IMG/VR virus record: IMGVR_UViG_3300047557_002769
Coordinates: 64,001 to 128,000 of that record
Direction: 5' to 3' (one strand)
Source of the DNA: a virus
Length of the DNA: 64,000 nt
Translations under genes and position numbers: made by a program
Part shown: positions 1 to 64,000 of the stretch, one piece after another
Layout of the letters: every line of letters starts with the position of its first letter
Position numbering within the stretch: position 1 is the stretch's first letter
Notes under the pieces: generated by a model
Seen by the model: the letters and a program-made list of their open reading frames with translations, nothing else
The model's database searches: none
What the model was told of the DNA's origin: nothing

Positions 1-410
1 AATTTTACCGCTTCATTATCTTCAGGAAGCGTATCGAGGCGTTCAAGTATTTGATCTAGTAGCCGTTCTTCACTACTTTTAAAAACTGGTTGTTCGAATA
101 CCATCGGCATTGTATTACTTTGTACAAGCGGGGCATTCTCGGTAAACTTTTCAAGACTATACTGAGAGTATAGTAGCGTATCAACCTTTTTAAGAAAGGT
201 TCCAAACGCCATAGAAGCGTCACAGTTATGACACTTATAACGTAGGTCGTTCTTATACTTGAAGAAATAGCCTCTAGCCTTGTGACGGTTCTTAGCCGAA
301 TCGCCACAGATAATACATCTGCAGTTATAGAGAGTATCGTCTTTCTTTTTAAAAAGCGGAAGACGACTACTTACAAGAGAAAGATACTTCTGATCGAGAA
401 ATAGAGACAT
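1..410 (-). CDS. gp61: DNA primase (T4 gp61-like), N-terminal part; runs off window
   Basis: Not in ORF track. My translation from ATG at 410: MSLFLDQKYLSLVSSRLPLFKKKDDTLYNCRCIICGDSAKNRHKARGYFF...YKCHNCDASMAFGTFLK, the zinc-binding signature of T4-like primases. Confidence 0.9.
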   Translation of the reverse strand, partial: MSLFLDQKYLSLVSSRLPLFKKKDDTLYNCRCIICGDSAKNRHKARGYFFKYKNDLRYKCHNCDASMAFGTFLKKVDTLLYSQYSLEKFTENAPLVQSNTMPMVFEQPVFKSSEERLLDQILERLDTLPEDNEAVK

Positions 411-464
411 AAAAAAAGGCCCTTAACAGGCCTTAATTATAATATAGAACACTGCTGTGTACAA
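411..464 (-). promoter_or_regulatory. Terminator-like hairpin overlapped by a sigma70-type promoter in front of primase
   Basis: Minus strand TTGTAC(464-459)-17 nt-TATAAT(441-436), then AAGGCC-TGTTAAG-GGCCTTTTTTT directly before the ATG. Confidence 0.55.
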
Positions 465-466
465 TG

Positions 467-865
467 TTAAAATAGTTTTTCGAACCGAATATGTGCAAGA
501 ATGTAACCAAGAACTGCTGCACCACCCATTAACATCCAACGCCATTTTTCTAGGTGTTGAACCTTTTCAGCGAGCGCTTTGTACTGTACGGTGCTCGCAT
601 CGGATATAGCCTTATGCTGTTCTGCGCTTGATTTAGCTTGCTGATCAAGTTTCTCAATAATTTTTTCGTGCTTATGTTCGATACTAGAGTGAATATCATC
701 TCTAAGATCGCTGATTCTACTATGTAAAGTAGCGTAGTTTTGATCAATCTTCTCTTCTAGCTTCTCTACGCTTGTATTTAACGTATCGACCCTAGATTCT
801 AAGACCAAGATGCGTGAAGAGCTATCAGAAGACGGGATATTACCGTTCAGTCTACCGTTTTCCAT
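467..865 (-). CDS. Coiled-coil protein with C-terminal transmembrane helix
   Basis: Heptad-rich body; LEKWRWMLMGGAAVLGYIL tail. Confidence 0.6.
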   Translation of the reverse strand: MENGRLNGNIPSSDSSSRILVLESRVDTLNTSVEKLEEKIDQNYATLHSRISDLRDDIHSSIEHKHEKIIEKLDQQAKSSAEQHKAISDASTVQYKALAEKVQHLEKWRWMLMGGAAVLGYILAHIRFEKLF

Positions 866-872
866 AACAACC

Positions 873-1079
873 TCACTTCTTCTTTTTTACATTAACCGGT
901 GATCCTTTTGAAGGTCTACCGGGTTTATTTTTAGGTTGTGTCTTGGTTGTTTTGGTAGCCCGAATCGCAGCAGGTTTTGCTGTGACAGGTTTCGGTGCTG
1001 GCTCTACAACCGGTTTAGTTACTTCTACCGGTTGTTCATTTTTATTTTTTCTGAAAAAATTTAATAGGGCCCGTAGCAT
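873..1079 (-). CDS. Small basic hypothetical protein
   Basis: Co-oriented K/P/T-rich ORF overlapping upstream gene. Confidence 0.5.
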   Translation of the reverse strand: MLRALLNFFRKNKNEQPVEVTKPVVEPAPKPVTAKPAAIRATKTTKTQPKNKPGRPSKGSPVNVKKKK

Positions 1080-1605
1080 TCTTTTCCTCGCTTCGTCTCA
1101 GCAACTTTGGCTTTTTCTTTTTCACACCAATAGTTTCTGGGGTAAAGCCTGCTATACCGGGCGTTGCTACGGCATTATTAGCAGGAGCTTCCTCCATGAA
1201 AGTTTTAAATGATAATATATATTCTTGGTTTAGAAATTGTTGTACTAATGGTGTATCAACCGTATGTGAATTCTTTTCTAATTCACAAAGGTATTTATAC
1301 TCAAGATTTAATGGTTCGGTTTTATCGTCGTAGTGTTCTTTTATTAGCGCTAACGCTGCGGTGTATGTAAGTAGTTTTTTATTTTCTGACGGCACCTTTT
1401 CAATAATTTTCTTTAAACGAAAAACCATTCTATGAAGAATAGTATATGCACGTCGTTCTTTATCTGTGTTTAACTGGCTTAGTTTTTTTAATTCACGACC
1501 TTTAGCATCGATGATGCCAAGCTTAAACGCGTCTGTTTCTTCAAACGGAGTTACAAGCATCTTTAAAATTCTATAAGCTACAACTGAATCTAAAAATTTT
1601 GTCAT
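1042..1605 (-). CDS. Conserved T4-like hypothetical protein, probable virion/head protein
   Basis: YRILKMLVTPFEETDAFKLGIID motif; internal SFKTFMEE processing-like motif. Confidence 0.6.
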   Translation of the reverse strand: MTKFLDSVVAYRILKMLVTPFEETDAFKLGIIDAKGRELKKLSQLNTDKERRAYTILHRMVFRLKKIIEKVPSENKKLLTYTAALALIKEHYDDKTEPLNLEYKYLCELEKNSHTVDTPLVQQFLNQEYILSFKTFMEEAPANNAVATPGIAGFTPETIGVKKKKPKLLRRSEEKNATGPIKFFQKK

Positions 1606-1997
1606 TATAGGTTTTTTAAAGCTCTTGCTACTTTCTCGTCAAGTGGGATTTCATACCCCTGCATTATTACACCCTGCGACTTTATTACCGCACCAACAGG
1701 CATGTAACTAAGATATACTAGAAATGTTTTAAGCTGTGACCAGTATTTCTTTTCTATCTTAAAGAAGAGCATATTGGTTGCTGCTTCTGCTCCAAATAAA
1801 TTATAAATTATAACTAAGTGGTTTACTATCAGTTTCTCTTTGAGTCCTTTACCAGCAGTATATTTTCTAAACAGTCTTTTAAGATATCTAAACTTTTTTA
1901 GATCATCCTCAAATTCGGTTATACCTTTACACCCTGGATTATCATAATGTCTAATAGCATACATTATGAAGTTATCTTCTGTCAACTCAAAGTCCAT
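1605..1997 (-). CDS. Conserved T4-like hypothetical protein
   Basis: ELTEDNFIMYAIRHYDNP...EFEDDLKKFRYLKRLF family motif; coupled to neighbour. Confidence 0.65.
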   Translation of the reverse strand: MDFELTEDNFIMYAIRHYDNPGCKGITEFEDDLKKFRYLKRLFRKYTAGKGLKEKLIVNHLVIIYNLFGAEAATNMLFFKIEKKYWSQLKTFLVYLSYMPVGAVIKSQGVIMQGYEIPLDEKVARALKNL

Positions 1998-1998
1998 T

Positions 1999-2442
1999 TT
2001 ACGTTACAATATCAGCAGTGCCTCCGATCATATACCATTGATTATTAGTATACAATAATGTTGCTGTATCACCTTTGCTATTAAAAACTATTGAACCGGT
2101 TATTGAAAGGTTACTAGAAATAGTATAGCTACCACCTGTGGTAGCGGTCATAACAATAATTTTTACCTGGTTTGTGGTGCCTGTAGGTATTGTTAAAGTA
2201 CCACCAGAAGCATCACTACTAAGATGCGTTACAGGTTTAGTTAGATCAATAATACCAGGTGCAGCTAAGAGCTGGACTGATGAGTCTAGATTTACATTAC
2301 CTTTTAACGTCACATTTGCAGCATTAGCAAATAGTGTCGCAGCGGTAACTTTTTTACTAGTATTAGACTGCACCAGGTAAAGCATATCGCTACCCCCAAC
2401 GGAGGTAGCGGAAGTCAGTTCACTTACTTTCGAATCAGCCAT
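1999..2442 (-). CDS. Putative virion structural protein
   Basis: MADSKVSELTSAT start; T/S/G-rich beta composition; GDTATLLYTNNQWY tail. Confidence 0.6.
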   Translation of the reverse strand: MADSKVSELTSATSVGGSDMLYLVQSNTSKKVTAATLFANAANVTLKGNVNLDSSVQLLAAPGIIDLTKPVTHLSSDASGGTLTIPTGTTNQVKIIVMTATTGGSYTISSNLSITGSIVFNSKGDTATLLYTNNQWYMIGGTADIVT

Positions 2443-2445
2443 TTA

Positions 2446-3273
2446 TTAGACTACTTCTAACTCAGCAGCAGTAGATGTGACAGAATCAGCACCACCGACA
2501 CCGCTTACAACAACACGATACTGATAGTTATCCTTACCAGTTACATCAGAGATGGTTAGTGTGTTGGTTGTAGTGCCTGAGTATACACCGGCGTTGGTAA
2601 GTGTAGCCCATGCCACGGTGTTGTTCTCTTGCCACTGATATGTGAGAGTCTGGCCAGTAGGATCGGTAGAAGCAACAGCAAAGAATACTGCTGCATTACC
2701 AGCAGCATTGCTGACGTTTGCAGGTTGTGTATTGATAAGAATTTGATAGTCAGCGGCTACTGTATCGTCATCAGCGTCAACACCAGCACCAGTTCCGAAT
2801 AGAGAACCAGCAGCGTTAGAAGCAAAGTTCTTCGATAGAGCAACTAGAACCTCAGATTTATTACGTGTCTGGCCAAGCGCGTCAGTATAGGTCTTATACG
2901 TAACCCAACCAGTATGTGATGCAACACCACGAGCTTTGTTTTCTGCAACAACGATTTCAACCCGGTCAATACCATAAACGTCTTGAATGGTAGGCTCGTT
3001 TAGATTACCACTAGAAACGTTAGCAACAAACTTAGGACCCTGCTGAACGTAAGCTGTAGCACCGGAAACTGCCTTACCATTAGCCGTCAATTCCAGTGCA
3101 GTATTAGATGCAATCGTTGCGATCTGAAATTTAGAGCCGGTAATTGTAAGATAATCACCTTCTTTTAGATCAGTAGTAAAAGCAGTACCAGAGCCATTAA
3201 CTCTAGTATTACCAGCATAAGCGGTAACGGTGCCTGTTGCCGCTACATTATCTAGATTACCCCATGAGGACAT
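2446..3273 (-). CDS. Virion structural protein with C-terminal Ig-like domain (Hoc-like decoration)
   Basis: INTQPANVS...LTYQWQ...TLTISDVT...YQYRVVVS Ig-like pattern. Confidence 0.7.
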   Translation of the reverse strand: MSSWGNLDNVAATGTVTAYAGNTRVNGSGTAFTTDLKEGDYLTITGSKFQIATIASNTALELTANGKAVSGATAYVQQGPKFVANVSSGNLNEPTIQDVYGIDRVEIVVAENKARGVASHTGWVTYKTYTDALGQTRNKSEVLVALSKNFASNAAGSLFGTGAGVDADDDTVAADYQILINTQPANVSNAAGNAAVFFAVASTDPTGQTLTYQWQENNTVAWATLTNAGVYSGTTTNTLTISDVTGKDNYQYRVVVSGVGGADSVTSTAAELEVV

Positions 3274-3330
3274 CGAAGTCTCCTTTTTTTATTATAGGGC
3301 TACCGTTACGGGGTAGCCATCCTGGATTAT

Positions 3331-4041
3331 TTAGGCTTCGTTATCGTTAGAGAAAATAGAAGTGTCTTTAGCGTTAAAAGCGTCGTTAGCAATCTTAACA
3401 GCTTCTTCTTCGCCATACTTCTGCTTTGCAGCTTGAAGATATTCACCAAAGGTATGGTTAGTTTCTTCGTTGGTTTTAGCTCTACGCTTCATTGAACCAG
3501 CCATACGCGCTCCAGACTTCATTCTGGCAGCTTTTGGCTCTTCTACTTCATCTTCAGTATCTACTTGCTTGCTGCCACCGTATCTGGTACCGTGCTTAAC
3601 ACCTGAACCACCAGAAGGTTGAGGGCCTGAGCGTGCATTGACAGACTTCATCATATCATCCCAGCCTTCTTCAATAGCTGTTTCAATAAGCTGAATTTCT
3701 TCTTCTGTATATTCTTCTTTTGCTAGTACTTTCTTAAGTACTGCGCCTGCAACGCGTTGACCAGCTTCTTTTGAGCCATATTTCTTACCAGCTGACTTAG
3801 CAATCTTAGCAAAGTTCATACCAGGCTTGCCTACATCTTCACCCTTTTTAAAACGAGCCTCATCAACCTGCTCTTCTTCTTTCATAGGCTTGGCTTTTTT
3901 ACCAGCGCGCAGCATTTCGAAATCTTTTGCAGTCAGCTCGTCCTTTTCAGGTTCATGAACGTCGATTTGTTGTTGTTTGGCAGTGAGAACTTTTTTCTCA
4001 CCTAACATAACGCTAATAACAGCTTTTTCTAGATCTTTCAT
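3331..4041 (-). CDS. Charged putative internal head protein
   Basis: E/K-rich, repeated xEE motifs, located in late block. Confidence 0.55.
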   Translation of the reverse strand: MKDLEKAVISVMLGEKKVLTAKQQQIDVHEPEKDELTAKDFEMLRAGKKAKPMKEEEQVDEARFKKGEDVGKPGMNFAKIAKSAGKKYGSKEAGQRVAGAVLKKVLAKEEYTEEEIQLIETAIEEGWDDMMKSVNARSGPQPSGGSGVKHGTRYGGSKQVDTEDEVEEPKAARMKSGARMAGSMKRRAKTNEETNHTFGEYLQAAKQKYGEEEAVKIANDAFNAKDTSIFSNDNEA

Positions 4042-4052
4042 TTTAATTTTCC

Positions 4053-4448
4053 TTATAGTTTCGAAACGGGGGTGTTTGACCAGAACTTACAGCTCCAATA
4101 ACGAGCTTTCCATTTAGGACCGGGATTATCGCAGTTGTGTCTTGCTCTAAAGCTTTTCTTTCTCTCTGGATTGTCACGTTTGATAGAAAGATTAGGATCG
4201 CCAAAATTTACTTTAACGACGTTACCCTTATCGTTCTTAACGTATACTGCTCTTTTTTTAGGGCCACCAGGTGTTAAAAAGGGCTTGTTAAGTTTACGAC
4301 CGCTAGAATCCTCTTCGTGGAGTTCACCCCAGTCTTCATAATCTTCCATGCCATCAGAAGCAAATGTTTCTTCTGTAATTCCAAAATCTTCGCTATGCTC
4401 TTCACAAAAAGCACAGCATTGTTCTCTTACCTGCTTAAATGTTTTCAT
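4053..4448 (-). CDS. Conserved phage protein (DUF6321-like)
   Basis: LNKPFLTPGGPKK..VYVKNDKGNVVKVNFGDP...RKKSFRARHNC..ARYWSC; N-terminal MKTFKQVRE. Confidence 0.65.
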   Translation of the reverse strand: MKTFKQVREQCCAFCEEHSEDFGITEETFASDGMEDYEDWGELHEEDSSGRKLNKPFLTPGGPKKRAVYVKNDKGNVVKVNFGDPNLSIKRDNPERKKSFRARHNCDNPGPKWKARYWSCKFWSNTPVSKL

Positions 4449-5539
4449 CTTGAAGCCTTAAAAGTTTTTAGTTTAGGTGCCTTCGATGGCTTCATTTTTT
4501 TAGCAGCTTTAGCTCTGTAGCCAGCTAATCTTTTCTGTTCAATATCTCTCATCTTAGAAACCATACGAGTTGCAAGCGAGGTTTGAATATATTTCATTCT
4601 AGACACTTGCTGTTCAATTCTATCTTTTTCAGCAGCAGATAATGTTGACTTATCTCTACCTCTTAAAAAGCGTTTGTAGATAGCTCTACGTGCAGCTAGT
4701 GTGGCTCTCTTTTTAAGAACGTTAACGTTTGAAGGTCTGCGTAACTTTAGACTTCTTGCAACGTTACGCTTACCTCTCATGCGAGCAAACGCCTGACGTT
4801 TCTTAAGCCTAGACTGTACGCTTAGTTTTTCGTCAAGGACTTCTTCTTTGACTTCTTCCTTCTCATCGTTTTCATCTTCATCTTCGTCCTCCTCTACTAG
4901 CTCTACGTCATCATAAAGATCAACAATATCTTCCCAGGTCAGTTCATCAACCATTTTGTTGAGTTCTTCTTCAGAAAGCTCTTCTTCTACAGAGGTTTGC
5001 TCAGATAAGAATGCACTAAAGGTTAGAACAACACCTTCTTGTTGTCTTGCAGCCCAGATATTATCAACCATGTTAGGATAAGGTCTACCGGCTGCTTTAG
5101 CTCTTGCTTTTGCTTTAGCTTTGCTTGCAGATGATAATTTTTCTTTGGGAAGTTTGGCTCTTTCTTTTGCTTGGTCCCATACCGCTTCATTAGCTATATC
5201 ATAAGACTCTTCTACCTCACCAGTGTCTGATTTAGGTACATGTGCGTAGGGTAGATCAGCAATAGTAGCGTCTTTATGACCATGTAGTTTTAGCATAGTA
5301 TCAACATGAGTCTGCATGTACTTCTCATGTTGATCAAGCACACCTAGTGACTGTAATGCATCGTGAGCTCTAGCCATATGATAACTAAAGTCATGAATCA
5401 TAACATTAGTTGCCATGCCAGCAGCTAGTGCTTTTTTTTCAACATCTAAGTAGTTATCTGTGGCTTCTAGCGCAGTTTTAAGAAGCTCGTGCTGTAGGTA
5501 TCTATCTGTAATCATTTTAGAAACGACCTTAACATCCAA
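4445..5539 (-). CDS. Putative internal head protein with acidic and basic blocks
   Basis: AKARAKAAGRPYPNMVDN motif; acidic tract followed by R/K-rich C-terminus; exact start uncertain. Confidence 0.55.
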   Translation of the reverse strand: MDVKVVSKMITDRYLQHELLKTALEATDNYLDVEKKALAAGMATNVMIHDFSYHMARAHDALQSLGVLDQHEKYMQTHVDTMLKLHGHKDATIADLPYAHVPKSDTGEVEESYDIANEAVWDQAKERAKLPKEKLSSASKAKAKARAKAAGRPYPNMVDNIWAARQQEGVVLTFSAFLSEQTSVEEELSEEELNKMVDELTWEDIVDLYDDVELVEEDEDEDENDEKEEVKEEVLDEKLSVQSRLKKRQAFARMRGKRNVARSLKLRRPSNVNVLKKRATLAARRAIYKRFLRGRDKSTLSAAEKDRIEQQVSRMKYIQTSLATRMVSKMRDIEQKRLAGYRAKAAKKMKPSKAPKLKTFKASR

Positions 5540-5940
5540 CCGTGTTTTTCATGTGCTTGTATTCTATCTTGAAGGTAGTTAGATATTCCAACTTCACCTT
5601 CTTTTTCTGCTTCTTGATAAGCGATTAATAGTGAGGCTCTTAATTTAGTATTTTCTTTTTCTAAATTCGAAAGCATCGCAAGCGCACTTGGTATAGTATC
5701 TGTCTCTTCAATACTAGTTAGTTCTTTAAATCTGGCTAAAGTACCAGGCGCATAAGAATCTAAAGTTCTGATTAATTCAGCAATTGCATCAACCGAACTG
5801 TGTACGTCCTCATAAAGTTCACCCATAAATTCATGATACTGAGCGAAGTTAGGACCTTCAACGTTCCAGTGGTAGTACTGAGCCTTTAAGTAAAACGTAA
5901 AGGCATCTGCTAAAGTAGTCTTTAATGTATCAACTAGCAT
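5512..5940 (-). CDS. dps: Dps family ferritin-like DNA protection protein
   Basis: HWNVEGPNFAQYHEFMGELY...DAIAELIRTL...HEKHGWML. Confidence 0.92.
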   Translation of the reverse strand: MLVDTLKTTLADAFTFYLKAQYYHWNVEGPNFAQYHEFMGELYEDVHSSVDAIAELIRTLDSYAPGTLARFKELTSIEETDTIPSALAMLSNLEKENTKLRASLLIAYQEAEKEGEVGISNYLQDRIQAHEKHGWMLRSFLK

Positions 5941-5941
5941 G

Positions 5942-6988
5942 TTATAGCCCTAGGTATTGTTTAAACTGCATTTTACGTAGTGTTGGTGGCTTCATTGCCA
6001 CCCCAGCACGTACTTTAGAAAGTGTGTCTTGCGTAGTCTGCTGCACGGGCACATCTGTTTTAGGAGCGGCTTTTTCCCGATCCATAGCATCCTCATGACC
6101 TGCTGGCTCACCTAAGTAGCCACCGCTTCTAACGGTCTCAATCATCTTTTTAAACTCTTTGTATGCAGAAGGACACTGATCTAAATTTCTAGTTTGAATT
6201 CCATCAAACTCGAGTTGTAGATGTTCTTCGTTTAAGCGTCTAATTTCTGTAAAAGGCATAAAGAGAGCTGGGATTTTCTTCTCTTTAATATTGCTAGGTT
6301 TTTCCCCGGGTGTAATTTTTTTCATATGGTCGGTGCCTTTTTTCTCTCCCCATTGGTATTTGGATATTTTAAGATGTGGGTCATATATCTCTTTTATTCC
6401 CATGGAGCTTCTTACAGTATGATAAACTTTTTCTTTATGTTCGTCAGAGAGCTTAGAAAGAAGACCAGATTTAAATTTTTCTTTCTCACCAGCTAAGGCA
6501 TGGCTACGTAGCTTAGTGCCCGACATACCAGCTGCGCCTTCAGCATCAGGGTCTCGTTGACCAGCAGAAACTACTTTAATAGATTTAAAGTTGTATAGAG
6601 CCCCTTCATGTGTACCGTTATAGTGCTCTAGTTTTTTCTTATATTCATCTACTCTGTCTGAACCTGCAACCATTACTAAATGTTTATGGCCTTGTTCGTG
6701 TAGGTGCTTTGCGATATGGAGCATTGAGGGCATTTCTTTGCTTGAAGAGCCTACATGCGCCTCAGGGTAGGCATGTTTAATTAATTCGACTTTATGTTCA
6801 GCTGTCAAAGGATTTTTCTTTGCATCATGAGAGTGAGAGGTATAGATGTGTGCTGTTGCGCCATGCTGTTTAGCAACTGCGATAGTTTTGTCAAAAAGCT
6901 TTTCATGCCCTATTGTAGGTGGGTTATTACGACCGTAGGTAAAAACCGCGGTTTTTTCGTCTTTTTCTTGAAGGAAGGTTTTAAACAT
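5942..6988 (-). CDS. Cytidylyltransferase-superfamily nucleotidyltransferase
   Basis: GRNNPPTIGHEKL (T/HxGH), KNPL, VAGSDRV, MSGTKLR motifs. Confidence 0.75.
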   Translation of the reverse strand: MFKTFLQEKDEKTAVFTYGRNNPPTIGHEKLFDKTIAVAKQHGATAHIYTSHSHDAKKNPLTAEHKVELIKHAYPEAHVGSSSKEMPSMLHIAKHLHEQGHKHLVMVAGSDRVDEYKKKLEHYNGTHEGALYNFKSIKVVSAGQRDPDAEGAAGMSGTKLRSHALAGEKEKFKSGLLSKLSDEHKEKVYHTVRSSMGIKEIYDPHLKISKYQWGEKKGTDHMKKITPGEKPSNIKEKKIPALFMPFTEIRRLNEEHLQLEFDGIQTRNLDQCPSAYKEFKKMIETVRSGGYLGEPAGHEDAMDREKAAPKTDVPVQQTTQDTLSKVRAGVAMKPPTLRKMQFKQYLGL

Positions 6989-7011
6989 GTCGACAACTGT
7001 AAATTATTATT

Positions 7012-7019
7012 TATTTATA
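7012..7019 (-). promoter_or_regulatory. T4-type late promoter TATAAATA
   Basis: TATTTATA on plus strand, 23 nt upstream of ATG 6988. Confidence 0.7.
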
Positions 7020-7030
7020 ACTTTTTATAA

Positions 7031-7657
7031 TTAGTATATCCAGAACCCTAACCTATCCCCGCTAGGGCAATCATACCAGATAGATCCTTCGGGTTGCTCA
7101 CTTTGTTCATCTCTCCATACCGGAATTGCATTTCTGTAAGAATGATGCGCAAAATCATCGTTATATCTAAGATGTATTTCTATTACTTTATCTCCGATAA
7201 GCTCAAAATTTACCCACTTATACTTGAGGTAGAATCCACCTAATGATTTAGGTATCGTAAAATCTTCATCTAGTCGCACCCATCGACTAAATCTATCTAA
7301 TCTTTCCGAGTCTCTAAAACCCTCTGCTGCAACAGTCTGAACACCTCTTAAATAGTCAACTGTAATATGTCTACCCTCTAACCACTCACACCAAAAATAT
7401 CCATCTGGTACTTGGTCTGTATCATTAGGTGTAAGCCATATCTTCCTTGCACCGCGCGACATCATTCTCAAATTTGTAATAGGTCTTATAATATACCAGT
7501 TATCTTTAGGCACTGGTATACCAGCAGGGGCAGCCTGTAATCCTTGTTTTTTCGCTACAATTAACTTATCGTAAATCCATAAATCATCAGTATTAACTTT
7601 ATGCCAAACGTCTTTATCGTCTATAAACATTACTTGCTGTGCATATTGATATACCAA
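7031..7657 (-). CDS. Hypothetical protein, possibly ATP-grasp-like
   Basis: IIRPITNL, CEWLEGRHITVDY, NFELIGDKVIEIHLR resemble a degenerate ATP-grasp; start probably 7630. Confidence 0.4.
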   Translation of the reverse strand: MVYQYAQQVMFIDDKDVWHKVNTDDLWIYDKLIVAKKQGLQAAPAGIPVPKDNWYIIRPITNLRMMSRGARKIWLTPNDTDQVPDGYFWCEWLEGRHITVDYLRGVQTVAAEGFRDSERLDRFSRWVRLDEDFTIPKSLGGFYLKYKWVNFELIGDKVIEIHLRYNDDFAHHSYRNAIPVWRDEQSEQPEGSIWYDCPSGDRLGFWIY

Positions 7658-7833
7658 TGTGCTAGTTGTTTTTTACGTGGAGATGCTGATTTGGAAGAGC
7701 GGATTTTCTTAAGCTGAGTTATTGTCTTACCCTTAAGACCATGTCTAGCCATGTCACCTTTGTCTTGAGGGTTACGGCCATCCATAAAGTTTTCTCTAAG
7801 TTCTTTAAACGTTTTCATTTTATTTCTATCCAT
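7630..7833 (-). CDS. Small basic virion-associated protein
   Basis: MKTFKELRENFMDGRNPQDKGD...KQLAHWYINM; likely start 7818. Confidence 0.55.
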   Translation of the reverse strand: MDRNKMKTFKELRENFMDGRNPQDKGDMARHGLKGKTITQLKKIRSSKSASPRKKQLAHWYINMHSK

Positions 7834-9095
7834 CTTAGAGTAGCTTTGCAGTCCGAGTTGTTTGCAATTTTAGTACAAATAACAGCCAAAATCTGACTAT
7901 TATTACTAAAGTAATTTTGATAGATTGAATCCGATAAAGTAAACGAGCCTGTTAGCTGGTTTGCACCAGACCCTGCACCGGTAGCACCAGCGGCAAAGCC
8001 ATCCGCAATAGCAACATAGTTAACATTAGCTGCCCAGCCGGTCTGTAGAGAAGGGTTCTTTACATATTGGCATACACTGTAGCCGGGTACATTAGCCCAC
8101 GCAGGCGTTCCGTTAAAAATAGAACTAGCATTTGGTGCGATGACGATTCGGTAATTTACATCGTTAGTCGCTAATATAGCCCATTCCTTAATTCTTGCAA
8201 ACATTTGATTAGGTTTGCCAGTTATAGTATCTTTTAGTTTAATAGCTAGTAAGCATTGACCATCAGTAGTATTAGAAATAGTTGTTGTATTACCATCTGT
8301 ACTGATCGAGTGTGTAAAACCAACCTCAACATCTGAGCCTTCACAGTATACCGCCCCACAAATAACTTGTAGTGTGGATGCAGAAGCTGCAGTACCTGAA
8401 TTTTTAATCTCCCACCTTAGTGGAAGACTGGGTTGCATTATGTAAGGTTCAGTGGTATTGTTAGCATGTCTAAACTGATGTACGTAGTGAATAGCACCAT
8501 CAATAACGAAGCCGACTCGCACTCTACCTACCCCTAGCCATTGATAATCACAGGTAAAGATATGACATTTTGTAAAGTCAGCTGTAATACCGCTTGGATT
8601 GTATTCATTCATAGAACCATCCAAACGATCTAAATTCCAACTTGTTCGTGGTACTACCTCATTGTCAACCCCTTTTTTTCTTATTACCATTTCCGGGGTC
8701 AAACCATTCATCCTGAAGTATATACCATTCCTATCATCAAACAAACCAACGGCTTGTATTACATTAGCTTTATGTGTACCCATTCTAAAAGTCATGATAG
8801 CTTTATTAGAGGTACCTGAGATATAAGGATGATATTGTTTAGTTTGATATACTACTCTATCACCGGATGCAGTTGTAACTGTTGCAAGGAATTGGCAGTT
8901 AGAAGTATCTGAAGTCAGGACCCCAGTACCTTCCAGATGATCATTCATAACCGACTGTGTTTCATTGTCGTACTGAAATCTATACTCACCTAAGACTCGT
9001 GCGCTAGTAGAACGCAAACCACCAAAAGCATCGATATTTGGACTATCGTCGTATCTAATTTTATCGTCAAACAAATAGGTCATACTATTCTCCAT
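7815..9095 (-). CDS. Putative virion structural protein
   Basis: DAFGGLR, YQWLGVGRVRVGF, PSLPLRWEI motifs; beta-rich. Confidence 0.6.
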   Translation of the reverse strand: MENSMTYLFDDKIRYDDSPNIDAFGGLRSTSARVLGEYRFQYDNETQSVMNDHLEGTGVLTSDTSNCQFLATVTTASGDRVVYQTKQYHPYISGTSNKAIMTFRMGTHKANVIQAVGLFDDRNGIYFRMNGLTPEMVIRKKGVDNEVVPRTSWNLDRLDGSMNEYNPSGITADFTKCHIFTCDYQWLGVGRVRVGFVIDGAIHYVHQFRHANNTTEPYIMQPSLPLRWEIKNSGTAASASTLQVICGAVYCEGSDVEVGFTHSISTDGNTTTISNTTDGQCLLAIKLKDTITGKPNQMFARIKEWAILATNDVNYRIVIAPNASSIFNGTPAWANVPGYSVCQYVKNPSLQTGWAANVNYVAIADGFAAGATGAGSGANQLTGSFTLSDSIYQNYFSNNSQILAVICTKIANNSDCKATLRWIEIK

Positions 9096-9862
9096 CCGTC
9101 CCTGTATATTAGGGTAACTGAGCCGTTGTTAATTCTTATTTCAAAACCATTGGGATCGTTGTCCACTACACCAATAACTTTTATAGGTGTGAGTTGAGCA
9201 TGCCCCGATTCGTCTTTTATGATGACTTCTCTACCATTTACTATAGTTGAAGGATCAGGCAGTGTAATATAACACTTAACATCGCAGTTTACCCCTACGT
9301 AATAGTCCCTTCTTGTTATCGTATAATCACCTGTAACCAACTTGGTAGGCATGTCCAAGTTAATTACATCACCTGCACCGCCACCTGGACCGGTAAGAGA
9401 AATCTTACTTACCCAATCCTCTAAGAATTTAATTTTTTTTCTAATGTCGTTTAATGTACGACCGGGAAGATCAACATCGGGTTGTTGATATGTTTTTTCT
9501 TCTAGCTTAACTTCTTTAGTAATATGCTCGGCGGCGAGATCGGCGAGGGTTTTGGGCTCGGGGCCGGTGGGTGTTTTTTCGGCTTGTGCTTGAACCAACT
9601 CATCACTTTCCTCCTTCAACACGGTTAACACTTCATCGAGTGTAGGTGGCTTAGGGTAGGTAATATTGATCTTTTCCACAAACTGCTCAGCTACCACTGC
9701 CGCTTCTGCGAGATCTTTAATGGTGTTTGATCTGACTGATTCAACAATTTCTTTTTGAATCTGCTCGTATCGCTCCACCTCTTCTACCAAAGCAGGATCA
9801 ATCTCAGTGCCCATTGCACGAGACCACTTTACCAAAAGCTGCTTTTCTTTAATACTTTTCAT
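9080..9862 (-). CDS. Putative virion protein
   Basis: GPGGGAGDV linker then DYYVGV...ITLP...IIKDESG...DGWRIV beta module. Confidence 0.55.
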   Translation of the reverse strand: MKSIKEKQLLVKWSRAMGTEIDPALVEEVERYEQIQKEIVESVRSNTIKDLAEAAVVAEQFVEKINITYPKPPTLDEVLTVLKEESDELVQAQAEKTPTGPEPKTLADLAAEHITKEVKLEEKTYQQPDVDLPGRTLNDIRKKIKFLEDWVSKISLTGPGGGAGDVINLDMPTKLVTGDYTITRRDYYVGVNCDVKCYITLPDPSTIVNGREVIIKDESGHAQLTPIKVIGVVDNDPNGFEIRINNGSVTLIYRDGWRIV

Positions 9863-9912
9863 TGATCTTCTATTGCCTAGCCTGTAAAATCCATATGTGG
9901 GCCGGTGAGAAA

Positions 9913-11106
9913 TTAACGCGGTCTAGCTAAAAAATTAGCTCTACTAAATTCTTGTCTATCTACTAACTTAGTAGGTCTGTTATTACGTACAACGACGTAG
10001 CCTTCTGGCTTTACTTTAGTTCCGTTGATCGTATGTTCAAATTTAGGCTTAGATGAAAGAGCGTGAACAAGTTGATCTTTAGCAGCCTGTAAGTGATGAT
10101 GCATTTTGAGAATCGCATCTATGTGCTTGCTGTTCTTCTGTACATGATCTAAATCGTCGTTCATTTTTTCAGTTCTAGTCGCGACAGCTTTAGCTGTTTT
10201 GACTTTAGCGATACCTTGCAGATGTTTATCTTTTAAGTGTTCATGATAACCTTCAGTGGACGGGATAGTACCATCTCTCACGGTCTTATTAATATACGTC
10301 TTTAGATGCTCGCCATGTCTATCCAATACCCTGTAAGCTTTTTTATCGGTATTTTTAAATAATTCTGTAGCTTGATTAAGGTGTTGTTGATATGTATGAT
10401 GTTGATCTTTCGTCATCTCTGCATGCTGAGCATCATCTGAAACGTTAATCATATGAACGTCCGGGTGCTGCTTGAAATGAGAAATGTCAGCGCCGTATTC
10501 AGCTTTTAATCCTTGAAATGTATTACCAGTATACGCTGTATGAACAGCTACTCCAAATTTGGACTTAGCTAGTTTTTTACCTTCGGGTGAATTATGAGGT
10601 GTGGAATAAGTTATGGTGTTAGGTTTAAAGTGGTACTTCTTACCATCATCCATTATATCACCGTGAGGATTTTCTTCACTTTTTATACCACCTGAATGCA
10701 TGATATCACCTTGATATACACCTGTCTTAGGCGCAACCTTAGGTAAGTGCTCTAATGCAGCCTTTAACTTAGATACAAGTCCTGGTGCATGGCCGTGGTT
10801 TTGTTCTATATCTTCAAACGTATAATTTAATTTTGGATTCACGTTAAACGCAGACTTAGATGCAACAAAAAACTGGCCATTATCGGGGTTATGACCAAAA
10901 ACAATAGAAGGAGATCCATCGTACTTGGTCGTAATTTTTGTATTATTCTTTTTACCTTGTATCTGATCCTTGACGTCTTCCAGGTTGTGAAAAGCATGAG
11001 CGAACCCTTCCATACCTGCGTTGATGACGTGGTCTTCGGCATGCTCTAAATGCGTCAGCTTTTCTTCGGAAGCTGCTTCAGTAATAAAAGCTTTTAAATT
11101 ATACAT
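9913..11106 (-). CDS. Conserved T4-like protein (DUF6267-like)
   Basis: THLEHAED, TKYDGSPSIVFG, GVYQGD, PNTITY, PEGYV, KLVDRQEFSRANF. Confidence 0.7.
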   Translation of the reverse strand: MYNLKAFITEAASEEKLTHLEHAEDHVINAGMEGFAHAFHNLEDVKDQIQGKKNNTKITTKYDGSPSIVFGHNPDNGQFFVASKSAFNVNPKLNYTFEDIEQNHGHAPGLVSKLKAALEHLPKVAPKTGVYQGDIMHSGGIKSEENPHGDIMDDGKKYHFKPNTITYSTPHNSPEGKKLAKSKFGVAVHTAYTGNTFQGLKAEYGADISHFKQHPDVHMINVSDDAQHAEMTKDQHHTYQQHLNQATELFKNTDKKAYRVLDRHGEHLKTYINKTVRDGTIPSTEGYHEHLKDKHLQGIAKVKTAKAVATRTEKMNDDLDHVQKNSKHIDAILKMHHHLQAAKDQLVHALSSKPKFEHTINGTKVKPEGYVVVRNNRPTKLVDRQEFSRANFLARPR

Positions 11107-11825
11107 TACTTAAATGGATTCTTTTTTGTGGTACCGGGTTTAACAGAAAAAGTACTGTAAGGCATCTGCTTAATTTTTATTTCAGCCTGCACTTCATAAA
11201 ATTCTGATCGAGTACCTATTCTTACTTTAAAATCACCTACACCTTTAAGTAAAGGTACTGATGCACCTAGCTTAAAGGGATCTGCATTACCAATTCTATA
11301 AAAATCATCACCAGCTTGCATGTAGTTAGCAGGCTCGGTTTTACCTTTAGTATAATGATCGGTAACTACCTTACCTAAATCAACATTCTCTTTATTTGCA
11401 ATATATCTGTTTACACCTGGTTGATCAAAAAACATCTTCATAATTTTGAGAGGCACAGCACCAGGCTCTTTTAGCCCTGACTTGGTGGTTGGAATTTTAA
11501 GCTCATTAAGAGGTATACCTGTAAATTTTGATAGCTTAATAAGAAATTCTTTTGTCTGCGAGGATGAATTAAGCACATCTACTGCATGTTTAGCAGCAGG
11601 TGTGTCATATGTTGTCTGCCATTTACCGTCAGAGTAAAACATTCTCGGATTAGAAAGATTATCCGTGTGATTCATTTTAACTTCGACCCAGGAGTCCACA
11701 CCCTTATAACTCACTTTTACATCAGGATAATCCGTACCTACTCTAGGTCTTTCCGCGGTTACACCTGGTAGTTTATTGATGTAATCAGCGACATCTTTTT
11801 CGTACTTATCTGACGCAGCAGACAT
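11106..11825 (-). CDS. Putative PD-(D/E)xK endonuclease
   Basis: YE...YPDV...WVEVKM catalytic-like spacing. Confidence 0.45.
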   Translation of the reverse strand: MSAASDKYEKDVADYINKLPGVTAERPRVGTDYPDVKVSYKGVDSWVEVKMNHTDNLSNPRMFYSDGKWQTTYDTPAAKHAVDVLNSSSQTKEFLIKLSKFTGIPLNELKIPTTKSGLKEPGAVPLKIMKMFFDQPGVNRYIANKENVDLGKVVTDHYTKGKTEPANYMQAGDDFYRIGNADPFKLGASVPLLKGVGDFKVRIGTRSEFYEVQAEIKIKQMPYSTFSVKPGTTKKNPFK

Positions 11826-11860
11826 ATTGCCCCCTTATAACTATATGTTATTTATCTAAT

Positions 11861-11887
11861 AAAAAACCCCGGGGGCTCCGGGGTTTT
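11861..11887 (-). terminator. Rho-independent terminator
   Basis: AAAACCCCGG/CCGGGGTTTT inverted repeat with T-run on the minus strand. Confidence 0.7.
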
Positions 11888-12104
11888 AGATGTTTTTGCA
11901 GTAAAAATCTAGCAACCTATCTTTAAGCATCGATGGTATATCGAGATAAGGCCATTCTACTACATATGGGCAAGCACCATTCTCTGACAAATTTTTCCAG
12001 CTATTAGTTTTAAGAAACTTATACGCTAACTTCCTATCATTTTTTGATTCAGGGTTAAATTTACGCTTTTTGACAATCTGTGCAGATAAAATTTTACTTT
12101 CCAT
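11886..12104 (-). CDS. Small hypothetical protein
   Basis: RKFNP...FL..NSW...CPYVVEWPYLDIP. Confidence 0.55.
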   Translation of the reverse strand: MESKILSAQIVKKRKFNPESKNDRKLAYKFLKTNSWKNLSENGACPYVVEWPYLDIPSMLKDRLLDFYCKNI

Positions 12105-12136
12105 ATTAGACAGGGCACCGAAGTGCCCGGTTCTGC

Positions 12137-12385
12137 TTAGTTAAACAGAGAGGTGCCAGCGCTAGCGAAAGCAGCAGCAACCATAGCACGCGAAGGACGG
12201 CCAAGGCGATAAGCGGTCTTACCATTCTTGGTAGTATTGCTATAGATAGCATACCCTTGCGAACGCAGCTCAGAAATACGAGCCATAACGCTGTTCTCGG
12301 TAGTCCCGAAAAGACCAGCAATCTGACCGGCGGTAAACTGCTTACCAGACTTCAGAACGTTCAAAACTTTCGATTGTACAGTCAT
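12137..12385 (-). CDS. Winged HTH DNA-binding protein
   Basis: LKSGKQFTAGQIAGLFG...ARISELRSQGYAIY...YRLGRPSR; AGGAG SD before ATG 12385; UUCG hairpin at 12113-12128. Confidence 0.7.
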   Translation of the reverse strand: MTVQSKVLNVLKSGKQFTAGQIAGLFGTTENSVMARISELRSQGYAIYSNTTKNGKTAYRLGRPSRAMVAAAFASAGTSLFN

Positions 12386-12420
12386 AATATCTCCTAATGA
12401 CAAATTCCCCGCAAATAAAA

Positions 12421-12451
12421 GCTCGGTAAGCTGCGGTCGGTCTTACCGAGC
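12421..12451 (-). terminator. Hairpin/terminator
   Basis: GCTCGGTAAG/CTTACCGAGC 10-bp inverted repeat followed by TTTTATTT on minus strand. Confidence 0.55.
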
Positions 12452-12457
12452 AACGAA

Positions 12458-12784
12458 TTAAGCTTCAGCGAGCTCCTTAATTCGTAGAATCTCATCATCA
12501 ACTTCAGCAACCGGAGGAGTAGTTACTGTAGCCTTAACAGTCGCCTTCTCTTCCTTCTTACCACGCGTAGCTTCAATATCACTACGATACGTTTCAAACT
12601 GGCCAGACGCAAGAAGATAGTCGCAAGCCTCGACCTTAGTCATAGGGTTAGGCAGATCAACAAGAAGAATATCGGTGTCACCCTGCTTTACTAGATTCTT
12701 AAAGCGTAGAACCATATCAGAGCAGAAACGAACTTTGGTCTTGCCCTTGTTAACAGAAACACCAGCTACAGTAAATGTACTCAT
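12458..12784 (-). CDS. Hypothetical protein
   Basis: FTVAGVS..KVRF..RFKNLVKQGDTDI.L..LP.PMTK; AAGGAG SD. Confidence 0.6.
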   Translation of the reverse strand: MSTFTVAGVSVNKGKTKVRFCSDMVLRFKNLVKQGDTDILLVDLPNPMTKVEACDYLLASGQFETYRSDIEATRGKKEEKATVKATVTTPPVAEVDDEILRIKELAEA

Positions 12785-12848
12785 CACAAGCTCCTTCAAT
12801 CAAACATTATATAAGAGTTAATAAAAAAGATCAAGCAAATTTGGTATT

Positions 12849-13127
12849 TCAAACACCTAGGCCTTGACCTGCCAAAAAGTAATTCGTAACTTTGGTAAGC
12901 ATCACCTGTTTAGAGGTAGCCTTCTCAATCTCACGAATGAACTTTTCCTTGGTATCACGCTTGCCGCTAGATTGTTCAATCATGCTTGTGCAAAGCACTT
13001 TGAATCCTACAAGCGTTTGTTTTTCGAATTCCGAAAAAAGCAGTTTCAAACCGTCATCTCCAACAGTATCATTTTTAATACGGGGTTTAGAACTTTTTTG
13101 CGTTTGCATAATTACTCCTTTGTACAT
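12849..13127 (-). CDS. Hypothetical protein
   Basis: ORF downstream of promoter-like TTGCCT...TATAAT; probable start 13109. Confidence 0.5.
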   Translation of the reverse strand: MYKGVIMQTQKSSKPRIKNDTVGDDGLKLLFSEFEKQTLVGFKVLCTSMIEQSSGKRDTKEKFIREIEKATSKQVMLTKVTNYFLAGQGLGV

Positions 13128-13164
13128 GTATTATATACCAAGAAGCAAATAAAGGCAACTGTTA

Positions 13165-13323
13165 CTAGTCGTTTAGTTTCTCTAGATCGGTCTCGGTGAT
13201 GATACGTTTCTCTAGTAACAAACTAACAGCTGCATCAATTCCGTTAAATTTTCCCCATAGAAAACAAGCGTAACAAGCGGCAAGTAACAGTACGATTTGT
13301 GTAATATCTAACCAGTTAAGCAT
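13165..13323 (-). CDS. Small membrane protein (52 aa, not in ORF track)
   Basis: MLNWLDITQIVLLLAACYACFLWGKFNGIDAAV...; fills the gap between genes. Confidence 0.5.
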   Translation of the reverse strand: MLNWLDITQIVLLLAACYACFLWGKFNGIDAAVSLLLEKRIITETDLEKLND

Positions 13324-13331
13324 TTATACCC

Positions 13332-13976
13332 TTAAACAGTAACATATGGTAACCACATGTAGGTTTTTTTAAGTAAGCGTTTTCTAATATCACACCAATC
13401 ACCGCCTTTAAACGTATCCTTATAGTACCTATAAGACCAAACTTTTCTATGTCGACTTAAGGATCTCAGAACACTGTAAGGGTTTTTGTTAGGATAAAAG
13501 TAACGAATCTCCATCGCAATATCGTGCCCGTAGGCGTCAATTTCATCTACATCGGAAAGATATTCTCTTTCTTCTTCTTTCGATGAATCTTTATTTCTAA
13601 ACTCTAATGGTTCAGATTCAAAGTCATCATCCATCGGCCTGCGGTTCCATTGAAGCTGATGAATAAGCTCATGCTGACAGACCTGAGAAGTGGCGAACTT
13701 AAAGTCTTTCCAGTTTTTCTCAGTAATTTTAAAAGCCTTGTATTTCTTAGCGAAATTTAAGATCACATATTTGCGATCAGACTCCATATCGTAAAGCCCG
13801 GCTACTGAGAAGTCTTCTCGGTCATAATCAGCATAAGTTTCAAATCTAAAACTAAAAGGTTCAACACGTTTAAACCCTCTATTTAGAACATCGCAAATAT
13901 AGTAGTAACTAGAATTACCCATGAGTCTTTGCTTTTTGGATTCTAAAACCTCGTCGATTTTATTGGCCAGATACAT
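13332..13976 (-). CDS. HExxH (zincin-like) protein
   Basis: CQHELIHQLQ plus downstream EIDAY; late promoter TATAAATA at 13995-14002. Confidence 0.5.
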   Translation of the reverse strand: MYLANKIDEVLESKKQRLMGNSSYYYICDVLNRGFKRVEPFSFRFETYADYDREDFSVAGLYDMESDRKYVILNFAKKYKAFKITEKNWKDFKFATSQVCQHELIHQLQWNRRPMDDDFESEPLEFRNKDSSKEEEREYLSDVDEIDAYGHDIAMEIRYFYPNKNPYSVLRSLSRHRKVWSYRYYKDTFKGGDWCDIRKRLLKKTYMWLPYVTV

Positions 13977-13997
13977 GGGTGTCTCCTTTGTGAATAT

Positions 13998-15395
13998 TTA
14001 TATTACGATACCGCTAAAGTCCTTTTTACCTTTAAATTTACGATTAAAGCTGAAAGAATCCATTTCATCTTCATCTAAGTCAATACCAGAGTCAATAACA
14101 TCTTTCTGCGCAGATGGTTCTAGATCATAGAGCTTCATTTTAGCCCTATCGATACCAATCATGAAACGCTTATGCAACGTTGGATCATTATATCGATTCT
14201 TCAGCTGCTTTACCATAATCTGATTAAGCTGCTCGAGCTCCTCAGTGCTAATTAGCGCGAACATAAAGTCAGCAGTAGCAGGTAGACCAAAAGATTCAGA
14301 AGTATCGGTAAGCTCAACATCGGTATTCGAATAACCGGAACGAGTAGTCTGCGTAGCAGATACGACCGGTAGATTGAATTCAACCGCTAATCCTCTAAGC
14401 TCTTCAGCAATAGCTTTTACATACGTATAGGAGTTTACATTACCACCAGGTTTAAATCTTGACGATGCACAGATATTAAGATAATCAACAAAGATGATAT
14501 CCGGTTTAAACGTGCGTTTCAGCGAGAGTTCACTCAATAGTGCTTTAAAGTGACCTACATGAGCAGATGCGGTAGGGTATTCTTTAATAATAAGCTTACC
14601 GTGAGAACGCTTAGAAATTTTACGAACTCTACTTTCAAACGTTTCTTTAGGAATATCTTTCAGTTGATCAATCTCAATATTCAATAAGTTAGAATCAATA
14701 CGCTCAGCAATACGTTCCTCTGCCATTTCCATAGTAATATACAGAACGTTTTTACCTTGAGCGAGAGCACCTGCTGCTACATGACACATAAACAAAGATT
14801 TACCAACACCAGTACCAGCAAGTGCAATATTGAGAGTCTTATTAGGCAACCCCCCGTTAGTAATCTTATTAAAGAGATCTAGATCAAAAGGAATACGAGA
14901 CTCAACCCGATGATAGAAATCATAACGAGAACTAGAATCCTCAAAGTAATCATGGCCAACAGATGCATCAAAACATACACCCAGGGCTTCTTGAAGAAGC
15001 GAAGGAATCCCGTCTTTAGAAAATTGCTTATCATTTCCGTCTAGAATACTAATTGACTTAAGAATGGCGTTATATACAGCTTTATCTTTACAGAACTTTT
15101 CCGTCTCTTCAATAAGCCATTCATTATTAGGTGCTTCGCTATTAACTAAGGTTTTAATAAGAGCACTCGTCTCCTTATACTGAGCTTCTAGTAGATTAGA
15201 ATTTTGAAGCGAAATTTCAATCGCTTCAACAGTAGGAGTCCTATTATATTTTTCAATAAATCGGCTGATCTGCTCATACACTAAGCGATCAGCCGAATCA
15301 ACAAAGTACTCGCTCTTCAAGAAAGGGAGTACCTTTCGCATGTACTCCTCATTATGGACTAGGTTGCGTAGAATTGTCTCTTCAAGCCTGATCAT
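13998..15395 (-). CDS. gp41: Replicative DNA helicase (T4 gp41-like)
   Basis: AGTGVGKS Walker A, ITMEMAEE, IFVDYLNIC, SATQTTRSG, QLKNRY. Confidence 0.97.
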   Translation of the reverse strand: MIRLEETILRNLVHNEEYMRKVLPFLKSEYFVDSADRLVYEQISRFIEKYNRTPTVEAIEISLQNSNLLEAQYKETSALIKTLVNSEAPNNEWLIEETEKFCKDKAVYNAILKSISILDGNDKQFSKDGIPSLLQEALGVCFDASVGHDYFEDSSSRYDFYHRVESRIPFDLDLFNKITNGGLPNKTLNIALAGTGVGKSLFMCHVAAGALAQGKNVLYITMEMAEERIAERIDSNLLNIEIDQLKDIPKETFESRVRKISKRSHGKLIIKEYPTASAHVGHFKALLSELSLKRTFKPDIIFVDYLNICASSRFKPGGNVNSYTYVKAIAEELRGLAVEFNLPVVSATQTTRSGYSNTDVELTDTSESFGLPATADFMFALISTEELEQLNQIMVKQLKNRYNDPTLHKRFMIGIDRAKMKLYDLEPSAQKDVIDSGIDLDEDEMDSFSFNRKFKGKKDFSGIVI

Positions 15396-15666
15396 TCTTT
15401 ACCTCGTTCAATGCTTCTCTTAGGATATCGTTAACAATTAGCTCAAGCGTCTGAGCAAATACTTCACTCTTTTCTGGATCGCCCATATCTTCAGGTTTAT
15501 TGATTATATGATAATCTAGATCAACGCTGCTATCGTCTTTTTCCGAGAATGTAAATTTCTCAAATTGAATAGTAACACCGGAAAATTCTCCATCGATAAT
15601 TTCTACACCCCACTGGTCGCTACCTACAAACCAGGGTCTGAATAATTCATTCCGTAGCACTTGCAT
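15382..15666 (-). CDS. Small acidic protein at the gp40 position (possible head vertex assembly chaperone)
   Basis: Synteny between uvsX and gp41 only; start uncertain. Confidence 0.4.
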   Translation of the reverse strand: MQVLRNELFRPWFVGSDQWGVEIIDGEFSGVTIQFEKFTFSEKDDSSVDLDYHIINKPEDMGDPEKSEVFAQTLELIVNDILREALNEVKNDQA

Positions 15667-16705
15667 ATTCACTCTCCAGATCATCTTCTGTTAATTCTTT
15701 GCTAAGCATATCTGCACCAGAGATTTGATATGTCTTAGTAATATATTCCTGGAATTCTTTCGATGCTAGAATAGGCATCCAGAAGTCTTTTGTATACGTA
15801 TCTTTAGCTCGATACTTCGTTTCTTCACCCTTACGACTATACCAGCCATTAGACGGCTTAACAACAAACCCACCGTTCATAGCTACATCAAGAAGACCAG
15901 ACCATTTACTGATACCACCTTCGAAAGAAACCTCGATCGGAATCTTAGATTTTTCTCTAACATGACGTGACTTTTCAACGTTAATAATAAAGTTATAACC
16001 CGTTAATTCCGTACCATCTTTTTCTTGCTGACGACCAATAATATAGATGTTATCAGCAGAGTAATAAACACCAGTACCACCAGAAACGATATCTTTCGGA
16101 AACATACCGATTTCTTTATACGTATGATTAACAACAATCATCGGAATATCTTTTAGAGTCAGATGAGGTGTAACCATACGGAATAGAGACTTAAGCTGCT
16201 TAGCGCGAGACATATCAGCGACCGATTTTCCATCAATCGCATCTTCTACTTCTTTACGCGAAGCTAGGTTACCAACCGAATCAACAATGACAATAAGATG
16301 GTCGCCCCGTTCGATATTGTTTAGCTGACCCATAGAGTCATGCTTTAGCTGCTCGATATCGGTAATAGGAGTATGAACTACACGATTAGGGTCAATACCG
16401 AATGATTCAAAGTATGATTGAGGAGAACCGAATTCCGAATCATAAAACAGAACGACCGCATCGTCGTACTTATCAAGATACGACTTAGCCAATAGAAGAG
16501 CAAATGCAGTTTTAAAATGCTTAGACGGTCCAGCAAAGACCGTAAGACCGGGCGTTAAACCGCCGTTCAGTTTACCCGAAAGCGCAACGTTCACCATTGG
16601 CACCGGGGTCTGAATCATATCCTTAGCATTGAAGAATTTCGATTTAGCGAGTACTTCAGTATCTTTAATCGTAGTATTTTTCTTAAGTTTTTCTAGTAGC
16701 GACAT
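15647..16705 (-). CDS. uvsX: RecA-like recombinase UvsX
   Basis: NVALSG, AGPSKHFKT, FYDSEFG, DSVGNLAS, ADMSRAK, SGGTG. Confidence 0.97.
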   Translation of the reverse strand: MSLLEKLKKNTTIKDTEVLAKSKFFNAKDMIQTPVPMVNVALSGKLNGGLTPGLTVFAGPSKHFKTAFALLLAKSYLDKYDDAVVLFYDSEFGSPQSYFESFGIDPNRVVHTPITDIEQLKHDSMGQLNNIERGDHLIVIVDSVGNLASRKEVEDAIDGKSVADMSRAKQLKSLFRMVTPHLTLKDIPMIVVNHTYKEIGMFPKDIVSGGTGVYYSADNIYIIGRQQEKDGTELTGYNFIINVEKSRHVREKSKIPIEVSFEGGISKWSGLLDVAMNGGFVVKPSNGWYSRKGEETKYRAKDTYTKDFWMPILASKEFQEYITKTYQISGADMLSKELTEDDLESEYASATE

Positions 16706-16737
16706 ATTTTTCTCCTTGTAGTGTATCCATTATATAC

Positions 16738-19254
16738 TCAACCAAACAAACCTTCAAGTGATGCTTGCTCTTTTATTTCCCAACCAATACAGCTTAGTAA
16801 CGACATCAGCGGATCCAGAAAAGATTTTTCAAACATCTTATCATAATCAACATACTCATGAGCACGAAACTCAGTAGGTAAATCACCGTTAAATGCAATA
16901 ACGTGAGTACCTAGAATATTCGGTTCCCGTAAGTAGAGATATTTAATCTTATCACCTTCCTGAATAAACTGATATTTCTTATCAAGAGATTTCGTCTTAA
17001 TCAGATGGTTATAGATCAGCGCACCCTTAACATGCATCGGTGTACCTTTTCTAGCAATGCTGTTAGGGTCACTGTAATCCTTCAAACCGTTTACACCTCG
17101 CGGGAACGCAATTTCTTCAGGCTTTAGCTTATGCCATTTCGTTTCCAGTTCGGTAACATATTCACGAATAGTTTTTTCGTCCTTTGTAAGAGCGATAGAC
17201 ACTGCTTCTTTTAGTGCTTTTCTAACCGGTGCAGGTGTAGAAGAGCGTACGATTTCCATACCTAGAACTTTAAGCTTAGGAGGATCGTACGCCACACCTT
17301 CCGCGTTATGTACGTTTAACGCATACCTTTTCTTCGCAATCCAGATACCGCGATCAGCGATGACTTCTCTTTTGAACTTAATTTTCGGGACGTAGACGTT
17401 GAGGTACTTGCTGAAGTCTTCGCAGGCTTGGTTGATGGTGGGCTCGATGTCCTTGGCACAAAGATCGTCAAGGAATCCCACAATTTCGGATTTCGATTTA
17501 TTCTTTGACTCATTGTTAACAAGCCGGCCAAGAGTAATATAGGTACTATCAGTATCAGAGTAAAAACTATAATCGGTTCCATTTGTCTTACACCTTTCGT
17601 TAAGGTAAGTGTTTAGTTTCTTAGCAACCGATCGAATAATGAACTGACCGGTCATAGTAATGCCTTCAGCAATACGGATATCGTAGTATCTAAAGTAGAC
17701 GTTACCCATTGCACCGTAAAGTGAGTTCATCAAAATCTTAGCAGCCATCTGCTTTGAATTAAGACTTGAAATTTCATTTAGATACTTCGGATCTTTTGTC
17801 TCTTCGTATTTTGTCTGAGCGGCAAGCATCGCCTTCTTCGCTGTCTGACGAGACGCAAAGTAAAACTCAATCAGCTGCGGGAAGATGCCTTTTACTTCTC
17901 TACCAAAGCACTGACCGTTAGCAGTCATAGTATAGTTCTTTGCTACAATAGGCGTAGTATCAAATTCCCTATCTAAGAGCTTTTGAATAGACCGTTCTTC
18001 ATCTGTAAGATACTTCTGTCCATCTACTAGCGTCTCCGGAGACATATTCCAGGTCATAATAATAGAAGGATACAGAGAGGTAGCGTCAAAAGAAACAACC
18101 CAGTCATACTGACCTGGTGTAGGTTCTTTTACGAAAGCACCCATAATCTGCCTATCAGCAGACTCGTCAATGGGTGGTGGATTATGTACAATAATATCCT
18201 CCTTTAGAAGCTTATTGTACAGAATACAATCCCAGGTTCTAACCGAAGAGTAAATATCGGTATAGTTACACTTGGCATCATAAGCCATGGTTAAGATAAG
18301 CGTAATCAAACGCATCTTATCTTCTAACTTATCGACCAGAACAACGTCGTGAATATTATAGTCTACGAATAGTTCCCAGTCTTTAGTATAGAATTCTTTG
18401 AAAGAGCTAAATTCGTGTTTAATTTTTTCATCGTCTAGCTCTTCCTTAGCAATATGGTCCAGACGATACGATTCTTGAACCTTAAAAGAAAACTTCTTAT
18501 AAAGATCCATGTAGTCGAGAATAGAAATACCAGTCCAGTCAAAAGCCAGCTGCGTTCTACCTCTCGCAAACGGAACTTCTCGATTAGTAACTGTTCCATG
18601 CGGAGAGCATTCCTCAAGAGCCTTATCGCCAAGCACACGTTGAATACGAGAAGACAAATACGCAATATCGAACAACTGAACGTTCCATCCAGTAATAACG
18701 TCAGGGTAATCTTTCTTTAGCGCATTAATGAATTTGCGCAAGAGATCCATTTCATCTTGACACTGCACGTAAGTAACATTGTCCTTCTTAGCAAGATACG
18801 GCTTACAGCCAAACGAAGTAATTTCTTTAGTATTAAAATCCTGCATTGTAATAAGCAATACTTCTTCTTGAGCTTGCCTTGGATCAGGGAAACCATATTC
18901 CGTAGACGTCTCAATATCGATAGTTACGATCTTCATAATCGTAGTATCAAATTGAATATCGTCAGGAAAAATCTTGCTAATGAACTGATAAGTAAAGTTA
19001 TAGTTACCGTAGATAGGGAAGTTACTTACTTCCTGATAGCGCTTAATAAACTCACGAGCTTCGTGAATAGTTGGAAACTTAATCTTCTCTAGATTATCGC
19101 CCCAGAGCGACTTATACTTAGATTCCTTGCCTGCTCGAACATAGAGAGTAGGCTGAAAGGGAATCTTTTGGTTGACCCTCTTACCGTCTTTGTATCCCCG
19201 AAAATAGACGTTGTTACCTCTAATAAAAATATTAGTATAAAAAAGTTCACTCAT
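16738..19254 (-). CDS. gp43: Family B DNA polymerase (T4 gp43-like)
   Basis: DIET exo I, SFDATSLYPSII, KILMNSLYG, YSDTDS, KKRY; no intein or intron evident. Confidence 0.98.
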   Translation of the reverse strand: MSELFYTNIFIRGNNVYFRGYKDGKRVNQKIPFQPTLYVRAGKESKYKSLWGDNLEKIKFPTIHEAREFIKRYQEVSNFPIYGNYNFTYQFISKIFPDDIQFDTTIMKIVTIDIETSTEYGFPDPRQAQEEVLLITMQDFNTKEITSFGCKPYLAKKDNVTYVQCQDEMDLLRKFINALKKDYPDVITGWNVQLFDIAYLSSRIQRVLGDKALEECSPHGTVTNREVPFARGRTQLAFDWTGISILDYMDLYKKFSFKVQESYRLDHIAKEELDDEKIKHEFSSFKEFYTKDWELFVDYNIHDVVLVDKLEDKMRLITLILTMAYDAKCNYTDIYSSVRTWDCILYNKLLKEDIIVHNPPPIDESADRQIMGAFVKEPTPGQYDWVVSFDATSLYPSIIMTWNMSPETLVDGQKYLTDEERSIQKLLDREFDTTPIVAKNYTMTANGQCFGREVKGIFPQLIEFYFASRQTAKKAMLAAQTKYEETKDPKYLNEISSLNSKQMAAKILMNSLYGAMGNVYFRYYDIRIAEGITMTGQFIIRSVAKKLNTYLNERCKTNGTDYSFYSDTDSTYITLGRLVNNESKNKSKSEIVGFLDDLCAKDIEPTINQACEDFSKYLNVYVPKIKFKREVIADRGIWIAKKRYALNVHNAEGVAYDPPKLKVLGMEIVRSSTPAPVRKALKEAVSIALTKDEKTIREYVTELETKWHKLKPEEIAFPRGVNGLKDYSDPNSIARKGTPMHVKGALIYNHLIKTKSLDKKYQFIQEGDKIKYLYLREPNILGTHVIAFNGDLPTEFRAHEYVDYDKMFEKSFLDPLMSLLSCIGWEIKEQASLEGLFG

Positions 19255-19612
19255 AGTTTGTTTGACTATCACCAGGTTCTACTCTGTAATTATCCTCAAC
19301 AGAGTCGGGAGTTGAAACTTCAATTATAGTACCTGACTCAATACAAATCAACTGATGAGGTAGAAGAGGTGGATTATGCCAAACATGGCCTTCGGTCAAA
19401 GTCTTTTCGTTTCGTTCTGCGGTTTTGGTATCAATCCATCGCACTATGAACTTACCCGATTTTACATACCAGGTCTCGTCCTTCTCGCTATGAAAGTGCA
19501 TTGAAAATTTAGCACCATCATGAAAGTTTAAAAACTTACCACAGTACTTGTCATTGGTAGCAAAGATGTATTCTGAACCCCAACCTTTCACAACTAGACC
19601 TTTATGTCTCAT
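19247..19612 (-). CDS. Cupin sugar isomerase-like protein
   Basis: KGWGSE, SMHFH..KDETWYV, PHQL, IEVST.DS.EDNYR. Confidence 0.75.
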   Translation of the reverse strand: MRHKGLVVKGWGSEYIFATNDKYCGKFLNFHDGAKFSMHFHSEKDETWYVKSGKFIVRWIDTKTAERNEKTLTEGHVWHNPPLLPHQLICIESGTIIEVSTPDSVEDNYRVEPGDSQTNYE

Positions 19613-19613
19613 T

Positions 19614-20372
19614 TTATTCTCCTATGATCTCAACCAAAGTCGGTGCGTAAGTACCTAGATGCTGAACAGTAATGCTAGATGCTTTATTGGCTAATTTAAT
19701 ACTTAACCCTATGCTATCTGTTACAAGATAGAAATAAACTAACGAGGCTAAGAACGTATCACCCGCCCCGCACACATCAACGACCTCTACTTTTACACCA
19801 TCATAAAGATGCACATAATCGTGTATAGCACCGTGAGCACCTAAGGTAACAATTAGACCAGTATCAGGGTATGTTATAGCACTTCTATATTCTTGCTCAT
19901 TAACCTTAATGATACAACCTGAAAACTTATTTAATTCAGGGTTCTTAGTATCAACAAATACAGGTACTTTATACTTAGCACGAAGCTCCTGAGCAAATTC
20001 TGGTGTGATAGTCCCCTTACCATAATCAGAAACAACAACACAGTCAAAAGATTCGTCAGGCATTCCATTCATTAACAACGGAGGGCTAATCTTATCGTCA
20101 TCGATTCTTAAAATGTGTTGTTTTGTCTTTTCATCAATAAGGCGAGTCTTTGTAGAATTGTAGCCTGTGCGAAGCACAACCACAGCGCCAAGCCGCTCAA
20201 AATTATTCTTAACGTTTAAGACCATCCCGTCTCTGGTTTCAACTCTTGTTTCTTTAAAAATAGGGACAGGGGCTTCCGGGCTAAGTCTATTTACTTCCCC
20301 GTACTTATAAACATCAATACAGCTATCACCTACCAGCAATACTTTGAATTTTTTTGGTGGTTGAATAATCAT
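19614..20372 (-). CDS. PfkB-family heptose-7-phosphate kinase (HldE/RfaE kinase domain)
   Basis: RLSPEAPVP, VSDYGKG, KVNEQE, VDVCGAGDTF. Confidence 0.88.
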   Translation of the reverse strand: MIIQPPKKFKVLLVGDSCIDVYKYGEVNRLSPEAPVPIFKETRVETRDGMVLNVKNNFERLGAVVVLRTGYNSTKTRLIDEKTKQHILRIDDDKISPPLLMNGMPDESFDCVVVSDYGKGTITPEFAQELRAKYKVPVFVDTKNPELNKFSGCIIKVNEQEYRSAITYPDTGLIVTLGAHGAIHDYVHLYDGVKVEVVDVCGAGDTFLASLVYFYLVTDSIGLSIKLANKASSITVQHLGTYAPTLVEIIGE

Positions 20373-20727
20373 CTAACTTCCTAAAAAATAATAAACTGTT
20401 AGCAAACTCCGAGCCAATAACAGGTTTATCTCTATAGTCATCACCTACAACCATAACCCAGGGGTTGTAGAATCTTACCAATTCACGTAACTCATCATCG
20501 CTGTCAAAAATGGCAACTTTACTAACAGCCTTTATATTTTCAAGCATGAACTTACGTTCATGCTGGTTATTAACAGGTCTACTTGAGCCCTTTTTTTCTT
20601 TTACTCTACGATCGCTGTCGATAGCTACTATTAGTTGATCACCCAGGCTGCTAGCAAAATTAAGTAACTTAAGATGACCAGTATGCAGAATATCAAACGT
20701 TCCATTTACAAAGATTGTTTTCTCCAC
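20326..20727 (-). CDS. Heptose-1-phosphate nucleotidyltransferase (HldE/RfaE domain II, HldC-like)
   Basis: NGTFDILHTGH, DSDRRVKEKKG..RP, GDDY, YSTT. Confidence 0.88.
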   Translation of the reverse strand: MEKTIFVNGTFDILHTGHLKLLNFASSLGDQLIVAIDSDRRVKEKKGSSRPVNNQHERKFMLENIKAVSKVAIFDSDDELRELVRFYNPWVMVVGDDYRDKPVIGSEFANSLLFFRKLDDYSTTKKIQSIAGR

Positions 20728-21434
20728 GGGTAACCTTCTTTTGTATTATAACGCGATCTCATAACATTATTACCCTGTTCGAAAAATTCTTTCTTTACCG
20801 AGCCTTCGTTACCACCCAAGCGGTATCTAAGTGTATGCAGACCGGTACAATCAAAAGAATCAGGCCTGAAATTCTTAGCAATCATAAAGAATCTACGATC
20901 AGCACCCCAACCGTAGTCCCAGATATGACCTATTTGTCTAATAAATTCAACTTTAAAGCAATAGCAACTTGAATCTACTAAATGGACATCTTGACCGACC
21001 CAGGCAGGCCATTTACCCAGCGATTCGCAGTTATCGTTACAGATAAAAGTTCCGTTTTTATCTACAATGGATCTAAGGCTATAAGACCAGTCAAGATTTT
21101 TACTTTTAATAAGTGATACGAGACTCTCAACATGGTTATTTTCGTACATGTTGTCTTGATCAAGAAAGAGTACATACTCGTGATTAATCAAATGACTGAA
21201 GCCAGCCATAATTCGGTGTCCATAGAAGCCGTTACTCCCGGTATTAAACGGTAGGTATACGGCTCGAAGACGTTCCTGTTTGTTTAACTTTACAACGCTT
21301 TCAACCTCGCTTGTAAAGTTATCACCGTCACAGACCAGTAAGTGATCAACAGGAACGGTTTGCTCTTTTACTGATTTTATCGCGTCAGCAACTTCAGGCG
21401 CACCGGTTGTGGGTGTAATAACTAAGATACTCAT
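20706..21434 (-). CDS. GT2-like glycosyltransferase
   Basis: VITPT..SVKEQT..VCDG..FLDQDN (DxD). Confidence 0.75.
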   Translation of the reverse strand: MSILVITPTTGAPEVADAIKSVKEQTVPVDHLLVCDGDNFTSEVESVVKLNKQERLRAVYLPFNTGSNGFYGHRIMAGFSHLINHEYVLFLDQDNMYENNHVESLVSLIKSKNLDWSYSLRSIVDKNGTFICNDNCESLGKWPAWVGQDVHLVDSSCYCFKVEFIRQIGHIWDYGWGADRRFFMIAKNFRPDSFDCTGLHTLRYRLGGNEGSVKKEFFEQGNNVMRSRYNTKEGYPWRKQSL

Positions 21435-22045
21435 AAAAATAAAAAATCAATTTTAAATTGTTCAGTATAGCCTACTTCTCGTTTATTGGAAAAATAGTTT
21501 GTGTGAAAGCTTTCAATACAATCATCACTAAAATAGTTTCTACTTTGCTGAGTCTCAAATAATTTTAGTAGTTGTACTTTTTTTTCATAGTGTTCAGTCA
21601 CATCAACAAAAACATTAGCGGACCAAGTATGAGATGTTGATGGGGTATTATACTCTAAATGAGATATTTTCTTTTTTCTAGTCAGCGCCCTACCTACACT
21701 ACTTATTATTTTGTGTTCAAAGTGAAAGTCATCTGCAGGCGGAGTAAGTATAGAATCATAAACTAACTTATGCGTTTCAACCCAGTTTACGAGTTGATCT
21801 TCAGTTGTCGATTTTATAAAAACGTCTCTTGAATCAACAACCAAAGCGTTATTAATATCGCTCCAAAACGATTTTGTCTCTTCTATTCTCTGTAAACTTG
21901 CTTTATCAAAATCACCACCAGCTGACATATTTAAAATATAGAATGTTGTTCCGGGATATTTTAATACTGTGCCAGCAATAGAATATTCAGCATCATCTGG
22001 GTGAGGTGATAGTACTAAAGCATTACTTATTCCAAGAAACTTTAT
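21431..22045 (-). CDS. PIG-L/LmbE family N-deacetylase, probably starting at a non-ATG codon
   Basis: Frame extends upstream of track start 21928 through LVLSPHPDDAEYS; DFHFEH motif; only ATA/ATT available after an in-frame TAG. Confidence 0.75.
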   Translation of the reverse strand: MKFLGISNALVLSPHPDDAEYSIAGTVLKYPGTTFYILNMSAGGDFDKASLQRIEETKSFWSDINNALVVDSRDVFIKSTTEDQLVNWVETHKLVYDSILTPPADDFHFEHKIISSVGRALTRKKKISHLEYNTPSTSHTWSANVFVDVTEHYEKKVQLLKLFETQQSRNYFSDDCIESFHTNYFSNKREVGYTEQFKIDFLFL

Positions 22046-22877
22046 AATGTGCCTCTATTGATTTAAATGGCTTACCAGTATATATCTTAATTCCATTCCT
22101 TCGAAGAAAGTCACGAAGATCTTCAACAACTTCGTTTTCGAATCCAGTGAGTCGTTTATTAAGCGGGTTGATTAAAGTTGTTCCGTCCACCTGTTGAAGC
22201 AATATACAACCATTGAACTGAACTTCAATCTTAAGTACTGAAGAGATGTTCTTGTGATTCAATTGCTTTTCCCATTCCTTAACGACCTTACTGATAATTT
22301 CTTTTTTATCTTCAAGAGAAAGTTGCTTCGGGTAGTAGTTTTCTTTTATTATCTTACACGGATTGCCTGCGGCTAGACTACCATTAGGTATACTTCGATT
22401 AATAATGGAGTTAGTCCCAATGACACAGTCACTGCCTATATCCACATTTGGTAGAACAATACTTCTTGCCGGGAGCCATACTCGATTGCCGATGCTTACT
22501 GGGCCGAAGCTAGCTGGAAACCCTGAAAGTATATCTAACCAAGCACCGTGTGTCCAGATTAAACATTCCGTACCAATACCAACATCATCCCCTATAGTAA
22601 CTTCTTCTGAAGGATTAATTACTGTGCGCTCAAACACACCAACATGATTACCGATTCTTACATTTGAGTTAGGGCCTGTGCAACCCCCTCTACCAACTTC
22701 TACCTCGCTAGAAAAATATAGATAGTCCCCGGCAATAAAGCTTTTACAGGTTATTTTCGAACCGGGTCCTATATAACAGTTTTCACCCAGAATAAATTCA
22801 TCACATTCAACGACAACGGATGGGTGAACAGTAGATGAACCGGGTACTTGTATTTTATTAGCTCTGATCATCACCAA
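22023..22877 (-). CDS. Hexapeptide-repeat acyltransferase
   Basis: Repeated IG hexapeptides, IWTH, GPVSIGNRVW, AAGNPCKII. Confidence 0.85.
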   Translation of the reverse strand: MVMIRANKIQVPGSSTVHPSVVVECDEFILGENCYIGPGSKITCKSFIAGDYLYFSSEVEVGRGGCTGPNSNVRIGNHVGVFERTVINPSEEVTIGDDVGIGTECLIWTHGAWLDILSGFPASFGPVSIGNRVWLPARSIVLPNVDIGSDCVIGTNSIINRSIPNGSLAAGNPCKIIKENYYPKQLSLEDKKEIISKVVKEWEKQLNHKNISSVLKIEVQFNGCILLQQVDGTTLINPLNKRLTGFENEVVEDLRDFLRRNGIKIYTGKPFKSIEAHYKVSWNK

Positions 22878-23556
22878 AATGCACGTTAGGGTTGTTCTGC
22901 TTATTAATAGGTTTGTTGTTCCTTTGAATGGTCACACCGAGATTTAAATTAACGTATTGCGTCACTGGTGCATCATTCATTTTACCTTTACCAGCAGATG
23001 CTTTACTTACATTATCAGCAAAAACTAACTTACCGGTCTCACCATACAACGGCCAGACTACCCGTGTTTTCTCTCTTGCGCAAACATAGTTACCGGCTTG
23101 ATGTAGTAACGTCATAGGCCCGCTTAACAAATGATCAGTATCATTTTCAACTAATTCACAGTAACGTTTAGCAACTGACTGACTAACTGTATAACATTCA
23201 ACCGCAATTCCTGCCATCCATACTGCAGTAGTAGGAATTTTGCTTAGCATGATTTTAAACATATCTACCCTATTTGGCCAAAGATATGCATCATGCTCCA
23301 TGATAACGAATTTTTCACCATCGGCAAGTTTTTTCATTAAGTTATAATGACTCACCATTGCAGCAATCTGTGTTGGTGTTCTTTTTTTGTTTTTGCTTAG
23401 GTTAAGATGAGAAGGGATAGTATCAGGCACCGTGCATTGCACACGCTCGATAGTTAAAAATTCACTAACCGGTACAAAAGACTTAATACTGTAATCGCTG
23501 TACTGTACAGATACAGGATTATTTAAGTCTACGATTTGAAACGCTTTTAGTCCCAT
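22858..23556 (-). CDS. GT25-like glycosyltransferase
   Basis: AAMVSHYNLMK...VIMEHDA resembles the GT25 SH...LEDD core. Confidence 0.55.
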   Translation of the reverse strand: MGLKAFQIVDLNNPVSVQYSDYSIKSFVPVSEFLTIERVQCTVPDTIPSHLNLSKNKKRTPTQIAAMVSHYNLMKKLADGEKFVIMEHDAYLWPNRVDMFKIMLSKIPTTAVWMAGIAVECYTVSQSVAKRYCELVENDTDHLLSGPMTLLHQAGNYVCAREKTRVVWPLYGETGKLVFADNVSKASAGKGKMNDAPVTQYVNLNLGVTIQRNNKPINKQNNPNVHFGDDQS

Positions 23557-24152
23557 AGGCTTCGGAAGTATTTGCCAAATAAACGTAAACCATTATCAAT
23601 CCGATCATTAAAAGTAGCCAGTCCTTCAGTGTCGACTTTAATTCTTGAAATTGCATCTTGGAGTGGTTCTTTTTTATTTGTTTGGGGATGAGTGAAGAAT
23701 TGTGCCTCTGCGTCTTCTTTACACAGCTGTTCAAACGCCCAGATCATTTCATCCATGACCCAATCCCAACGCTTGAAATGATTGCTATCGATATCCCAAT
23801 CATTCACCTTAGGTTCGGTGTTTGTAGATCTAAGCTCTTCTGGCACATCTTCATCGTCAACCAGCGGCGCGCCGTGCTTAGTAGCTTGAAGCTGCTTAAG
23901 CATAGGGAGAATAATAGGGGAGAGGGTATGGTCCATTGACCACGTATCCCAGTAATCAATTTTTACATACTTAATCTCGGGATGAATGAAGTTAAGAAAC
24001 TTCTGAATAGCCTTACAAATAGGCTCAAGCCTATCAGCCCACTTTTCGATCACAGGCTCATCGAAATCAATCTCGCGCCAAAAGAAAACCTTCTCAAGGA
24101 TAGTATACGGGCTGATCCAATGATTACGGTATTTACTTAGATAAATTTTCAC
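23547..24152 (-). CDS. Conserved hypothetical phage protein
   Basis: DTWSMDHTL..IILPMLKQL..KHGAP..RWDWVMDEMIWAF..GLRLFGKY. Confidence 0.65.
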   Translation of the reverse strand: MKIYLSKYRNHWISPYTILEKVFFWREIDFDEPVIEKWADRLEPICKAIQKFLNFIHPEIKYVKIDYWDTWSMDHTLSPIILPMLKQLQATKHGAPLVDDEDVPEELRSTNTEPKVNDWDIDSNHFKRWDWVMDEMIWAFEQLCKEDAEAQFFTHPQTNKKEPLQDAISRIKVDTEGLATFNDRIDNGLRLFGKYFRSLWD

Positions 24153-24321
24153 GCTCTTCCTTTGACAAATTACGAAGTATCAGAGAGCCGTTCTCCTGTC
24201 TAATATGTATCTGATCGCCTTCACGCCAATCTTCCTCCTGACACATCTCAGGTGGAAATTGCAAGATACCGTCCCCAGATCCATCCTCGGAATCTAAAAT
24301 TTCGGTAATATACTTTTTCAT
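24133..24321 (-). CDS. AbrB/MazE-like small DNA-binding protein
   Basis: GDGILQFPPE...WREGDQI pattern. Confidence 0.55.
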   Translation of the reverse strand: MKKYITEILDSEDGSGDGILQFPPEMCQEEDWREGDQIHIRQENGSLILRNLSKEERENLSK

Positions 24322-24327
24322 AATGTA

Positions 24328-24403
24328 TGGTAGGCCCGACGTGATTCGAACACGTGACTGGTGAATTATGAGTTCACTGTTATAACCGCTTAACTACAGG
24401 CCC
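24328..24403 (-). tRNA. tRNA with CAT anticodon, probably Ile2 (lysidine type)
   Basis: GGGCCTG acceptor, GTGAA-CTCATAA-TTCAC arm, GTTCGAATC, CCA; fMet and Met tRNAs are present separately. Confidence 0.8.
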
Positions 24404-24421
24404 TTAACTTGCAATGAAATC

Positions 24422-24682
24422 TTAAATCTTTTTTAGTGCGTCTTTACGCATTAAAAAGGAACGAGCGTTATCGAACTTATGTACCCGAACGTACTCTACA
24501 CCATCGATAAACTCAGATGCGTGATAATTTTCACACAGCCATTCCTCTTGATTAAGCGGATTAACTAGTTTTACAGTCTTAGGTTTTGACTTACCGAATG
24601 TACGATTCCAGTTGTTATCGAACTCGTTCCTCGAAACACCAAAAGGGCGAGGAGAAGAGCCTTTACCTGCTTCTCTGTTCAT
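24422..24682 (-). CDS. Hypothetical protein
   Basis: GKGSSPRP...FDNNWNRTFGK motif. Confidence 0.55.
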   Translation of the reverse strand: MNREAGKGSSPRPFGVSRNEFDNNWNRTFGKSKPKTVKLVNPLNQEEWLCENYHASEFIDGVEYVRVHKFDNARSFLMRKDALKKI

Positions 24683-24960
24683 GATAGTACAATCCCATTT
24701 CCAAAAATATTATTATACTGATTATAAAGTTCTTTAACAGGCTTTGCAGTCCAAATTACGCTTTTCTTAGGGATTGTAAGGATGTAATCCTCAACATATA
24801 CGGCGTAGGGAGCAAGAGCCAACATGGGCTGCTCAGGATTGGATCTAGACGGTACAAACTGAATATAAGCAGGGCGCTTAAGCTTGTAAGTATCCTCGTC
24901 CTCACTCTCAATTTGAGCTACTACTTCTTCCCCGGTAACAATTTTCAATACTAGAACCAT
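24679..24960 (-). CDS. Sm-like fold small protein
   Basis: KIVTGEEVVA...Y...FG.GIV family; paralog-like ORF at 33144-33440. Confidence 0.55.
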   Translation of the reverse strand: MVLVLKIVTGEEVVAQIESEDEDTYKLKRPAYIQFVPSRSNPEQPMLALAPYAVYVEDYILTIPKKSVIWTAKPVKELYNQYNNIFGNGIVLS

Positions 24961-25138
24961 TTTTAACGACACTTTCTAAAAAATTATGTGCTTCATCTTC
25001 ATCATCAAAGACTCTCACTATCGTACACATTATATACTCATTGTGAAAAATAATCAATATCTGTTCGTCAAAGACACTAGCCTTTACGATCCAATTGTTA
25101 ATATTTACAGCAGAAAGAGTAGTGAGATAAGGTACCAT
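24908..25138 (-). CDS. Hypothetical protein
   Basis: Co-oriented ORF, WIVKASVF..QIL. Confidence 0.45.
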   Translation of the reverse strand: MVPYLTTLSAVNINNWIVKASVFDEQILIIFHNEYIMCTIVRVFDDEDEAHNFLESVVKNGSSIENCYRGRSSSSN

Positions 25139-25277
25139 ATGAATAGCCGTTTAAGGCTATTTATTAGTACATGTTTTTCAGTTGTCTTTTACGTTTCGCT
25201 TCGTAGATCTCTTGAGCCCATTCTACAAAGAATTTATAGGCTGATTTTAGATATTTCATACTATCCTTAAAATAAGT

Positions 25278-25297
25278 AAGGCCGGCGAACCGGCCTT
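25278..25297 (-). terminator. UUCG-loop hairpin after hsp20
   Basis: AAGGCCGG-TTCG-CCGGCCTT. Confidence 0.65.
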
Positions 25298-25301
25298 TGT
25301 T

Positions 25302-25817
25302 TTACAGGTCTCGACCCTGTGGGTCTTCAGTAAGAAGTTCAGGTTTACCTTTTTTAGTTTTGGTTTCAGATGGATCTTTAACCTCTACTTTTTTAGGCTT
25401 CTTATGCTCAGGGATAATACGCTCAAGGAACACCTTCAGCATACCGTTCAATAGCTCAGCGTCTTTTACTTCAATGTAATCGTCTAGCGCGAAAGTACGC
25501 GTAAATGCTCGAGCAGCAATACCCTTGAACAGGAAGTTTTCCTCTGCTTCTTGGGAATGGACGTTACCCTTAACAATCATCTTACCATCTGCGAGCTCGA
25601 TTTCGATATCTTGCTTAGCAAAACCAGCAACAGCGATTTCGATAACGTATGTGTTATCGCCTGTTTTCTTAATATTGTAGGGAGGATAGTTGGGAATATT
25701 CTTGGTAAGATCATCATGGATCTTAGCAAGTTTGTTGAACTGATCGTCAAAGCCGACATAAAGTTTGTCAAAGTCCTTGAACACATCACGACCAAATACG
25801 TCTTTAATAAACGTCAT
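25302..25817 (-). CDS. Small heat-shock protein (Hsp20/IbpA-like)
   Basis: NYPPYNI, IEIAVAGF, FLFKGIAARAFTRTF, AELLNGML. Confidence 0.95.
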   Translation of the reverse strand: MTFIKDVFGRDVFKDFDKLYVGFDDQFNKLAKIHDDLTKNIPNYPPYNIKKTGDNTYVIEIAVAGFAKQDIEIELADGKMIVKGNVHSQEAEENFLFKGIAARAFTRTFALDDYIEVKDAELLNGMLKVFLERIIPEHKKPKKVEVKDPSETKTKKGKPELLTEDPQGRDL

Positions 25818-25823
25818 AAGTTT

Positions 25824-25839
25824 CTCCTTATTAAGCGAG
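25824..25839 (-). promoter_or_regulatory. ROSE-like RNA thermometer hairpin sequestering the hsp20 SD
   Basis: CTCGCTT-AAT-AAGGAG with bulged G, 6 nt before the ATG. Confidence 0.65.
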
Positions 25840-25961
25840 TTAAAAAAAGTTACCCTAAAAGGCGCAACGGAGCCGCTTACGATTACGGCGTCAGTCTAAC
25901 GTCCTGACCGAACTAGCTTCGGACTAGCAGTACGTCCCATCCCGCGGGAGTATTACATAAT

Positions 25962-25969
25962 TATTTATA
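25962..25969 (-). promoter_or_regulatory. T4-type late promoter TATAAATA
   Basis: Exact consensus heading the hsp20 leader. Confidence 0.65.
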
Positions 25970-26395
25970 TTATTTCTCAACTTTTTTCTTACCAATATTG
26001 TACTTAGCTTGTAAATCCCACTCGTTTTTTTCTCTATACGAAATAATCTTTATTTGTGAAAGCGGTGCCCGGTCTTCCGCAGCATCCTTGTTCACAATTT
26101 TAATTAATCCCCAATCAGAAAGTAAGGCAGCAATAGTATTTCTTCTTTGTAGATCATTATCTGTAATATCAGCTTGCTTACCGTCTAAGGCGAATAGTTC
26201 TTTAAAATGGACGATAAAATACTTACCTTGTTTATGGAGGATATGGCAAGACTGATATAAGATCTTTTCTTTCTTAGACGCTACACCAATACGCGTAAGC
26301 GTTTCTTTGACTTTAAGGAAATCATCCGGTTGCGATAGTACAACTTCTAGAGGTAAATAACCGGGAAAATCAATATTGAAAAACTCATGTGACAT
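25970..26395 (-). CDS. regA: Translational repressor RegA
   Basis: DDFLKVKETLTRIGVAS...LYQSCHILHKQGKYFIVHFKELFALDG. Confidence 0.97.
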   Translation of the reverse strand: MSHEFFNIDFPGYLPLEVVLSQPDDFLKVKETLTRIGVASKKEKILYQSCHILHKQGKYFIVHFKELFALDGKQADITDNDLQRRNTIAALLSDWGLIKIVNKDAAEDRAPLSQIKIISYREKNEWDLQAKYNIGKKKVEK

Positions 26396-26838
26396 TATTC
26401 TCCACCTTTATCTAACTTTCTTTTTATTGTTTGTAATTGTTCGTCGGTGAGGATGGAGATCGCCTGTCTAGCTTTTTCAGTATTATAGCCATAGTACAGT
26501 TTTACCAACTCCATCGCTTCAATTTTTTCAGCCTTAATCCACTTATTAAATCGCTTTTTCGGCCGAATAATATTTATAAGAAATTGGTACTGTAACTTTT
26601 TATCGAGATGTGCTCTAGAGTTCATCTCATTTGCTGCAATAACTGTATCTGCTCCATAAGAGAGCCCTTTGTTAACGATATAAGGAGCATACTGCTTTTC
26701 GGACCAATCATCAACAATTAAATCTTCTTTTGTGTGATTAATCGAGTTAATAAAATCAAACGGGCTAATAGACGGTGCTTTATACACCTCATCCAGCTTC
26801 ACATCAACCGGTTGCCCGAAAACATCATTTATATTCAT
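26395..26838 (-). CDS. gp62: Clamp loader small subunit (gp62-like)
   Basis: PFDFINSIN..Y.PYIVN..LSY..ANEMN..YYGYN.EKA; synteny. Confidence 0.9.
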   Translation of the reverse strand: MNINDVFGQPVDVKLDEVYKAPSISPFDFINSINHTKEDLIVDDWSEKQYAPYIVNKGLSYGADTVIAANEMNSRAHLDKKLQYQFLINIIRPKKRFNKWIKAEKIEAMELVKLYYGYNTEKARQAISILTDEQLQTIKRKLDKGGE

Positions 26839-27122
26839 ACAATCATTCTCAATAGACCAAACGTATCAATAGTTACCAGAAGTAGATAATTGGCCAACAT
26901 ACCAAAGCTACGACGACTGTAAGCAGCCCAAGCATAAAGGCTGCAGCCAATAATCCAAGCTGGATAAAGAATAAGAAGAGGAGGATCAGGTACGGTAAAA
27001 GCCATGGCGAGAGAGCAACCAATACTAATAGCCCAAGCAACCACTTCGATAGTGAACCTAACACGATGGCTTTCCCAGTCTTCCTTAATCCATTTGAATA
27101 TGTCACAAAAAATATCTATCAC
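26835..27122 (-). CDS. Small membrane protein
   Basis: Three hydrophobic segments. Confidence 0.6.
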   Translation of the reverse strand: MIDIFCDIFKWIKEDWESHRVRFTIEVVAWAISIGCSLAMAFTVPDPPLLILYPAWIIGCSLYAWAAYSRRSFGMLANYLLLVTIDTFGLLRMIV

Positions 27123-27307
27123 AATACCCAGTCTTCCGCGTAATCTTCTGCTTGCCCCAGATTATTAAAAGGCATAGTTTTTTCTGATCCAAAATAGCTA
27201 TCCATAACTACTACTTCGTATAGCGATAGACTTTCGTCGTCGTTTTTATATACTAGAGCAGTTCTCATTTCGTTGTCGGAATAATATGTGCTAATTAGAG
27301 TCTTCAT
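27119..27307 (-). CDS. Hypothetical protein
   Basis: Translationally coupled ORF ending AEDYAEDWVL. Confidence 0.55.
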   Translation of the reverse strand: MKTLISTYYSDNEMRTALVYKNDDESLSLYEVVVMDSYFGSEKTMPFNNLGQAEDYAEDWVL

Positions 27308-28248
27308 TTTATCTCCACCGATGCCATAATTTCAGTCAGGCATGCAACTAGGTTTATTTCTTGATCAGACACGAATGCAGACTTATACTGATAATCAGCA
27401 ATCGTTAAGACCAACTGAGGTACCTGATTAGTAATAGGTACGAATGTATCATAGATTTTCCGGAACAGTGTAGCAGGGTCATTATCTAGGTTATTAACAA
27501 CCCAAGCACGCATCTTCTTCCAGTCTTTTTCCTTTACCGCTGTTACCAGCTCATTCATATTCGCTTCACCGATATTGGTAAGGATACCTTCATCGATTGA
27601 GCCAGACTGAGCGTACCGCTGCAGTTCGTTCAGAGTGCGTCGAAAATCTGGAAAATGCTTTTCAACTACCTTTGCAAGTACCTTACTATCAAAGGTAAGG
27701 TCTTCTTTTGCAAGAATATCGACAACACGTTTATAGAACTGTGCAGCCAGTTTCGGCTTTTCAGCTTTAGGAATTTTAAAATCAATAACAGCACATCTCG
27801 AATGCAGAGGCTGAATAATTCGATTCTTAAAGTTGCAAGTAAAAATAAAGCGGCAGTTATTTGCAAACTCTTCAATGAATCCACGAAGAGCTGGCTGTGT
27901 AGAATTAGGGTTCAGATAGTCAGCCTCGTCAAGAATAACAACCTTAGTGTTACCTGTAAACGAGACTGTAGATGCAAAAGATTTAATCTTAGTGCGAAGA
28001 ACGTCAATACCAGACTCTTCAGAGCCGTTAATAACGATATAGTCTGAATTTAATTCTTCACACAAAGCACGGGCAACGGTGGTCTTACCCGTTCCTGCAC
28101 TCCCTGAGAAGAGCATATTTTGAATATCGCCTGATTTAATAACACCAGCGAAATACTCTTTAAGATCCTTTGGTAGGATACAATCATCAATCTTTCTCGG
28201 ACGATATTTCTCCGTCCAAATAAAATGCATAGCGGTATCATCAATCAT
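27304..28248 (-). CDS. gp44: Clamp loader large subunit (gp44-like)
   Basis: WTEKYRP, GSAGTGKTT, ILDEAD, PLHSRC, FPDFRR. Confidence 0.97.
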   Translation of the reverse strand: MIDDTAMHFIWTEKYRPRKIDDCILPKDLKEYFAGVIKSGDIQNMLFSGSAGTGKTTVARALCEELNSDYIVINGSEESGIDVLRTKIKSFASTVSFTGNTKVVILDEADYLNPNSTQPALRGFIEEFANNCRFIFTCNFKNRIIQPLHSRCAVIDFKIPKAEKPKLAAQFYKRVVDILAKEDLTFDSKVLAKVVEKHFPDFRRTLNELQRYAQSGSIDEGILTNIGEANMNELVTAVKEKDWKKMRAWVVNNLDNDPATLFRKIYDTFVPITNQVPQLVLTIADYQYKSAFVSDQEINLVACLTEIMASVEIK

Positions 28249-28786
28249 TAATTTCACTCCAAGTAATACCTTTTTTCTTTAAAGAAAAATAGGATTTAAC
28301 ATTATAAAAATTAAACATCTCAGCAAAGCCTCTAAAGACGTTACCATTTGAACATCTAAGAGTTTTTTTCTTAGCTTCGCTGATTTTAGGGGTTTTACCA
28401 TATTTTTTACCCCAGTTTGGACTCAGCAACCCTCTCTTTCCATAATTAGGATTGCCTTCCCCGATGTAGCTTCTTCGTGCCTTCATACCTTTTTTATAGT
28501 TAGGGCTGTCAGCTGTTCTACCCCCGTCGCCACCGCTTGTCATATTATACTTAGGCTTAAGCTCTTCAATCCAGTACTTTTCCCGTTCTTCGTTGAGAGT
28601 GTTATCGCAATCGTCTATAGTCTCAATAGTAAAATTTTCTATTCCGTATTTACGCATGGATCTGTAAAGATATGTCTCTACCCCAACCCTCGCGTTGCGT
28701 TTATGAAAGTACCACCGTTTTGTAACATTCGACGAGTAGCCAATATAGAAGTCTTGTGTTATTAAATTAACTATTTTATAAATCAT
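28241..28786 (-). mobile_element. Free-standing GIY-YIG homing endonuclease (Seg-like)
   Basis: MIYKIVN...FYIGYS...RW..H...EREKYWI...YN; GEGNPNYGK repeats; inserted between gp45 and gp44. Confidence 0.85.
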
Positions 28787-28842
28787 TTTCTGCTCCGGGC
28801 TATATACTTCAATATATAGGCAACCGGAACATTTAACGTCAA

Positions 28843-29514
28843 TTAAACTACAGAACCGGGCTCGCAAGCAATCCAATATTGTAGTTGTTTCGACTCATGC
28901 TTAAAGTGTAGGAACTTAGCTTTGCCGTTTGGTGTCTTAGCTACTGTTACCTCATATGCGTCAGGAATTACCTTAAGGTTCTCAACAGCAATATAAACAT
29001 CAAAGTCATCAAACGCCGTACCTAGTGGCTTTCTAAAGTTACTTGCTGTATCGTTCTTACGATCACAAACAGACAAAGTCACGTTTTGATTTTTATTAGT
29101 AACTGAGATAGTCGGCACACCGGTAATTGCAGCTGCTTTCATAATCATCTGAACGTCTTCTGCCATAAGCTTAAACTTATAGACTCCTACGTGTTCAATC
29201 TCACCAGACGGTGCACCTGTAACAATCTCTGGATTAGAGTAAAAGTATTCAAACTTACCCTTATCGCTAGATACCGTCAGGCTCTTATCACCAAAAGTAA
29301 TATCTTGATTCTCCATCAAAGTAAGCATCGCAAGCAACGAGTTAAGATCATACACTGCGAACTCGTTAGGAATACTTTCTTTGATAGTAGCCTTTGCAAA
29401 GATATTCTTTGCATTAGAGATAGTACTAACTGTATCACCGGGCTTGAAGATAATGTTCGTATTAATCGAAGCAAAGTTCTTCAAGATAGCTAAAGTTTCA
29501 TTACTGAACTTCAT
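28843..29514 (-). CDS. gp45: Sliding clamp (gp45-like)
   Basis: MKFSNETLAILKNFASIN...FAVYDLN...YWIACE. Confidence 0.95.
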   Translation of the reverse strand: MKFSNETLAILKNFASINTNIIFKPGDTVSTISNAKNIFAKATIKESIPNEFAVYDLNSLLAMLTLMENQDITFGDKSLTVSSDKGKFEYFYSNPEIVTGAPSGEIEHVGVYKFKLMAEDVQMIMKAAAITGVPTISVTNKNQNVTLSVCDRKNDTASNFRKPLGTAFDDFDVYIAVENLKVIPDAYEVTVAKTPNGKAKFLHFKHESKQLQYWIACEPGSVV

Positions 29515-30244
29515 AATTTTCCTCATAATGTGAAATATCAAAATCTCCTAGATACGCAAGTCTACAGTTTCTATTTCTGTAGAAGTGCTTATTGAAGGAG
29601 TACTCAATAGGTTTATTATCCCAGTTCTTCAGATCGTCACCCCATAACACAACGGTCTCTTTCTTAAGTAAATCAGCAATAACAGAAATACCTGTAAAAG
29701 TAGAGAAGATAGGTTTAGACGATGCTTTAATAAGAGCAGCATTATCTACCATTGATTGATTATAGTCTAAAAACATGCATCTGTCAAGCGGGAACTTACC
29801 TGAATTTTGCAGGACGTTAAACTGTCTGCGTTGATCCATTTCTGGGTGACTCATGCGATCACCGACTATAAATTTATTAATTGGTTCAATAACTGGGGTA
29901 TTTAATTCAAAAGAATCATCGACCATAAAGTCGATGTTATATCTTCGTCTAAAGTCTTCTTCAAGTCTTACTGTTTCCCAGGGTCTTATTGTATGCTTAT
30001 CAAACGACTCAACTAAAGAAAGAATATTGTAGGTTGAATCGATGGTGACGTCTGATTCGTATTTTACCGAACAAACACATTCCTGCATCAACAACAGCTC
30101 TCTAAAGCCGTTAAAGATTTTCATCTTGTCTCTTACTACAAGACTAATAGCATGCCCGGTAGATTTAAAAATGCCCGATAAGACGGGCATTACATTTAAA
30201 GTATCACCTACATTACCCGACATGGGCATGAATATTCTAATCAT
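29501..30244 (-). CDS. Putative GT-B (GT9-like) glycosyltransferase
   Basis: GNVGDTLNVMPVL N-terminus and FTGISVIADLL..TVVLWG echo heptosyltransferase motifs. Confidence 0.45.
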   Translation of the reverse strand: MIRIFMPMSGNVGDTLNVMPVLSGIFKSTGHAISLVVRDKMKIFNGFRELLLMQECVCSVKYESDVTIDSTYNILSLVESFDKHTIRPWETVRLEEDFRRRYNIDFMVDDSFELNTPVIEPINKFIVGDRMSHPEMDQRRQFNVLQNSGKFPLDRCMFLDYNQSMVDNAALIKASSKPIFSTFTGISVIADLLKKETVVLWGDDLKNWDNKPIEYSFNKHFYRNRNCRLAYLGDFDISHYEENYEVQ

Positions 30245-31034
30245 GGTTAAAGTTTTTAAAAATTACAAACCAATCAGAAGGATCAACGTTGTTAAGTTTG
30301 AACAGCTCAGGTAATGATCTATATGCCATCAGTAATAGAGTTTGATCGTCATCAATTAGACCGACGTTGAATAATGTTGAAAGATTTTGAGATACTAATC
30401 CCTTTAAAGTAGACCATTGGTTTCTAGGAGCAACAATATGGCACCCCTGAATATAGACTTCACCTGTTCGGATAATTTCAAAAATAGGCTTACTATGTGT
30501 AAATGGATTAATGCAGAAAATATTGATCTTACCGTCGGTGCTGAACTTCCACTCTAATCCAGGTGGGCAAAATGTATCATCTCTTACATAGCCAAAATCA
30601 ATCCACGCCCAGTTAGCCGTGTCACTAAGCTTCTGCTCAATAGCATAAGTTACAAAGAAGCTTTTCATTAAGTTAATTGCCACATATTCTGGAGACCAGT
30701 ACTCTGGGGCCGAAGGGTTTGTGACAAATTTAATGAAGTTGGGATCCTGCTGTACTTGGTTAATCTTATTAAGCAGGTGTGCGTGATCTTCAAATACGGT
30801 ATCAATAGCAACTAGAGAAATATCTTGTCTAATGTTTTTAAGTCGTTCAAAATCTTCGGACTTTGCAAACACCACCATAGGATTTTTAACTTTGGCTAGT
30901 CTTTCAAACCTCTCAAAGTACGTACTTTTATCTCTTTTAATGTAGGAAGGGATAAGCTGATTGTTTTTTAAGCCTTCCCATTTATCACGGCCAATATCCA
31001 CAAAAGCGGTTACAATTGTTACTAATTCACTCAT
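30237..31034 (-). CDS. HtrL/YibB family protein
   Basis: TIVTAFVDIGR, YFERFERLA, WIDFGY, DDDQTLLL. Confidence 0.8.
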   Translation of the reverse strand: MSELVTIVTAFVDIGRDKWEGLKNNQLIPSYIKRDKSTYFERFERLAKVKNPMVVFAKSEDFERLKNIRQDISLVAIDTVFEDHAHLLNKINQVQQDPNFIKFVTNPSAPEYWSPEYVAINLMKSFFVTYAIEQKLSDTANWAWIDFGYVRDDTFCPPGLEWKFSTDGKINIFCINPFTHSKPIFEIIRTGEVYIQGCHIVAPRNQWSTLKGLVSQNLSTLFNVGLIDDDQTLLLMAYRSLPELFKLNNVDPSDWFVIFKNFNHD

Positions 31035-31528
31035 ACGGTTCCCATTATCATAAATGAGTTATTAAGATCAACACCTGATACAAAAATCCTACTCATATTT
31101 AATGACGTGAATGCGTCTTTCATAATTTGCGGAGTGAAGATGTGATTATGTTTGGAATTATTCCATGGTCTCCAGTAACGCTGGCTATAGTCTGGCAGGT
31201 AGAGGAATAGAACTCCCCCGTTTCTAATTCTACCCTTCCAGCCTTTGAGCGTATTGTACCAATTACCCGGTACGTGCTCGAGACAATGACTACTAAAAAT
31301 GTAATCAACATAATTCGGTTCAGGCGGTAGTTTATCAGCATCATATTCATTAATAGCAGGATCAACAGGAATTGAACCAGGGTAGCTCCACTCTAGCCTA
31401 CCACATCCAATATCAAAGCCGGTTCCAGCACAAACATGCTTGGCAAATGGAATTGCGAATTGTGCTGCGTTACCTAGAGTTTGGAAATGAGGATAGTACT
31501 CGCCTTCCCATTGTACTGTCTTAATCAT
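31031..31528 (-). CDS. Class I SAM-dependent methyltransferase
   Basis: DIGCG, DYIFSSHCLEH, GGVLFLYLP. Confidence 0.85.
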   Translation of the reverse strand: MIKTVQWEGEYYPHFQTLGNAAQFAIPFAKHVCAGTGFDIGCGRLEWSYPGSIPVDPAINEYDADKLPPEPNYVDYIFSSHCLEHVPGNWYNTLKGWKGRIRNGGVLFLYLPDYSQRYWRPWNNSKHNHIFTPQIMKDAFTSLNMSRIFVSGVDLNNSFMIMGTV

Positions 31529-32477
31529 AAAAAACCTGTTTAAATTTATTCATTACGATATTAGGAGTAAAGCTTTGAGTTATTTCTGACCAGCCTTCTT
31601 TCTGCTTAAGTTCTGGAACAATACTTAGCAGGTAACTAAGCTCCTCTACGTTTGTATACAATGTATTGCATTCTCTGAGCATTTCCACATGATTTAAATC
31701 ATGACCGCCTGCCCATGCAAGAACAGGTTTGTTAAGATGTAAAAACTCAGCTATAGACAACCCAAAGCTCTCACCTCTTACTCTGGCATGTAACATTGCG
31801 TCACAGGTATTAATAAAGTTGGCTTTCTTTTGCGGGCTATGTATTTCGTTGATAAATTTAACGTTAGGATGATCAATAAAAGGTTCGGTACCTACAAATA
31901 GAAAAATATATTTGTCGGTTGTTGTAACGAATTTTGAAATGTAATCCTTGACTGGTTGCAGGTCAAAAGTAAAGTAACCGCCAATACGACCAATAACAAT
32001 TTTATCATCTGAGATACCTAGTGCTTTTCTATAATTACCAGTCGGTGCAGGTAAGCTTACTATATGAGGTACATACGGTATGCTACCATTCGACATCTTT
32101 TCAGAAAGCCATTTAGAAATATACGCATAGCGATCACCGTGTGATTCGTTAAACTGAAAAACAGCGTGAACCGCGGTCCTACAGTTCCTAGGTAGGTCTT
32201 CTTTTTTACCAGCACGTATAAAGTAAGCTAAATCAACTTGTTCTTTACTAATAATACCTTCTAGATCACCTTCTTTATACCCAACAACATTGAACTGCTT
32301 TTTAAGCTCATCAACAACTGCTTGTTCCGAGCCCATATCTCTATCGTAACCGTGACTTGCATTATAAGCAATCACAGATTCATTACCGAGTACTTCTTGA
32401 TTGTACTTAGCATAATCGGTAATTGCTACCGTTGTGCCTCTGTAGTTTAAGGTGTTGGTATGAAACAAAACTCTCAC
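31521..32477 (-). CDS. GT4-like glycosyltransferase
   Basis: RGT..A..DYA, GRIGG, CDAMLHAR.GESFGLSIAEF. Confidence 0.8.
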   Translation of the reverse strand: MRVLFHTNTLNYRGTTVAITDYAKYNQEVLGNESVIAYNASHGYDRDMGSEQAVVDELKKQFNVVGYKEGDLEGIISKEQVDLAYFIRAGKKEDLPRNCRTAVHAVFQFNESHGDRYAYISKWLSEKMSNGSIPYVPHIVSLPAPTGNYRKALGISDDKIVIGRIGGYFTFDLQPVKDYISKFVTTTDKYIFLFVGTEPFIDHPNVKFINEIHSPQKKANFINTCDAMLHARVRGESFGLSIAEFLHLNKPVLAWAGGHDLNHVEMLRECNTLYTNVEELSYLLSIVPELKQKEGWSEITQSFTPNIVMNKFKQVFYD

Positions 32478-33154
32478 GGAACAACTCTACCTTTAAAGTC
32501 AAATGCTGTTGAGCTTACATGAAATCGATTATCAAAATTACCTTCTACAATCTCATTACAACGCTTGATAAAGAGTTCTAGATTAGATTGTAGACGCCCC
32601 TGATACAGATGGTAACAGTAGTTATCAAATACTGTACCTATGCCATAGTAACCGTAGTTACCTAGCGGCCATACACCTTCTTGCGGTTCTCTTTCAAATG
32701 TAACCGGGTAAAGACAGCGATACCGCTTACCTTTAGACTCAGCAACATATGTGAACTCTTCACCGACATCTGAGCGTATAGTTTCAGAAAAAGAAGTGCT
32801 GATCTCTCTCCAACAAGACTTAGTTAGGAAAAAGAAAGCAGGTGCAGCGTAGATATGGGACTTTGGTTTAATGTGATTAGATACTTGAGCAATGCCTAGG
32901 AAGGTATTATTCTTCTTTACATACGACATTGCATTGAGAACTGCATCTCTAGAGAGCGGTACACAATCAGCATCCAAGAATCCAATAATATCAGAATCTG
33001 CTTGTTCACAAACACTATCCATCCACATACCATGCGGTACATTTTGCTGATGATAGTTAACGGGTAGTCCGAACTCTTTGGTTACCCGTTTATGAGCTTC
33101 AATCTGCTCTACCGGGGTATTATCCCAATAGAGTGTGTGGAGTTCAACCTTCAT
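32474..33154 (-). CDS. GT-A fold glycosyltransferase-like protein
   Basis: HG.WMD, FLDADCVP (DxD), DVG, YHLYQ.R. Confidence 0.6.
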   Translation of the reverse strand: MKVELHTLYWDNTPVEQIEAHKRVTKEFGLPVNYHQQNVPHGMWMDSVCEQADSDIIGFLDADCVPLSRDAVLNAMSYVKKNNTFLGIAQVSNHIKPKSHIYAAPAFFFLTKSCWREISTSFSETIRSDVGEEFTYVAESKGKRYRCLYPVTFEREPQEGVWPLGNYGYYGIGTVFDNYCYHLYQGRLQSNLELFIKRCNEIVEGNFDNRFHVSSTAFDFKGRVVP

Positions 33155-33440
33155 TTGCAGCTGGCACTGCTTTAGGTACCATGTTGCCAAACGTCTTGTC
33201 GTAGTATTCTGCCAAGTCGTTCACAGGATCAGCAACGTAGAAAACCTTTTCCTTCTCCAGGAAAATAGAATGACCTTTTACATGCATGAGAAAAGGTTCA
33301 ATCTTATTCTTAGCGGTATTATCGGTAGGATCAACGACCAGTGTAACGCGCGCTGGCCACTTCATAAAATAACCTGCGGAAGTTTCGTCGAGTTCACAAA
33401 CAACTTCTTCACCAGTCATCAGTTTAACATATTTAATCAT
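33144..33440 (-). CDS. Sm-like fold small protein
   Basis: VKLMTGEEVVC; late promoter TATAAATA at 33485-33492. Confidence 0.55.
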   Translation of the reverse strand: MIKYVKLMTGEEVVCELDETSAGYFMKWPARVTLVVDPTDNTAKNKIEPFLMHVKGHSIFLEKEKVFYVADPVNDLAEYYDKTFGNMVPKAVPAANEG

Positions 33441-33500
33441 TTTTCAGCCCTTTCATAATGAGTCAGATAAGTAATGATATTGTTTATTTATATATCTCTT

Positions 33501-34187
33501 ATGCGTATTATCCATGCATGTGGTTGCCGAGGTCTTGGTGACCTTGTCAGCGGCACATCAAACATTATAAGAACTATTAAAGAAGATAGCCATATAATAT
33601 TTCATTTTCCTCCAGGTTTTGATTATAAGACAACAGTTGATACTTTAATGTCGGAGTTTGTCATGCCTGCAGGTATTAACGTTACTCATGAACTCGATGA
33701 AACATGGTACACCGTTCGCAGACACGTAGCATTAAAAAAGTTTGGTAGAGAAACATTAGATAAAGATTGGTTCTTTTTTGCATCAGGTGGCTCGACGTAT
33801 GTGCCTTTTAAGACAGCATGGCAGGGTAATATAAACGGGCCGGTTGCGGTCTCCCCTAATAACGAAAATACCAACCCTCAATACCCGTACCCTGGGAAGT
33901 GGTTTCCGGAAAAATTAAACAGTTTAATTATGAATTTGATTGATGAGAAGAAATACCTTTATCTAGGCAGACCATTTTCGATTAGAGAGTGTATCGATAA
34001 GATGGCAGTAAGTAGGTATGCAATTGGCGTAGATGGTGCGTGGACGCACATAGCCAATGCTATGAGGGTTCCTTACATTTTAGTAAGGAATGATTTTGAT
34101 GCTAAAATGATGAAAAGGATGCATAGAGCTCACCCTAGCATCCAATTCATCGAGACTTATCAGACGTTAGAATATCTACCGTTATAA
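33501..34187 (+). CDS. GT9-like glycosyltransferase
   Basis: RGLGDLV, KWFP, IGVDGAWTHIANAMRVP match the GT9 G.DSG..H.A.A.G.P pattern. Confidence 0.55.
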   Translation: MRIIHACGCRGLGDLVSGTSNIIRTIKEDSHIIFHFPPGFDYKTTVDTLMSEFVMPAGINVTHELDETWYTVRRHVALKKFGRETLDKDWFFFASGGSTYVPFKTAWQGNINGPVAVSPNNENTNPQYPYPGKWFPEKLNSLIMNLIDEKKYLYLGRPFSIRECIDKMAVSRYAIGVDGAWTHIANAMRVPYILVRNDFDAKMMKRMHRAHPSIQFIETYQTLEYLPL

Positions 34188-34272
34188 TGGTGCCCGGGGC
34201 GGGATTCGAACCCGCACGCTTTTTTAGCGGGGGATTTTAAGTCCCCTGTGTCTACCGTTCCACCACCCGGGC
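34188..34272 (-). tRNA. tRNA-Leu(TAA)
   Basis: Cloverleaf, CT-TAA-AA loop, long variable arm, CCA. Confidence 0.92.
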
Positions 34273-34277
34273 TTAGT

Positions 34278-34351
34278 TGGTGCCCCTAGAGGGAATCGAA
34301 CCCCCACCTGATGCTTACAAGGCAACTGCACGACCTTCATGCTACAGGGGC
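34278..34351 (-). tRNA. tRNA-Thr(TGT)
   Basis: CT-TGT-AA loop, GTTCGATTC, CCA. Confidence 0.9.
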
Positions 34352-34356
34352 AAATT

Positions 34357-34830
34357 TTAAGCAGCTAGCAACTCTTTAAGTCTATCTGCAGCATAAGAAG
34401 CTGCAAAAGCTTTAGGCTTAACCATTGGTACAACGTTACAAACACCTCTAATATAACCTACTGCTTGCTGAATTACAATACTTGAATTATAGTGCTCGTC
34501 AGGGTTAATATCAAGATGAATCTGCACTTCACGGTCACCAATTACATCAACAAGTTTTTGATACAACTCAGCCACCTTGTAAACCTCATTCATTAGACGA
34601 GTTGCAGGCCTGGAAGCTTTTGCATCGTAATCAATCTCCGTCTGTACTTCGCCAAAGATTTTGCAACCATGGCGACCGTCAATGTGTACAACGATAGCCA
34701 AAGTGTAGTCAGCAACCCATTTATCGTTACGCTTAATTCTTTCCGAATCAGCCCCGATATAGATTTTTGTCTCCGGGCTCTGCGCGTCGATGAATGCTTT
34801 TACTTCGTCAATGTTAATAGATTTATTCAT
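34357..34830 (-). CDS. RNase H-like YkuK (DUF458) family protein
   Basis: IYIGADS, RLMNEV, IHLDIN, ASYAAD; track start overlaps tRNA-Gly, so start reset to 34830. Confidence 0.8.
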   Translation of the reverse strand: MNKSINIDEVKAFIDAQSPETKIYIGADSERIKRNDKWVADYTLAIVVHIDGRHGCKIFGEVQTEIDYDAKASRPATRLMNEVYKVAELYQKLVDVIGDREVQIHLDINPDEHYNSSIVIQQAVGYIRGVCNVVPMVKPKAFAASYAADRLKELLAA

Positions 34831-34844
34831 GGCACTACTATTTA

Positions 34845-34921
34845 TGGAGCGGGTAACGAGACTCGAACTCGTACCGTCTGCTTGGAAGGCAGTCATGCTA
34901 GCCGTTAAACACCATACCCGC
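34845..34921 (-). tRNA. tRNA-Gly(TCC)
   Basis: GCGGGTA acceptor, CT-TCC-AA, TCCA end. Confidence 0.92.
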
Positions 34922-34925
34922 TTAT

Positions 34926-35000
34926 TGGTCCGCCGAGAGGGAATCGAACCCCCATTAAGAGCTTAGAAGGCTCCTGTTCTATCCATTGAACTATCGGCAG
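34926..35000 (-). tRNA. tRNA-Arg(TCT)
   Basis: CT-TCT-AA loop, CCA. Confidence 0.92.
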
Positions 35001-35076
35001 ATGTATTATTATATCCTATTTTAAACTAAAAAACAACTCTAATTGTTACGCTTACTAAATAACTAAGGGTGACAAT

Positions 35077-35478
35077 ATGACTAAAAATAAAAAAGATAAC
35101 GAACTTTCCTTTAAAGAAGATTGGATGAATAGAAAATGGCGTCCAATGATGGGGTGGATGTACATGATTGTATGTATCACCGATTTTATCATTTTTCCCG
35201 TTTTCTGGTCAATCGTACAACTTAAAGGTGGCGGTAACGTTAAGGAAGCATGGCAGCCTTTGACGTTACAAGGCGCTGGATTGTTTCATGTAGCCATGGG
35301 TGTGGTACTTGGTCTTACTACCTGGGGCAGAACACGTGAACGTATATCTACCAATCAGATGTATGCGCAGTTACCACAAGAACCACAGTTCTACGAAGAG
35401 CGTTCCGTAAGAAAAACAACTGTTAGACCGGAAATAACACCGCCTACCAGACGACCGTTTATTGACCCCGGAGATTAA
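35077..35478 (+). CDS. Holin (3TM-holin family-like)
   Basis: W...WRPMMGW, hydrophobic segments, LG...WGRT.ER; adjacent to endolysin. Confidence 0.7.
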   Translation: MTKNKKDNELSFKEDWMNRKWRPMMGWMYMIVCITDFIIFPVFWSIVQLKGGGNVKEAWQPLTLQGAGLFHVAMGVVLGLTTWGRTRERISTNQMYAQLPQEPQFYEERSVRKTTVRPEITPPTRRPFIDPGD

Positions 35479-36101
35479 CTCACCAGAACGTCGATAGCAT
35501 GGTTGTAGTGTTTAATTCTATCGGCTAATCCTATCTTACCTCCATTTATAAGTATAGTCATACCTTCAATATCCGCTATATCAGCGAACGGATTCAAATC
35601 TCTTACATACCAGTACCAACAAGCTGAATGAACTGCACCCCTAGGTGTTTCTAGATAAGTAGGTGCCTCTTCTAAACTGATGTTGCAATATTCTGCAAAG
35701 GTAGAATAGTTAGATCTACCAGTTAGTTGAATTAAACCTCTACCTCTGTAACGAAAACCGTCTCCACTTGCCTCGCTGCTGTTACCCATTCTATTGGCGT
35801 AAACTTTATTAGCAATTTTTGCTGGTTGCCTGTGATAGGGTTGCGCAGACTCGAGTGTAGGAAATCGTTTGGGCCACGTACGCATTAGACCTTGTGCGCT
35901 GTAATTAAGATTTTCTTCTAGCGCAGTATAACCAGCCGACTCATGAGCAGTCTGTGCAATAAATGCAGCTACTCTTTGCACCGAAATTATTTCAAACGTA
36001 GGTAGAATTTCTTCTAGCTCTTTAAACCAAACACCTACACCAAATTTAGCTTTAGGTATAAGTTCTGATAGTTTTTCTTCTGTAAAGTCGAATTCAAACA
36101 T
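35475..36101 (-). CDS. GH19 endolysin
   Basis: FIAQTAHES, LEENLNYS, YRGRGLIQLTGRSNY, INGGKIGLADR. Confidence 0.92.
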   Translation of the reverse strand: MFEFDFTEEKLSELIPKAKFGVGVWFKELEEILPTFEIISVQRVAAFIAQTAHESAGYTALEENLNYSAQGLMRTWPKRFPTLESAQPYHRQPAKIANKVYANRMGNSSEASGDGFRYRGRGLIQLTGRSNYSTFAEYCNISLEEAPTYLETPRGAVHSACWYWYVRDLNPFADIADIEGMTILINGGKIGLADRIKHYNHAIDVLVS

Positions 36102-36132
36102 AAGCCCTCCCTTTTTAAATATTTAGAGCTTA

Positions 36133-36206
36133 TGGTGCTGCTAGCAAGAATCGAACTTGCGTTACCGCCTTACCAAGGCGACGTAATACCATTATACTAT
36201 AGCAGC
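36133..36206 (-). tRNA. tRNA-Thr(GGT)
   Basis: TT-GGT-AA loop, CCA. Confidence 0.9.
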
Positions 36207-36210
36207 ATAT

Positions 36211-36287
36211 TGGCCCGTCCTGAAGAATTCGAATCTCCAACCTCTGAGTTCGTAGCCCAGTGCACTATCCAGTTGTGCTAAGGACGG
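36211..36287 (-). tRNA. tRNA-Arg(ACG)
   Basis: CT-ACG-AA loop, GCCA. Confidence 0.9.
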
Positions 36288-36290
36288 TTA

Positions 36291-36365
36291 TGGATGCGGG
36301 AGACGGAATCGAACCGCCGTTCTCCAGGTTATGAGCCTGACGAGATACCTCTTCTCCATCCCGCG
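36291..36365 (-). tRNA. tRNA-fMet(CAT), initiator-like
   Basis: CGCGGG start with C1:A72 mismatch, CT-CAT-AA. Confidence 0.85.
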
Positions 36366-36371
36366 TAATTT

Positions 36372-36446
36372 TGGTGGTGATAGTTGGTAACGATCCAACC
36401 TGTGAGGCGTATGAAACCCCTGCATATCCGTCTATGCTATATCACC
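36372..36446 (-). tRNA. tRNA-Met(CAT), elongator-like
   Basis: TT-CAT-AC loop; T-loop ATCGTTA; CCA. Confidence 0.8.
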
Positions 36447-36447
36447 G

Positions 36448-36540
36448 TGGTCCCCGAGGTGAGATTCGAACTCACGACCTGCCGCTTATCTGGCGCTGAC
36501 GGGGTATAAATCCGCTGCTCTACCGCTGAGCTACCCGGGG
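36448..36540 (-). tRNA. Atypical 93-nt tRNA with TAT anticodon (Ile?) and long extra arm
   Basis: Canonical D and T arms, TT-TAT-AC loop, ~23-nt variable region, ACCA. Confidence 0.6.
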
Positions 36541-36545
36541 TAAAT

Positions 36546-36635
36546 TGGCCGAGAGTCAGGGAGTCGAACCCTGTGACCGTATTACTACAGTCTACGGATT
36601 AGCAATCCGCTGCATTACCATCCTGCCCACTCTCG
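36546..36635 (-). tRNA. tRNA-Ser(GCT)
   Basis: TT-GCT-AA, long variable arm, GCCA. Confidence 0.92.
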
Positions 36636-36639
36636 TTAT

Positions 36640-36729
36640 TGGAGGAAGCGGTGGGATTCGAACCCACGGACCGCTTTCACGATCGCTAGTTTTCAAGACT
36701 AGAGCCATCAACCACTCGACCACGCTTCC
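36640..36729 (-). tRNA. tRNA-Ser(TGA)
   Basis: CT-TGA-AA, long variable arm, CCA. Confidence 0.92.
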
Positions 36730-36734
36730 TTAAT

Positions 36735-36810
36735 TGGTGCCGCCTCTCTGTTACGATCAGAGTTCTCTGGTTCTTCAGACCAGCGTGAGGACCACCTTCA
36801 CCAAAGCGGC
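36735..36810 (-). tRNA. tRNA-Phe(GAA)
   Basis: CT-GAA-GA loop; T-loop ATCGTAA. Confidence 0.85.
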
Positions 36811-36814
36811 ATAT

Positions 36815-36888
36815 TGGGTTGAACCGGGGAATCGAACCCTCTCTACTTGTTTCACGGACAAGTGTGCGACCACTACACTAGGAACAAC
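36815..36888 (-). tRNA. tRNA-His(GTG)
   Basis: G-1:C73, CC-GTG-AA loop; two U:U mismatches in acceptor stem. Confidence 0.75.
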
Positions 36889-36894
36889 ATTAAC

Positions 36895-36968
36895 TGGCAG
36901 GGATGCTTGGAATCGAACCAAGGACACGGGAATCAAAATCCTGTGTGATACCATTTCACCACACCCCA
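36895..36968 (-). tRNA. tRNA-Gln(TTG)
   Basis: TGGGGTG start, TT-TTG-AT, GCCA. Confidence 0.9.
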
Positions 36969-36978
36969 ACAAAAAAAC

Positions 36979-37054
36979 TGGTCTCCGTAAGAGGATTTGA
37001 ACCCCTACCGCCTGACCCCAAATCAGGAACGCTGCCAGATTACGCTATACGGAG
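36979..37054 (-). tRNA. tRNA-Pro(TGG)
   Basis: TT-TGG-GG loop, ACCA. Confidence 0.9.
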
Positions 37055-37062
37055 AATAAATT

Positions 37063-37141
37063 TGGTGGACCCAATGACCAGCTACAGTCAATGCCCGCAA
37101 CCAGGGTTACTGGCGGTCGCTCTTATTGCTACCGAGGGCCC
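37063..37141 (-). ncRNA. tRNA-like RNA with Ala-type acceptor (G3:U70, A73, CCA) but no canonical anticodon or T-loop
   Basis: GGGCCC...GGGTCC-A-CCA; spaced like a tRNA unit in the array. Confidence 0.6.
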
Positions 37142-37151
37142 ATAAATTGTT

Positions 37152-37227
37152 TGGTGGAAGATAGGGGAATCGAACCCCTGACTCCGACTTGCAAGGCCGG
37201 CGTGTTCCCAATTAGCACCAATCCCCC
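37152..37227 (-). tRNA. tRNA-Ala(TGC)
   Basis: CT-TGC-AA, G3:U70, ACCA. Confidence 0.92.
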
Positions 37228-37231
37228 ATTA

Positions 37232-37313
37232 CCATATTGAAGCACACTAGCACCACAGCAACCGGCTCAATGGCGGGGAGTCGAACCCACTTTGTTAATG
37301 CACTTCAATATGG
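37232..37313 (-). repeat. CCA-anchored stem cassette A
   Basis: CCATATTGAAGTGCATT...AGTGTGCTTCAATATGG terminal stem. Confidence 0.8.
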
Positions 37314-37528
37314 CCCCAGCCCCTACACTGGGTACATATTGTCTTCTGAGTCGGCAGAAGATTTTATCTCCTGTTGTTCCGCGTTTCTCGGACGACGATC
37401 CTCAGGCCTAGACATCCGTATGCGAAGTCCACCATCACTCGCATATTTTTAATGACGGGGCTTTCACCCGCCTCGGTATTGTTTGCTCTGCTAACCACTA
37501 GGGAATGTGGCAACAAGAGTACCGGGAC
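37311..37528 (-). ncRNA. ~218-nt structured RNA ending in CCA
   Basis: Ends pair (CCCGGT/GCTGGG-G-CCA); several hairpins; no convincing coding ORF. Confidence 0.5.
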
Positions 37529-37540
37529 TAATTGTTAATC

Positions 37541-37615
37541 TGGTGCATCGTGAGAGGATTGAACTCCCGACCTTGGCCTTGTAAGGGCCCTGCTCTACCG
37601 CTGAGCTAACGATGC
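37541..37615 (-). tRNA. tRNA-Val(TAC)
   Basis: CT-TAC-AA, ACCA. Confidence 0.9.
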
Positions 37616-37621
37616 GTAATA

Positions 37622-37714
37622 TGGTGGGTGTCCACGGAGTCGAACCGCGAATGTTTACCACGAGGGACCGGATTTACAGTCCGGTGCAGCACACGCCTTA
37701 GCTGCAAGACACCC
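37622..37714 (-). tRNA. tRNA-Tyr(GTA)
   Basis: CT-GTA-AA, long variable arm, ACCA. Confidence 0.88.
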
Positions 37715-37722
37715 ATAAAACT

Positions 37723-37799
37723 TGGCTGACCAGGTAGGGATCGAACCCACGACATCGTGATTAACAGTCACGCGCAACTACCAACTGTGCTACTGGTCA
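37723..37799 (-). tRNA. tRNA-Asn(GTT)
   Basis: CT-GTT-AA, GCCA. Confidence 0.92.
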
Positions 37800-37807
37800 A
37801 AAAACTC

Positions 37808-37883
37808 TGGAGCGGGTAATCGGTTTCGAACCGATGGCCTTAACTTTGGCAAAGTTACGCTCTACCAACTGAGCTATACCCGC
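37808..37883 (-). tRNA. tRNA-Gly(GCC)
   Basis: TT-GCC-AA, TCCA. Confidence 0.92.
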
Positions 37884-37887
37884 TTAA

Positions 37888-37998
37888 CCATATTGAAACA
37901 CACTCGACGGAATCGAACCGTCCACCTCTGCTCCATACGGGGCAAGGCTGTATCCAGTCAGTAGGCTTGTACTTTGCCTTGAATGTGCTTCAATATGG
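37888..37998 (-). repeat. CCA-anchored stem cassette B
   Basis: CCATATTGAAGCACATTC...GAGTGTGTTTCAATATGG; interior has D-loop-like and T-arm hairpins. Confidence 0.8.
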
Positions 37999-38130
37999 TC
38001 TCGGGTTTGCACCGAGATCACCGACTAAACGGCTTTCGCTAGTGATTCACTCATATTACTTGCAGGTCATATGAGGCTCTATGCGATGCTTAAAGACTGA
38101 TTAAAAGGGCCTGCATTAGTTACCAGTCTC
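37996..38130 (-). ncRNA. ~135-nt structured RNA ending in hairpin-CCA
   Basis: 3' TCTCGG-TGCAAAC-CCGAGA-CCA; internal hairpins GACTG/CAGTC, CTCATAT/ATATGAG, ATCACT/GGTGAT. Confidence 0.5.
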
Positions 38131-38135
38131 AAAAA

Positions 38136-38219
38136 CCATATTGAAACATACTGCACTAGTCAATTGAATACAGTTGACCAGTCTTCCTTATCAGTGAAGC
38201 GCAATACGTTTCAATATGG
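38136..38219 (-). repeat. CCA-anchored stem cassette C
   Basis: CCATATTGAAACGTATTGC...GCAGTATGTTTCAATATGG. Confidence 0.8.
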
Positions 38220-38293
38220 TGCCCCAGAGGAGACTCGAACTCCTAAAATTTGGCTTCTAAGACCAACACGTATACCAATTCCGTCACCAGGGC
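38217..38293 (-). tRNA. tRNA-Leu(TAG) with short variable loop
   Basis: CT-TAG-AA, Leu-type D arm, only 5-nt variable region, ACCA. Confidence 0.85.
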
Positions 38294-38332
38294 ATTATAA
38301 CAATTATATATTATCTTATTTTTAAAATCAAC

Positions 38333-38407
38333 TGGCGGTCCCAAGGAGTAACGATCTCCTTCTTCATGCGTGACAGGCATGCGTGCGTCCATGAACACTT
38401 TGAGACC
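38333..38407 (-). tRNA. tRNA-Asp(GTC)
   Basis: CT-GTC-AC; T-loop ATCGTTA; GCCA. Confidence 0.88.
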
Positions 38408-38414
38408 TTATGAA

Positions 38415-38645
38415 TTTGTTAAGCGCCAGCCACCACATACATCGGCTGCATTATCCGCAAATTATCCCGGGTGCGGTTATGATCGGATAAGCTCTTTTAC
38501 AGATAACTTATCTTCACCTAGGGTACGTCACAATAATAATCAGCAGGCGGGTGCCATGGTACGTCCTTGAACCGTCACCTTTTTACTATGCTAGATCTTG
38601 CAAAATCATCACACAGTGCCTTTTATTAGAGACACACTTAACAAA
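38415..38645 (-). ncRNA. ~230-nt stem-enclosed structured RNA
   Basis: TTTGTTAAGTGT/GCGCTTAACAAA closing stem; internal hairpins; between tRNA-Glu and tRNA-Asp. Confidence 0.5.
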
Positions 38646-38648
38646 ACT

Positions 38649-38723
38649 TGGTACTCCTGAAGGGTTTCGATCCCTCTTTTCCGCCTTGAAAGGGCAGCGT
38701 CCTAGCCAGTAGACGACAGGAGC
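38649..38723 (-). tRNA. tRNA-Glu(TTC)
   Basis: CT-TTC-AA; T-loop ATCGAAA; CCA. Confidence 0.88.
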
Positions 38724-38730
38724 ATTATTC

Positions 38731-38804
38731 TGGCATCCCGGGAGGGACTCGAACCCCCACAAACGGTTTTGGAGACCGCTATGCTGCCATTACACCACCG
38801 AGAT
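38731..38804 (-). tRNA. tRNA-Trp(CCA)
   Basis: CT-CCA-AA, GCCA. Confidence 0.9.
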
Positions 38805-38805
38805 A

Positions 38806-39117
38806 TTAATAACCGTTTGCGAATACGGTTTTTTGAGTAACTTCTTGAACAAAGGCACCGCATGTATACGTATCACCTTGTCTTGCGACGTTACGACCGT
38901 TCGCAAATACATTAGGGCTAAACGAGTTGATAGTTGTTGAATAAACAGGTGGGCAGTGCGTGTGTGGAGTATTCGTATCATCTTTACGATGTATTCCTAC
39001 CCCTGCAACAAACACATTCGTAGAACAACTTAAAGTTCTAATAAGCCCCGGAACAATACATACCGGGTGTCCCGTGTTAACAATATCAACCTCGTCGCCT
39101 CTTGCAATTAATGGCAT
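38806..39117 (-). CDS. PAAR-type spike tip protein (gp5.4-like)
   Basis: MPLIARGD..TGH..STNVF..G.GIHRKDD..H.H..SPNVFANG..VARQGD..CG..VFANG; AGGAGG SD before ATG 39117. Confidence 0.85.
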   Translation of the reverse strand: MPLIARGDEVDIVNTGHPVCIVPGLIRTLSCSTNVFVAGVGIHRKDDTNTPHTHCPPVYSTTINSFSPNVFANGRNVARQGDTYTCGAFVQEVTQKTVFANGY

Positions 39118-39149
39118 ATTATCCTCCTTTTTATATTTAGGATAATAAC

Positions 39150-39227
39150 TGGAGTATCGGGTCAGATTCGAACTGACGGTTTTACGGATTTGCAATCCGT
39201 TGCCTTTGACCGCTCGGCCACCGATAC
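39150..39227 (-). tRNA. tRNA-Cys(GCA)
   Basis: TT-GCA-AA, U73, CCA. Confidence 0.92.
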
Positions 39228-39231
39228 ACTA

Positions 39232-39354
39232 CCATATTGAAACACACTGCACTATCTAGATGCTTAAGTAGCTGTCACCGGCCGGTTTGTATCTACTATC
39301 TACACCCTACGCTCTCTTGGCCAAGAGAATGGCTTGCAATGTGCTTCAATATGG
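39232..39354 (-). repeat. CCA-anchored stem cassette D
   Basis: CCATATTGAAGCACATTGCA...TGCAGTGTGTTTCAATATGG. Confidence 0.8.
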
Positions 39355-39425
39355 TAGGGCTGGAGGGTAACGATCCCTCTTCTACGGATTAAAAGTCCGT
39401 TGCTTCACCTTAAAGCTTCAACCCC
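39352..39425 (-). tRNA. tRNA-Lys(TTT)
   Basis: CT-TTT-AA; T-loop ATCGTTA; ACCA. Confidence 0.88.
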
Positions 39426-39429
39426 AATA

Positions 39430-39503
39430 TGGTACCCACAACAGGTAACGATCCTGTGTCTCTCGGTTATCAGCCGAGTGCTCTACCTTTGAGCTATGCG
39501 GGT
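39430..39503 (-). tRNA. tRNA-Ile(GAT)
   Basis: CT-GAT-AA; T-loop ATCGTTA; ACCA; first tRNA of the array. Confidence 0.88.
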
Positions 39504-39525
39504 ACTTAAAGTACTGATATGTAAG

Positions 39526-39538
39526 TTTTTAAAGAACA
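39526..39538 (-). promoter_or_regulatory. boxA-like antitermination site
   Basis: TGTTCTTTAAAAA versus rrn boxA TGCTCTTTAACA, between promoter and first tRNA. Confidence 0.65.
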
Positions 39539-39550
39539 ATTGATAGAAGA

Positions 39551-39579
39551 ATTATAACTCATCTATCGTTATTGCGCAA
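39551..39579 (-). promoter_or_regulatory. Proximal tRNA-array promoter (P2)
   Basis: TTGCGC-17 nt-TATAAT. Confidence 0.6.
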
Positions 39580-39600
39580 CTGTTACGACGACTGTTACGC

Positions 39601-39671
39601 AATAAAAAACCCCTAGGGTTTTGAAGCCTAGGGGTACGTGTTTAGAACAGTTTACTCTTTACACGTACCCC
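39601..39671 (-). terminator. Transcription attenuator with mutually exclusive antiterminator and terminator
   Basis: GGGGTACGTGT(39671-61) pairs with ACACGTACCCC(39641-31); ACCCCTAGG(39635-27) pairs with CCTAGGGGT(39617-09) followed by a T-run. Confidence 0.85.
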
Positions 39672-39772
39672 GGTGGATTATCCCACTCTGAGGCCACACA
39701 AATGCCAAAGCGATAGCCGGGCATTTGACTGCCTGTCGATCTCTTTGTTAGTTGATGCATTTGTGTTAACAT
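39659..39772 (-). CDS. 37-aa leader peptide containing all 20 amino acids (not in ORF track)
   Basis: MLTQMHQLTKRSTGSQMPGYRFGICVASEWDNPPGYV*; last codons and stop overlap the antiterminator 5' arm; ATG 6 nt after the -10 box. Confidence 0.75.
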   Translation of the reverse strand: MLTQMHQLTKRSTGSQMPGYRFGICVASEWDNPPGYV

Positions 39773-39778
39773 ACGTGA

Positions 39779-39807
39779 ATTATAAGCTATTTCTTAACTT
39801 TGTGCAA
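39779..39807 (-). promoter_or_regulatory. Distal promoter (P1) driving the leader peptide and attenuator
   Basis: TTGCAC-17 nt-TATAAT, same class as the early-region promoters. Confidence 0.8.
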
Positions 39808-39856
39808 CTGTTACATTGCGTGTTTCGTACTAATATATAGGCTTGAAAGACTATTT

Positions 39857-40477
39857 TTAATCAGTTTTTATATTATATTCCCACATTTTTGTAAAATCAA
39901 CTGTAAGATCTTCGCTGTACGCCCATTGAGGTTTATCTTCTTCGTATTTCCAATTAATTACCGGTTCGCCTTTTTTAATGATCGTAATATTAGAGAACTT
40001 TCCGTTACTAGCAGGCGCGTTGATAATAGCGTTAGATATCTTATAAGGTCGATTGCTAATAAACGTCAGAGTGTCTTCAAGATATTTTTGACGAGTGGTG
40101 TCATGGAACATCAGATAACCACCCACCTTAAGTTTATCCCAATACTTCTCTGCAAATCCAAGACGACTCGTTCTAAGACCATCCACAAAGATCAGATCAA
40201 CTTCAGGTACCTTATAAGGGTCGCCGTACTTGAACAATTTTACTTTCTCACTAGTACCAAGAAAGTCAAGACGTTTCTTCGTTAGTGCAAGCCAGTCGTC
40301 GTCTTCCTCGACGCTGATAATAGGGTTAGGTGAGACCTGGCTGAAGATCAGAGTACTACCTCCAACTCCAAACTCAAGAATAGATGCAGACTTACTACCA
40401 TATTCGGCAAGCAAGTCTGCATCTTCCAGGCTCAGCTTACCTACCCATTTAATTCCAGGTAGGTACTTAAGCATCAA
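39857..40477 (-). CDS. Class I SAM-dependent methyltransferase
   Basis: ILEFGVGGST, ISVEED, DLIFVDG, LKVGG...HD. Confidence 0.8.
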   Translation of the reverse strand: MMLKYLPGIKWVGKLSLEDADLLAEYGSKSASILEFGVGGSTLIFSQVSPNPIISVEEDDDWLALTKKRLDFLGTSEKVKLFKYGDPYKVPEVDLIFVDGLRTSRLGFAEKYWDKLKVGGYLMFHDTTRQKYLEDTLTFISNRPYKISNAIINAPASNGKFSNITIIKKGEPVINWKYEEDKPQWAYSEDLTVDFTKMWEYNIKTD

Positions 40478-41451
40478 GCAGCCTCGGCGTACTCGACAGC
40501 CAGCTCCAGAGCCTTCTCTTTCTTAGCACGATTCAAACCGTACCAAGATGAGGTCAGACGGCTATCACGCGAACGACCCAGAGTATGATCGGTCATGTAC
40601 GTAACCGTGTTAAAGGCTTGCCACCAAGAACCTTCGGCAAACCGAGCACCAGGCTGGGTATGCAGAATAGCCATGGCTTCTTCAGCCTGACGAGAGATCG
40701 GCAGCTTGGCCAGATCAACCTTCTTAGCCTCATCCTTAGACAGAGACGGGAACACACGATTAAAATACTCAACCAGCGATTCACGCTTGTACTTCTTCTT
40801 ACCCAGGAATTCAGCCTGAGCCTTATAGTCATCAAGCTTATCCTTGGCGATACCCAGCATCGACTTCACCTGATCCCCGTCAAACTTCGAACGATGGTTC
40901 ACACGAACGCCATGCTTGGCCTCGGAATTGAGTGCCAGAGTCATGGTGTTGTTACAGACCACGCGAATCGGCGTAAAGCGAATATCAATCGAACGACCGA
41001 ACTCGTGGGGGTTAGAGAACAGAAGGAAGCCTTCGATCACATCACCACCAAACACCTCGAACGACTGCTTGATCTTAGCCAGAGCCCAGACCATTTTGCC
41101 ATCACGAAGAGAACCAGCGGTATCCATTTCCATGTCACCGGCCAGAACAAAGTCGTTGAAAAACTCAAACGCTTCCTGATTCTGAACAGGATTCCAGTTA
41201 TCGGTCACCACCGTCAGAACCTTATTATCGGTCGAACGAACCAGGGCACGAGCCTTAGTCAGAGAAGGACCAGAATCGGTATTAAAGTACAGTTCTTTCT
41301 TAACGACAGACCAGTCAAGATTTGCAGCCTTGAGCATCTGCTCCGGCGACACATCACTCGGCACTTTCTTACCCAGACCATGCCAGGGCGTTTCACCGGC
41401 GTAGGCCATCGAAGCAGTACCATCAGCAGCAATTTCAAGTTCATGAGACAT
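40474..41451 (-). CDS. DUF932 family protein
   Basis: PWHGLG, A.LDW.V, VQN.EAF.F, TAGSL..G, TPIRVVCNNT, W.AFN.VT...DH. Confidence 0.88.
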   Translation of the reverse strand: MSHELEIAADGTASMAYAGETPWHGLGKKVPSDVSPEQMLKAANLDWSVVKKELYFNTDSGPSLTKARALVRSTDNKVLTVVTDNWNPVQNQEAFEFFNDFVLAGDMEMDTAGSLRDGKMVWALAKIKQSFEVFGGDVIEGFLLFSNPHEFGRSIDIRFTPIRVVCNNTMTLALNSEAKHGVRVNHRSKFDGDQVKSMLGIAKDKLDDYKAQAEFLGKKKYKRESLVEYFNRVFPSLSKDEAKKVDLAKLPISRQAEEAMAILHTQPGARFAEGSWWQAFNTVTYMTDHTLGRSRDSRLTSSWYGLNRAKKEKALELAVEYAEAA

Positions 41452-41516
41452 TTTCAAGTTCCTTTTCAGTTAATGTACATCAATTATATAGCGGTCGCAT
41501 GATGAAATCAACTGTT

Positions 41517-42161
41517 TCAGTTAATGTTACGGGTCATCTTATCCAAATTTTCCCAAAAATCTGCATCTGTCGCGGAAATTTGCTGGTCCAGGAAGGATTC
41601 CGTATCAAAAAACTCATACCAACCCGTAGTTACGTACTTTTCCTGGGTGGGAGACGGGATTCCGCGGTGAATATGCGTAAAATGTGCGGGCCAAACCAGG
41701 GTCAACCCCTTTTCCGGCTTGATCCAGGTATTCTGATACAGAAATTCCGTTTCTCCACCGTCAGTTACGTCGTTCAGATAGGTCATGAAGGCCAGATGAC
41801 GGCGAAAGTACTGCGGATTCCCGTTATTTTCACAATGCCACACCGAATAATGCTTTCCAGGCTCGTATTTCTGAATATTATAGGGAAAAGACAAAGACCA
41901 GGAGGCAAGAGACTCGGTAGAATACTTATAAAGTGCTTTATACTGATTCACCACACCAGACAGAACCTGTTCATAATCGGTTATCAGATCCACATCCATA
42001 TCGGACGACGGGAGATAGGTATAGCCACGCGCTGAATGGGCTTGGAAATGATGGGCCCGTCTTGCCTCAAAGTCACTAACCATGCGATCGCAGATATCTT
42101 CATCGATGTACCAGCCACCGATGAAGTTCCATGCATCATTAATCTTGTGCTGCTTCATCAT
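41517..42161 (-). CDS. 2OG-Fe(II) oxygenase
   Basis: IQKY.PG..WHCE, MTYLNDV.DGGETEF, WPA.FTH.HRG, KY. Confidence 0.88.
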   Translation of the reverse strand: MMKQHKINDAWNFIGGWYIDEDICDRMVSDFEARRAHHFQAHSARGYTYLPSSDMDVDLITDYEQVLSGVVNQYKALYKYSTESLASWSLSFPYNIQKYEPGKHYSVWHCENNGNPQYFRRHLAFMTYLNDVTDGGETEFLYQNTWIKPEKGLTLVWPAHFTHIHRGIPSPTQEKYVTTGWYEFFDTESFLDQQISATDADFWENLDKMTRNIN

Positions 42162-42408
42162 TAAAAATATTAGAGTAGATTTTCAGCTTTTCTTGTTTGG
42201 CTTTGATACGGTTCCATATATCGGTATCAGAGTATTCAATAACCTCGAGATCATAAACTAAGTTAATCATGCACTGAAGATCGGCCAGCTCTTGTTTCAG
42301 CTGTTCCTCATTATTAGGCATGCCAAAGCGTTTAATCTTACAGATAGCCTGAATAACCTCGGCACACTCTTCGGCTAGAATAGTCAAAATTTCATCGGTT
42401 TTATTCAT
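42139..42408 (-). CDS. MazG-like nucleotide pyrophosphohydrolase
   Basis: LAEECAEVIQAICKI.RFG...ELADL. Confidence 0.7.
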   Translation of the reverse strand: MNKTDEILTILAEECAEVIQAICKIKRFGMPNNEEQLKQELADLQCMINLVYDLEVIEYSDTDIWNRIKAKQEKLKIYSNIFNDEAAQD

Positions 42409-44474
42409 CGAATCACAATATCGTTATACACATCATCAAGCGCTCCGTCATGATGACCATAGAGATCAAGATTCACATCAGTAGTAGGGAATAGCTGATC
42501 GAACAGTTCCTCACTTTTGGTAGTCTCGATGCTTACATTGACGCTCTTCCATTGACGAAGAACATGCAGTAGATCATTAATCATCTGTGTAGTATGCAGC
42601 GGATCCACATAGGACATAATTTCATATTTTTCACGATGATTAGACAAAAAGATGTTAACAGTAAGATCTTCGGTCTTACACGACAGATTTAGTGTTTCAT
42701 TACTCATGATATTCCTTAAAAGAAGAGAAGAACAATTGGGCTAACAATCATACTGATCACCGTAAAGAGAATGAACAGTAGAATACAAGAACCAACAAAT
42801 TGAAGCATGATATAGCCTTTGTTAGCGCGCGCAGAAAAATTCCGGGGGTTTAGCGCGCGGAAAAATTTTTAAAAAAGGGGGGACCGTTAACGCCTGTAAA
42901 CTAGTTGTATAGAGCAACTATACTTTTTTTCAGAAGTTGAGTGCCACAGTACTATAGTACCACTGTTATTATACTACAAAGCCGTTAATACGGCAACTCC
43001 TCGTCCCTATCCATAGTCTCAGCCACAGCCTCTACGAAAGACATGGGTACGTTAAGAAACCTTGCGGTCTCTGCATGCGACATGCCCTCTTCCAGGCACT
43101 CTTGAATATCCAGCATGAGTTCTGACATTTTCGACATATTCTTAGTCCGTATAAACAACCACCGTAGCACGACCGTCTTGGTAGCGCTCGACGTAGCCAC
43201 CGAAGCAAGGATCACCGTCTACTTCGACGAGAATCTCATTGTCGGTCTTCTTCTGATCGTTCTCATCGAGTTCGACCGTACAGGTATACTTAGCGTAGCC
43301 AATGCTTTTAGAAAGGATTTTCATATTAATACTTGAAGAAATCTACAACACGACCTTGTTCATTGACGATACGTGTGACCACATACGTCTCATCCAGTCT
43401 GCCTTTTGCCATCATACGAGCATCATCAAGATCCTCGAAATAAAGTACTTCGTCAGAAAGACCGGTCAGACCGTAGTATGTACCGTTCTTGTCTTGTAGT
43501 TCGATGTAGTATTCACTCATAGGAAGTCGTAAGAAGTTTCGTTACCAGACTTGACGAAGGACAGAGCCGCCGTCACATTATTCCACAGATGATTAAAGAC
43601 CTTGACAGCTTCTGCGCTATCGTTCGTGGTCAGGAACAGAGTACCGTTGGCAAAGTAAGCCGGAGTATCCGTCACCTCAGCCACCACATTCAGAACATGT
43701 TTCTCGAATCCCATATCGTTTCTCCTATCGATACGTGTATTATACTGGCTTTGGTCCTGAGTGCAACTGGTACCGGATCAGACCGTAGGGTCTTCCGTCA
43801 TCTCTGCAACAGCTTTCGCGATCCCAAGATCCCACATCGGCCGGGTGACTTCATGCCACTGGTCGATGAAAAGGACATCACGCTTGCCGTTGCTAATCCG
43901 AACAACCAGCGTACCGTTGCGGAAAGGGCGTTCAATTCGCGAAACCGTCATGTTACTTTCTCCTTACTCGTAGCTGTAGCAGGCGTACATGTTCAGATCG
44001 TGCTCGGCGCACAACCGATCCCAGTACATGTCATCGTACTGAGCCTCGACGACCTCGTCCTTGGCCTCGTCAGCCAGCATCTGAAGTTCGGCGTTGATGT
44101 CTTCGATCATAGCATCCTTCTCCATGGCAATCATCATGTCGTTCAGCAGGTTGCCAAACGCTGCATCGTACTCGGCGGTGGTGATTTCATTCATCATACG
44201 TCGTATTATAGTGCGTTTGGTCCTGAGTGCAACTAGTACCGGATCAAGCCGGCTGGACTTTGTTCAGGAATTCCGGTACACGGATCAGGTTCTCCGAGTA
44301 CTCGCGGGAGCCGGAGCCACGGCGAGCATGCACACCATAGGAATCCGGGCGAACCACGAACCACTTTTGATCGCCGTAGCCACTCTCCGTCCACAGCAGC
44401 GTACCCTGCCACTCGAACGAGATCTCTTTGACGTTGACGCGCGTACCGTTTTCCATCATGTTCTCCTTAACCAT
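42405..44474 (-). CDS. Run of small early hypothetical ORFs (e.g. 42405-42707, 42985-43137, 43142-43324, 43326-43520, 43517-43714, 43964-44197, 44244-44474)
   Basis: Co-oriented, tightly packed, several preceded by repeated promoters; no recognisable motifs. Confidence 0.5.
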
Positions 44475-44519
44475 GTACCAATTATAGGCCAGCGAGACCA
44501 GAAGTGCAACAGCGTAGCC

Positions 44520-44660
44520 CTAGTATCCTGACGGCTTGCTCAGGTTTATCTTCTCCTGGCGACGCTCGGCCTTACGGCTCTTCTGATGCTTACCCGCTTT
44601 GGGCTTGCATTTCAGAAGAGCGAGTACGACATGATTACGAGGTTTGGATTTCCTTTTCAT
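44520..44660 (-). CDS. Small basic protein (46 aa, not in ORF track)
   Basis: MKRKSKPRNHVVLALLKCKPKAGKHQKSRKAERRQEKINLSKPSGY. Confidence 0.45.
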   Translation of the reverse strand: MKRKSKPRNHVVLALLKCKPKAGKHQKSRKAERRQEKINLSKPSGY

Positions 44661-44733
44661 AATTGGGACCAAATAACATAGATCTTATATTGCCTGGCAC
44701 ATAAAATCCATATGTGGACGGATGAGAAAAGGC

Positions 44734-45609
44734 TTATGCGCCTTGAGTCAATACGTATTTAGCAAGCGACTTCCAATCACCACCGCGATTGGCGATCTTC
44801 GATACCTGAATCAGACTACGAAGAGACAGATTAGGTACTTTGCCGATCTGAGTCTTCAGGAATTCGAGAGCAATCGATTTGACTTTCTTGTCGATCTCCG
44901 GAAGGAAATCAGACGAGTCAGCAATCACTTCCATACGCTCAAGCTTCTGACCCTCAGTCATCGAGAGATCAACCACCATAGCACGAGTACGAATGGCTTG
45001 ATCGATCTTCTCCAGAGGCATATTGCTCACGAAGATAACACGACCGGTGAATTCGAATGACTTCGGCAGATCGTCATCACGCATATCAGCCATCCAAGAG
45101 ATATAGCGCTTGGAATAGCTATCCAGAGCACCCTTCAGGAGGTTTCGAGCAACATCGTCCTTCAGAATCGAATCGCAGTCATCGAATACAATCGTCATGC
45201 CATTGCATTCAAACAGAGTACGATACAGACCCTTAGCGGTCGAAAAGCCCTTGACCACGCGATAGGACTTAGACGTATTGATACGAGTACCGACTTCAAA
45301 GCCAGCCAGATCGGTGATATTCTTGAGACCAGCAGCCTCGAGAGACTTCATCACGGTATACGACTTGCCGAGACCACCCTCACCGGTAATCACAACAGAC
45401 GGCATCGTGCCATCGGCAATCATCGAGACCATTTGCTCGACAAAGCTAAAGCGCTGATTGATACCGAATTCGGAAACCGGAGCCGGGTTAGCCTTGAACG
45501 ACTCACCCATCTCGGCGACCTTACGCTTGACATAGTACTCGGACGTCGACTTCACGACAGCCTTGCCATTGACGTAACCCACGAACTTACCGTTTTCGAA
45601 CTTGATCAT
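44734..45609 (-). CDS. P-loop (AAA-like) ATPase
   Basis: ITGEGGLGKS Walker A, IVFDDCD Walker B, LLKGALDS, VIFVSN. Confidence 0.85.
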   Translation of the reverse strand: MIKFENGKFVGYVNGKAVVKSTSEYYVKRKVAEMGESFKANPAPVSEFGINQRFSFVEQMVSMIADGTMPSVVITGEGGLGKSYTVMKSLEAAGLKNITDLAGFEVGTRINTSKSYRVVKGFSTAKGLYRTLFECNGMTIVFDDCDSILKDDVARNLLKGALDSYSKRYISWMADMRDDDLPKSFEFTGRVIFVSNMPLEKIDQAIRTRAMVVDLSMTEGQKLERMEVIADSSDFLPEIDKKVKSIALEFLKTQIGKVPNLSLRSLIQVSKIANRGGDWKSLAKYVLTQGA

Positions 45610-45684
45610 TTTGTGTTCCTTCAATCGATGTATCGATTATAGGACCTTTCGGTCCCGAGTGCAACCAGTACCGTTATGCCTTGC

Positions 45685-46047
45685 TCAGGCTTTCTTGAAG
45701 TAGTTGTACGGGAGTCCGTGCTGGTAGGCCAGGTAATCCCAGTCGCCAAAGCAATCGCTGGATTCCATGATCCAACGCAGTGCCGTCTCACGGTCACCGG
45801 CACCGGAAGCGATCGTCTGCTCGATCAGCTTACCAAAGCGAACCACAGCCTGGGCCTGAGCCTCGCGCTCGAAAGCCATCTCACGCTCCAGGACCTGGCA
45901 CAGCCAATCCCATTCGGCTTGCTTCTCTTCATCGGTAGCCTTGGCCCAGCGCTCCCAGAAGCCCTCGCCAGGGCGATAGCCGTAGGCGTCCTTGTGCAGA
46001 TCAGAGATCAGGTCGTCGGAGAAGGTGTAGGTTTTTTCATTCATCAT
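45685..46047 (-). CDS. Early hypothetical protein
   Basis: SDLHKDAYGYRP motif; start reset to just downstream of promoter 46055. Confidence 0.6.
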   Translation of the reverse strand: MMNEKTYTFSDDLISDLHKDAYGYRPGEGFWERWAKATDEEKQAEWDWLCQVLEREMAFEREAQAQAVVRFGKLIEQTIASGAGDRETALRWIMESSDCFGDWDYLAYQHGLPYNYFKKA

Positions 46048-46293
46048 ACGACGTATTATAGGGGCTTCCGACCGAAGTGCAACTGTTTGGTCCAAGTACC
46101 TGAGCAGGAAGTACGGTTGAAATACACATAGGCACTCTCGCCGTCCATCCCCCTCTGTTCGACCTGGTCCATTATAGGCTAGCAGGACCAGAAGTGCAAC
46201 TGTTACGTTGCACCAGGCGTCACCATTCTCCGGCGATGATGATTGCAATGCCCATGGCGATGATAGGCGAGGACAGGATGAGAAGAGTAGTGA

Positions 46294-46782
46294 TCATTGG
46301 TTCTCCAGAATAGTGCAGACTTGTTCGGCGAGCGCGGCTTGACGTTCCCAGGCCTCGAGCTCCCACGGTTGATCGCGATAGGCCTTGTAGGTAGTACCCT
46401 TGTTGAAGGAGATCGAACCGTTCCAGACATGAGTCCAACCACGGCTAACCCAGGTCTTCTCCAGACGCCCGGTATGATACTGTTCGGCATGCACCATCTC
46501 GTGGCAGAGCACCTCCAGGGCCTTAGCCCAGTCCAGGCGACAATCGATCTCTGCCATACGCTCGCCGTTGAAGTAGCGACCGTTGGTATTGCGTGCCTTG
46601 ATAGGGGCTACGCGAATGGTGACATCCTTAGGCAGCTTCAAGAGCTTTCTCAGGATCGGCATCGCCTTCCGAACCACCACCACAACCTCGGCAGCCTGCT
46701 TGTTCAGCTTCTTGTTGTAGATCGCCGACAGCGACATCACAACACCCGGGGCCACAAATTTGTCTGTAAGCTTCATCATCAT
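46294..46782 (-). CDS. HExxH metallopeptidase-like protein
   Basis: LCHEMVHAEQY...Y..QPWELEA. Confidence 0.7.
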   Translation of the reverse strand: MMMKLTDKFVAPGVVMSLSAIYNKKLNKQAAEVVVVVRKAMPILRKLLKLPKDVTIRVAPIKARNTNGRYFNGERMAEIDCRLDWAKALEVLCHEMVHAEQYHTGRLEKTWVSRGWTHVWNGSISFNKGTTYKAYRDQPWELEAWERQAALAEQVCTILENQ

Positions 46783-46854
46783 TTCCTAATCGATGTATCC
46801 ATTATAGGACCAAACGAGGAAAGTGCAACTAGTACCGGTACGATTTGCTCAGGT

Positions 46855-46876
46855 AAAAAGCCCCGTGACGTGGGGC
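46855..46876 (-). terminator. Rho-independent terminator
   Basis: GCCCC-ACGTCAC-GGGGC-TTTTT. Confidence 0.65.
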
Positions 46877-47007
46877 CAGACGATCCACTCTAAGTCACCC
46901 TGACAGTCTGGTGGCCGTCCCTGTCATGGTTTGCTAAGGGGCGCCCAGTTCTTGCGGTCGTTTAAGAGTAGGCGGGCGTACCCGCAACATCCACTCCCCC
47001 TATACTA

Positions 47008-48771
47008 TCAAAGACCGGCGAAAGGAGATGCTACGGTAGCACCCGAGGCCTTGAGACCAGCGATCACCGCATCGATCTCAGCGACTTTCTTCGCAGCCTG
47101 AGCCGGGGTCGTCTCGGTGATCGGGTTGATCTTGCGAGCCGGCTTCGAAGCCTTCGCGGTCTTTGCAACCTTCTCGCCCTTGACCGGCTCAACACCCAGA
47201 GCCTTCACGGCCTTGGTGAAATAGACGTATGCGTTCGAGCGAGTCACACCCAGAGTCTCAACGATAGTAGCGATCGCCACTGCACGATCCGGGTTAGCGC
47301 GAACGATGTCGGTAGCGCGAGAGAGGTTGGTCACTTTAGTCATCATGTATCCTTTCGTGTCTTCAGTATGTGTATTACGGCTCTTCTTGGGCTTCAGTGC
47401 AACTGGTTCGGTCGATACCTTAGCCGCTCGCTTGGTCTTTCGGTCACCGGGGTAGCCAGGATAGGGTTCCCCTAACGGTCGCTTGGGATCCATTAGCCAT
47501 TTGTTATAATGAGCCAATCGATCCTCACCGGCTTTCCAGTCCATATCGATCGTATAATTAACTCGCTTCAAAACAAATCCTCAAGAGACATTTCTTTTAC
47601 GTAATTGCGAATAGCCGATTGCATCGGTTTCGAAACAATATCAGCATTCATATAATCAGGATCGAAACGATTAGCTGTGAATTCAATCGCTTGATTAATG
47701 ACCATATCGCGATATTCTTTAATCGTAATAGCTTCGCGCTCTTCCACAGAGAGCTCGAGAACCATATCGCCAACGAATTCAGTAGCGCTTTCGATCGAAT
47801 TCTTCATCAGACCCTGAATCAGATTATCGAAATCGTTGAAAGTATATTCGTTCATTTCGTTTCCTTTTTCATTCATCATACGTGAATTATAGACCAAACC
47901 GAACCGAAGTGCAACTGATACCGGATCAATTTGCTCGGTCGGGGAACGCGGGCTTGGTCAGAGCATGAACCGTCCTGAGGATCTCCATCTGATTCAGAGC
48001 AGGAAGCTCGGACATAGCCGTCACCAGCAGCGAATGCAGAACACCGCTCGAGAACGCAACATTCTTCTGAGCATCAGCCATGATCCGCAGCGCTTCATCG
48101 ATTTCCGCACGAGTCATCTTAGCCATCTTGTTTCCTTTCTCATTCAACATACACGTATTGTAACGGATCCGGACCAGAAGTGCAACTCAGTACCGGATCG
48201 CCCGGTACGGTTATACTAGCACTCAGGATCGAAATCATGCCATTCCTGAGCCTCGTCAGGCTGGCCATCGGACTCGCGATCGTACTCATCCTGCAATTCC
48301 TCAGAGAGATTCATGAAATCCTCACAGGCATTGAAGAGCTCTTGAAATGCTCGCTTTTCCTCACGAGACATGTCAAACATGAAGCCAACACCCTCATCCT
48401 TCATGGCATTGATGATTTGATTCATAGCCAGAAGAGTGTTCTCGCACATGCAGTAGGACATATTGGGGTAATTTGCCATCTCAGATCTCCTAATCGATGT
48501 ACGTATTGTAACGGATCGGGACCAGAAGTGCAACCCGGTACCTGACTGAACCGTAAGGGTATCAGTGAAACTTTCAGTTGAAGTATTCGCGGGAAATACG
48601 GAACTTTTCGTTCTCTTCCTCAGAGATAGCAAAGTCCTCGGCATCAGCCTTCGTATAGAGAGAGCCTACGATTACCCCATCAAAGGGATTAACCACATGC
48701 CAGATATCCTCTTCGCGATCGTAAACAACAGTGAGATTCCGTTCCATCATGTGCTCCTTAGTATGTTCCAA
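47008..48771 (-). CDS. Early hypothetical ORFs (47008-47347, 47568-47879, 47926-48150, 48216-48479, 48574-48750)
   Basis: Each lies directly downstream of a repeated promoter; starts reset accordingly. Confidence 0.55.
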
Positions 48772-48846
48772 TTATAGGACCAAAGGAGATTAAGTGCAAG
48801 CCAGAGGGAAAATACCGGAGCCAGCCGTAGGGATACTGCCCAAAAT

Positions 48847-48875
48847 TTGCCCTTTCCCAGGAAAAAGGCTATAAT
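48847..48875 (+). promoter_or_regulatory. Divergent plus-strand promoter with no downstream gene
   Basis: TTGCCC-17 nt-TATAAT followed by a G-rich non-coding tract. Confidence 0.6.
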
Positions 48876-49109
48876 CATAGTGTCGAACAGAGGGGGATGG
48901 ACGTGGAGGGTGGCCGAGGGCCCGGGAACCGGCAGGGAGAAAAAGCCTGTTTTCCCCAGAAAAAGTGTGTGAATATACTGCGAAACTCAGGAATAGTGGG
49001 CGAATATACACCAGCGCGCTATAATACTATTCTTATTTTGGTCCCGTACCAATTTATAATATACACATACGCGGGTATTAGTTTAAGTTAGTAGCCTATA
49101 CTATAGGTA

Positions 49110-51060
49110 TTAGTTTAAGTTAGTAGAATCGTTAATTAGCTTATAGATTCTATCTAGATTTTGATATTTTGACATACCATAAGGAGGTACAATAGTATAT
49201 TCTATACCGTTTTTTAGTCTAACGAATGCAGTATCAGTGTATTCTCTTACATATACACATGCAACTTCATCCGGATTAACATAGTCATTATCCGTTAGTT
49301 TAATAAGCATTATTCATAGTCCTTATTCTTAATACGTTTATCTCTCTTAAACCATTTCTTACACTTTTCCATTTTAAAGATGAATAGATCGTCCCATTTG
49401 ATCTTATTCAATTTTTTTCTATATCTGGAAACGTATTGTTTAAGCTCTCTAGGCCCTTTCATTGGTCTTTATATCCAAACATAACGTTTTCCATATCCTG
49501 GAGAATATTTCCAGCTTCTTCCATATTATAGTCATAGATAGCTTGTTCCAATCTACGGATATATGGACGGAATTCACCGAATACTGCCTCGATCATTTGT
49601 TTTTTAGCTCTATCGACGGCTTCTTTTAGAGCATCGTTATTTTTTAGTACTTCAAGTTCTGATACAGTAAAGGTATTACGAAGAGTAAGCTGAATACGAT
49701 ATTGCTTCAGAACATTGTAATCTTTGGTAGTTTCCCAGGAAGCTTTCGTATCCACCATTTGTTCGAACAGAGGTGATAGTTTAGTGCGGATTAGTTTACG
49801 CTCACCTGTATCCGTCCATTCAATAGCTTTAGAAATTTGACTCATTTTTTCTTTTGTTGTTGAATATAATAATCATCTAGTGTCTTTTTCCATTGTTCCG
49901 GTGTTGGATCACGGAATAGAGGTTGAGGACCAGATGGTTTTCTTGATTTAAGACTATGATATGCTGTTCTAAAACTCATGATTTTTAAGGTTTGCGATTT
50001 GCAAATTGCAAATATTGTTTATTCTACTCCAAAATGTTCTTTGATATCATTAACCAATTCAAACGCCCATACCGGTTCAGCATACTGAGCCGCTTCATTT
50101 TCAATCTTATTAAGACATTCCCCGATAATCAACTCGGCTAACTTTTCAACCTGTTTGCCTACTAGCATAGGGGTCATTGCCTTATTGTCATCATCATATG
50201 AGATACCGCCGACTTGTTTAATAAGTTCTCTAATTTGTTCGTTCATTCTTCAACTCCGAAATGTTTTTTAATCTCGTTCCTATAATCCAACCAGCCTTGA
50301 TAGTGTTGATCGTTTTTGTAGTCCAAAGTAAGTTCAGCACATTCCCTGACAATCAACTCGGCGAACTTTTGGTCATAAGCATGAAGGAAAGTATAATCTA
50401 TTTCTCCACCATCGTCAACAAAACTACCAAATTTTTCTCTAGTGTCATTCCAGGCCTGTTCGGCAAGTTCTTTAATTCGTTCGTTCATTTTCAGTCTCTA
50501 CCTTTAATACAATTTCAAAAGGAATATCCAGAATCAATGCTACTTCTCTGGTTGTATATCCGCTCTGGAGCAATTCTTTAATCCGCCAAATCATTATAAC
50601 CTTCATCCAACGTAGATTCAAGCAACCTTATCATTTGTTTAACCGCCAAAGGACCTAGGTACAGAGTAACGACAGTACTATCACTTTCTACACGCAATAC
50701 TGTCTTATTTTCAATAGTCCTTCCAACTGTGTAAAAGCACTTATTGGTATTTAAAATATTAGGAGTAGTGACTGGATTAACAGGAGTAGTAGGAGGTTCG
50801 TAATTATACATGGCTGCTTTAAGCTTTCGATTAAATGGGTAGATGTATTTACTGAATACTGACATTATTCATCATTACAATTACAATCACCAGTACCTAG
50901 TACAAATTCACCGCAATAAGGACATCCTGTAGGGCGATTTGGTTCTAATTTATTCAGAAGATCATAGTATTCTTTAGTTCCTACCGGGCCACCACATGCC
51001 ATAGCAATAGCACCTACAGAATAACCCTTGGCTAGCAACTCTTTAATCTGATTGTTCATA
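49110..51060 (-). CDS. Cluster of small accessory ORFs (49110-49310, 49459-49845, 50019-50246, 50243-50467, 50578-50865, 50865-51059)
   Basis: Co-oriented ORFs; two are MNE-IREL...HFGVE paralogs. Confidence 0.5.
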
Positions 51061-51517
51061 CCAAAATAATTTGACTGAAGCCTTCTTCTTTCGTAGGCAT
51101 TTCGAATTGATTGATCATGCTTTCGATTACATGCCATGGAATCGTTTTACCCGGGCGAGATGCCAGACGACGCTTGAGCTCTTCTTCCGAAGGAGTCTTA
51201 AAGATTATAGCGATATGATCATAATCCGGCAACATATTAAACTTCTTTTTACGACTCTTAACAGTAGTACTCGTCTGATCCCAGATAATATCACGATTAA
51301 ATTCTCGTGCCAGAGCAACCTCTTTTGCCATCAATTCTACGGCCATCGGCATAAACGATTCAAATACCTCCGAATACGTTCTCCCGACTTCCTTGGCGTA
51401 AATATCTACCCATTTGTCAGTAGAAATATAGGCAAAAGATAGACCGTCAATAAACTTATTTACCCCGGTTGTCTTTCCTGATCCCGGTACTCCAACCAAT
51501 TGATAACACTTAGGCAT
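51056..51517 (-). CDS. P-loop kinase (polynucleotide kinase-like)
   Basis: LVGVPGSGKTT, ISTD, IWDQTS....R, R...R. Confidence 0.8.
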   Translation of the reverse strand: MPKCYQLVGVPGSGKTTGVNKFIDGLSFAYISTDKWVDIYAKEVGRTYSEVFESFMPMAVELMAKEVALAREFNRDIIWDQTSTTVKSRKKKFNMLPDYDHIAIIFKTPSEEELKRRLASRPGKTIPWHVIESMINQFEMPTKEEGFSQIILV

Positions 51518-53301
51518 TATTCAATCCTAACAATATTAGTAAAGCCTCTATTCTTTGTGCCATGATTCTTATAACGATCTTCAGCAGTACCGTATCGAAT
51601 AAAAGCATCTAGAGGATCTTCATTATACTGAATTTCTTCCGAATGGCCAGTCGTACCACCTTTCCAACTACCCTTCTCATAACCAATTTCCTTATTGAAA
51701 CATAGTTCAAGTCGACAAGTAATAAGAGGTTTTTTGAAATACCTCAGCCATTTGAATAGCCCGGTACCATACTCATGCCTCATTTCACTGATATGGCATG
51801 TGGCAATAATCTCTTCCCCGTCGTAATCATTGAACTTAAACTTAACCTTAGGCACAAGGTCTCTAGCTTTTTGTAATTGATCGAAGTCTAGTCTTCCGCT
51901 CTTAAACGGCTTTACCACACCAAATTCTTTCCAATCCGGGGTATAAAACTTCTCATGAATATACTGTCTTTCTCTCCATGGAATACCGAATAGCTTGGTA
52001 TGATCAGAATTCTTCTTATCCTTAGAAGACCAACTACCCGGCTGAATACCATAATGAATATGAATATTCTCTTCATAGATAGTAAATCCATATTCCCGAC
52101 GAATGTGCTCCCAATAACCAGGACCCTTAGCCCATTCGTATTTACTCGTATCTACCCACTTCTTTTTTGGTTTGAAGATTTCAGGAATAATAAACCACCA
52201 AGAATGTTTACCAAATGCAATATTCAATAGACAATACTTAGTCTGCTCTGGATAATACTCATACGGATTACTGATATTAAAGGCATACCGGTGATAGTTG
52301 GCATCCTTATTATATTCTTTAAGTCGGATCATTTAGTTTCTTCTTTAGTTGACGAATTTCAGCTTTAAGCCCGCGATTCTCGTAATCTGCCTGGTAAGCA
52401 CGCTCCTGCATTTCTTTCATTTGTTTTGCAAAGTCTCGATCACTAGGCGTTAGATCTTCTTCTGGGGTAATAATGAATTTACCCTGATCCCAGTCAAAGC
52501 CTAGTTGAACGTGTTTAACTTTAACTACCGGGCTTCCTCCCACGGTAGTATAAGGTAATTTGATCTGAATTACAACCTCAGCATCTTTATCACTATAGGT
52601 CACCATTCGCCCGATATGCTCGTATAATTCACCGACTTTCATTATTTCACCTCAAATACGTCAAAGTCAGCATAGGAGATATGCGCAAGTTTCTCCAGTT
52701 TACCTACGATTGCTCGAGCTTTCTCAATGCTATCGTAAACACCCTCGATCTTACGCTGCTCAACCCCTCTTTCACCTACACCATAATAGAATTCATCATA
52801 AAATACAACAAAGACATCGTTCATAATAATCCTTAGTTATAGGTGACGCTGACTATACGAAAGTTTTTATAGAAACGTTTGAGTTTCTTATTAGCGTAAG
52901 ATTCAACAGCTTCATGAGCTGATTTAGAATTACAGTAAAAGTCCTCCTCGATCTGTCGAAAAAATCCTTCCTCGTTCTGATACCAGAACTTAACGGTATA
53001 GGTTTCCGTCATTCCATAAGGAGCTTCTGATACTTTCATATTAACCTCGAGTAAAGAAATGCCACCAACGACGAGGAATAGTTTCTTTTTCTACATAGAA
53101 CCTTGCACCCGGTCCACAATCATTGTCTTTTTCCGGAACCGGTCTAACAGTAAAGGAACTAGATTGTCGACTGGTAGATGCAAATACGACATTAGCTTTA
53201 CCAGTTACCGGGCTGATTCCATTAGATGGGGAAATACAGAAATTAGAACCCGAGAAGTACTTACAGTTGACACAGAGTTTCATAAGACCTCCTTTGAACA
53301 A
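51517..53301 (-). CDS. Accessory hypothetical ORFs (51517-52332, 52319-52642, 52642-52824, 52833-53039, 53041-53283)
   Basis: Translationally coupled, no recognisable motifs. Confidence 0.5.
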
Positions 53302-53342
53302 ACCTTATTATAATAGAAATAAAAAAAAGAGCAACTGTTACG

Positions 53343-53633
53343 TTACTCTTTTACTCTTATCTTAAGAAGGTATGTTGCTTTGTTCAATACCCAGAAATCT
53401 CTATGCGGTAAGTGATTACCGGTAGCCCCGGTCCAATCTTTAAAGTTTTCATCATAGAAATTGAGTTTACAGCAGTCTGGATTATCTCTCTGTAGTTTTT
53501 CTAATTCATCGGCCCAGGCCTGCCATTGATGATCTGATACTAGATTATCGTTCAATTCATAATAAATGCAAGAATGAACGAGCATTAACCGTCGCAGCTT
53601 AATAATTCGCTGCTTAATTTCCTCTTGGTTCAA
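53343..53633 (-). CDS. Stand-alone protein resembling the N-terminal (Ia) domain of NAD-dependent DNA ligase
   Basis: LRR...H...YY....VSD..W.....EL..LQ...PD. Confidence 0.6.
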   Translation of the reverse strand: MNQEEIKQRIIKLRRLMLVHSCIYYELNDNLVSDHQWQAWADELEKLQRDNPDCCKLNFYDENFKDWTGATGNHLPHRDFWVLNKATYLLKIRVKE

Positions 53634-56600
53634 CTTTCTTCACCTGCCAACTATGACTGATTCCCTTGATCCCGTCATCATATTGTAACTCTAAATTACC
53701 CCAAAACGATTCTGATTGATCGTATTGAAGCATTTGACGAATAACGGTAGCTTCTTGTCTCATAGGATGAACATAAACTCGATCACCGGGAAGGAATTTA
53801 GGCCCTCGTCCATCTGAATCTATATTACAAATACAACATTCATACTCTGGAGAATCAGCATCGATCTCCATAAAATCCCACTCTTTACAGAAATGTCTAT
53901 AGTTAGGCATTAGAAGTGCTTACCGAAGAAACAATACACCGCAAACCATTTCCAACGAGGATTGTACTTGCGTTCAGTTTCGTGAATATGGTTATAGCTC
54001 CACCGCATACCATCAGGACCCCATTGCCAATGGTACAAACCAAATCGAATATTAAACCATAGGTTACTCATCATTCAACTCCGAAATGTTCAGCTATAGC
54101 TTTCATAGCATGTACACCAACCATACCTGAAACTTCTCTGTCAACAATATCTAAACAATCATGCACAATTAACTCTGCGAGTTTCACCGAATAGTAGTCA
54201 ACCCATTTGTTGATATCTTTTTCATAATAATCAGTATCCAGGTTAGTTGTAATGCCAGCCTGCTCAATTAATTCTCTAATTCGCTCATTCATACAGTTAA
54301 ACTGCCTTTTCGCCTGAGACTTTCTTGATGTTCTTCTGGTGAACGATTAACACATAACCCACCATCATACAGCATCGGTTGACCGCACCAAGCCAACCAC
54401 TCCAGTGTATTGAGTGTAAACTTGCTATTAGTTACACTCCAATACCTTTGAAAAGTTTCGTTCATCTCGGATCCATTCCCCCGTTGCTGACAATATCAGT
54501 ATAACTGGAATTTGTTTTATTTGCAAGATACTTAACAGCTTCTTCCCAACCTTCCTGGAAAGTTTGCCAGTGATCTTCTAGTGCATCGCTGACATATTCG
54601 CCATTTGGTTTACGGCGTAGGTTATGCCCGGATGTTACTACAAAATTAGGATAGCATACAGTCTCAAATGCTTCACGAATCGGATCCATTATCACTCTCC
54701 CATGCCCAGTTAACTACTATAAAATCCTCTAAGCAGTCTTCAAAGCAATACTTAGAATCTACTACGTCCTTACCGTACTTCTTACACATTAGCTCATACC
54801 AGTAAGGCCAATACTCATTACGAATATCTTCCTCTGACTTAGTAACCACAATAGGATCCACCACAGGATCAGTGATATAGCCATTATATGAGAAATAACG
54901 CATCATTCAACTCGTTCTTTATATTCCGTCTTAGGTACATAAGGAAACGTAACCGGTACACGGCTTTCCATACTGGTAAAGTATGACTTATATTTTTCAC
55001 CTGTTTCAGGGTCCGTATACCAATCATAAAAAACAATACCATCAATGTCATAAGCACCATTAACGTCTTTGAATACATGACCGCATCGTTTGTTTTGCCA
55101 TAGAGGGCCACCACTATATTCGCCAACGTCCATCCATTCCCAGTCTTCCCCAGTCAATGGAGCAATAGGTTTAAAGCTAGCAATCTTCTCAAACAAAGAA
55201 ATAGCATACGGGGCAGATGAACCGGAATGCCCTTCTCCCTCGAATACCTCTAGCAGCTTAAGTACATGATTGCAGATCATCTCCTGCATCTCATCCTTAA
55301 ACTTGCCATTCTCATCAAGCCAACCAGCAGCTTTAAATTCGGTCCATGCGTGTTTTTCGTAGTTATTCATATCAAATCAAGAAGTTAGTTACTTTGTTTT
55401 CAGCGTCTTCGATGTTGTATTTTTTACAGAATGCATGAAGCATTAAACTTTCATACTCTGCTGTAAAGATAGAATTATGAATGGCCAGGTAGCCAGCTTC
55501 TTGAGCCAGCATATAAGCCTCTGGACCAAATCCGAATACAGAGTAAAGAACATGACGATAGGAGCCTTTGTTCTTAATCTCTCCCTCGAAAATACGTCGA
55601 GAGACGCAACAAAAGGCATCCAGTTGCTGTTCCTTAGTTAGTGAATTCCAGTATTCTTCCTGCTTCTTGACCATTCGATCAACAGCTTCCTGATACTGAT
55701 TAGACAGTTCTTCATTCATTCTTTTACCTTAAATGTATTCATAAACAATACGAGAAGACACCACCACCAGCTACCAGTATACCATACAAGGAAGCAAATT
55801 GCAATAAGAACCGCAATGTTTTCTAGGACTGCCCAGCCAATCGCGCTCATACAATTCTTCCCAACCCATACCAGATCATCTCATCCAGCATTTGATCATA
55901 TGGTTTACCGGTACGGCGCGCCTGAAAAATATTCTCAAGCAGCTCCCGCATTGCATCTCCATCGACACCTTTAGTGTTCAGGTCGATACCTCGGTTCTCG
56001 AGCTCCTCGATCAGGTCATCGGTGTCGAAGTCAGAGAAGTCGACTTCAACATCAGTAGTGATATATGCACGTACCATATTACTTTGTTCCTACGTCAAAT
56101 CTCTCTTCAATCTGTTCTGCAGTAAAATGATCATCAAGATCATCTCTTACAAACATAGCAACATACTTAACAGTCTGCTCTACTAGAAATTCTAGTTCTT
56201 TAGCAGATACTTCTTTATTGCTAAGGGTAATATACACCCCTACATCCTCTATCATTCTCTTTGCAAAATCAGACATTATGCAACCTCAAAGAAAACACCT
56301 TCACCCCTAGACATAATACGAACGACTTTCTTATCGCCGATTTTATATCCTACGGAAATGAAAGGACCGCCATCCGGGTCAAAGAAACCAAGATCTTCAT
56401 AATTGAAACCAGTTTGATTTTCCTTACCACCAAATCGGCAGTACATTGTATCACCTTCGAACTTATAGGTAATTTTGTCAACCGGTACTAAAGAGTAGAC
56501 CTTACCGTAGCGAGATTTGAGAGTAATCGTTTCCATGTTTTCTCCAATTGATGTAGTATTATAACCTAAATCGACCATTAGATCAACTCACCGTTACGGT

Positions 56601-57860
56601 TAATGTAAAGCCGTCTATGGTTAGTACATCCCATTTTCCCGTTCCTATAAACAAAGAAACCTGTAGTAATTGCACCGTTCTTCACAACGTCAATAATTAC
56701 ATCTTTAGAAATGTGACTATGATTCCATGCAGTATGACAGAATGTCATATCAACATATGGGAAGATCTCAACGTCCTTAAACGCGGGGACTTTCTTTTTT
56801 GTTACATCGCATACCTTACTCTTCCAGGAAACAACATCATACTTTTTCTTTGGATTAATTCCATAGAATAAATTAGTAAAGCGAGGATTCCATTCTTCTT
56901 TTTCTAACAATTCAACCAAGCAGCTACGGCATACACAAGCCTTATGATTACCGACCATTACTCGTTGGTTGTTAACTGTATGCTCAATATTATACACACG
57001 AACATACATCTTTGCATTGCAGCGAATGCATCGATCAGGATTAAGCTTATAGACCCATTTACGAACGAAATTCTTTGCATCTTCGAATCGACCGAAAATA
57101 GAATCAGGAATATTGAACGACAGATTGATCTTCATAGTAAAGCCTTAATGCCTTTGACAATCCAGTAACACACAACAAGTAATACAAAAAACCAAATAGT
57201 TGACACCAGGGCAATAAAAATATACCCTAGTGTCTTAATTATAAGGGAAATCAGACGATCGATCAACTAAATTCTCTGGTAGTGAAACTATACCCTAGAT
57301 CATCATCCCAGTCGTATTCTGGATTAAACCAGGGGTACTTATCCTTTTTCCCAGCCTCGTTATGCTGTTGATTCTTTTTACCATTAGGATTAATAAAGCC
57401 AGGTGCCTTGACGGTTTCTACAAGCGTTACAAAATCTTCGTAACTAATCGCATCTCCGTACTCATCCTTAATAGTTTTGTCTTTCAAAAACTCTTTCCAC
57501 ATCTTCCAGCTGGTTAGCTTATCGTACTTGTAGCCTTGAAAAGAAAAAGACCAGCCATGCGAAGACTTACCGATATGATATTCCTCATCATACCGATTGC
57601 AACATTTGCATTCGTTGGAAATAACGTAGTAGTTAGTCCCCATTCCAATCACCTTTCATCACCGGGTTAATAATATCCCTTTCTTCAGCATCAGCTATTT
57701 CAGAGAAATGATCGGCAACATCACGAGTGTTAATTACATACCCCGAAGCCCGAAGAAAAGCTAAGTAATGATTCATCATTTCAGGCCAAGTTACATCATG
57801 TTCGGTGTAAATCTTGTATGTAATGCCGAATTCTTGGTTATCGTTTTCAAGAATAATCAT
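53614..57860 (-). CDS. Cluster of about 12 small accessory ORFs (53614-53910 through 57633-57860)
   Basis: Co-oriented and overlapping; includes a third HFGVE paralog at 54071-54292. Confidence 0.5.
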
Positions 57861-57893
57861 ATTGTTTAGAGTTAATATTATATAAATAATCAC

Positions 57894-58241
57894 ATGCTAA
57901 TACAACTACTCGAATATTCAATGTCTGCCTCTCACAAGGCATCTATCGCTCGTTCTAGACGCGGTACTAGACATTCACCTCAAACCAAGTCAAAGATTGC
58001 AAAATCTATGGCTGGTAAGTCTAATCATGAGGGAAAGAAGCATACTCGTCTTGCTAAATCACGAATCTCCATTAAAAGAGGTGATTATGATCCAATCGGG
58101 GATAAGAGATGGATTGTGAATATTAATGGTAAGACGTATAGAAGAAAGAAAGCTCCAGAGGGCTACAAACTAGGACAGCGTAACTGGAACGAAGAGTTTA
58201 TTGGCTTCGCGCAGTTTTTGGAACAAAGCGACCAGTCTTAA
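57894..58241 (+). CDS. NUMOD3-motif basic DNA-binding protein, late expressed
   Basis: HSPQTKSKIAKSMAG, GKKHT..AKSRIS; TATAAATA at 57881-57888. Confidence 0.65.
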   Translation: MLIQLLEYSMSASHKASIARSRRGTRHSPQTKSKIAKSMAGKSNHEGKKHTRLAKSRISIKRGDYDPIGDKRWIVNINGKTYRRKKAPEGYKLGQRNWNEEFIGFAQFLEQSDQS

Positions 58242-58369
58242 CTTTCTTAAATTCTTCGTTTTCTCTATACTTCTTAGCCTCGGTTTTCCGGGGCTTACTT
58301 TTGTTCAAAAGACGATAGATGGCTAGCTGATCTTCATCGAGCCCGCAAGCGTCAGCAAAATCAAATCGA

Positions 58370-58908
58370 TCACGTTTCATTTTTATGAGCAACGTATTCT
58401 TCCAGAGTGGATTGCATTTTTTCAAATTTAACCTGATAGATCGTAAACAGACCAAGTAGGTAATTATCTACATCATCTTCCGATAACCTATCACGAGAAT
58501 AATAGAGTGCTTTAATATCATCTACGACATTCCAGCACTCCATCATAGACTGCTCAACATCGTAGATATTCTTAGGAGCAAAAGTAAGTTTATCAAACAT
58601 AATTAAAGGCAAACAATACGCTGTTCGTAGTAGATGTTACCAAAGTTATCTGCACGAGGAAGCACCTGAACGGCACAGACTGGTTGACGAATCACAGGAG
58701 GATGACCATATACACCGGGGAAAGGCATATTAATAACTGGAGGAATAGGTTGAACAACAGGCGGAACTTGTACTTGACCGTTACGCATAATTTGCTGGAG
58801 GATGATAGTACCAGCGATACCAGCCAGAGCACCTTGCTCACGATCACCCCAAGCAAGAGCTGGAACAGAAGCAGCAGCAATAAGACCGGCGACGATAAGT
58901 TTCTTCAT
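58370..58908 (-). CDS. Two hypothetical ORFs (58370-58600; 58603-58908 with signal peptide)
   Basis: MKKLIVAGLIAAASVPALA signal peptide followed by WGDREQG. Confidence 0.55.
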
Positions 58909-58932
58909 ACAAATCTCCTTTAGATGTATGTA

Positions 58933-59439
58933 TTATATAGTAATCTCGGGTAATTGCAACCAGTTACGTAACGCCCCGATAGTTACGTCTACATCAGAGT
59001 GAAGAATAGCTTTTCCTCCCGCTTCTTCGAAATCATCAATATTAGCCCATGTATCGTCAATCAGGAAAGAATTAGCGTCTGCAAAACCTTTTTTATACTT
59101 TTTCCCAGGAACGACAATAGGTGTCCAGTCAATATTGTGACGCTTTAACCAAAATACCTTTTGTTCACGAATCGTTTCGTAAAACTCGTAACCAGCAGAT
59201 GAAGATAGAATTACCTTTTCAACATCCAGAGAATGAAGAAACGAAATAAGTTTCTGTGCTCCTTCATGGTAATCAAGAAAAGCAAAACCGTTAGAGCTTA
59301 CAAAGGCCTTCCAGTTACGTCGATATTCTTTATCCTTACCAGCTTTACGAAGATCTAGCCCGTTAACTCCAAACATTTCAAAGTAATGTTTATCGAAGTC
59401 ACAGAGTACTCCGTCCATATCAACAAAAATTCGTTTCAT
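58933..59439 (-). CDS. HAD-family 5'(3')-deoxyribonucleotidase
   Basis: IFVDMDGVLCDF, K..W, LIDD...NI..F..AGG..ILH. Confidence 0.85.
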   Translation of the reverse strand: MKRIFVDMDGVLCDFDKHYFEMFGVNGLDLRKAGKDKEYRRNWKAFVSSNGFAFLDYHEGAQKLISFLHSLDVEKVILSSSAGYEFYETIREQKVFWLKRHNIDWTPIVVPGKKYKKGFADANSFLIDDTWANIDDFEEAGGKAILHSDVDVTIGALRNWLQLPEITI

Positions 59440-59621
59440 AGGTGAAATTCTCGCAGTTTTTCAAATGTCCTGCCCTTAGCGCTAAAGCCAATAGGACTCT
59501 TAAAGATTTTACCTTCCCCGGTAATACCGTTAATGTAGGCGTACATATAACGTTTACTGTTATCAGTAAAGTAAATATGCAGCGGGAAAGGCCAGGGAGT
59601 AGTTTCTTGAAGGACTAGCAT
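59436..59621 (-). CDS. Small hypothetical protein
   Basis: LQETT.W...H.Y...F....R.F.KL pattern. Confidence 0.5.
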   Translation of the reverse strand: MLVLQETTPWPFPLHIYFTDNSKRYMYAYINGITGEGKIFKSPIGFSAKGRTFEKLREFHL

Positions 59622-59643
59622 GAATACATTATATGATAAAACT

Positions 59644-59668
59644 AAAAACCCGGCAACTGCCGGTTTTA
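59644..59668 (-). terminator. Terminator after ahpD
   Basis: AAAAACCCGGCA-AC-TGCCGGTTTTT inverted repeat. Confidence 0.6.
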
Positions 59669-59671
59669 CTG

Positions 59672-60184
59672 TTACGATGCCATTACTCTTGATACTGCCG
59701 TCATTACTGCAGCTATCCGACCAATATCCCGTAACTGTTCTACCGAATAGCCTTCGTTACGTAATGTCTTGTAGTGAGCATTAACGCAGAAGTGACATTT
59801 TCCAACGATAGATGCAGCAAGTGAATATGCTTCGAATCTTGCTTTAGTAGTTCCACCGTGAGTTGCAATAGCGTTCATTCTTAATTGAGCTGGAAGGCCT
59901 TCTAGTTGAGGATCGTCTGCCATTTCAACATAAGGATACCAAACGTTGTTCATTGCCATTAGCGATGCAGCGGTAATAGATGCGTTTACTTCTGTTTTAT
60001 TCTCAATAACGCTAGACATCCATGTCCAGAGTTTGGTATTACCGGTAGCAAATACAGCAGCTAATGCACAGGCTTCAGCTTCTTCTGGAGCCAGAGTACT
60101 ACGCTTAACAACAGCATCGATGTTCAAACGAGTATCTTTTGCGTAATCAGGAATGGTTTCTTTTAATTGATCTACCCAGTTCAT
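59672..60184 (-). CDS. ahpD: Alkyl hydroperoxide reductase AhpD
   Basis: IPDYAKD.RLN, MAMNNVWY, LRMN, E.YSLAAS..GKCHFCV.AH. Confidence 0.92.
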   Translation of the reverse strand: MNWVDQLKETIPDYAKDTRLNIDAVVKRSTLAPEEAEACALAAVFATGNTKLWTWMSSVIENKTEVNASITAASLMAMNNVWYPYVEMADDPQLEGLPAQLRMNAIATHGGTTKARFEAYSLAASIVGKCHFCVNAHYKTLRNEGYSVEQLRDIGRIAAVMTAVSRVMAS

Positions 60185-60789
60185 TTATACCCCTTTGCAG
60201 TTAGAACGATCTTACAAATATGTTCTAGTCGTTCAATATGTTCAAATGCACGCCAGGGTGAAGTATCTACTGCAACAACTCCATGACGGTCAATTCCTAC
60301 GATGTGATTATACAACCCACCATCCTGTGCAACACCAATAGCAGGTAGTGTAGCATCTGCTAACGCCTGACTAATAGGAGGTACATTAGGGACATTAGGT
60401 CCTACTCGTGTATACCGTCCTAGCTCTGGAAACTCTTTTACTAATTGATCTAGTTGAATTCCAGCATACATAGCAGCTACTGTGTAGGTAGGATGCATGT
60501 GAAGAACAACTCTGACCTCTGTATCGATATTTTTTTGAAGACCGTAATGAAGAGGCATTTCTCCGCTTGGTCTAAGTGCCGAACTAAGATCAGTATAGTT
60601 CATAGCCTTGTAACCGCTTAGACTCCACTTGATAAACATTTCAGGTTGTAGAGTCTGTTTACGAATACCACTGGGTGTGATATACATATGATCGCGATCA
60701 CGCCAGCGGATACTGGCATTGCCATCTCTGGCAGTAATCCAGTTCCGCTTATAAGCTTCCTGAAATAATTCAGAAACCGTCTCTAACAT
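60181..60789 (-). CDS. Class II aldolase/adducin family protein
   Basis: DGNASIR, ITPSG, PSGE.PLH, VLHMHP, HGVV. Confidence 0.85.
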   Translation of the reverse strand: MLETVSELFQEAYKRNWITARDGNASIRWRDRDHMYITPSGIRKQTLQPEMFIKWSLSGYKAMNYTDLSSALRPSGEMPLHYGLQKNIDTEVRVVLHMHPTYTVAAMYAGIQLDQLVKEFPELGRYTRVGPNVPNVPPISQALADATLPAIGVAQDGGLYNHIVGIDRHGVVAVDTSPWRAFEHIERLEHICKIVLTAKGYK

Positions 60790-61355
60790 TATAGAGTTTC
60801 TCCGCCCACTGTGCGATTGCAAGCGCAAAGCTCTCCAGTCTGAAGTGCATCTAGAATACGAAGAGTTTCTTCAGGTGAACGACCGACGTTCAGGTTATTA
60901 ACCGTAACGTGTTGAATGACGTTATCTGGATCAACAATGAATGTTGCACGAAGAGCAGCACCAGCTGGAGCGTAGAACACTCCAAGTTGCTCGATCAGAC
61001 TCAGGTTCTTGTATTTACCATCTTCAGTATAATGCCCGCGTTGCGTATCAGCAAACTGAATATGCTTGATATTTTTAAGATCAGAACGAGACACTTGCCA
61101 AGAAATCTTACAGAACTCGTTATCAGTAGAACCGGTCAGCAGAACTGCATCACGATCTTCGAAGTCTTGGAACAGCTTATCGTAAGCAACGATCTCAGTC
61201 GGGCAAACGAAAGTAAAGTCTTTCGGGTAATATACAATGACTTTCCATTTACCTTCGAAAGACTTCTCGGTAATGTCAAAGAAAGCGTCATTTGGTTGTC
61301 CAGGTTTAACACCAGTAACAACAAAAGGTTCAAGTTTATGGCCAACGGTTTTCAT
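60789..61355 (-). CDS. ahpC: Peroxiredoxin AhpC
   Basis: YPKDFTFVCPTEI, RATFIVDP, GR...E.LR.LDALQ..ELCAC. Confidence 0.95.
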   Translation of the reverse strand: MKTVGHKLEPFVVTGVKPGQPNDAFFDITEKSFEGKWKVIVYYPKDFTFVCPTEIVAYDKLFQDFEDRDAVLLTGSTDNEFCKISWQVSRSDLKNIKHIQFADTQRGHYTEDGKYKNLSLIEQLGVFYAPAGAALRATFIVDPDNVIQHVTVNNLNVGRSPEETLRILDALQTGELCACNRTVGGETL

Positions 61356-61460
61356 ATTTTCTCCATTTAAAAAAAGAAAGCAGTACACAACGTACTGCTC
61401 GATTATATAATTACTTATTACAATAGTCTATCAATTACCCATTGTAATTAACTATTACAG

Positions 61461-63240
61461 TTATAGTGGGATCGGGGGATCAAAGTCTCCTTTTGCTTTA
61501 AACACTATTTCTTTACTACCGCTATTAATGTCAAATGACATATTCTGGTAGTATGCTTCTACGAGACCTTTACGTGCAAGACTAACTCCAGCGGTAATAA
61601 GACGAAGCACACCTACTTTCTTACCCATTTCTTCTGGAGATTCAGACGTAATGCCTTCTGCTCTGGAAAGGATCTCTGCCAGAAGAAGCAACTCTGAAAT
61701 TGCATCATCATCGTCGCGCTCACAAAGAGCAGACAGCTCCATTAGATCAAAGTCGTTTAGACCTTTAAAGAAATCACCTACAGAGATGTAAGGTGAGTCC
61801 ATTAGATCAAGTGCCAGGGTGCGAGTTATCTTTGTAAAAGGCTTATGTGTTGAAACCTTCTGAAGATTAATGATGAAAGAACCATCATCTGGGTAAAGGC
61901 TGGAGTAAAGATTATCCATTATTGGTCCTCGTATTCATATTCATTATCTTCAATAAATTCAGGATCGGTGTCGATTACAATGTGACATTATCTTCAATAA
62001 ATTAAGGATCGGTGTCGATTACAATGTGACCGATATGAATTTTACCGTCTTCGTAATAGCATTCAAAATCTTTGGAAAAGTCAATAATATAACCTCCGTG
62101 AATATAATTAACACTATTACTTAGATTTAGGTCTTCTACTTTAATACATCCGATCAAGCCAGCATCTACACCGTAACCTCTTTCTTGCTCGTCCTCATAG
62201 AAGCCATCTCCCCAGCGGGTGTTGTAGCTTACAAAGCGTCTACCATCTTTAAGGGTAAACTCGCCCTGGTTACAACCGTGATCAGTTCTCCCTTCGAAGA
62301 ATAGATTACAACACTCATCCCATTCATCATGAAGGACGTAGCAGAGATCTCCAACGTAATATCTTCCTGCCGGCATAGTCATTCTGTTACCTCACCTCGA
62401 GCAAGACGCTCACTAAATGTTTGCATCCAAGTAATAACATACTCTCTTGCCTCGTGACGTTTTACACCGAAATATTCCTCAACATAAGGACCAGCACCAA
62501 ACATGTTAGTAACACCGCTTGCACGCAGACCATCGAGATACAGATTAACTTCAGATTGATCAGGTTTCATGATTAGCTTCCACAGTGGAGATAAAGTTTA
62601 TTGCCTTCTTGCCTGAACGCTTCAATAAAGATATGATGAGTATCACCTGATGCGTTAATAGCTTTCTCAGCTGCTACGTACAAATCCCACCACTTAAGAT
62701 TACCCCCGGGTAGAGGGATACGAACCTCATTACCCCACCCAGAGTATACTAGCTCTTCAGCTACAAATCCAGAGAGATCAAAAAGATTCGTTGCATCATA
62801 TAACGACCAGATAGACTTAAACCCGTTTCGTGAACGAATATCTTCGTAATGATCATTTTTCATATCGTTAATGCGATCATACTCATCCATAATAGGTCTG
62901 CGAACCTTATTCAACAGATCAAGACTTTTATTGAGTTCAGTCAAAGCACTTACAGAAAGCATGCTCTCCATTCGCTCCTTAAAGCTACGAAGATAGCAGT
63001 AAGAGTTATGCAGATCGGAAAGCTGATCTTTAGTAATAGTAAAATTCATGATATAGTTCGCCTTTCTTCAGCCCTGATAGTATAGTATATAACATAGACT
63101 TCGGCAACTGTTACTTTGTAACGACTTGCCAATTCGGTCATCTCACTATGTAACGTCTCTCTAGTAACCTGATCGAAACGTTTAATAGTTGCTTTTACAT
63201 CTTCGTGAAGTTCTGAGGTCATACAAGGCTCCGTTAACAA
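61461..63240 (-). CDS. Hypothetical ORFs (61461-61919, 62002-62382, 62379-62570, 62573-63049, 63046-63222)
   Basis: Co-oriented; motifs YYVGDLCYV..GDG.Y..VDAG.IG and LR.SG.TNMFGA. Confidence 0.55.
61943..62030. repeat. 44-bp tandem duplication with one mismatch
   Basis: Units 61943-61986 and 61987-62030. Confidence 0.9.
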
Positions 63241-63252
63241 GATGATTATAGC

Positions 63253-64000
63253 TTAACTCTTTTTCATAATCAACGTACCGTCGATAAAGATTCCATCTAA
63301 TTCTGTTGTTTTTAATACTTTAAAAGCATCTTTAATAGTAGAAACTATAGGTTTACCATCCACATTAAAAGATGTATTAAGAATCATACCTATACCAGTC
63401 GCTTTATCTAACTCAGTTAATACATCGTAAATAAATTGATTCTGTTCTCGTGTAATAGTCTGTACTCTAGCAGTTCCATCATAGTGCACTACAGGCTTGA
63501 TTTTATCCTTATATTGTTCTCTAACCTGAGGAGAAAACGTCATAAATCTAGACTCTCTATCCCAATCAAAATAAAGAGAAACATCTTCCAATCTAACTAT
63601 AGGGGAAAAAGGACGATACCATTCTCTATGTTTGACTTTAGCATTAATAATATCTTTCATATCAGGATGTTTAACAGAGCAAATAATACTTCTGTTACCT
63701 AAAGCACGCGGACCTCTTTCACTTCTTCCCTGGCATATTCCTAATATCTTTCCCTTAGCAATCAAACTAGCAACATCTTTAGGAGAAGCTTCCGATACAT
63801 TATAGTTTCCCCCTACCCCATTCTCCTCATATAGATAGGTTGCTAGACTATCTCTATCTAAAAGTTCAGGTCCTAGGTACGGGTCGTTGATTACTTTATC
63901 TGGCTTAATGTAGTTAAGCATTGCCCCAAAACTTAGTCCGCAATCTGTAGGATCAGGGGGAACAAATACTTCTCTATCTATTTCTTTTACTAACCTAGTA
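63253..64000 (-). CDS. Carbamoyltransferase (NodU/CmcH family), C-terminal part; runs off window
   Basis: P.P.DCG...GA, GRSERGPRALGNRSI, VKHREWYRPF, H.DGTARVQT, LNTSFN; frame open to window end. Confidence 0.92.
   Translation of the reverse strand, partial: TRLVKEIDREVFVPPDPTDCGLSFGAMLNYIKPDKVINDPYLGPELLDRDSLATYLYEENGVGGNYNVSEASPKDVASLIAKGKILGICQGRSERGPRALGNRSIICSVKHPDMKDIINAKVKHREWYRPFSPIVRLEDVSLYFDWDRESRFMTFSPQVREQYKDKIKPVVHYDGTARVQTITREQNQFIYDVLTELDKATGIGMILNTSFNVDGKPIVSTIKDAFKVLKTTELDGIFIDGTLIMKKS

What the first reader, a model, noticed from the sequence alone, without database searches (positions are those of the whole stretch)
37232..39354. Four CCA-anchored stem cassettes with constant ends and variable structured cargo inside the tRNA array
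Seen: 37232-37313, 37888-37998, 38136-38219 and 39232-39354 all start CCATATTGAA and end TTCAATATGG, forming 17-20 bp closing stems around unrelated ~45-85 nt interiors. In every case the first three bases are the CCA end of the preceding RNA. All deviations from complementarity are G:U pairs on the minus strand (A:C on the plus strand), which indicates selection on the transcript's structure rather than DNA inverted repeats. Cassettes A and B carry T-arm motifs (GGTTCGA), and B also has a D-loop-like hairpin. Inference: these could be RNase III-type processing stems releasing small tRNA-mimic or decoy RNAs, a device that sequesters the CCA end to time maturation, or a tRNA-3'-targeting mini-element.
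Basis: partly seen in the sequence, partly recalled or inferred. Interest (0 to 1): 0.8.

Follow-up and report, generated by a model that had tools for sequence, protein, structure and literature searches.

The report
RNase III-type wrappers for phage RNAs
Between this phage's tRNA genes lie four small RNA modules, each closed by a helix that carries the known recognition features of the host enzyme RNase III, so the phage probably uses that enzyme to cut a swappable set of undescribed small RNAs out of its tRNA transcript; what those RNAs do is not shown.

Summary
The four cassettes are real: 19-23 bp stems on the tRNA (minus) strand whose only non-Watson-Crick pairs are G-U. They belong to a widespread family (473 distinct cassettes, 303 loci, 269 cargo clusters; no Rfam match); this scan found it before on other DNA. 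What I add is a mechanism test. The stem fits E. coli RNase III determinants: pairing is 95-100% for 10 bp inside the predicted cut, 84% at bp 11, then falls to chance, with the distal-box U-G/U-A pairs at +9/+10. A profile built only from these cassettes ranks T7's RNase III site R1.1 first on T7's plus strand. The same half-stem closes the spacer of this phage's split tmRNA, where the predicted cut falls exactly at the CCA end. Cargo-free stems exist, and one homologous site carries about eight different cargos. CCA is dispensable and the discriminator base does not covary, so CCA sequestration and a DNA mini-element are poorly supported. Best reading (0.7): host RNase III releases 70-111 nt RNAs and frees the flanking tRNA ends. 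No cleavage, expression or cargo function is shown; only a minority of cargos are tRNA-like.

The parts
37231..37314 (-). Cassette A: 19-bp closing stem around 46 nt (weak T-arm + GCCA + hairpin). Predicted cuts 37307^37306 and 37237^37236; released RNA 70 nt
   Evidence: cargo homolog in L101; register
37886..38000 (-). Cassette B: 20-bp stem around a cloverleaf-like cargo with a 5-bp T-arm stacked on the stem. Predicted released RNA 37991-37893, 99 nt
   Evidence: 12-member family with compensatory pairs
38135..38220 (-). Cassette C: 23-bp stem starting on the ACCA of tRNA-Leu(TAG), two-hairpin cargo. Predicted released RNA 38212-38141, 72 nt
   Evidence: homolog in L089
39229..39357 (-). 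Cassette D: 23-bp stem starting on the ACCA of tRNA-Lys(TTT). Predicted released RNA 39347-39237, 111 nt
   Evidence: homologs L025, L378, L098
37311..37530 (-). Conserved ~220-nt structured non-tRNA element ending in hairpin + GCCA; supplies the CCA of cassette A. Homologous sites elsewhere carry other cargos or an empty stem
37996..38128 (-). ~130-nt non-tRNA element ending in a T-arm-like hairpin + ACCA; supplies the CCA of cassette B and lies downstream of C
   Evidence: no homolog among fetched loci
38217..38293 (-). tRNA-Leu(TAG); its 3' ACCA is the first 4 nt of stem C
39352..39425 (-). tRNA-Lys(TTT); its 3' ACCA is inside stem D
37152..37227 (-). tRNA-Ala(TGC) downstream of A; predicted 9-nt leader after the 3' cut
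37808..37883 (-). tRNA-Gly(GCC) downstream of B; predicted 9-nt leader
39150..39227 (-). tRNA-Cys(GCA) downstream of D; predicted 9-nt leader
39779..39806 (-). Sigma-70-like promoter match upstream of the array (a second at 39900-39872, an internal one at 38331-38303); consensus matches only

Best explanation
The constant stem is a processing signal for the host's RNase III in the polycistronic tRNA precursor. Predicted cuts: CCAUAUU^GAAR on the 5' arm and YUUCAA^UAUGG on the 3' arm (2-nt 3' overhang). One event would (i) leave the upstream RNA with CCA + UAUU for exonuclease trimming, (ii) give the downstream tRNA a 9-nt leader for RNase P, and (iii) release a 70-111 nt RNA whose ends are locked in an 11-bp helix. 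The interior is an exchangeable slot holding many unrelated structured RNAs; I think they most likely act as decoys or ligands for host proteins. Shown by comparison: the RNA helix, its fit to RNase III determinants, use of the same half-stem in tmRNA spacers, empty stems, cargo exchange. Inferred: cleavage, the enzyme's identity, stability of the product. Guessed: cargo function.
For: (1) Length rule: in 199 cassettes anchored only at positions -6..+3, pairing is 95-100% at +4..+10, 84% at +11, 55% at +12 and 31-44% (chance) beyond; same with one per cargo cluster. E. coli RNase III needs an 11-bp helix (PMC1540722). (2) Distal box: +9 is U-G in 168 and C-G in 21 of 199, +10 is U-A in 184; the paper reports U-A/U-G as optimal, with a stringent need for U-G. 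(3) Proximal box position 2 is A-U on both half-sites, as in vivo (PMC6212723). (4) The published weak consensus (PMC4357697) scores best at this register on all 8 arms, 9-13 of 16. (5) A profile built only from array cassettes ranks T7 R1.1 first on the T7 plus strand (site at nt 5887 per PMC8708148); 5 of the top 10 are T7 RNase III hairpins vs 0.56 with column-shuffled profiles, 9 of 500 reach 5 (the four positions other than R1.1 are from my own knowledge). (6) This genome's permuted tmRNA spacer (C1:48660-48722) and 99 other distinct phage tmRNA spacers carry the same half-stem starting directly after CCA, pairing 83-100% at +2..+11 and falling after +12: independent support for the register. 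(7) Cargo-free stems exist in arrays (L450, L451, L453, L438, L445) and in tmRNA spacers (L429, L430, L434, L436). (8) The site after the 220-nt element holds different cargos in L011, L018, L029, L051, L093, L094, L337 and an empty stem in L450; 14 of 99 tmRNA spacers share cargo words with array cassettes, about ten convincingly. (9) The complete genome encodes no RNase III, dsRBD, TROVE or CCA enzyme. (10) E. coli RNase III is reported to take part in T4 tRNA maturation (PMC4810235).
Against: No cleavage or RNA ends were observed. G-C at +1 (dominant in array cassettes) cuts minimal-substrate cleavage 14-fold without lowering binding, although E. coli's own 16S and 23S trailer cuts also begin with a G-C pair and tmRNA spacers mostly have A there. 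In vivo E. coli sites prefer G-C/C-G at the two overhang positions; here both are U-A. The outer helix is only 7-9 bp. The profile missed the true register on E. coli 16S and 23S stems and missed T7 R0.3, R1 and R4.7. Natural RNase III sites are degenerate (PMC3867540), so the near-invariant outer sequence needs a further cause (common descent, recombination, or a second binder). The determinants come from E. coli; the host is unknown. The consensus score alone is weak (52 genome positions score 13 or more). Cassettes were collected by fixed patterns from related phages.
Confidence: 0.7

Rival explanations
1. The stem is a binding handle rather than a cut site: either a cleavage-resistant RNase III sponge or a docking helix for another protein (Ro60/Y RNA-like).
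For: G-C at proximal-box position 4 uncouples binding from cleavage in E. coli; sequence is more invariant than RNase III needs; some cargos are tRNA-like.
Against: The outer half-site has A-U/U-A at that position; the tmRNA spacer is absent from mature tmRNA (PMC11915505) and must be removed, and it uses the same stem; no TROVE or dsRBD gene in the genome; YrlA scores 18 bits vs cut-off 69 and on other coordinates.
Confidence: 0.12
2. The stem marks a cut, but the enzyme is not canonical RNase III (Mini-III, an unrecognised phage nuclease, or RNase P plus exonucleases acting on the helix).
For: Misfits at +1 and the overhang positions; permuted tmRNA is described simply as cut by tRNA processing enzymes; two megabase, presumably bacterial, contigs have tmRNA spacers without the stem.
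Against: The distal-box U-G and the 11-bp boundary are RNase III features; T7 sites rank at the top; no RNase III-domain gene in the phage.
Confidence: 0.08
3. The 3' arm sequesters the upstream tRNA's NCCA end to delay maturation or shield it from CCA-targeting toxins.
For: 141 of 2957 CCA-ended tRNAs in the fetched loci are followed directly by a cassette, and the CCA is paired in the precursor.
Against: About 50 of 249 cassettes lack CCA, some with compensatory changes; in L123/L125/L126/L139 the tRNA's CCA lies outside the stem; no discriminator covariation (p 0.56); 19 different upstream tRNA types; TATT is simply the second commonest spacer after CCA.
Confidence: 0.05
4. A DNA-level mobile mini-element with terminal inverted repeats that targets tRNA 3' ends; the cargo is passive filler.
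For: Constant ends, variable occupancy, cargo found at different sites.
Against: G-U 333 vs A-C 35 on the transcribed strand; fixed U-G asymmetry at +9; no direct target-site duplication at the flanks; outer half is replaced by the tmRNA acceptor stem in tmRNA genes; cargo families show compensatory pairs. Recombination between constant ends may still be how cargos are swapped.
Confidence: 0.05

Closest known systems
Phage T7 RNase III processing signals (R1.1 and the minimal substrate uR1.1; PMC1540722, PMC8708148)
   Same: AAG at +2..+4, U-G and U-A distal box at +9/+10, 11-bp helix; the cassette profile finds R1.1 first on T7's plus strand.
   Different: T7 hairpins close with a short loop, lie before protein genes and are mostly cut once; here the loop is a 30-120 nt structured insert, the context is a tRNA array, and +1 is usually G-C.
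rRNA leader-trailer helices and 23S rRNA intervening sequences excised by RNase III (PMC8708148)
   Same: A helix formed by flanking arms, cut on both strands to release the enclosed stable RNA from a polycistronic tRNA-containing precursor.
   Different: Enclosed RNA is small and exchangeable; the arm sequence is shared among copies; the cassette profile does not recover the rRNA registers.
Intervening segment of permuted two-piece tmRNA genes (Rfam RF04321, RF01850; PMC11915505, PMC9004378)
   Same: The phage spacers are closed by the same inner half-stem and share cargos with array cassettes.
   Different: Described as a discarded segment; I found no report of an RNase III-type stem or conserved cargo there; two presumably bacterial examples lack the stem.
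T4 stable RNAs species 1 and 2 (rnaC, rnaD) in the T4 tRNA cluster
   Same: Non-tRNA stable RNAs in a T4-like tRNA array; RNase III is reported to act in T4 tRNA maturation (PMC4810235).
   Different: rnaC and rnaD are not closed by this stem; they resemble more the CCA-ended elements upstream of A and B.
Bacterial Y RNAs (YrlA, RF02553) with Ro60
   Same: Terminal stem plus, in family B, a tRNA-like domain with a T-arm.
   Different: No Rfam match at threshold, no Ro60 gene, most cargos not tRNA-like.

Membership tests
Bacterial RNase III processing site (E. coli type) | At least 11 bp of helix between cut and distal box | tested here: met
   Pairing 95-100% to +10, 84% at +11, chance from +13; window stems reach +11 or more except A, which pairs to +11 and then breaks
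Bacterial RNase III processing site (E. coli type) | Distal box U-A and U-G | tested here: met
   +9 U-G 168/199, +10 U-A 184/199; all four window cassettes have U-G at +9
Bacterial RNase III processing site (E. coli type) | A-U/U-A at proximal-box position 2, no G-C antideterminant | tested here: met
   Outer half A-U 104/113 when unconstrained; inner half A-U (fixed by search anchor, so not independent)
Bacterial RNase III processing site (E. coli type) | A-U/U-A next to the scissile bond; G-C preference at the two overhang positions in vivo | tested here: inconclusive
   Inner +1 is G-C (14-fold penalty in vitro) but so are E. coli 16S/23S trailer cuts; overhang positions are U-A, against the in vivo preference. 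These are preferences, not requirements
Bacterial RNase III processing site (E. coli type) | Cleavage with 2-nt 3' overhang, lost in rnc mutant | not testable with these tools
   Only assembled contigs of two weakly matching runs were available
YrlA / bacterial Y RNA | Match to RF02553 | tested here: not met
   18 bits vs gathering 69, E 2.6, over the B/tRNA-Gly boundary
YrlA / bacterial Y RNA | Ro60 (TROVE) gene in the genome | tested here: not met
tRNA | Cloverleaf recognised by ARAGORN/RF00005 with 3' CCA | tested here: not met
   No call on any cassette; predicted products end in YUUCAA
T4 rnaC/rnaD | Sequence or structural likeness | tested here: not met
   No cassette-type stem closes rnaC or rnaD; no BLAST match of cassettes B, C, D to INPHARED phages
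MITE-like DNA element | Strand-neutral terminal inverted repeats and target-site duplication | tested here: not met
   G-U 333 vs A-C 35; flanks show no direct repeat
Any Rfam family | Covariance-model match to a cassette | tested here: not met
   None in the window; none among the 150 listed hits on 20 cassette-rich loci, 26 weaker hits not displayed

The most novel reading that the evidence does not exclude
Aquatic T4-like phages use their tRNA and tmRNA precursors as a general expression platform: a standard RNase III wrapper releases a library of hundreds of exchangeable structured RNAs that act as counter-defence decoys or ligands (tRNA-shaped ones against tRNA-cutting toxins, others mimicking antitoxin or guide RNAs), swapped between phages like gene cassettes.
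Probability: 0.3. Interest if true: 0.85.

Novelty: new variant of a known kind. Interest (0 to 1): 0.66.

Why it matters
It gives a simple, testable rule for finding the ends of hundreds of undescribed phage small RNAs, and suggests a route by which phage two-piece tmRNA gets its CCA end in one cut. If the cargos are effectors, phage tRNA arrays hold a large pool of RNA counter-defence factors that protein-centred annotation misses, and the wrapper is a natural scaffold for expressing stable small RNAs in bacteria.

Tried and rejected
Sequencing runs: two RNA runs held 5% of the words; only contigs, mostly tRNAs of other organisms; no information on expression, ends or habitat. BLAST of cassettes B+C against phages (two chance hits, E 1-4) and plasmids (none), and D against phages (none): no antisense target or cultured match; A and D were not searched against plasmids. 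Cargo vs own genome: only T-arm words shared with tRNAs/tmRNA. The consensus score alone does not single out the sites genome-wide. The cassette profile failed on E. coli rRNA stems. The exact coincidence of predicted and known T7 cut positions is partly by construction, because I set the register from uR1.1; only the ranking is independent. The long closed element 38415-38640 scores about 1 with the profile and is not a family member. Eight hits in bacterial genome bins are all in metagenome-assembled genomes of mixed phyla; I did not use them for host assignment. A systematic survey of bacterial tmRNA spacers could not be run. Two papers on two-piece tmRNA were not held. Family D alignment with L370/L343/L339 is doubtful. 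Literature searches found no description of the family; subscription journals are not covered.

Full report
Setting. The window is part of a complete 163,234-bp phage genome with direct terminal repeats, T4-like by its DNA polymerase family and a PAAR gene. It carries 28 tRNA genes on the minus strand and, outside the window, a permuted tmRNA that passes the betaproteobacterial tmRNA model (98.9 bits, cut-off 84). That hints at a betaproteobacterial host but does not show it.

Observation. The 10-mer occurs only at their eight ends in the whole genome. On the minus strand the stems are 19-23 bp with 10 G-U pairs and no other deviation, and they fold far better than shuffles and better than the plus strand. 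C and D start on the CCA of tRNA-Leu and tRNA-Lys; A and B start on the NCCA of non-tRNA elements. No Rfam family matches.

Family. From the fetched loci I recovered 473 distinct cassettes in 303 loci, falling into 269 cargo clusters; this set includes tmRNA-type cassettes. Oriented by neighbouring tRNAs, the stems hold 333 G-U against 35 A-C, so selection is on RNA. Each window cargo has relatives elsewhere: A in L101, C in L089, D in L025/L378/L098, and B in a family of about twelve. In family B, 12 of 26 predicted pairs show compensatory change, including four in the T-arm and four in the third hairpin, on a rough alignment of related sequences. T-loop words are enriched (35 of 473 vs 1.65) but mark a minority. 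Earlier notes of this scan describe the same family in other genomes; I treated them as leads only.

What defines the stem. Anchoring on the inner half and leaving the outer half free shows the five positions outside the predicted cut about 94% conserved, while the first two letters of CCA vary with compensation, for example AGCATATT/AATATGCT and ATTATATT/AATATAAT. About a fifth of cassettes lack CCA, and in several the tRNA's CCA lies a few bases upstream of the stem. The discriminator does not covary with its partner. So CCA is borrowed when a tRNA is there, not required.

Fit to RNase III. I numbered positions from the cut given by the published weak consensus (PMC4357697), which scores best at one register on all eight arms. 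The minimal E. coli substrate needs an 11-bp helix, A-U/U-A at proximal position 2 and a U-A/U-G distal box (PMC1540722); my mapping of those boxes to +3 and +9/+10 uses the pair numbers in that paper and the T7 R1.1 sequence. With only -6..+3 fixed, pairing stays at 95-100% through +10, is 84% at +11 and reaches chance by +13; +9 is U-G in 168 of 199 and has G on the 3' arm in all but five; +10 is U-A in 184. As an outside test, a pair profile from array cassettes alone was run over T7: R1.1 came first on the plus strand (published at nt 5887, PMC8708148), and five of the top ten were T7 RNase III hairpins, against 0.56 for column-shuffled profiles, 9 of 500 reaching five (four of the five positions from my own knowledge). 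Misfits: +1 is G-C, a 14-fold catalytic penalty in vitro, though E. coli's rRNA trailer cuts also start on G-C (the 23S cut taken at +8, the review gives +7); the overhang positions are U-A where E. coli prefers G-C in vivo (PMC6212723); the profile misses the rRNA registers.

Independent support for the register. The inner-half scan also returned permuted tmRNA genes. In this genome the tmRNA spacer is a fifth cassette, and the half-stem begins on the base after CCA. In 99 distinct phage spacers pairing is 83-100% from +2 to +11 and falls after +12; +1 is mostly A (+1..+4 were constrained by the search pattern). The predicted cut therefore yields the mature tmRNA CCA end directly and a 2-nt leader on the other piece. 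About ten spacers clearly share cargo with array cassettes. The spacer is known to be absent from mature tmRNA (PMC11915505). Two megabase contigs, presumably bacterial, lack the stem, while several short contigs have it as a bare 11-13 bp hairpin.

Filled versus empty. Arrays also contain bare stems of 37-44 nt. L450 shares the last 45 nt of the element upstream of cassette A and has an empty stem there; the same site in seven other loci holds other cargos. The stem thus has a job without cargo, and cargo is exchanged at a fixed site.

Mechanism. The array is probably transcribed as a long minus-strand precursor (promoter-like matches at 39806 and 39900). Host RNase III, since the phage encodes none, would cut each stem twice, leaving CCA-UAUU on the upstream RNA (the same spacer as between tRNA-Ile and tRNA-Lys), a 9-nt leader on the downstream tRNA, and a 70, 99, 72 or 111-nt RNA with an 11-bp end-locking helix. 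RNase III is reported to act in T4 tRNA maturation (PMC4810235). Confidence 0.7 for the processing role. For cargo function I favour decoy or ligand roles against host proteins, because diversity is high between families and structure is kept within them, but nothing here tests it (about 0.3-0.4); regulation by base pairing or tolerated filler remain open. The near-invariance of the outer sequence is not explained by RNase III alone; recombination between constant ends is a plausible cause and would also swap cargos (inference).

Comparison. It works like T7 RNase III signals and rRNA leader-trailer helices, and passes the sequence-level tests I could run except two soft preferences; cleavage is untested, so membership is likely, not shown. 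It is not YrlA, tRNA, rnaC/rnaD or a MITE. I found no description in the searchable literature. Related stems occur in cultured phages BUCT-ZZ01 and, in the tmRNA spacer, Mendera, which makes the idea testable. Verdict: real, widespread, a new variant of a known processing device carrying undescribed RNAs; interest 0.66.

Noticed in passing
window:37063-37141 (-): 79-nt CCA-ended element between tRNA-Ala and tRNA-Pro with a 6-bp acceptor-like stem bearing G3-U70 and A73 (alanine identity) and three hairpins but no standard T-loop; not called by ARAGORN or Rfam; no homolog among fetched loci.
   Followed up: partly
window:37311-37530 (-): Conserved ~220-nt structured RNA ending in hairpin + GCCA; up to 15 loci match, and part matches an intergenic stretch of cultured Limnohabitans phage DC31 (E 6e-4).
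   Followed up: partly
window:38415-38640 (-): Another end-closed non-coding element after tRNA-Glu, with a different stem that does not fit the family profile; its 3' part has 7 homologous loci.
   Followed up: partly
window:38806-39117 (-): PAAR-motif gene embedded in the tRNA array (phrog_281, E 5e-14).
   Followed up: no
G000 C1:48424-48815 (-), locus L455: Permuted tmRNA whose spacer is a fifth cassette; tag ANDEQFLMAA.
   Followed up: yes
L133:8426-8490, L138:7984-8044, L128:9478-9537: Stems with the same inner half but a different outer arm, away from tRNAs; L133's matches an unannotated stretch of Cronobacter phage phiES15. Probably separate RNase III-type sites in temperate enterobacterial phages.
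   Followed up: partly
L152:413-480 and L170:175-250: tmRNA-type cassettes where the stem starts after CC rather than CCA, so the predicted product would need the last A added.
   Followed up: no
window:36448-36540 (-): Unusually long (93 nt) tRNA called Ile(TAT) by ARAGORN.
   Followed up: no
L327:3098-3343 (T4, upstream of its tRNA cluster): An 11-bp stem scoring 24.6 with the cassette profile encloses 222 nt; outer arms do not pair, may be chance.
   Followed up: no

Follow-up and report, generated by a model that had tools for sequence, protein, structure and literature searches.

Why phages carry full sets of tRNA genes is a long-running question, for which codon bias, degradation of host tRNAs and anti-defence have been advanced as reasons. 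The locus studied here raises a particular form of it: what is a 37-codon open reading frame (ORF) containing all 20 amino acids doing between a promoter and such a set? The window, that is, the whole stretch of 64,000 nucleotides that was analysed, belongs to the 163-kb genome of an uncultured T4-like phage represented by a single contig. This genome carries T4-type late promoters, and its T4-type DNA polymerase is about 48% identical to cyanophage enzymes. All features described below lie on the minus strand of the window. The tRNA array (34188..39503, called by ARAGORN and Rfam) comprises 27 genes that together serve all 20 amino acids; small genes and other RNAs lie scattered among them. 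Most of the closest cellular relatives of a small gene inside the array belonged to Burkholderiales and other Betaproteobacteria, a weak hint, by sequence similarity, at the host group. The array also contains a PAAR-motif gene (38806-39195), whose true start is probably an internal ATG past tRNA-Cys; a non-tRNA insert between tRNA-Lys and tRNA-Cys that is enclosed by long complementary arms (approximately 39228-39356); and a 93-nt tRNA with a long variable arm, called Ile with anticodon TAT (36448-36540), a gene common in related arrays.

The first-pass annotation had placed at this locus a promoter, an ATG, the ORF, a helix, a terminator, a second promoter, a boxA and the tRNA genes, and every element was found where it had been put. 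The sigma-70-type promoter P1 (39779..39807) consists of TTGCAC (39807-39802), a 17-nt spacer and TATAAT (39784-39779), followed after 6 nt by the ATG (39772) of the leader ORF (39659..39772). From this 6-nt spacing, transcription is inferred to start at the ATG itself, leaving the ORF leaderless, which is plausible because another promoter of the phage shows the identical -10-to-ATG arrangement. P1 belongs to a family of such promoters in the phage, and its -10 box and the ATG were retained in 8 homologs of one lineage, termed A. Two motifs were noted further upstream. One, CTATATATT (39832-39840), has three genome copies, resembles a motif that precedes leaders in other lineages and is possibly a variant late promoter. 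The other, a GTAACAG element with eight genome copies on one strand only, lies ahead of both P1 and the second promoter and extends into the -35 box (39804-39813 and 39576-39586). That second sigma-70-type promoter, P2 (39551..39579), has a perfect -10 box and lies directly ahead of a boxA-like element (39526..39538) that presumably acts in antitermination; elements similar to boxA were found in many homologs. The warning that P2 bypasses the attenuator was justified, as the promoter is present in the sequence.

A recount of the leader ORF bore out the claims that it contains all 20 amino acids, a set completed by Asn at codon 32, and that 14 successive residues (Y20-P33) are all different. 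Most amino acids occur one to three times and none more than four times in 37 codons; there is only one Ala, and no codon run for one to three amino acids. We also carried out the check that had been proposed on the chance of such an ORF. All 20 types are rare per 37 codons, with frequencies of 0.2% in six-frame windows, 0.4% for proteome or random-codon composition and 0.7% in base shuffles, and of the 493 short ORFs in this genome the leader alone had all 20 types. Its fold had a z-score of -4.8. Rfam covariance models run over the leader gave nothing near the gathering score and no T-box or riboswitch match, a blastn comparison of the leader with cultured phages returned tRNA matches only, a search with the exact arm pattern had no match, and the leader peptide was not found in the protein collection.

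As the first-pass annotation had described, the last codons and the stop pair with a segment that overlaps the 5′ arm of the terminator. Specifically, an antiterminator 5′ arm running from the end of codon 34 to the first stop base (39661..39671) forms an 11-bp helix with a 3′ arm (39631..39641) that has 5 nt in common with the terminator stem (39671-39661 / 39641-39631). The intrinsic terminator (39601..39635, -14.7 kcal/mol) has a 9-bp stem (39635-39627 / 39617-39609), a 9-nt loop and a T tract. According to computed folds and co-variation, without structure probing, the two structures are mutually exclusive. In the absence of a ribosome the antiterminator won the fold, making read-through the predicted default. 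When the ribosome was modelled as a mask, the antiterminator survived stalling as far as codon 32 with a footprint reaching 5 nt past the A site, or codon 31 with one reaching 9 nt, and covering the arm yielded the full terminator. The last new residue of this copy ends 5 nt ahead of the arm, and among leaders this gap is often just 2-5 nt, which means that a ribosome held at the final codons may partly mask the arm; the earlier caveat to that effect stands. Inside the ORF, an 8-bp hairpin (39699..39727) is predicted from sequence and fold, and a role in RNA polymerase pausing is possible, by inference only. It was not conserved in the form of this copy, and the lineage-A consensus hairpins showed little co-variation. 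Codons 33-35 encode Pro-Pro-Gly (39668-39676), a known EF-P-dependent slow motif lying on the antiterminator arm, where it could hold the ribosome. The motif was not conserved in relatives, and we do not regard it as an essential feature.

Because the feature had been noticed after the fact, relatives were selected by an unrelated neighbour: they were fetched via an unrelated gene in the array and the DNA ahead of the first tRNA was read. Arrays of at least 15 tRNAs gave 21 distinct heads, 14 of which had an all-20 ORF of 31-42 codons; another five had an ORF with 19 types, so that at least 19 types were reached at 19 of the 21. The same search in control windows found all 20 types in 1 of 1,076 and at least 19 in 36 of 1,076. 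When these gene-selected loci were combined with loci picked by terminator or boxA patterns, such an ORF accompanied 50 of the 71 terminators that precede tRNAs, a tally in which some occur twice, and 12 of 413 other terminators; several of these 12 stand at the head of an array whose tRNA is distant or truncated. The leaders form about seven lineages, which are related, and the homologs are therefore not independent samples. We chose 28 representatives with less than 70% identity; because having at least 19 types was a condition of this choice, the tests of duplex, position and codons below hold only given that condition, and a "rescue" ratio of 1717:104 was left unused as circular for the same reason. 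The nearest representative is 42% identical to this leader, and simulated drift to 42% identity kept all 20 types in 1.4% of runs. Leader frame and start were conserved among homologs. Judged from these comparisons, the conserved trait of the leaders is composition, not sequence.

Near-complete ORFs despite divergent sequence, with co-varying arm and terminator, were what a look upstream of related arrays had been expected to reveal, and both were found. The opposite outcome, a terminator kept while the ORF, its diversity or the overlap was lost, would have refuted the proposal; it was absent at 19 of 21 heads and was met in L074, a related 22-tRNA array with terminator and promoter and no leader. 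The reduced 9-tRNA arrays L053-L059 likewise had no leader. Among cultured phages, near-complete leaders were found in Xanthomonas phage X1 (39 codons, 19 types, ahead of 37 tRNAs), BUCT-ZZ01 (46 codons, 19 types) and Xanthomonas phage BUDD (18 types), making the design testable. Terminator scans of Stenotrophomonas DLP_6, Vibrio 1.081.O, Pseudomonas UNO-G1W1, Proteus Stubb, Ralstonia RSP15, Lak-A1, Aeromonas AsSzw2 and two T5-like vibriophages, and a scan of RcXuper and phiTY18, detected no such leader in these 11 phage records, which include T5-like and KVP40-like arrays, a provisional absence because only partial stretches were covered. A metagenome pattern scan returned mostly chance matches and gained two lineage-A copies, a search by PAAR neighbour reached loci without arrays, and cellular loci reached via one neighbour gene only had no large arrays.

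The predicted switch was conserved together with the composition. Terminator stems vary between lineages with compensated pairing, and the arm within the final codons mostly changes with them. Across the 28 representatives, the ORF end paired with its own terminator arm at a mean of -15.7 kcal/mol and with the arms of other lineages at -11.4 kcal/mol, compared with -7.6 kcal/mol for the shuffled control, -4.6 kcal/mol for windows further upstream in that ORF and -5.5 kcal/mol for unrelated pairs of short ORF and terminator. The geometry was similarly constrained: the distance from the start of the arm to the stop is 5-19 nt in 48 of 51 leaders, and the terminator follows 22-36 nt after the stop. 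Amino-acid coverage was complete before the arm in 21 of the 28 representatives (null 6.1 +/- 2.1, maximum 14 in 5,000 shuffles). The leader element is thus real and conserved.

These data bear on whether the ORF instead encodes a functional micropeptide or a nascent-chain arrest peptide, with the terminator ending its transcript and P2 driving the tRNAs. A single Trp is invariant within lineages, short motifs persist and in BUCT-ZZ01 the leader carries a CDS annotation, as a peptide function would allow. Nevertheless, identity to the representative homologs is at most 42% and length varies from 31 to 45 codons, singleton residues are conserved in place no better than repeated ones (57% vs 59%), the tail accommodates one-base frameshifts (L011, L016) and the co-varying arm is left unexplained by any peptide function, all of which makes this explanation very unlikely.

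How much an attenuator would matter in this phage depends on P2. Representatives had the leader behind a sigma-70-type -10 box at 6-8 nt (11) or behind a late promoter (10, some with a ribosome-binding site). A second promoter was present in 21 of 28 and absent in seven even by a loose pattern; in those seven, 36-58 nt separate the terminator from the first tRNA, and the switch appears to be the sole entry to the array. It might be argued that the family is real and that the switch is of little consequence here, P2 supplying nearly all array transcription, given its perfect -10 box directly before boxA and the leaderless array of L074 with its terminator and promoter. Such irrelevance hardly fits this copy: its ORF has the complete set of 20 types, its promoter is intact, and its cognate duplex (-22.3 kcal/mol) is the strongest seen for the terminator arm, with private changes in both arms. 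Features like these would be lost under decay, and we regard irrelevance as highly improbable. In the reading that we favour, the switch supplements the constitutive output of P2 in this phage.

If the leader is read as a sensor of decoding, its codons should correspond to the downstream tRNAs. Among downstream anticodons of multi-codon families, 211 of 266 had a codon before the arm, compared with 173 +/- 6 (maximum 195) under a null with amino acids held fixed and phage codon usage. Taken alone, this copy provides a codon before the arm, under strict wobble, for 11 of 15 tested anticodons (of Leu, Arg, Ser, Gly, Thr, Ile, Pro, Val and Ala), against 9.7 expected, which is not striking. Two corrections apply to the claim that the leader covers the phage isoacceptors: Gly-TCC would escape sensing because its GGG codon is part of the antiterminator arm, and the leader Ala codon is GCC, which the phage Ala-TGC reads by extended wobble only. 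The split arrays L151 (near 4070-4220 and 7480-7610) and L167 (minus strand) have several shorter leaders with a terminator per block, each enriched in the amino acids of the adjoining downstream tRNAs, and L259 (near 20800 and 23260) is a similar case; the all-20 leader thus appears to be the version of a broader design that serves one operon. A correspondence between missing residues and missing tRNAs was rejected: it holds for Phe in L039 and fails in several others, and several 19-type leaders lack a residue for which the array retains a tRNA (L064 Val, L070 Asp, L077 Cys, L205 Ala). As separate observations, L024, L039 and L046 have a second tRNA-Tyr(GTA) where relatives have tRNA-Phe in the order His-Phe-Ser, a position that suggests an anticodon switch, and the L039 leader is without Phe; CTA-anticodon tRNAs near the array ends of L077, L085, L251 and L253 are possible amber suppressors.

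The codon data also bear on a general timer of translation speed or coupling, responding to antibiotics, ribosome inhibition or cold, in which loss of a single tRNA would not switch the element and diversity would merely average speed. A low share of regulatory codons predicts low attenuator sensitivity, so one codon per amino acid should mean a weak response (PMC1183508), any block of translation would open a switch whose antiterminator is favoured without a ribosome, and missing residues do not track missing tRNAs. Averaging, however, needs neither the retention of the rare W, C and H at 19-20 of 20, nor isoacceptor matching, nor block-matched leaders in split arrays, and we consider a mere timer unlikely.

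An attenuator sensing many tRNAs has partial precedents. The trpL, hisL, thrL, ilvL and pheM leaders likewise combine a short ORF, an antiterminator opposed to an intrinsic terminator and a race between ribosome and polymerase (PMC1183508). Leaders of the trpL/hisL type use the codons of one to three amino acids repeatedly, and their targets are enzymes, whereas the phage leader has each amino acid about once and controls tRNAs; lacking a codon run, it is not of the trp/his type, and no conserved 1:2 pause hairpin as in those leaders was found among homologs. The sequence-testable features of an attenuator were present: a leader ORF between promoter and genes, control codons upstream of the arm and codons matching the product. 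The first-pass annotation had described established leaders as rich in only one or a few amino acids, which overlooks the whiB7 uORF of Mycobacterium smegmatis, with every amino acid but Cys (19/20). For 18 of the 20 amino acids, knocking down the respective pathway activates whiB7, a single Trp codon confers Trp sensing, and loss of the start codon raises basal expression (PMC10274678). The mycobacterial whiB7/wblC uORFs, whose stalling leads to antitermination as proposed here, are the closest mechanistic precedent, but they are chromosomal, control a transcription factor, are universally Ala-enriched and vary in coverage between species (PMC10274678). In the phage leaders the output is phage tRNA genes, and near-complete coverage is packed in 31-45 codons and conserved. 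The leader here is not of the whiB7/wblC type, having one Ala without enrichment, tRNA genes downstream and no Rfam match, and we claim no homology. The Anabaena trn operon is also a tRNA array (26 genes) activated by translational stress; it is plasmid-borne and regulated at initiation by the ribbon-helix-helix repressor TrcR, without attenuation (PMC10272220; see also PMC8421152). Lastly, tRNAs of T5-like phages rescue infection from anticodon-cleaving defences in a manner that depends on expression level, attributed to a strong promoter with no mention of attenuation or a leader (PMC11555353), and the T5-like arrays scanned here had no such leader. No published description of tRNA-gene attenuation or of phage leaders of this kind was found, in a search that left subscription journals mostly outside.

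Altogether, the observed anatomy, conserved diversity, arm-terminator complementarity and positional and codon biases support the view that the element is probably a ribosome-mediated attenuator that raises phage tRNA transcription when decoding fails, with start site, translation, switching and trigger inferred. In this model, RNA polymerase would start at the leader ATG with a ribosome following. Fast reading of all 32 test codons would bring the ribosome over the antiterminator arm as the terminator is made, and transcription would stop. A delay at a codon up to about 30-32, caused by a tRNA that is cut, uncharged or missing, or by translation that is generally slow or not started, would let the antiterminator form and the polymerase read into the tRNA genes. 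As most amino acids occur one to three times, the element would be expected to react when one tRNA is severely depleted or translation slows globally, and not to mild starvation. Whether the leader goes further, auditing the whole decoding pool down to single isoacceptors and detecting attack by host anticodon nucleases or tRNA loss caused by infection to turn on the replacement array, as a widespread phage loop, is a stronger proposition that we hold to be evenly balanced.

If the array does rise when decoding fails, phage tRNAs would be an on-demand rescue, an idea testable with a reporter of about 200 nt, and the leader offers a compact sensor of tRNA damage. Such leaders would also represent a class of tiny genes selected for composition rather than sequence and missed by homology searches. 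Were the all-amino-acid feedback loop true, it would constitute an inducible counter-defence that works without a protein sensor.
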